DNA from: Bacteriovoracaceae bacterium
GTDB lineage: Bacteria > Bdellovibrionota > Bacteriovoracia > Bacteriovoracales > Bacteriovoracaceae
DNA: 23,286 nucleotides
Direction of reading: 5' to 3'
Assembly (NCBI GenBank): GCA_041586955.1
Contig: JBFGZE010000051.1
Coordinates: 1-23,286 of the forward strand
In this document: one piece after another, positions 1 to 23,286 of the stretch
Numbering within the stretch: the first letter of the stretch is position 1
How the letters are laid out: the number at the start of each line of letters is the position of its first letter
Program-made: the position numbers and the translations under genes
The notes under the pieces: model-generated
What the model was told of the DNA's origin: nothing
What the model saw: the letters and a program-made list of their open reading frames with translations, nothing else
The model's database searches: none

Positions 1-1
1 A

Positions 2-142
2 GAGGAATTGGAAGCCTTGGGAGTGAGACATATTCTAGTCAAGCCCAATTTTCTCAATGAGCTTGTCCTTAAAATCGATGAGTTAAGCAAGAATACAGTA
101 CTTAAAAGCGAAATGGTAAAATATAAAACCAATCAGTTTTAA
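2..142 (+). CDS. 3' end of a gene entering the window, probably a response-regulator receiver domain
   Basis: Open frame EELEALGVRHILVKPNFLNELVLKIDEL...QF* ending at TAA 140-142. G-x-x-x-I-L-V-K-P followed by an amphipathic helix matches receiver beta5/alpha5. Confidence 0.55.
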   Translation, partial: EELEALGVRHILVKPNFLNELVLKIDELSKNTVLKSEMVKYKTNQF

Positions 143-275
143 ATCGGAATGATTGGCCTTCGTTTCTTCTCAAAAAAAAACCGAGACAATACTTTTTAAA
201 ATTCTAGATTTCTTAGCGCAGAGTTTATTTGTGCTAGAATGCGGTCAGCTTTTTAAACTTGAAAGGGAGGATTTT

Positions 276-719
276 ATGAAGAAGGTTATGATTTGTGCCG
301 ATCTAAAAACTCAGTCCTTGGATACACTAAGCTCTCGTTTGAAAAAAGAAAACTGGCAGGGGGTGGGGGAGATCCATTTAGTTCACTCATTTGAAAAGCA
401 TGTTTATGCGGGAGAGTTTTTTATTTCTTCATTTCCCAATGAAACTCAATATCCAGAAATTGAAGAATCTGTTCTAGAAGTTTTAACAAAACTAGAACAC
501 GATATTTTTCGTCCCGATAATCAGATCCCAATTATTAAGAAATGTCTCATCTCTTCCAATGCTAAAGATAATATTAATCACTATGCGATGGAAAACAATA
601 TCGATGAAATGTATGTTGCGACCAGAGGAATGCATGGTATCGCAGGCCTTTTTACCAGCTCTTTTGCAGAGTATATGATTCGCCATTCACAATGTGAGCT
701 TCATATTTTGCGTGAATGA
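276..719 (+). CDS. Universal stress protein (USP family)
   Basis: ATG 276 follows GGGAGG. N-terminus KKVMICADL; C-terminus YVATRGMHGIAGLFTSSFAEYMIRHSQCELHILR matches the USP motif. Confidence 0.85.
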   Translation: MKKVMICADLKTQSLDTLSSRLKKENWQGVGEIHLVHSFEKHVYAGEFFISSFPNETQYPEIEESVLEVLTKLEHDIFRPDNQIPIIKKCLISSNAKDNINHYAMENNIDEMYVATRGMHGIAGLFTSSFAEYMIRHSQCELHILRE

Positions 720-757
720 ATAGATATCTCAAGAAAGGGTCATGATTTGGAGTTGAT

Positions 758-1990
758 TTAGCTAACCTTAGTCTTGGTAAGGCTAAAATCTAACTCTAGC
801 TCAGACTTATTTTTTTCTTTTTGTATCTTTGTGGAGCTTAGAGAAAAATCTTGATTGTCCACTTCATCGTTATCTTCATCTTGGTCGTCATCCTCTTCAC
901 TACCCGAGTCGCCAAATTGAAGATTGCGTTCAAAGTTGGTGGGAGAACTGGCGGCATCAAGCGCTACTTCATGACTAATTTTTTCGGCCAAGTACAGTTC
1001 TGTTAGGTGTTGATCAAAAGATTGACTTTCTCCAGACTTGTTCCCTTTACAGATTGTCACATAGATTCCACTGAGGGGTTCTTTACCCCGGATGCAATCT
1101 TGAGTTCCTACTTTATTAACCATTATCTCTTGGGCGCAAACGCGTCCCTTGCCATTTAAGCTCGGCAAAAGGCGCTGACTTATTGTTCCGTATAGGCAAT
1201 CGGCCAACCGCATTTTTACATTATTTTGCTCTTCAGGGGTAAACATTGATACGAGCCGGTTAATCGTTGTTAAGGCGTTAGTTGTATGAACTGTTCCAAA
1301 GACCAGATGCCCGGTTTCGGCCGCTTTCATCGCAATTTGTATCGTTTCCGGATCCCGTAATTCACCAATAACGATGACATCAGGATCCTGACGGAGGGCA
1401 GCTCGCAAGGCTATTTTAAAATTATCTGTATCGGGGCCAATCTCTCTTTGAGTAATTCGGCATTTCTTTGATGTAAAAAGAAACTCAACTGGGTCTTCAA
1501 TGGTCAGAATATGTTCTTGACGGGTTAGATTGATTTCTTCTAAGAGAGCGGCAAGGGTTGAGCTTTTTCCTGAGCCGGTCACGCCAGTGACCAAAACAAG
1601 ACCTCTTTTGGCCTCTGCAATTCTCTTAATGGCATTGGGAAGCCCAAGGTCTGCGATCGTCGGTATCGTCATCGAAATAACTCGCAATACAAGAGCGTAT
1701 TTGTCTTGAAATTTGAGCAAATTAAATCTAACCCGACAAATATTGGAATATTGGTAAGATCCATCGTATTCTTTAATTTTTCCAAGCTGTTCGAGTATTT
1801 TTTTGTCTTTAATAAGGATATGAGCAATCGCTAAAAGATCTTTCTGTGATAAGGGCTCGCCTTTCATTTGCTTAAGTGATCCATTCATTCGTAAAAAAGG
1901 TCGTTCATTAGTACGTAAATGAATATCACTGACATTATTTTTAACGGCCATTTTTAATAATTGGTGAAATGAAGTTTCATTATAACTCAT
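758..1990 (-). CDS. pilT: PilT/PilU family type IV pilus retraction-type ATPase
   Basis: SDIHL, Walker A GVTGSGKSST, Asp box TIEDPVEF, ALRQDPDVIVIGELRD, His box ETGHLVFGTVH. Start placed at ATG 1990 behind GAGG. Acidic C-terminal tail. Confidence 0.9.
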   Translation of the reverse strand: MSYNETSFHQLLKMAVKNNVSDIHLRTNERPFLRMNGSLKQMKGEPLSQKDLLAIAHILIKDKKILEQLGKIKEYDGSYQYSNICRVRFNLLKFQDKYALVLRVISMTIPTIADLGLPNAIKRIAEAKRGLVLVTGVTGSGKSSTLAALLEEINLTRQEHILTIEDPVEFLFTSKKCRITQREIGPDTDNFKIALRAALRQDPDVIVIGELRDPETIQIAMKAAETGHLVFGTVHTTNALTTINRLVSMFTPEEQNNVKMRLADCLYGTISQRLLPSLNGKGRVCAQEIMVNKVGTQDCIRGKEPLSGIYVTICKGNKSGESQSFDQHLTELYLAEKISHEVALDAASSPTNFERNLQFGDSGSEEDDDQDEDNDEVDNQDFSLSSTKIQKEKNKSELELDFSLTKTKVS

Positions 1991-2275
1991 TTGCTTGTTC
2001 CTCACCTTCACCTTGTCGGCTTACTATGGAATAAATGGAGGTTCTTAAGAAAAAAAAATAAATAAATTCTATGTAAAAATAACGTGTTATGCAGCTGAAT
2101 AGAAAAAAACATAATACTCAACTAATCGTTGAGCAGGTGAACATCAAGCAGAACATTATTAAAATTCAAAAACCATTATTGATTTAATTGAAAGTCATTT
2201 TCGAGGAGAGTATGATCAACTCCACTATTGGTTTCCAGATCAATAGTGAAATAACCTTTATGATGATGTTGGATT

Positions 2276-2767
2276 ATGTTCACAAAAACAGAATTGAACC
2301 ATTTGTATAGGTATGGCCTTTCCCTTACGCATAATAGGGAACAGGCCTTTGATTTATTAAAAATAGGCCTTGAAAAATATCTATATCACATTCAGTTTAG
2401 AGATAGCCCGTTAAATCCCCAACAATTATTATGTCGAATGATGAAAAACAATTTTTTAGATTTGAGTAAATGCCAAGCGAATGGGCAGGCAGATAGACAA
2501 GAAAAGGGAGAGGTTATTTATCTTTTTAAAAATGAATTAGAGAATCTTCTTGTTGAGGATAATGAATTGGAGCTGATATTAAGCTCCTTAAACTCTGATG
2601 AAAGAGAATTCTTATTTCTTTGGGGGGTAGAAGAGTATTCGTTGGAAAAGATGTCCGAAAAGATTAGGCTCTCAAAAGGAAAATTGTTATCGAGGTTACA
2701 CCGACTTAAAGTTAGGATTACTAATTGCCAGTATAAAACAAATGATTGCAGTAAGAAGGGGCCATGA
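2276..2767 (+). CDS. ECF (sigma-70 group 4) RNA polymerase sigma factor
   Basis: Region 2 (LYRYGLSLTHNREQAFDLL...LCRMMKNNFLD) and region 4 (LSSLNSDEREFLFLWGVEEYSLEKMSE...SKGKLLSRLHR). ATGA overlap with the next gene. Confidence 0.8.
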   Translation: MFTKTELNHLYRYGLSLTHNREQAFDLLKIGLEKYLYHIQFRDSPLNPQQLLCRMMKNNFLDLSKCQANGQADRQEKGEVIYLFKNELENLLVEDNELELILSSLNSDEREFLFLWGVEEYSLEKMSEKIRLSKGKLLSRLHRLKVRITNCQYKTNDCSKKGP

Positions 2768-3336
2768 AAAGTCACTTAAGTCGCCAATTAAAAGAATATT
2801 ATAATGCTCATGCATTGAATACAGGTCAATTAGAGCATCTCATGAAGTTACAAAGGTCCAACATTAAGGAGAAGAAGCCGCTCATCCTCAACTTATTACC
2901 GCTAATTTTTTCGGGGTTCTTGGTTGGAGGATTTGTATTTATTGTTTTGCAATTGTCCAGCACGGTACCGGAAAAGGTCATGACAGAGGTGTCCCTGGGG
3001 CATCGTCTTTCAATGGATGCTGATTATAAGGCCACGAGTTATAAAGAAGTTCAATCGCATTTAAATAGGTTGCAATTCTCTCTGGTGGTACCAGAATTCC
3101 TCAACAAAAATGAGTGGATTGTTCTAGGAGGGAGTTATGGCCGTCTATTGGGGCAGGTAGTGGGACTTATACATTTGAAAAATAGGGGCAATCATCAACA
3201 CTATACCTTGTATCAACAACCTTATTCAGATAAATGGGGAAATGAAGTTATATCTCAAAAATACTACCAAAAAGATGGGATTAAAATAAAAGCTTGGCGG
3301 GAAAAGGGTATGCTTTTAATATTAGCGGGGCCTTAA
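2764..3336 (+). CDS. Putative single-pass membrane anti-sigma factor
   Basis: Translationally coupled to the ECF sigma. Short cytoplasmic N-terminus, one TM (LLPLIFSGFLVGGFVFIVL), then an extracytoplasmic domain. Confidence 0.65.
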   Translation: MKSHLSRQLKEYYNAHALNTGQLEHLMKLQRSNIKEKKPLILNLLPLIFSGFLVGGFVFIVLQLSSTVPEKVMTEVSLGHRLSMDADYKATSYKEVQSHLNRLQFSLVVPEFLNKNEWIVLGGSYGRLLGQVVGLIHLKNRGNHQHYTLYQQPYSDKWGNEVISQKYYQKDGIKIKAWREKGMLLILAGP

Positions 3337-3360
3337 TTATTTAAGGCCTGCTAATATTAA
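3316..3360. terminator. Long hairpin between convergent genes, probable bidirectional terminator
   Basis: TTAATATTAGCGGGGCCTTAA-ttat-TTAAGGCCTGCTAATATTAA, overlapping the anti-sigma stop codon. Confidence 0.6.
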
Positions 3361-3373
3361 ATAATAAATAAAT

Positions 3374-3670
3374 TTATAACTTTTGAGGTGCCGCTAATTG
3401 CAATGAAAGTGAGTCTTCAAGTTCCTCATTGAGAATTCTATCTTGCTCCTTTTCATATTTTTGGTACGCCATTTTATCTGTTTTTAATAATTGAATATGT
3501 TTATTTGCCTGAATCTCTTGCTCATGACGACAATTTTTTTCAGCGATATTCTCCAATTCTTCGCATTTCTCATAGTATTCACGAATAATACCATCCTCAT
3601 CTATATCTTTTTCAAAACTAAAAATAGAGGGGCTCGCAAATAGAAGACAAAGTGCTAATAATCGAATCAT
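3374..3670 (-). CDS. Small secreted hypothetical protein
   Basis: ATG 3670 follows GAAGGAG. Signal peptide MIRLLALCLLFASPSIFS, then a charged helical mature region with two Cys. Confidence 0.7.
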   Translation of the reverse strand: MIRLLALCLLFASPSIFSFEKDIDEDGIIREYYEKCEELENIAEKNCRHEQEIQANKHIQLLKTDKMAYQKYEKEQDRILNEELEDSLSLQLAAPQKL

Positions 3671-4084
3671 AATTTCTCCTTCAATCTTACAACTCAAAAA
3701 GGTTGGGCCTTTTAATGGCAATCAAATCTGAACTTAGTATGAGGCCAATACCGAATATATCCAAAACAAAGACTTAGAAAACGTTTCTTGAGTAAGAAAA
3801 TCATCGAACAAGTATATGATTTTATATTCTAAAGGATAAAAAATGGGGCCTAGGTAAAAATAATGGTTGATTGCCTCAAATAAATGGCAATTTTGATTCA
3901 ATCCCTTAAAAGCTGTACTTTTAATCAAATGACCCAGTTTTGCAGTATTAATGGAGTGTCACAATAGCTTAAAACACTGTAAAAACAGTATGTTAACTCA
4001 TCTTTGCCTAAGTCTATTAGATTAATTATTATATTTTAAGAATCTTTATCTTGAATTATTAAAAGAAGGAATTTGTGATCTCAA

Positions 4085-5089
4085 ATGGAGTTTTTTAAAC
4101 ATCCAAATCATCGTAATTCAATGTATCTCTCCTGGCTTCGGAAGCAAAAATGTGTCGTCTCAGGAGAGCTCGCACAGGTGGCCCATCATGTTCGTCTTGG
4201 CACGAACGGGGGTAAGGGTATTAAACCATCAGATTATTTTTGTATTCCACTTTTAAATGAATATCATACTCATGGAACCCATGCCCTTCATATAATAGGA
4301 GAGGAGAGTTTCTTTCGAATCTTTCGACTAGACAAAATAAAATTGTTTAAAGATCAATTGGAAGGCTTTTTATTAGAGCAATTTAAGGTGAAGATTGATA
4401 TTTCAGCACTTAATAGTCAATTGGCGATCACCCGTCTCATTGAAGAAATTGAAAAGCAAAGACCGGCCCAAGAGAAAAATCGATTAAATAAACCAAAGGC
4501 CATAAAAGAGAAACCTCTTGGCCCAAAAGTAAAAATAACAGACAGTGAATTCTATCAAAAGGCCAAAGAGAAAAAAAAGGTTTATGATAAAAAATTGCGT
4601 GAGCAAATGAAAGGATCAAGACCTTTTAACAATATTGAAAAAAAAGACTCTTACAATAAAGTGATCAAAAATAAAAAGAAAGTATCAATTACCGATACAG
4701 AATTTTACCAAAAGGCCAAAGAGGAAAAAAAAGCGCATGACAAAAAATTGCGTGAGCAAATGAAAGAATCAAGGCCTTTACGGAATAGGGAAAAAAAAGA
4801 CTCTTACCATAAAGTGATCAAAAATAAAAAGAAAGCATCAATTACCGATACAGAGTTTTACCAAAAGGCCAAAGAGGCACGAAAAGTTTATGAAAAAGAG
4901 CAGCGAAATTTTCTTAAAAGTAAAACTCGAGCAAAGGGTCTTGAATCTATAGAAGAGTCTGACACTTATATTAAATTAAAAAAAGAGAAGGCCTTAAAAG
5001 AAAAAGCACTACGTGATCAGCTTAAAAAAAAGCAATCGGAGTATCGTAAAGAGCAATATCGGCGTCTCAAGAAAGAGCGGGAGCTTTAG
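4085..5089 (+). CDS. DUF968-like (HNH-related) N-terminal domain with a lysine-rich tandem-repeat tail
   Basis: YLSWLRKQKCVVSG...AHHVRLGTNGGKGIKPSDYFCIPL...H...LH resembles the DUF968 pattern (YLxWVKxQPC..CG...HH...GGMGTK..D.F.IPLC..HH..LH). The C-terminal 60% is K/E-rich repeats. Confidence 0.7.
   Translation: MEFFKHPNHRNSMYLSWLRKQKCVVSGELAQVAHHVRLGTNGGKGIKPSDYFCIPLLNEYHTHGTHALHIIGEESFFRIFRLDKIKLFKDQLEGFLLEQFKVKIDISALNSQLAITRLIEEIEKQRPAQEKNRLNKPKAIKEKPLGPKVKITDSEFYQKAKEKKKVYDKKLREQMKGSRPFNNIEKKDSYNKVIKNKKKVSITDTEFYQKAKEEKKAHDKKLREQMKESRPLRNREKKDSYHKVIKNKKKASITDTEFYQKAKEARKVYEKEQRNFLKSKTRAKGLESIEESDTYIKLKKEKALKEKALRDQLKKKQSEYRKEQYRRLKKEREL
4535..4894 (+). repeat. Intragenic tandem repeat, 153 bp (51 aa) period, about 2.3 copies
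   Basis: ITD[ST]EFYQKAKE starts at 4535, 4688 and 4841. A degenerate fourth copy (IEESDTYIKLK) starts at 4949. Confidence 0.95.
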
Positions 5090-5220
5090 TTTGCCTCTTT
5101 TGACTGTTTATAAGCGAGATGTTTCAACCCTTTTTTTGTGTAATTTCAGTTGCTTGCTGGGGTTAGATATAAAAAAAGTTGTAAAGGTGAAAAAAGGTCA
5201 TAACATTCTCTTTTTTCAAA

Positions 5221-5250
5221 TTGCTGTCCCGCTAGGAGGCAGGGTATGAT
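5221..5250 (+). promoter_or_regulatory. Candidate sigma70 promoter of recQ
   Basis: TTGCTG-N18-TATGAT, ending 8 nt before the recQ ATG. Confidence 0.4.
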
Positions 5251-5258
5251 GGCCATCT

Positions 5259-7076
5259 ATGCGTAACGACAAACTTCATCTTATTTTAAAAGAAACCTTT
5301 GGTTATCAGACTTTTCGCTTTGATCAATTGGAAATCATCAATTCGATCCTTGATGGCAAAGACACATTAGCGATTATGCCTACAGGAGGCGGTAAATCTC
5401 TTTGTTACCAAATTCCGGCACTCTACAGCGAAGGAGTTTGTTTGGTGATTTCACCACTTATTTCTTTAATGCAAGACCAGGTGATGAATTTGGAGGAATT
5501 TGGAGTTGCCTCTTGTTTCTTAAATTCATCTCAAAGTTATGAAGAAAAGAAAGAGGTTCAAAGGCGAGTCCGCAATGGGGAGGCGAAGATTCTCTACGTT
5601 TCACCGGAAGGAGTCTTGTCTCCGTCCATTATGAACTTTCTTGACCAAATAACAATTTCTTTAATTGCCATTGACGAGGCCCATTGTGTATCCCAGTGGG
5701 GCCATGAATTTAGAAAAGATTATACCCGACTCTATGAACTCAAAAATTGGTTTCCAGAGGTCCCATTAATTGCCTTAACGGCAACTGCCGATGAGAAAAC
5801 GCGCAGAGATATAAGTCATCAATTATCTCTTAAAGATCCCCAAACCTTTGTCTCTTCATTTGACCGTCCAAATATAAAGTACATGATTCATGAAAGAGGT
5901 GATGAAATAAAGCAATTAAATGAGTTTATATCAGCATCTCATTCTGATGATACCGGGATTGTTTATTGCCTTTCCCGCAAAAAAGTGGAAAAAGTGGCCA
6001 AGGAATTGAGTAATTTAGGTTATCACGCTATCCCATATCACGCAGGGCTTTCTCCGCAAACCAGAGAAAGGAATCAAGAATTATTTAATCGTGAGGAGCA
6101 AATTATCGTCGTGGCAACAATTGCTTTTGGCATGGGGATTGATCGACCGGACGTACGATTTGTCGCTCATCTTGATTTACCTAAAAGTGTCGAGAGTTAT
6201 TATCAAGAAACAGGGAGAGCTGGCCGCGATGGCAAAGAATCTTCCGCGTGGATGATTTATGGCCTACAAGATGTCGTTAAGATCTCCCAAATGCTCGAGA
6301 CAACGGAGGCCCATGAAAATTATAAAAAAGTGGCCCGCCATAAATTAGATTCCATGCTATCTCTATGCGAAACCATCCAATGCCGGCGGCATTATTTACT
6401 CAATTATTTTGGCGAGCAGACCGGTCAGCATTGTGGTAGTTGTGACTCTTGCTTGGAGCCAGCAGAAACGTGGGATGCTTCAATAGACGCTCAGAAATTA
6501 TTATCGACAATTTATCGTACAGGGCAAAACTTTGGATCTAATTATATTATAGATGTTTTAAGAGGCTCGAAAAATACTAAAGTTATCGAACGGCGCCATG
6601 ATCGACTAAGTGTTTACGGAATAGGGAAGGATCTCCCTAAAAATCACTGGAACCATATGATTCGGCAAATGATTCATCTTGGTTATATTGGTATCAAAAA
6701 CTGGGAATATCGTAACCTTTGTTTATTAGAAAAAAGTCGCGGAGTCCTTGCGGGAACTTCTCCTATATACTTGCGGCGTCAGAGCGATAAGCGAGCTCGT
6801 TTGGGTTTACAAAAAGCGTCTACTAAAAATAAGCATATGGATCATGAGCGGCATGAATTGTTTGAGGAATTGCGGAGCTTACGCGGTGAAATTGCGGAAG
6901 AAAAAAAGGTTCCCCCTTATATTGTCTTTAACGATAAAACTTTGCACGAGATGTGTGTTTTCCTGCCCCGTAATGCCTCCGACTTTTTAATGATTAATGG
7001 TGTAGGTCAAAAAAAATATGAACAATATGGGGCCTTATTTCTCCGAAAAATTGCCGACCACCAGATTCACGTTTAA
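5259..7076 (+). CDS. recQ: ATP-dependent DNA helicase RecQ
   Basis: MPTGGGKSLCYQIPA, DEAHCVSQWGHEFR, VATIAFGMGIDRPDVRFV, YYQETGRAGRDG, Zn-binding CRR...CGSCDSC, RQC domain, and HRDC domain (VPPYIVFNDKTL). Confidence 0.98.
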   Translation: MRNDKLHLILKETFGYQTFRFDQLEIINSILDGKDTLAIMPTGGGKSLCYQIPALYSEGVCLVISPLISLMQDQVMNLEEFGVASCFLNSSQSYEEKKEVQRRVRNGEAKILYVSPEGVLSPSIMNFLDQITISLIAIDEAHCVSQWGHEFRKDYTRLYELKNWFPEVPLIALTATADEKTRRDISHQLSLKDPQTFVSSFDRPNIKYMIHERGDEIKQLNEFISASHSDDTGIVYCLSRKKVEKVAKELSNLGYHAIPYHAGLSPQTRERNQELFNREEQIIVVATIAFGMGIDRPDVRFVAHLDLPKSVESYYQETGRAGRDGKESSAWMIYGLQDVVKISQMLETTEAHENYKKVARHKLDSMLSLCETIQCRRHYLLNYFGEQTGQHCGSCDSCLEPAETWDASIDAQKLLSTIYRTGQNFGSNYIIDVLRGSKNTKVIERRHDRLSVYGIGKDLPKNHWNHMIRQMIHLGYIGIKNWEYRNLCLLEKSRGVLAGTSPIYLRRQSDKRARLGLQKASTKNKHMDHERHELFEELRSLRGEIAEEKKVPPYIVFNDKTLHEMCVFLPRNASDFLMINGVGQKKYEQYGALFLRKIADHQIHV

Positions 7077-8215
7077 CTGAGATCCTCAACCAGAGAGTGC
7101 TTGAAGGTAAAGTCTTGAAGGGACATCAGTTTTCTATTTGAGATTTTACCTTTTTTTAAAACTTTTGGAGCTTCCTTTTGCTTGTCCATAAATTGATCGT
7201 AGATTTTTTGATCAATCAATTTCTTTTCGACAAAGTATTTGGATAAATCACTCCATAAAAAGGGGCGGCCATCACTTAGGTGATAGACTTCTCCCAGGGG
7301 GGAGTAGAGTGCTAAATGAATTAATGCACGGGCACAATCTTGTCGATGGACTAAGTTGATGAAGTTTGTAGGGTGCACCTTCTCAAATTGAAGCCATTTA
7401 GAGGGATGGGAACTTTCATCGTAAAGACCTGGACAAATTCCCCAAATGGCCCCTTCTTTCACCATCTGATTTTCTATTTGTCTACGTTTGTGAGAGGTGT
7501 CAATATGAGTATAGTTTTCATCAATCCAAGTTTCCTGTTTTGAAGGTAGGTATTGAGAAGTCGTGCCGATACCAATCGTTTTACCTAAAAGGTGTTTTTT
7601 TAGATGCCAAAACTCTAAAGTATGGGGGGAGTTATTGGCGGGTAGAGTCCAGAATGTAAAATCGACGAAGGGTAAATGGTCCCAGCTCTTTTTATCATTT
7701 AAATCAAAGAAAATATGGCCTTGGTCACTTGGACTGGAGTCGCTGCGAGTCGTCCTATAAATTTTGACTGTACCCATCAGTTTATTGCTTATTAACTCTT
7801 GGGCAATACGAGAACCAACTTTACCATGACCTAGGATTAAAATGGTTGTTGGCCGGGTGGAAGGCCTTTTTAAAATAAAACAAATGACGGCGACCAGAAT
7901 GAGAAAAACACCAACTTTAATGGTCCAAGGATTCTTTCCCCATAGAACAATTAAATATGAAGCTGAAATAAATCCCACAGACATCTTCTTTGCCTTTTGA
8001 TTAATGATACCAAATTCAAACCAATTGAATAAGTTTTTACCAAAGCGAGGATGGTGGATTAAATAATAATAAAATTTCGGATTACTTTTTGAAAAAAAGA
8101 AAGCTCCCAAAATAAGGAAGGGAGTTGTGGGCAGAATAGGGAGAAAAATGCCCAATAGGCCCAATAGGCAGATAAGTATTCCAAAAATAAATAAAGGCCA
8201 ATTATAATGTTTCAT
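7073..8215 (-). CDS. YbaN/DUF454 membrane domain fused to an atypical SDR (Rossmann-fold epimerase-like) domain
   Basis: N-terminus LGLLGIFLPILPTTPFLILGAFFFSKS...HPRFG matches DUF454. Then TILILGHGKVG (GxGxxG) and NLVHRQDCARA...YHLSDG. Start is ATG 8215 or TTG 8227. Confidence 0.8.
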   Translation of the reverse strand: MKHYNWPLFIFGILICLLGLLGIFLPILPTTPFLILGAFFFSKSNPKFYYYLIHHPRFGKNLFNWFEFGIINQKAKKMSVGFISASYLIVLWGKNPWTIKVGVFLILVAVICFILKRPSTRPTTILILGHGKVGSRIAQELISNKLMGTVKIYRTTRSDSSPSDQGHIFFDLNDKKSWDHLPFVDFTFWTLPANNSPHTLEFWHLKKHLLGKTIGIGTTSQYLPSKQETWIDENYTHIDTSHKRRQIENQMVKEGAIWGICPGLYDESSHPSKWLQFEKVHPTNFINLVHRQDCARALIHLALYSPLGEVYHLSDGRPFLWSDLSKYFVEKKLIDQKIYDQFMDKQKEAPKVLKKGKISNRKLMSLQDFTFKHSLVEDLS

Positions 8216-8237
8216 TTCTAGTGACAAAAAAACTCAC

Positions 8238-8930
8238 TTACCAATTATTATGTTTACTTAAACTCTTCCAGTCTTTGAATTGTTGAATGATATTATTCTC
8301 ATTTGAACAAGAGAGCTCTTGCTGCAATTTTTCAGCATAGCTTTCAAATTGTCCTGCCCCGCCTTCACTTAACGCCGCAACAGGAATTGGAGTACCATAG
8401 GAAATAATGATACGGCTAAAAGGTTTGGGGAGGCGAAATTGATCCCAGCTATTAAAGCTCCAATAAGTTTCGGCAATGGGGAGATAGGGAACAAGGCAAG
8501 TTCCAGATTTAATTGCCATATCGATAATACCTGGTTTGACCTGCTTGGCCGGTCCCTTAGGGCCATCAATCGTTACTGCACCAGGATATCCTTCTTTTAA
8601 GACCTTAATCATTTCTTCTTTTGCTAGTTTTCCACCTTTATCGACACCGGCCTTATTTTTTGAACTACCACGAACTACTTTATTGCCCATGCGCCTGCAG
8701 GCATAGGCGACGGGATCTACATCTTTAGATTTAGAGACAATAACCACATAATTTTTTTTGGTTTGGGCCAAAATACCGTGAAGTAGGTTTTGATGCCAAA
8801 CCCCTAAGAGAAAGTTTTGATTTTGGCTTTTTTGACAGGCCAGTGTCAGGTTTTCAAGGCCTATAAAACGAAAGCGGTAAGTTGAGCGTAAAGTAACGGC
8901 AATAAAATAGATAATTTTTGATAAAAACAT
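8238..8930 (-). CDS. DUF374 lysophospholipid acyltransferase family protein
   Basis: WHQ, IVSKSKD, VVRGSS, ITxDGPKGP-like (VTIDGPKGP) and SWDQFRLPKPFSR motifs. Confidence 0.9.
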   Translation of the reverse strand: MFLSKIIYFIAVTLRSTYRFRFIGLENLTLACQKSQNQNFLLGVWHQNLLHGILAQTKKNYVVIVSKSKDVDPVAYACRRMGNKVVRGSSKNKAGVDKGGKLAKEEMIKVLKEGYPGAVTIDGPKGPAKQVKPGIIDMAIKSGTCLVPYLPIAETYWSFNSWDQFRLPKPFSRIIISYGTPIPVAALSEGGAGQFESYAEKLQQELSCSNENNIIQQFKDWKSLSKHNNW

Positions 8931-9275
8931 GTCTATATCCTGTAAATTAGCTATAGACTAGCAGGTTAGAAAAGAGCAGACTAGATAAACTTGGCATCAA
9001 TAAAATCTTTTTATTGGTGGACGGCCTGTGTTAATAAAACCTTTGGTTAAGTTGGGAAGGGTTGCTACAAAAGGTTTTAAAGGCAATCGCTAGGTCTTCA
9101 CATCACCAGTCTTGACTCGAGTGGGTGATATTAAAAGCCGACTTTATTTTTCGCTCGCATCTCAAAAAATATCATTAAATCGTCAACTATATAAAATGAT
9201 TATGCAAATCTAAGTTGCTTAGATAGAATTTTATAAATGTGATGAAAAATCCAACTCTTTAAGTGAGAAATAACG

Positions 9276-9890
9276 ATGAAGTTATTCAGAAATTTTTTTG
9301 TATTATTATTTTTAATTTTTTTTTCCACTAGGGCCTACTCGCTCGATACGTCATTAGGTGTCTACCGTTTCAATGATCATGTTCAAGATGGTGTTGGTCA
9401 GGAAGATTCAGATCCTCTTTCTCCTATGGTGACTATCGGTCATAATATGGGATTTCTTTTTGGCCTGGAATTTTCCCCTCAGCTTGGCTTCATTAAACAT
9501 ACTACCAGTGTTGAGGATGAATACGGTGGTGATTATTCCATAACTTCTTTCGTTCTTCTTTATGATTTTTTATGGAGTCCCGAGCTTCTTCAGTTTTCAG
9601 GTGGTGGCCTAAAGGTCCGTTTTGGAGCAGGTACGTTTATTAAAAAAACTAAAGGCGAAGGCGGTCCTGTAACTATCCCTAACGGTTCAGGTACTGCCAC
9701 CGCCTATCGGCCAGGGGAGTCGACCACTTCCTATTCTTCCACCGTAAATTTGGGTTTTGATGCTCTTTTTAATTTAGTACCCACTATTTTTACAAACTCT
9801 GGTCTGCGCTTGGAATATTTTGTTTTTGGGATTAAGGAAAGTGAAAAGCGTGTTACTGGAACGAATATTTCTTTTGTCGGTTATTTTTAG
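9276..9890 (+). CDS. Putative outer-membrane beta-barrel protein
   Basis: Signal peptide ending AYS, alternating amphipathic strands, C-terminal ISFVGYF (terminal aromatic beta-signal). Confidence 0.65.
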   Translation: MKLFRNFFVLLFLIFFSTRAYSLDTSLGVYRFNDHVQDGVGQEDSDPLSPMVTIGHNMGFLFGLEFSPQLGFIKHTTSVEDEYGGDYSITSFVLLYDFLWSPELLQFSGGGLKVRFGAGTFIKKTKGEGGPVTIPNGSGTATAYRPGESTTSYSSTVNLGFDALFNLVPTIFTNSGLRLEYFVFGIKESEKRVTGTNISFVGYF

Positions 9891-9899
9891 GATACTATT

Positions 9900-10664
9900 A
9901 TGAAATTACTTAGCTCAATTATTATAAGTTTATTTATTACCACCTCTGCTAATGCTTTTATTTTGGTGAGCGAAACCTACAAAATTGCTAATCATGAGGA
10001 AGTGATAGTGAATATTACCAATGATGGCTGTGGCACAATTACTAATGCTGAGCTTCTCGCTGCACTCAATGATGCAGTCGAAGGGTTTTGGAATACTGTT
10101 AGTGAGAGTAGTCTTTATTCTAAAGTTGGTGGTGTTGTTGCTAAAACTATTTCCTCAAGCCCTGACCCAGGCGAAATTTTGGTCGGTTGTGATAATACCT
10201 TAGGCGCTACGACTGGTGGCGTTACATCTTTTAACTCAACGAATAATGGTGCACTCATTCGCATGAACTCAAGTGTCTATTCAAGTGTGACGGGTGGCTT
10301 TAGTTCGACTCTTGTCCATGAGATGGGACATGCCTATGGCCTGAATCATAGTAAAGACCCTGCTTCTGTTATGACTTATGAAGATAATGGTTGGGACTCT
10401 GTAGGGCCAGCTTATCTCGCGCGAGATGATAAGAATGGAATTACTTACCTTTATCCCGTTGATAAAGAATTAGGTGGTTTTATGGGGGGATGTGGGACTA
10501 TCCGTCTCATCGACTCTCACCTTAAATCCGAAAAGGGCAATAAATCAAGTTTCTGGCAAGGACTTAATTTTTCAGTTCTTTTTATCCTCGGTTTTTTACT
10601 CATTTCAATCGCGCATTTTTTGATAAGGCGCTTGAAGAATTTACGGTTTAATCTAGAGTTTTAA
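9900..10664 (+). CDS. Matrixin (M10/metzincin) family zinc metalloprotease with C-terminal membrane anchor
   Basis: Signal peptide ending ANA, HEMGHAYGLNH (10317-10349), Met-turn SVMTY, LARDDKNGITYLYP, then GGCGTI + TM + basic tail. Confidence 0.9.
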   Translation: MKLLSSIIISLFITTSANAFILVSETYKIANHEEVIVNITNDGCGTITNAELLAALNDAVEGFWNTVSESSLYSKVGGVVAKTISSSPDPGEILVGCDNTLGATTGGVTSFNSTNNGALIRMNSSVYSSVTGGFSSTLVHEMGHAYGLNHSKDPASVMTYEDNGWDSVGPAYLARDDKNGITYLYPVDKELGGFMGGCGTIRLIDSHLKSEKGNKSSFWQGLNFSVLFILGFLLISIAHFLIRRLKNLRFNLEF

Positions 10665-10744
10665 ATTAATCGATCTATAACTCGTTCATATTTTACTAAG
10701 AGTGTCCCGTCAGGGACTTTCTGCTACTTAGATTTTATTTTTTT

Positions 10745-10772
10745 AGACACCTCACTTTAGGTGTCTTTTTTA
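10745..10772 (+). terminator. Rho-independent terminator downstream of the OMP-matrixin operon
   Basis: AGACACCT-cacttt-AGGTGTCT followed by a T tract. Confidence 0.75.
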
Positions 10773-10964
10773 TTTCATTTACTTTGGAGTAGGGATTATC
10801 AATAATTTCGTAAACAAAGATCGCTTTTATGTCCCATTAAGTGGTGAAGAGGTGGATTGAAGAAGTGTAACTGGCCGGAATTATTGGCAGATAATACTGG
10901 TGACACATTGAGAAACTTGAGTTAAATAATGATTTTTATCAGATAGATGACAAGGATTATTGTA

Positions 10965-11723
10965 GTGGAAAATACCATTAGTGCGGAAAACACTGTTAAC
11001 GAATCAATTTTAAATAAAAGCTCATTAACAACATTGATTTCACTCTCTCTCATTCCCTTAGGTTTTTATTCTCCAATATATTCTCAAGAGATAACCACAA
11101 TGGGGCTTTATGCGACCTCTGGTGCGGTCACTAATTGGTTAGCAATTTATATGCTCTTTGAAAAAGTTCCCTTTCTCTATGGTTCAGGTGTGATTCCCTT
11201 GCGTTTTAATCAATTCAAATTGGGCATTCGCCAAATGATGATGAACCAATTTTTTAATGAGGAAAATATTCAAAAATTTATATCTTTTGATAACGAACAA
11301 GGGCCAGCTTTTGATTCGAGTAAGATGGTTGAGCTTGTCGATTATAATAGTTTCTTTAATAAGTTGGTGGAAACTGTCAACGAGTCACAATTGGGTGGCA
11401 TGTTAATGATGTTTGGTGGTGCCGAGGCCTTGGCCCCATTGAGGGCCCCTTTTGCCGAAAAAATGAAAGGCGCTCTGATTGAAAATTTAGAAAAACCTGA
11501 GTTTGCTGAGCTTTTGAAAAAAGGTTTCTCTTCGGGAGGATCACTTCAAGAGTCGATTCAAGAAAAGGTTGAGATTATTGTGGCCAGCCGTCTCAATGAA
11601 TTAACTCCTGAGATGGTCAAAGAGATAATACAGAGAATGATTCGTGAGCATCTGGGCTGGCTAGTCGTTTGGGGTGGTGTTTTTGGCGCAGTTATCGGTC
11701 TTGTCAGTACAATTTTATTTTAA
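10965..11723 (+). CDS. DUF445 family membrane protein
   Basis: GAVTNWLAIYMLFEKVPFLYGSGVIP and MIREHLGWLVVWGGVFGAVIGL motifs. GTG 10965 follows AAGGA; alternative start ATG 10947. Confidence 0.88.
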   Translation: MENTISAENTVNESILNKSSLTTLISLSLIPLGFYSPIYSQEITTMGLYATSGAVTNWLAIYMLFEKVPFLYGSGVIPLRFNQFKLGIRQMMMNQFFNEENIQKFISFDNEQGPAFDSSKMVELVDYNSFFNKLVETVNESQLGGMLMMFGGAEALAPLRAPFAEKMKGALIENLEKPEFAELLKKGFSSGGSLQESIQEKVEIIVASRLNELTPEMVKEIIQRMIREHLGWLVVWGGVFGAVIGLVSTILF

Positions 11724-11736
11724 TGTGAGTGAATTT

Positions 11737-11769
11737 TTCCCCTCTCTTAAAGTGATTAAGAGAGGGGAA
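11737..11769. terminator. Bidirectional terminator between DUF445 and clpB
   Basis: Perfect 14-bp stem TTCCCCTCTCTTAA-agtga-TTAAGAGAGGGGAA between convergent stop codons. Confidence 0.8.
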
Positions 11770-11776
11770 TGTAAAG

Positions 11777-14131
11777 TTATTCAATCTGCATTCTATCTTC
11801 TTTCCATTTAACTTTATACTGGCCTTCCTTTAAATTTCCTGCCAGTAATTGACGCGATAAGGGTCTGGTCACTAATTTATTGAAGGTGGACTGCAGTGGT
11901 CGCGCTCCATATTGAGGGTCATGGCCTTTTTCCATCAATGCCTCAATTGCAGAGGAATCAAATTCGAGTGCGACATTTTTTCCTTTTAAACGCTCATTGA
12001 GAAGAGTGATTTGCTTATTCACTAATTGTTTCATGATACCAGTATCAAGCGCATTAAAGGTCAAAATTGAATCGATTCGTCCTAGGACTTCCGGTTTAAA
12101 TTGTTGTTCATAGTCCTTTGCATTGGACGTCATGAGAATGATCGTGTTTTTAAAGTCGATGGTGCGACCCTTATTATCTGTTAGGCGTCCATCATCGAGA
12201 ATTTGGAGGAGGATATCGCCAAAGTCTCGGTGTGCTTTTTCTATTTCATCAAATAGGATGACGGCGAAGGGCTTTCGACGAACGGCTTCAGTTAAGATTC
12301 CTCCTTCTTCATAACCGATATAGCCGGCGGGCGCCCCAATTAATTTGGCGACAGCATGCTTCTCTGAATATTCACTCATATCGATACGAATAATGTTTTC
12401 TTCATTATCGAAGAGAAATTGGGTGAGCGCCTTGGCGGTTTCTGTTTTTCCAACTCCTGTCGGGCCCAAGAGTAAGAAGGAACCGAGGGGGCGGGTCGCA
12501 TCTGTCAGTCCAGCAAAGCTGGCCATTAAAGTTTCAGATATTTCGCTTATTGATTGTTCTTGACCAAAAACCCTTTTATTAAGATTTTCTTCCAAGTGAA
12601 GGATATGGTCCTGTTGACTTTGAAGAATCTTCTCAACGGGGACTCCGGTCTGTCGAGCGATGACTGAGGCCACATGAGATTGGTTTAATATCCAATCATG
12701 TTGGTATTGCTCCAGTTCTTTTTCGACTTCTGGGATAATTGAGAATTTGATTTCTGAAGCCTTTTCGTAATCCTGTTGTCGTTCTGCTTGCTCTAAATCA
12801 AATTTGAATCGTTCAAGGCGATTTTTAATTTCTGATACTTTTTTGAGAGCAAGAACTTCTTTTTCCCATAATTCTTTTTTTTCTTTGAAGTCTTCCTCTA
12901 AAACTTTTATTTCTTTTTCTAATTCTTTATCCTTTTGTACTTTGGAAAGAATTAACTTAGAGCGGATATCACTCTCTAGGGCAACAAGTTTCGCTGGCAT
13001 TGCTTCTGCTGATAATTTAAGGGCCGACGCAGCTTCGTCAACTAGGTCTATGGCCTTATCTGGAAGATTTTTGTTGGTAATGTATTGAGCGGAGAGAAAG
13101 ACAGCTTGATAAATGGCATCGTCTGAAATTTTTATTCCATGGTGCATTTCCATTTTCTCTTTGATTCCCATAAGGATCTCAATACTGTCCTCTTTTGTCG
13201 GCTCATCTATTGGGACAGAGCGAAAGCGGCGCTCGAGGGCGGAATCATTGAGAATATATTTTTGAAACTCTTCGGGTGTCGTTGCACCAATACAATGGAG
13301 TTCTCCTCGTGCTAATGCTGGTTTGAGAAGGTTAGCGGCATCCATCGCTCCTTCCGTTTTTCCCGCTCCCACTAATTGATGGATTTCGTCGATGAAGAGA
13401 ATCGCCTGTCCAGCTTGGGACTTAATATATTTAAGTAATTGCTGGATTCTCTCTTCAAATTCTCCACGAAATTTTGTTCCCGCCATTAAGGATCCCATTT
13501 CCAGGGAATAGATGGTTTTCCCTTGGAGAACATCGGGAACTTGCCCTTTAATAATTTGTTCGGCAAGGCCTTCAACAATTGCCGTTTTTCCAACCCCTGC
13601 AGGGCCTACTAGAACGGGATTATTTTTTGATCGTCGGCCAAGAATCTCCATGACCGCTCTAATTTCACCGCTGCGTCCGATAACGGGATCTAGTTTGCCA
13701 TCCTCGGCCATTTGATTGAGGTTAATAAGAAAGGGGGGGGCTTCGGCGACCTCGTCATTGTCCTCAAGTCCGGCATAATTGATATCTATTTGCGGAAAAA
13801 TTTGTGGCAAAAATCTTAAAAGGTCCTTTTCTGTCACTTCCTGGCGTCCTTCCTTTGTGGCGTAAGCCGACGCTTGAGTGAGCCAGGATGATAGCTTTGG
13901 AGCTGGCCGAATTTGGTCGAGGGGGAGGGATGAGGGGCTCTTCGGCTCATTACTCAATGCCAGTTCTAGCTCCTTTTCATGGTTTTTTAAAGAGCGGGAG
14001 CTAAAGGTTGAGGGATTTTGGATAAGGCCAAGAAAAAGGTGAGCGGGAAGTAATTGGGTATGACGTTGTTCTAATGCCATTGATTGGGCTATATCAAGTG
14101 AACTGAGAACAATAGAATTGAAATTATTCAT
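11777..14131 (-). CDS. clpB: ClpB-type AAA+ disaggregase (compact, 784 aa)
   Basis: [30 protein letters not shown], long coiled-coil M domain, [42 protein letters not shown] 14131 follows AAGGAG. Confidence 0.93.
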
Positions 14132-14168
14132 AAACGTAACTCCTTGCATCCATTAGTTTCTATATTCA

Positions 14169-14196
14169 AGATGGGGGCTTATCGACGGCCGTCAAT
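14169..14196 (-). promoter_or_regulatory. Sigma32 (RpoH)-type heat-shock promoter of clpB
   Basis: Minus strand reads ATTGAC-N14-CCCCATCT, close to the CTTGAA-N13-15-CCCCATNT consensus, 37 nt upstream of the clpB ATG. Confidence 0.7.
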
Positions 14197-14700
14197 GGTG
14201 ACCCTCTACTAAGAATCTTATAAATTGAAAAAGTTTTGCTTGCTTTGACTAAAATATGACCGAGGTCATTATACTTTATATACCATTTATTTAACGCTTT
14301 GACTTTAATTCTCCTTTAAAGCACAACAAGCCGCTTCTTATATTACTTTCGGAAGTACTTTTCAGGTCTTATGGACTAGCTTTGTTAGTTGTCCTGTCGT
14401 TGGATTTGCAAATCCATTAGAAAAGGAAAAATAAGTTCATTTTTTATTCTACTCGGAGATAAGATTTCTTGTATTGCTGGTTTAACGGTTAATTTTTCGT
14501 AACTCTATTTTATAGGCAGGTGGCCTTAATCGATTTACATTTAAATCCAGCTCCCTTGGGCATCCGGAAATATCATTGGATTGAGTATTTTCCGCTTGCC
14601 TATTGGGCATATACGGGCCTGTCATTTAATGCTGAAAGTGGAAATGATGCCTTGGCCTGTTTAGCAAAACCTTTAAGTTTCATTAACAATAGAGAATAAT

Positions 14701-15240
14701 TTAAAAACTACTGCCAGATTCTTTTAAAAAGTTGAGCTCTTCCACAGTGGACCTCCTCTTTAGGAGGGGGTTGCGATGAGGGTAGCGCCCGAAACGATCG
14801 ATGATTGACTTATGCTTGTATTCAAAGTCTAAATTATCTTCTAATCCAGGTTTTGAATAGAGATCGATAGCTTGTTCATGGATCAACCGCGACTCACTAT
14901 GCATAAAGGGCATATAGAGGAAGGCCTGTTGCTGTCTCGTTAAAGCATAATCTACTTGATGAGAAACTGCCTCCTGGGCAAGCACGAGTGCCATGCCATC
15001 AAAATGATAGGCCTTCGCTCTATTGCGATAAATGTTGCGAGAGAATTGGTCAAGGATGAGAATTTCAGCGAGTCGTCCTAGGGGCTTGACACGCCAGGGG
15101 GCCAGTTCTCCTTGGGCAGCCCTCTTATGAACTGAGCTGAATCTTTCTTTGATAATGAGGTCAAGGACTGAATCAACCCTAAACCATTGAGCAGGTGTGA
15201 GCTCTGAAAACCAAAATTGAATAATATCCTGAAAAGTCAT
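14701..15240 (-). CDS. DUF924 family protein
   Basis: IIQFWF, LAEILILDQFSRNIYR, FLYMPFMHSES and IIDRFGRYPHRN motifs. AAGGGGG RBS upstream. Confidence 0.95.
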   Translation of the reverse strand: MTFQDIIQFWFSELTPAQWFRVDSVLDLIIKERFSSVHKRAAQGELAPWRVKPLGRLAEILILDQFSRNIYRNRAKAYHFDGMALVLAQEAVSHQVDYALTRQQQAFLYMPFMHSESRLIHEQAIDLYSKPGLEDNLDFEYKHKSIIDRFGRYPHRNPLLKRRSTVEELNFLKESGSSF

Positions 15241-15272
15241 GATTACCCCCTTGGATTTACGCTAAAATTTTG

Positions 15273-15503
15273 TCATTTTTCTCTCGCTAACTCAAGGAGT
15301 AAATGATGATCGTGATCCGTATAAACCCACCAATATACCCGGGTTTCACCCATTAAATCACGGCCGTCTGGCCCAGATGGGTCCATGATAATAGGTTTTA
15401 AGGGGCGAGGTTCTAAAAAATGGGTGCGGAGGATCAATGAATTGTTTGCAACGTTTAAATAGAAGATATAGGTGAGCATTATAATAGGGCGGGGGAATGC
15501 CAT
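15273..15503 (-). CDS. Possible small hypothetical protein
   Basis: 76-aa ORF, co-oriented with its neighbours and filling the gap. No motif or clear RBS. Confidence 0.25.
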   Translation of the reverse strand: MAFPRPIIMLTYIFYLNVANNSLILRTHFLEPRPLKPIIMDPSGPDGRDLMGETRVYWWVYTDHDHHLLLELAREK

Positions 15504-15622
15504 GGCCGATTTAATAATGGAGTCCCAAAATTAATTTTAGGGCGATAAAATCTCTGTCGCTAAAGTTATTGACGCGATTACTAGGCATTGGGATCTATGC
15601 CTCAATAAGTGATTTTATTTTA

Positions 15623-16219
15623 CTAATCTTTATGAAAAACCAGGAGACGATTATGAGCAGGCATTTCAAAATCGTGTAGTAGGGAGAAGCCATTTTTTGA
15701 CAGACAAATCGTAATATCTTCAAATGAGCGAATTCCGCTTTTTGGATCTCTTTCTTTTAACCATTGGTCGAATTGTCTATTACTATCGCTGGTGTAGGTT
15801 TCACGGTAATTGAATGGGCCATAGACCATAAAGAGACTATTCTGTTTTAAATTAAGCCCCAATAATTTCATCATGGTCTTATTTAATTTCCAAGACATGA
15901 TATGCATGGTATTGGCAGTAAAAACTAAATCAAAATTCCCTTTGGGAAAAGGATCTTTACCAATTTCAAAAGGATAGGGGCCCTCAATATTGGGGAGATT
16001 GGCCTCATTCATCCAAAGGCGGATGCCTTGATGCAAATCAATTTTGTCGCTCATAGTCCACTTTAATTGCGGCATTTGTTTGGAGAAATAGACGCCATGT
16101 TGACCGGTTCCCGAGCCTATTTCTAAAACCGAACAGGCCCGCTCACCATTTGTTTTTTTTAAAATTTCTAAAATCGCTTCTTTATTGCGTTCACATGAGG
16201 GGGAATTGGGTTTGTCCAT
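15623..16219 (-). CDS. DUF938 family SAM-dependent methyltransferase
   Basis: SPSCERNKEAIL, VLEIGSGTGQH, ANTMHIMSW, YGPF, SNRQFDQWLK and MPAHN motifs. Confidence 0.95.
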   Translation of the reverse strand: MDKPNSPSCERNKEAILEILKKTNGERACSVLEIGSGTGQHGVYFSKQMPQLKWTMSDKIDLHQGIRLWMNEANLPNIEGPYPFEIGKDPFPKGNFDLVFTANTMHIMSWKLNKTMMKLLGLNLKQNSLFMVYGPFNYRETYTSDSNRQFDQWLKERDPKSGIRSFEDITICLSKNGFSLLHDFEMPAHNRLLVFHKD

Positions 16220-16419
16220 ATTTTTATCTCATTTATAAAGGGGTAAGGAAAATTAGGTTAAATTTTCGATATAGTCTAGGAATATAATTTACTCCTATGG
16301 TTATAATCTACCAACAAGCGGTATATAGACCCACAAAATTGAATACCTTTATACATAGCGCGTCTACAACGATAAAAGAAATTTCCCACATTTTAAAATT
16401 TTATGAATCTCATCAATTG

Positions 16420-17352
16420 TTAAATGGACTTTTTAGTGCGTTTCGTAACCACTGGATCTGAGTATGACTTTGCTTGTTTTTTAGTAACATTAAGTATTTG
16501 TGAGATTTTATCTGCTAAATCTTTGTGAAAGTCACCTTCTCTAAGCTTGATCTCCGTTATTTCACCTGATTTCAATTTTTGGAGATCCCTGAAAATAGCA
16601 TAAGTCGCCCCACTAGATCGGTGAGTAACCTTAAGAAGAATAATCGTTAAGAGTGAAGAGTTAAGAAAAACCACTATGACGAACAATAAATTGATCGTTT
16701 GAAAGCTCTCCGCATAATATGATTTGGATAGCACTGTAATAAAAATTGCATAGACAGAAATTGATAATAAGAATGAACATAAAAAGCTATAACATGCAAT
16801 GGATCTTTGAAAAGGAATTGCTAAAAGCTTTAATGATCTCTGACAGTTTTCATAAAAAAGTCTTTTCCCCTCAATTAGTAATGAGGCCAAAAATAATAGA
16901 AGTCCAAAAAATAGGATAAGGTCAACAAGATTCATATAAACATTCAAATTAAAAAATGGAAGTGAAAAATAGTCTGTGACTTTTCCTGTGAAAGTTCTTT
17001 CTATAATATTTCCTGAAGCTCCAAAGGTAATCATAATGAGTGCTGACTTTGACCAAGGAAACGACCTACGCCAAAGAGATAAGATAAAAACGATCATCAC
17101 AGTTAGAAAGTAAGCACCGAGAATAGAGAGGCTTACTCTTTTTACAAAGGGGGAGGTTTCGCTTAAAAAACCAAGAAATGATGAGTGGTTATAAACCAAC
17201 TTTACCTGGAGATAATCTCCAAACTTTAAAGAATAATTACCTAGTCTCATCGTAAGCTTAAGCAATAAGTCAGCAATTGAAATGACAACACAAATGACTA
17301 GAAGTGGTTTTGTTAAATCACGTGGAATATTGAGAGCGCTGGGGCCATTCAT
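16420..17352 (-). CDS. Signal peptidase II (LspA)-like domain fused to two TMs and a HAMP-like C-terminal domain
   Basis: DLLLK, YN.SSFLG, GASGNIIER, GKVTDY and MNLVD parallel the LspA motifs DQxTK, NxGxAF, GALGNLIDR, GxVxDF and FNxAD. Tail THRSSGATYAIFRDLQKLKSG...LREGDFHKDLA. Confidence 0.72.
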   Translation of the reverse strand: MNGPSALNIPRDLTKPLLVICVVISIADLLLKLTMRLGNYSLKFGDYLQVKLVYNHSSFLGFLSETSPFVKRVSLSILGAYFLTVMIVFILSLWRRSFPWSKSALIMITFGASGNIIERTFTGKVTDYFSLPFFNLNVYMNLVDLILFFGLLLFLASLLIEGKRLFYENCQRSLKLLAIPFQRSIACYSFLCSFLLSISVYAIFITVLSKSYYAESFQTINLLFVIVVFLNSSLLTIILLKVTHRSSGATYAIFRDLQKLKSGEITEIKLREGDFHKDLADKISQILNVTKKQAKSYSDPVVTKRTKKSI

Positions 17353-17475
17353 GGGGTCATTTTCTCCTGTTTAGGATTTAAATTGTCAAACTTGAAATCC
17401 TCGGCGGTTAGAGCTTTTCCCTTGTCTTTTGATGAGGGCATTAAACTTCTAGTTAAGACCAGGTCTTCAGGGTAA

Positions 17476-18154
17476 TCAATTTGCCATTGTTTTAGTACCT
17501 GTCGTTAAATCTCTAACGAAGACTTCAATCTTGTCATACGAATCTCTATACTTAGTAGGAACGATCCATTTAAATCCATGATTCCCACTTATTCTAAAGG
17601 CCCTGTTCACACCTGCCCTTGGCATATTGCTAAGAGTTTTTCCAATAACCTTATTATCGAGCTGAAAGTAGACCACGGTAGGTTTATGTGCTTTATCGGG
17701 GTCATAGGACCAACCCCTAATTAAAGAATGAGTTTTTTTATCAACTCTAATCTTAATATTATTGCTACTTCTTAAGCATCCAAGCCCATAATTTTGACAA
17801 CAATAATGACTATTTTTTTCGTTCCAATTCGATTGGGAAGTCGATAGATATGCTTTAAAGGCTTTATACTTATTTCTATTCTCTAGTCTTTTCCCAGCAC
17901 CGGCCGGTAGCATTGAGTGCTGCTCTAATCGCTCTGGTTCGTCGTTAAGTGAGGTTGCGTTAATTGCCCTTTGAAAATGATTGTGGGTTTGAGAAATCAC
18001 TTCAGGGTTACTCAATGAGTAATGGTGAGCTTGACAAATGTATTCGGCCTTATACTTTTCACCTAGATCCGTTAGCAATAAACTGTAAATCAAAAGAATA
18101 ACAAAGGCTTAAGAAGAAAATGGTTGTTTTGTTTATGACAGGGAAAATTAGCAT
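17476..18154 (-). pseudogene. Frameshifted gene for a membrane-anchored protein with a C-terminal Ig-like (GWxxDPD...GNHGF) module
   Basis: ATG 18154 (after GAGGA) reads MLIFPVINKTTIFFL. Removing one base at about 18110 joins it to AFVILLIYSLLLTDLGEK of the 205-aa ORF, forming one TM helix. C-terminus IRGWSYDPD...NMPRAGVNRAFRISGNHGFKWIVP. Confidence 0.55.
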
Positions 18155-18568
18155 AGAATGGTTTTTCCTCAAACCTCATAATTTTTCATATTTTACTCTA
18201 GGGCACAAAGTATTATTACAACTCTAGTCTTCTCAATATGTATGAACAGATTGTATTGTAAAAATAATAAGTTAATGGATTATCGTGATCACTTTTGAAG
18301 GAAGGGCATATTTCCTTAAATTGTTTTGCTCATTTCAACTAATTAAATTTGGATAATTACACACAATTGTCAAAAAGATCGTTCCTACAAAGAGCAAAAA
18401 GATAACGATTCTTAGATATTTTCCATTCCTATAAATGATTAGTGGTAGATGTTAGAAATGTGAGGTCTATCATAAACCTTTGGTTGTTAGCATTTTTGAG
18501 TCGTGATTTTTTATTGAGAAATATATTAAATGGGTCTATCATAGTGCTTATAAAAAGGGGGGTTCGTT

Positions 18569-18904
18569 ATGGAAATTTTGCACGAAAAACAATGTATTCC
18601 CTGCTCCGGTAGTATTCCTCCGTTAGAACTACCGGAAATCATGGCCTATAAAAAGGGGATCTCTCCCGATTGGGAATTAACTCACAACAATACTCGGCTA
18701 AGAAGAAAGCTCCTTTTTGAGGACTTTAGAGAGCCATTTCATTTAGCTATTCAAATTGGCGATCTGGCGGAAGCACAATGGCATCATCCTGAAATCCACC
18801 TTGGCTGGGGTCATTTAGAAATTGAAATATGGACCCATAAGATTAATGGGTTAGTGGAGAGTGACTTTGTTTTTGCCTCAAAGGTGGATCAATTAATAAA
18901 ATAA
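18569..18904 (+). CDS. phhB: Pterin-4-alpha-carbinolamine dehydratase
   Basis: CIPCSG, AEAQWHHPEI and IWTHKINGLVESDFVFASKVD motifs. AAGGGGGG RBS. Confidence 0.95.
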   Translation: MEILHEKQCIPCSGSIPPLELPEIMAYKKGISPDWELTHNNTRLRRKLLFEDFREPFHLAIQIGDLAEAQWHHPEIHLGWGHLEIEIWTHKINGLVESDFVFASKVDQLIK

Positions 18905-18909
18905 TCGTA

Positions 18910-19590
18910 CTAGAATAAGCGTGGTAAACCGGCCCCTAAAGTCTCTTCTAAATGAGACTGGAGCCATTTATATTTAATTAAATATTTTTCTTGAAGTGGT
19001 GCTTGATGCGCTAGAAATTGATAAATATTATCAACTTCGGGCCATGATACTCGGCAAAACCCCTCCACTGGGGTGCCCGGAACGATATGCGCAAAGCGGT
19101 TAATTTCGCTCCCATAAATTCCTGTCAGGATCTGAGTTTTAATATTGAATTGAGTTTCCGTTAAATTGATTACTTCTTCTGGAAAGCAATTATAATTAAC
19201 GCTAAAAACGTCGGTTTTAGGTGCGAATGTTTGGTGGACAGCGTAGGATACATCTTGGTGATGAGGGTGACCATATTCGCCGATAATTCCGTGAGTATAA
19301 ACTTTTTTGGGGAGAGGTAATTGCGAGAGTCTTTCCTTTACTTTTAAAATAGGTAACCTCTTATCAAAAACATCTGGAAAATCCCAATGCTCAAAGTCGG
19401 CCACTTTAAGGGAGTGGCATGCTTTGGTGAATTGTTGACGGCGTAATTGTTCATGGCCATCGGCATTGCCATTAGTAATACAAATAATTTTCCATGGAAT
19501 TTCTTTTTTTGATTGGATTAGGCCAGCAAAATATATACTTTCATCATCAGGATGAGCAACAACGATAAGATTATAAGTATTGTAGGACAT
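18910..19590 (-). CDS. PIG-L/LmbE family N-acetyl-sugar deacetylase
   Basis: VVAHPDDES, CITNG and THGIIGEYGHPHH metal-binding motifs. AAGGAGAC RBS. Confidence 0.9.
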   Translation of the reverse strand: MSYNTYNLIVVAHPDDESIYFAGLIQSKKEIPWKIICITNGNADGHEQLRRQQFTKACHSLKVADFEHWDFPDVFDKRLPILKVKERLSQLPLPKKVYTHGIIGEYGHPHHQDVSYAVHQTFAPKTDVFSVNYNCFPEEVINLTETQFNIKTQILTGIYGSEINRFAHIVPGTPVEGFCRVSWPEVDNIYQFLAHQAPLQEKYLIKYKWLQSHLEETLGAGLPRLF

Positions 19591-20057
19591 ATTTGTCTCC
19601 TCTTTGATAATAATATCATAAGAGATTTTAAAATGTATCGACCTTAATAATAGCTTTCAAAATTCAATTTAAGCGAAGACATTCTACTAAATCATTAAGC
19701 TACGAAACAACAACACAATTCTGGTCTGATTTAAGAGAATCGACTTTTTGATCAACTTCAATATCCTACTTTTCTAGAGTTTGATATTAATAACCCATTG
19801 CCAAATAAAGTACTATTTAACTTACCAGATTCGTTTTATTCAGTAGTAGACTTAGCAGTATCGGCCGGCATGGGTGAAAATGATGTTATAAAAAAGAATG
19901 AATATCATTAAGTTGCTATTTAGATCAGTAGTGATCTGAATTACACGGGAATTTTAACAGAGAGATAATGATAATAGGGGTTATTGTGTAGGCCTATGAT
20001 GGTTCGCTTTTTACACCAAATTCGACATTAAAGTCTTCTCTACGTTAATATTAGAAT

Positions 20058-20693
20058 ATGAAAATTTTAAAATGTAGCAATCCAAGAGATGCGGCAATTA
20101 AGGCAAATGAGTGGTGTGAACAAGCCGTTACTGAATTGCAGGCCAATAAGATGTATATTCCTGCAGGCAACACCCCAAAATTACTTTATGAATTATGGGA
20201 AGGGAATCGGCCGGGCTATTTAGAAGGGCTATCTCTTTTTCAAATTGACGAGGTTATCAGTAGTACGGGAAAAGGTATGTTCGAGGCCTTCTTTAATGAA
20301 CATTTGCCAACCTATAAACAACAAGTGAATTTTATTAATGAAGAGTGGAGCCAGGCCGAGATCGCGGTGTTAGGTTTAGGCCTTAATGGCCATGTGGCCT
20401 TTCATGAACCAAATATTCCGCGCCATTTTACTTTTGGCCGTGTTGAATTGGCCGATGATACCTGTGAAAACCTTAATATACCCAATAAAAGCTGGGGACT
20501 TTCTTATGGCCTTGGAGCTTTTTTGAATTGTAAAAGAATTTTACTAATTGTTTGCGGTAAAAATAAAAAAGATATTTTACAAAAAGTTTTAGATAATAAT
20601 CCTGATGTTCCAGCAGCAGCGTTACTTTCTCATCCGGGCCTTACCATTTTGGCCGATGAAGCAGCATGGCCTGAAGGTCTGATTTCAAGCTAG
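20058..20693 (+). CDS. nagB: Glucosamine-6-phosphate deaminase (NagB)/6-phosphogluconolactonase family protein
   Basis: PAGNTP, FQIDE, LGLGLNGHVAFHEP (NagB consensus LGIGxNGHIxFNEP), LSYGLG...ILLIVCGKNK, PAAALLSHP. Confidence 0.75.
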   Translation: MKILKCSNPRDAAIKANEWCEQAVTELQANKMYIPAGNTPKLLYELWEGNRPGYLEGLSLFQIDEVISSTGKGMFEAFFNEHLPTYKQQVNFINEEWSQAEIAVLGLGLNGHVAFHEPNIPRHFTFGRVELADDTCENLNIPNKSWGLSYGLGAFLNCKRILLIVCGKNKKDILQKVLDNNPDVPAAALLSHPGLTILADEAAWPEGLISS

Positions 20694-20700
20694 GATAAAG

Positions 20701-21210
20701 CTATTCTTTTTTTTTAAACTCAGCTTCGAATGTATTGCTATCCACTTGACGGGGCCCTCGATTGTCTTGCTCAAATGATTGGGATGAAGAGGAATAATAA
20801 GAGAAACCTCTGCCACTTCCAAAACTTGCAAATTTAACATTTCCTTTAGCAATGGCACGAGCAAAATAATTTTTCACTAATTGAGCAATGATATGCCTCG
20901 TTCCTGGAAACACCATGGAGATACCAAGTATATCTGTGAGAAAGCCAGGTGTTAAAAGTAAAAGCCCACCACCAAAAACTAAAAGAGCATGAATGAATTG
21001 GCTTGTCGGGACCGAGCCCTTTTGTAAGTCCTCTTGAATTTTACCTAGTATGGCGAGGCCTTGAGATCTTGCTAAACTTGCTCCTATAACGCCGGTGAGA
21101 AGAACAATAATGAGAGTATTTAAACCGCCAATTTGGCCGCCAATACTGAAGAGGAGATAGATTTCTAGCGCAGGGATAACAGTGAATAATAGAACTAATA
21201 TGGTAAACAT
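20701..21210 (-). CDS. fxsA: FxsA family membrane protein
   Basis: IPALEIYLL, TGVIGASLARSQG and GGLLLLTPGFLTDILG motifs. GAGG RBS. Confidence 0.93.
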   Translation of the reverse strand: MFTILVLLFTVIPALEIYLLFSIGGQIGGLNTLIIVLLTGVIGASLARSQGLAILGKIQEDLQKGSVPTSQFIHALLVFGGGLLLLTPGFLTDILGISMVFPGTRHIIAQLVKNYFARAIAKGNVKFASFGSGRGFSYYSSSSQSFEQDNRGPRQVDSNTFEAEFKKKE

Positions 21211-21750
21211 TTATGCCTCATTTTTCAGTTACTGTTAATATGGGCCCATTTTTGTCAGTGTCAAGATAGTCTGGTCTTAAGCATACTGAATATTGATAAA
21301 GATCTCACGAATTGAAGAGTGTGGAAATACTTTTTATTTAGCGAACGAAAAGATTTTTGAAAACCTCGAGCTGTTGATCCGTCAAAAATAGCTCTATCAG
21401 GGACCTTTAGCTTATGGATTGAAGCGAAATAATAATGACAATTAATACGAAGTTGTAAAGAAATTGAGAATCTTCTATATAAAGATGAGTCTACGGCGCG
21501 TAAATTAAGCATTTGATCAGGATCACCCGAGCGTTGGTCCAGAGCGTCTCGTCATAACTGTGGAAAAAATGGTTACTGCCTCGTTCTCTTTACCCTTTTC
21601 CATATTTTGTGGGCACATTTGTATCCAATTATTTTTATTGAGAAAGGGCGCTAGGTTGCTTGAATCAAAAAGAACAGCAAAACTTTATTTTTGGCCGACT
21701 AAATTAATACATCTTCTCATCTATAATTATTTAAAATAAGCGGAGGCAAT

Positions 21751-23286
21751 GTGAAAAATCTATTTTTATGTATTTTACTTGGTGCATTCTCCTGTGTGCC
21801 TGAACAAAAAGTTGGGGATAAGTTTGAAGTTTCTCTCTCTGAAGAGGGTGGAGCTTCGGTGACTATGACTGGCGCTCAGCTCTACACAATTAACTGTGCA
21901 AGCTGTCACGGGGCTTTAGAGTCTTCCTTGAAAAGGGGCTCCTCTTCTGCTTCTATTCTTCAAGCAGTCGAGAATGTTCCTGGAATGAGTCATTTAAATA
22001 AATTAACGGGTGTGCAGATTGATGCTATTGCTACAGCTCTTGCGACTACATCTTCAGAAACGGCATCTGCTCCGGCACCTGCTCCGGCACCTGCTCCGGC
22101 ACCAGCACCGGCACCAGCACCGGCACCAGCACCGGCACCAGCACCGGCACCGGCTCCGGCACCATCACCGGCACCATCACCGGCACCGGCACCAGCACCA
22201 GCACCAGCTGGTAATAGCTATCTTTCTTCGATTTTCATTCAATCGGGTAGTATGAATTCATATACAGATGCTGCAGGAGTTGTTTGGCAGTCTGATCGTT
22301 ATGTTTCTGGAGGTGAAATTGTTGATAGAGGGGCCTCTGTTGCAATTGAAAATACGAATAGTGATCGCTTATACCAAACAGAAAGATGGGGGCTGTCTCA
22401 GTATGAAGTTCCTGTTGAAAATGGAACATATACTGTAAAATTACACTTTGCTGAGACTAATAAATATTATGTTTCTGGCAAAAGAGTTTTTGGTGTTAAT
22501 GTTGAAAATAAGTCACTTGCAAACATTGATGTATTTAATGAAGCCGGTGGATTATACAAAGCTATCATTAAAACAATAAGTGAAGTTTCAGTAAATGACA
22601 GTAAGCTTAACATCAATTTTATCAGAAATCTTGATAATCCTATCATTAATGCTATTGAGATCCATAAGACGTCAGCGACTCCTCTAGACCCTAGTGTTAC
22701 GACGGAAGCACCGGCTCCAGCACCTGAAGTGGCGCCTACCGTCCCACAAAACCTAGTTTCATCAAATATTACTTCCAGTTCTGTTATGCTTTCTTTTAGT
22801 GCATCCAGTGATAGTGATGGTATATTAGGCTATAAGGTTTATAGAGATGGGTCGTATTTGGCAACAAGCACAACGACGACATATACAGACACAGGTCTTC
22901 GTGCTTCTACCACTTATACATATACAGTTAGAGCATTAGATAAAAAATCAAATGAGTCAGCTCTATCGAGTGCAGTAACAGTTAAGACTTTATCTGCTCC
23001 AGTTCAGTCAGGAGCTCTTGTACCTCCTTATCTACCATTGCCATTGTATTCAAAAGATAGTGTTTGGAATACGCCCATTCCATCAAATCCAGCAATCGAT
23101 CCAAACTCTGGTGCGATGGTTCAGGCATTGGTTAAGGCCACGGGGACTTATGATCCAATATTAAATATGCGTACATGGTCAGTTCCTGTGTATGTTGCGG
23201 ATGCAAAAACACCTCGCTATGATGTCAAAATTACTGGTTCCAATACTAAGTACGGATTTCAAGCGATGGTCAATGTTCCTATCCCT
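21751..23286 (+). CDS. Multidomain lipoprotein (5' part; runs off the window): cytochrome c + AP linker + malectin + Fn3 + uncharacterised domain
   Basis: GTG 21751 follows GGAGG, with 512 codons and no stop; absent from the ORF track. Lipobox-like GAFS-C15; GAQLYTINCASCHG...VPGM; malectin LYQTERWG...YTVKLHFAE...RVFGVNVE...INAIEI; Fn3 APTVPQNL...GYKVYRDG...YTDTGL...YTYTVRALD. Confidence 0.92.
   Translation, partial: MKNLFLCILLGAFSCVPEQKVGDKFEVSLSEEGGASVTMTGAQLYTINCASCHGALESSLKRGSSSASILQAVENVPGMSHLNKLTGVQIDAIATALATTSSETASAPAPAPAPAPAPAPAPAPAPAPAPAPAPAPAPSPAPSPAPAPAPAPAGNSYLSSIFIQSGSMNSYTDAAGVVWQSDRYVSGGEIVDRGASVAIENTNSDRLYQTERWGLSQYEVPVENGTYTVKLHFAETNKYYVSGKRVFGVNVENKSLANIDVFNEAGGLYKAIIKTISEVSVNDSKLNINFIRNLDNPIINAIEIHKTSATPLDPSVTTEAPAPAPEVAPTVPQNLVSSNITSSSVMLSFSASSDSDGILGYKVYRDGSYLATSTTTTYTDTGLRASTTYTYTVRALDKKSNESALSSAVTVKTLSAPVQSGALVPPYLPLPLYSKDSVWNTPIPSNPAIDPNSGAMVQALVKATGTYDPILNMRTWSVPVYVADAKTPRYDVKITGSNTKYGFQAMVNVPIP
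22069..22206 (+). repeat. Hexanucleotide-period repeat encoding 23 X-Pro dipeptides (21 AP, 2 SP)
   Basis: GCWCCD units (two are TCACCG), read in the frame of the 21751 ORF. Confidence 0.95.

Follow-up and report, generated by a model that had tools for sequence, protein, structure and literature searches.

The open reading frame at the end of contig C51 encodes a predicted lipoprotein in which a single c-type haem domain, a long proline-rich tether, a malectin-type domain, one of fibronectin type III (Fn3) and a further C-terminal domain follow one another. We examined it within the window, that is, the whole stretch of 23,286 nucleotides analysed, and across the single metagenome-assembled genome (88% complete) from which all of the evidence comes. 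Our preferred reading, to which we give a probability of roughly 0.45, is that the product is a lipid-anchored, modular, glycan-active envelope protein, that its mosaic gene is headed by a portable haem cassette, and that the haem probably acts as a PgcA-like electron relay. An earlier note, made from the letters of the sequence, had proposed the same succession of lipoprotein leader, monohaem cytochrome, tether, malectin, Fn3 and start of another domain, and our analysis supports that overall reading. The note did not recognise the architecture as characterised; likewise, homologue, metagenome, species-genome and literature searches returned no characterised protein that has it. The features of the locus are as follows.

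21559..21750, + strand: upstream region common to three haem-headed lipoprotein genes (blastn and three-way alignment)
21751..23286, + strand: open reading frame of 512 aa, GTG start, open at the contig end, no stop in the window
21751..21795, + strand: predicted signal peptide ending in lipobox Cys15 (L-G-A-F-S-C; pattern match)
21796..21864, + strand: post-lipobox leader V-P-E-x-K-x-G-x-K-F-E, conserved in three paralogues (alignment)
21865..22044, + strand: PgcA-type class I monohaem cytochrome c domain (residues ~39-98; CxxCH at 21895-21909, Met79 at 21985-21987)
22069..22206, + strand: (AP)21(SP)2 proline-rich tether (residues 107-152, 46 residues, 74% G+C)
22231..22656, + strand: malectin-type carbohydrate-binding domain (PF11721, residues 161-302)
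22744..22977, + strand: fibronectin type III domain, a spacer (PF00041, residues 332-409)
22999..23286, + strand: C-terminal domain, first ~96 of ~315 residues, continuing on contig C42 (L004:1-801); family unannotated

The open reading frame was present as the earlier note had given it, with GGAGG at 21742-21746 upstream of the GTG start. Its 512 residues include only four cysteines (7, 15, 49 and 52) and one CxxCH. The note had asked for the frame to be completed beyond the contig, and this was achieved through contig C42, which begins with an exact 141-nt overlap to the end of the window that occurs in no other contig; the frame continues there for 219 further residues, with no additional CxxCH, and then reaches a stop. 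Read across this overlap, the gene very probably runs on into C42 and encodes ~731 aa in total. Residues 1 to 15, which end in the Cys15 named by the note as the lipobox cysteine, match a PROSITE-type lipobox pattern, and the segment formed by the lipobox and Cys15 is invariant across three paralogues. The window also encodes, at 16423-17352, a Peptidase_A8 (signal peptidase II) protein. The sequence features of a bacterial lipoprotein, a lipobox cysteine after a hydrophobic signal peptide together with a signal peptidase II gene, are present, and the product would be expected to reside in the cell envelope.

Next, we looked into the identity of the haem module. Its scores fell below the Pfam cut-offs for both Cytochrome_CBB3 (21.6-25.0 bits, cut-off 27) and Cytochrom_C (19.1 bits, cut-off 21.3), and the proposed monohaem cytochrome c was instead established by direct match to the solved domains of PgcA (phmmer, 177,635 sequences): domain I (PDB 8QJ6, E = 2.2e-10) and domain II (PDB 8QJG, E = 8.5e-7). 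The motif C49-A-S-C-H53 was found at exactly 21895-21909, and the candidate axial methionine, Met79, was found at 21985, both as proposed. The alignment to 8QJ6 takes in the CxxCH and the methionine and places Met79 opposite the methionine of 'GGMGF', which is Met301 of PgcA. The His-to-Met spacing is 26 in the window and 27 in PgcA domain I, and the alignment contains a gap of one residue; the ligands of that domain are described as His274 and Met301, 27 residues apart, and domains I and II are both described as His/Met-ligated (PMC11520253). Judged by sequence, the domain is a relative of the PgcA monohaem domain and not a PgcA orthologue.

Three paralogous modules in this genome allowed the ligands to be compared. 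C49, C52, H53 and M79 are invariant in all three, the two others sharing 78% and 49% identity with the window's module, so that both the CxxCH and the methionine, whose conservation the earlier note had set as a test, are kept throughout. Adjacent genes on contig C2 matched PF01578 (112 bits) and PF05140 (37.5 bits) and are CcsA/ResB-type maturation genes, which the note had suggested looking for; multihaem open reading frames are also encoded in the genome. We predict that haem is covalently attached at Cys49 and Cys52, with His53 and Met79 as axial ligands. An AF2 model of the module alone was unusable (pLDDT 55.8, three sequences), as expected because only three sequences were available and the cofactor was absent.

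The carbohydrate-binding part of the protein was recovered close to where it had been proposed. The malectin-type domain, placed by the note at ~22225-22665, matched PF11721 at 22231-22656 above the cut-off and over nearly the whole profile (E = 8.5e-26, 91.3 bits, cut-off 23, profile positions 3-163 of 163), and the Fn3 domain, placed at ~22730-22990, matched PF00041 at 22744-22977, also above the cut-off (E = 7.3e-9, 36.2 bits, cut-off 25). The spacer described as (AP)23 does consist of 23 dipeptides; its composition is 21 AP and 2 SP, which makes that name slightly loose. An additional domain does begin after Fn3, as the note had claimed.

This C-terminal domain matched no family in Pfam or NCBIfam, MltA and 3D included. 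Its own family comprised 5,505 representatives at E <= 1e-3, and AF2 gave a confident fold (pLDDT 93.6). Conservation centred on D108 (53 of 53 sequences), H181 and D251 (52 of 53 each) and E173 (48 of 53), and the partner domains in the 63 family members scanned included CBM96, NPCBM, Laminin_G_3, malectin, PA14, GH114, GH26 and SLH. The domain also matched phrog_17388, 'minor tail protein' (4.5e-19), five BFVD structures (E = 4e-22 to 3e-8) and 70 phage records, of which 69 belong to Gordonia phages (tblastn). One Gordonia phage record labels the homologous gene 'glycosylhydrolase'. Searches against known structures returned little: the PDB sequence search gave only chance-level ribosomal S6 rows (E >= 0.064), and Foldseek against the PDB gave nothing at E <= 1e-3 (best E = 0.15). 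The best PDB fold match was the MltA-like 3czb (Z = 5.1, rmsd 5.4 A over 174 residues), which lies below the tool's meaningful level; five further MltA-like chains scored Z = 3.7-4.5, the matched region being residues ~23-298, and weaker matches at Z = 2-3 were to expansins, kiwellin, cerato-platanin, YuiC and GH45. The domain may share the two-domain double-psi beta-barrel fold of such proteins, but an MltA-type (GH102) identity is doubtful, given a probability of 1.5% when the family profile was compared by hhalign with the genome's own MltA and the lack of any MltA or 3D profile match. The ESM Atlas returned unnamed clusters only, with the nearest named cluster, at 0.82, serving as a lead. 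We take the C-terminal domain to be a putative glycan-cleaving, or at least glycan-engaging, working end. This very large family has no Pfam or NCBIfam model, a conserved constellation of Asp, His and Glu, partners among CBMs and GHs, and relatives in phage tails; it merits characterisation of its own.

We then compared the gene with the rest of the genome. A cassette that takes in the leader, the haem domain and ~190 nt of DNA upstream of them had exactly three matches (contigs C51, C37 and C13). The DNA homology extends from 176-192 nt 5' of the start codon to inside the linker; in blastn it begins at 21559 for C37 and at 21575 for C13. The shared upstream region contains an invariant CATCTATAAT (TATAAT at 21722-21727), and the three-way alignment revealed other conserved blocks farther upstream, TGGGCA and CTGCCT. 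This region may act as a promoter; a consensus scan of it found zero promoter-like sites on the + strand, and Rfam matched no family at E <= 1 over 21200-21800. A sigma-54 reading of the TGGGCA block was dropped on finding that the -12 element is not conserved in the three-way alignment.

Behind the cassette, the three genes diverge. The C37 paralogue (76% nucleotide identity to the cassette half of the window gene) has haem, linker and then a relative of the C-terminal domain that is 30% identical. Genes for a pullulanase and for a sugar-binding protein lie beside its gene. In the C13 paralogue, haem and linker are followed by a beta-helix that matches a PHROG pectate lyase at 7e-34. Since a pectate-lyase-like protein and one lacking malectin also begin with the cassette, neither malectin nor any single catalytic domain has it as a dedicated partner. 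The body of the window gene, in turn, is 92% identical from 22170 on to a paralogue on C33, whose N-terminus is GH114_assoc instead and whose gene is complete on that contig; a third, partial copy of the body lies at the end of C68, with its N-terminus not assembled. All three haem modules are followed by a proline-rich linker, and the C33 body is also preceded by one. Outside this genome, neither the 149 best-matching relatives of the C-terminal domain nor the 119 found for the C37 body contained a CxxCH, and therefore such enzymes clearly work without haem; the haem cassette was at the head of 0 of 268 outside homologues. These comparisons of sequence indicate that the window gene is a mosaic whose two halves meet within the proline-rich linker, at the 138-nt tether-coding repeat, and that the combination of haem and glycan modules is seen only in this genome. 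Seven public sequencing runs, none recorded as RNA, were listed, and contigs from four of them were compared with the window. Two marine-metagenome runs (from one study) contain the locus, with ~22010-22215 uncovered, the other two gave no contig on it, and no public contig was found to bridge the tether repeat.

A region-limited homologue search with the haem module passed 1 of 100 candidates (P0011) and missed the C13 paralogue, so this search was non-exhaustive. Scanning metagenome contigs with the module alignment gave 19 relatives (the best 42% identical), and none of the four inspected was fused to glycan modules. The scan of species genomes gave 85 relatives at 75 loci; the 21 open reading frames inspected, 8 of which were run against Pfam, included multihaem proteins, PQQ dehydrogenases, a cbb3-type oxidase fusion, and PKD and TSP3 proteins, and neither malectin nor the C-terminal family appeared among them. 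On a Cellvibrionaceae contig (L037), we found a Ser-rich, thrombospondin-type-3-repeat protein, unannotated in its N-terminal region, that ends in three related monohaem domains.

In the reading we prefer, the haem domain would most likely be a solvent-exposed one-electron relay, by analogy with PgcA domains I and II. Domains of this type have been characterised as carriers of electrons and offer a precedent for a tethered relay (PMC11520253). The haem would lie beside the membrane anchor, with the tether letting the enzyme end reach a polymer, and a redox site and glycan breakdown would in this way be placed together and probably co-regulated. No electron donor or acceptor was identified, because none of the three cassette-headed polypeptides has a redox-dependent partner domain and no LPMO_10 was found. 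One genome re-uses a haem domain and its upstream DNA on three different enzymes, and the occurrence of the same body with haem (the window gene) and without it (the C33 paralogue) is a natural 'module swap' that provides a clean experimental handle.

A bolder version of this idea, which we consider a long shot, holds that three unrelated enzymes of glycan degradation have each been given the same portable head of promoter, leader and PgcA-type haem, defining a 'redox-tethered' class, and that the C-terminal domain is a new glycan-cleaving family. If true, a membrane-proximal haem would couple the electron flow of the cell to extracellular or periplasmic glycan breakdown; the haem may then drive or gate oxidative or reductive steps on the polymer, or the polymer-bound enzyme may be a reach-out electron outlet. 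The C-terminal domain would in that case represent a very large family of glycan-cleaving enzymes common to bacteria and phage tails.

Other explanations differ in what they make of the haem. The cassette could be mainly a targeting, anchoring or stabilising module that supplies a promoter, an export signal, a lipid anchor and a compact folded 'foot', perhaps docking on an envelope partner or doubling as a respiratory cytochrome attached to the membrane, with the haem having no role in glycan chemistry. The cassette does move as one unit with its upstream DNA and leader, the enzyme homologues function without it (CxxCH in 0/149 and 0/119), and the C33 paralogue carries another N-terminus on the same body. 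We nevertheless consider this account rather unlikely, as the haem ligands are strictly retained at 49% module identity, which argues for selection on haem binding and would be costly for a mere spacer, and as the domains it resembles are characterised carriers of electrons (PMC11520253). Distinctly less credible, in our judgement, is a haem domain that feeds electrons to an LPMO-like redox carbohydrate enzyme while malectin holds it on the substrate, as was proposed for the X183 domain of Cbp2D. The earlier note had cited that protein in suggesting that electron transfer is coupled to glycan binding, possibly at prey or host surfaces, and the precedent is real: in Cbp2D, flexible linkers are described as connecting a CBM2, an Fn3 and c-type cytochrome domains with His/Met ligation, and its CjX183 domain reduces two LPMOs in vitro (PMC8981238). 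The Cellvibrionaceae protein with three terminal monohaem domains also fits such a role. The remainder of the suggestion fared less well. LPMO_10 (PF03067; AA10 only was searched) had no match in the genome, which at 88% completeness leaves its absence short of proof. The X183 domains of Teredinibacter, as reported, did not support LPMO activity and were judged by the authors unlikely to be LPMO donors (PMC10916295). Moreover, the module is PgcA-like, with no X183-named chain among the 33 PDB sequences that matched it at E <= 10, and the same cassette is found on a pectate-lyase-like protein and on a CBM-free protein.

Two further explanations question the gene or the fold itself. If the assembly were chimeric, the haem cassette and the malectin-Fn3 body would be two genes misjoined in the AP-coding repeat. 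The junction does lie inside a 138-nt repeat of 74% G+C, both halves have genomic paralogues, the body copy at the end of C68 has no assembled N-terminus, and the public contigs all end within the repeat. We consider such a misjoin very improbable all the same: both halves differ from the other copies (76% nucleotide identity to C37, 92% to C33), and the gene therefore does not come from joining those contigs; the repeat is imperfect and falls short of the 141-nt overlap length that the assembly appears to use; and, given the proline-rich linkers after all three haem modules and before the C33 body, a natural join is expected here. We would be more surprised still by a cytochrome-like domain that does not bind haem and persists as a degenerate fold serving as a spacer. 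Scores under the Pfam cut-offs and a low-confidence AF2 model are consistent with such a domain, but its CxxCH and methionine are intact and invariant, it matches a haem-bound crystal structure at E = 2e-10, and the export signal and maturation genes are present.

Returning to the protein as a predicted tethered PgcA-like cytochrome with putative glycan-active modules, we compared it with known systems, beginning with its C-terminal domain. MltA-type lytic transglycosylases and double-psi beta-barrel proteins provided the best but weak structural matches, to this domain only; MltA, which sits in the outer membrane, is a lipoprotein too. The Gordonia phage minor tail proteins (phrog_17388) are homologous to the domain (tblastn 1e-16, 26-29% identity), and two of their predicted structures matched it at E = 4e-22 and 1.5e-21. 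They differ in being structural proteins of phages, 700-1000 aa long, that lack haem, malectin and a lipid anchor.

For the haem end, PgcA of Geobacter sulfurreducens is described as a lipoprotein with small class I His/Met monohaem domains, each followed by a proline-rich repeat tether, and in these respects it is like the window protein. As far as its description extends, PgcA carries its three haem domains on (PT)x tethers, lacks other modules and serves in mineral reduction, whereas in the window protein a single haem domain beside the anchor is followed by an (AP)n tether and by carbohydrate-active modules, with no equivalent seen of the His/His mineral-binding domain III. Cbp2D and Cbp2E of Cellvibrio japonicus and TERTU_3803 and TERTU_2913 of Teredinibacter turnerae are reported to be secreted multi-modular proteins that carry X183/X132 c-type cytochrome domains and likewise join CBMs, Fn3 and His/Met cytochromes via linkers. 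In the published accounts, however, their haem domains are C-terminal, multiple, of another sequence type and without a lipid anchor, and they are accompanied by other presumed redox domains (X158, PQQ-like) in LPMO-rich cellulose degraders; the window protein, in contrast, has one N-terminal, lipid-anchored haem followed by a non-redox, enzyme-like domain. Tethered cytochrome-CBM proteins are already known from Cellvibrio and Teredinibacter, and this locus adds a different, simpler case to them, with a single predicted PgcA-type haem at a lipid anchor, a long tether and non-redox glycan modules.

The gene at 21751..23286 on the + strand comprises 512 codons from a GTG start, with GGAGG 5 bases 5' of that start, and is open, with no stop, where the window, which spans the whole of contig C51, ends. 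Extending the contig, as the earlier note had advised, very probably completes it: the first 141 bases of a second contig of the same genome, C42, repeat the end of C51 exactly, and there the frame continues through 219 further residues before a stop, so that the protein would be ~731 aa long. The source assembly is a metagenome-derived genome (194 contigs, 88% complete, 2% contamination) in which 53 of 388 contig ends have shared 141-mers; shared k-mers at contig ends are expected of a de Bruijn graph assembler. The 141-mer common to C51 and C42 is absent from the rest of the assembly. The neighbors of the gene have housekeeping roles; upstream lie genes for a PIG-L deacetylase and a glucosamine-6-phosphate isomerase-like protein. 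Elsewhere on the two contigs, we observed a signal peptidase II (Peptidase_A8) ORF of 310 aa (window 16423-17352, - strand); the enzyme is usually about half as long, and because the Pfam match covers residues 20-159 only, an extra C-terminal region is attached. C42 also encodes a protein (L004:7044-8000, + strand) whose long repeat, rich in Lys and Ala (AKKTAKKVAKK...) and histone H1-like, is followed by a Cys-containing C-terminal domain.

The modules that the earlier note had read from the sequence were all recovered. Cys15 ends a lipobox-type signal peptide, the haem motif C49-A-S-C-H53 lies at 21895-21909, the candidate axial Met79 lies at 21985, and Pfam matches to malectin (residues 161-302, E = 8.5e-26) and fn3 (residues 332-409, E = 7.3e-9) both exceed the curated cut-offs. 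The proposed (AP)23 spacer occupies residues 107-152 and does contain 23 dipeptides, but these are 21 AP and 2 SP. The only cysteines in the 512 residues are 7, 15, 49, and 52. Pfam cytochrome families scored slightly under their cut-offs (21.6-25.0 bits versus 27 and 19.1 versus 21.3). When residues 16-110 were compared with all PDB chains (phmmer), two entries bearing the title "Lipoprotein cytochrome c" stood out clearly, 8QJ6 (E = 2.2e-10) and 8QJG (E = 8.5e-7); actinobacterial QcrC, which came next, matched at the level of the haem motif only. As described in the account of Nash et al. 2024 (PMC11520253), these structures show two monohaem domains (I and II) of PgcA from Geobacter sulfurreducens, each with His/Met ligation (His274/Met301 and His365/Met392), flexible (PT)x linkers join the PgcA domains, and electron transfer by "tethered diffusion" is proposed. 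Met79 pairs with the domain I Met located 27 residues past the CxxCH His, Met301; the spacing in the window protein is 26, with a one-residue gap in the alignment. An AlphaFold model of the haem module alone was poor (pLDDT 55.8; three sequences, no cofactor). The sequence comparisons support placing the haem domain in the PgcA type. The maturation genes that the earlier note wished to see confirmed are present, as CcsA-type (PF01578, 112 bits) and ResB-type (PF05140, 37.5 bits) genes adjacent on contig C2, and together with several multihaem ORFs they indicate that the genome is able to make c-type cytochromes.

The haem module moves as a cassette with its upstream DNA. BLAST and HMM searches found exactly three copies of this cassette (~190 nt of upstream DNA, lipoprotein leader, and haem domain) in the genome; their genes and a paralogue without the cassette are as follows.

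Cassette genes and the haem-less paralogue
C51, 21751..23286, + strand: window gene; after the cassette, AP linker, malectin, Fn3, C-terminal domain
C37, L007:5082-6785, + strand: P0011, 567 aa; after the cassette, linker, 30%-identical relative of the C-terminal domain, further C-terminal region
C13, L008:4621-6798, + strand: 725 aa; after the cassette, linker, middle region, right-handed beta-helix
C33, L005:4989-7250, - strand: P0001, 753 aa; plain signal peptide, same malectin-Fn3-C-terminal body

The two paralogous modules are 78% and 49% identical overall to the window module, and a three-way alignment showed the lipobox Cys, a "VPE.K.G.KFE" leader, C49, C52, H53, and M79 to be invariant; CxxCH and Met, whose loss in homologues would have told against the reading in the earlier note, are thus kept in all three. 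DNA similarity extends from window 21559 to 22115 for C37 (76% identity) and from 21575 to 22031 for C13 (67% identity), beginning 176-192 nt 5' of the start codon and stopping inside the linker. From window 22170 to the contig end, the gene is 92% identical (nt) to C33, whose product carries a GH114-associated domain (PF14741, 24.1 bits, cut-off 22) where the window gene has its haem module. Since the cassette side resembles C37 and C13 and the body side resembles C33, the window gene is a mosaic with its seam within the AP-coding repeat, and the C33 paralogue is a natural 'haem-less' control for it. For the beta-helix of C13, PHROG comparison gave a match to a pectate-lyase family (7e-34). 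The C37 gene is flanked on one side by a divergently transcribed pullulanase gene and on the other by a gene whose product is a sugar-binding periplasmic protein. On another contig, C68, the last ~550 nt (reverse strand) encode part of the C-terminal domain once more, a third copy that runs off the contig end (94% nt identity to C42, 93% to C33); its N-terminal modules are unassembled, so this gene set may have a further member in the genome.

Aligning the DNA upstream of the three cassette genes revealed conserved noncoding blocks in window 21559-21750 (CTGCCT, TTTTnTGGGCA, TTAAATCAAAAG, and CATCTATAAT), the last of which is invariant and lies ~25 nt before the start codon. These blocks may be common promoter and regulator sites. 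A consensus promoter scan listed no + strand promoter-like site upstream of the window gene, and an Rfam search of the region matched no family. Geobacter pgcA carries a cyclic-dinucleotide riboswitch, and none of that kind was detected in the window upstream region.

For the C-terminal domain, we used the complete C33 paralogue (96% identical to the C42 part of the window gene) rather than a splice of C51 and C42. No match was found in Pfam or NCBIfam. When 1.84 billion cluster representatives were searched exhaustively with HMMER, 5,505 relatives emerged at E <= 1e-3 (counted as representatives at 50% clustering), of which 649 reached E <= 1e-30. Many are secreted proteins of ~340-370 aa. 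Among 63 scanned longer relatives, 29 had no recognised added domain; partners in this set were CBM96, NPCBM, Laminin_G_3, malectin, PA14, GH114, GH26, SLH, LVIVD, CARDB, Calx-beta, RTX repeats, Ig-like domains, fn3, and an esterase. The predicted model was confident (pLDDT 93.6, pTM 0.91; 53-sequence alignment), and conserved polar residues were D108 (53/53 rows), H181 and D251 (52/53 each), E173 (48/53), and D203 and D221 (46/53 each), with the same pattern in a 150-sequence alignment. Foldseek returned nothing among solved structures at E <= 1e-3 (best rows MltA, E = 0.15). In a Foldseek-independent search, MltA-type lytic transglycosylases filled the six best bacterial rows (Z 5.1 to 3.7; rmsd 5.3-6.3 A over 168-176 aligned residues), and expansins, kiwellin, cerato-platanin, YuiC, and GH45 came next, at Z 2-3; on the calibration supplied with the tool, such values are too low to establish a shared fold. 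Against the MltA encoded in this genome, a profile-profile comparison gave a probability of 1.5%. We treat an MltA-like double-psi beta-barrel as a lead only. The domain also matches phrog_17388 "minor tail protein" (E = 4.5e-19); tblastn retrieved 70 phage records (69 Gordonia phages, one of them labelled "glycosylhydrolase", and one Microcystis phage); and five predicted viral structures match it (E = 4e-22 to 3e-8), one of which, a phage protein, contains a parallel beta-helix as well. These partner domains and phage-tail relatives suggest that the C-terminal domain engages envelope or matrix glycans and probably cleaves them. CxxCH was absent from the 149 top-ranked relatives of the C-terminal domain and likewise from the top 119 for the C37 body (mostly Burkholderiales, uninformatively named "Atrophin-1 multi-domain protein"), which shows that the putative enzymes bearing the cassette normally work without haem.

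As read from its sequence, the window protein bears at its lipid anchor a genuine PgcA-type haem-binding module, after which come a long Pro-rich tether and predicted glycan-directed modules. This placement, the reuse of the cassette, and the haem-free relatives suggest that the haem would be an autonomous redox site rather than a cofactor of the fused putative catalytic domain. It would most likely act as a one-electron relay between tethered partners, proposed here because this is the only behaviour characterised for a PgcA-type domain in the account of PMC11520253; the 46-residue tether, fully extended, would reach across roughly 14 nm (estimated at ~3 A per residue). The organism would gain by placing a redox site on molecules working on glycans, probably under the same regulation.

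We infer such a coupling of haem to glycan work, and its main rival is that the cassette is purely a structural or targeting module. The more specific idea of the earlier note, that the haem feeds a redox carbohydrate enzyme, is weakened: a search with the AA10 profile (PF03067) found no LPMO in the genome (88% complete), the Teredinibacter X183 result was negative for an LPMO-donor role as far as the account in PMC10916295 goes, and the cassette is promiscuous, heading three different proteins. The structure proposed there is supported and sharpened to a PgcA-type haem, a mosaic gene, and a portable cassette. A smaller and less probable rival is an assembly chimera at the AP-coding repeat, within which public contigs all break; the locus is present in two runs of one marine-metagenome study, from whose sample the genome may come.

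Among 150 other genomes of the order, 5 carry the haem module, always within other proteins. In one genome of the same family (G134), the 18 matches fall in lipoproteins where lectin-like regions alternate with tandem monohaem domains; others have 299-aa lipoproteins. On three G134 contigs (C147, C405, and C93; L017, L021, and L022), lipoproteins of >1000 aa carry as many as six PgcA-type monohaem domains interleaved with repeated lectin-like regions, a further uncommon combination of haem and lectin modules for this lineage. The best match in a species-genome scan (52% identity) was the C-terminal end of a 309-aa lipoprotein in a Pseudobdellovibrionaceae-titled MAG, where flanking genes are 45-60% identical to proteins of our genome, versus 25-35% for contigs of other phyla; these figures are consistent with, but no proof of, a Bdellovibrio-like lineage. 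Further near-full-length matches lay in PgcA-like multihaem proteins, in a Cellvibrionaceae protein, and in PQQ dehydrogenases bearing a cytochrome domain. The Cellvibrionaceae protein, 1,233 aa long and encoded on a MAG contig (L037:491-4189, + strand), contains long stretches of Ser and dozens of thrombospondin type 3 repeats, ends in three monohaem cytochrome c domains, and may be related to Cbp2D-type extracellular redox proteins. A metagenome scan found nothing closer than 42% to the haem module. The earlier note did not recognise the architecture as characterised; we found no second case among the genomes, relatives, and metagenome contigs searched and no description in open-access full-text literature. 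A whole-ORF search found one metagenome protein, P0004, that joins Cytochrom_C with malectin and fn3 repeats, but it is truncated and its haem part is of another, peroxidase/RoxA-like type. The window protein is a variation on themes known from PgcA and from Cbp2D/TERTU_3803.
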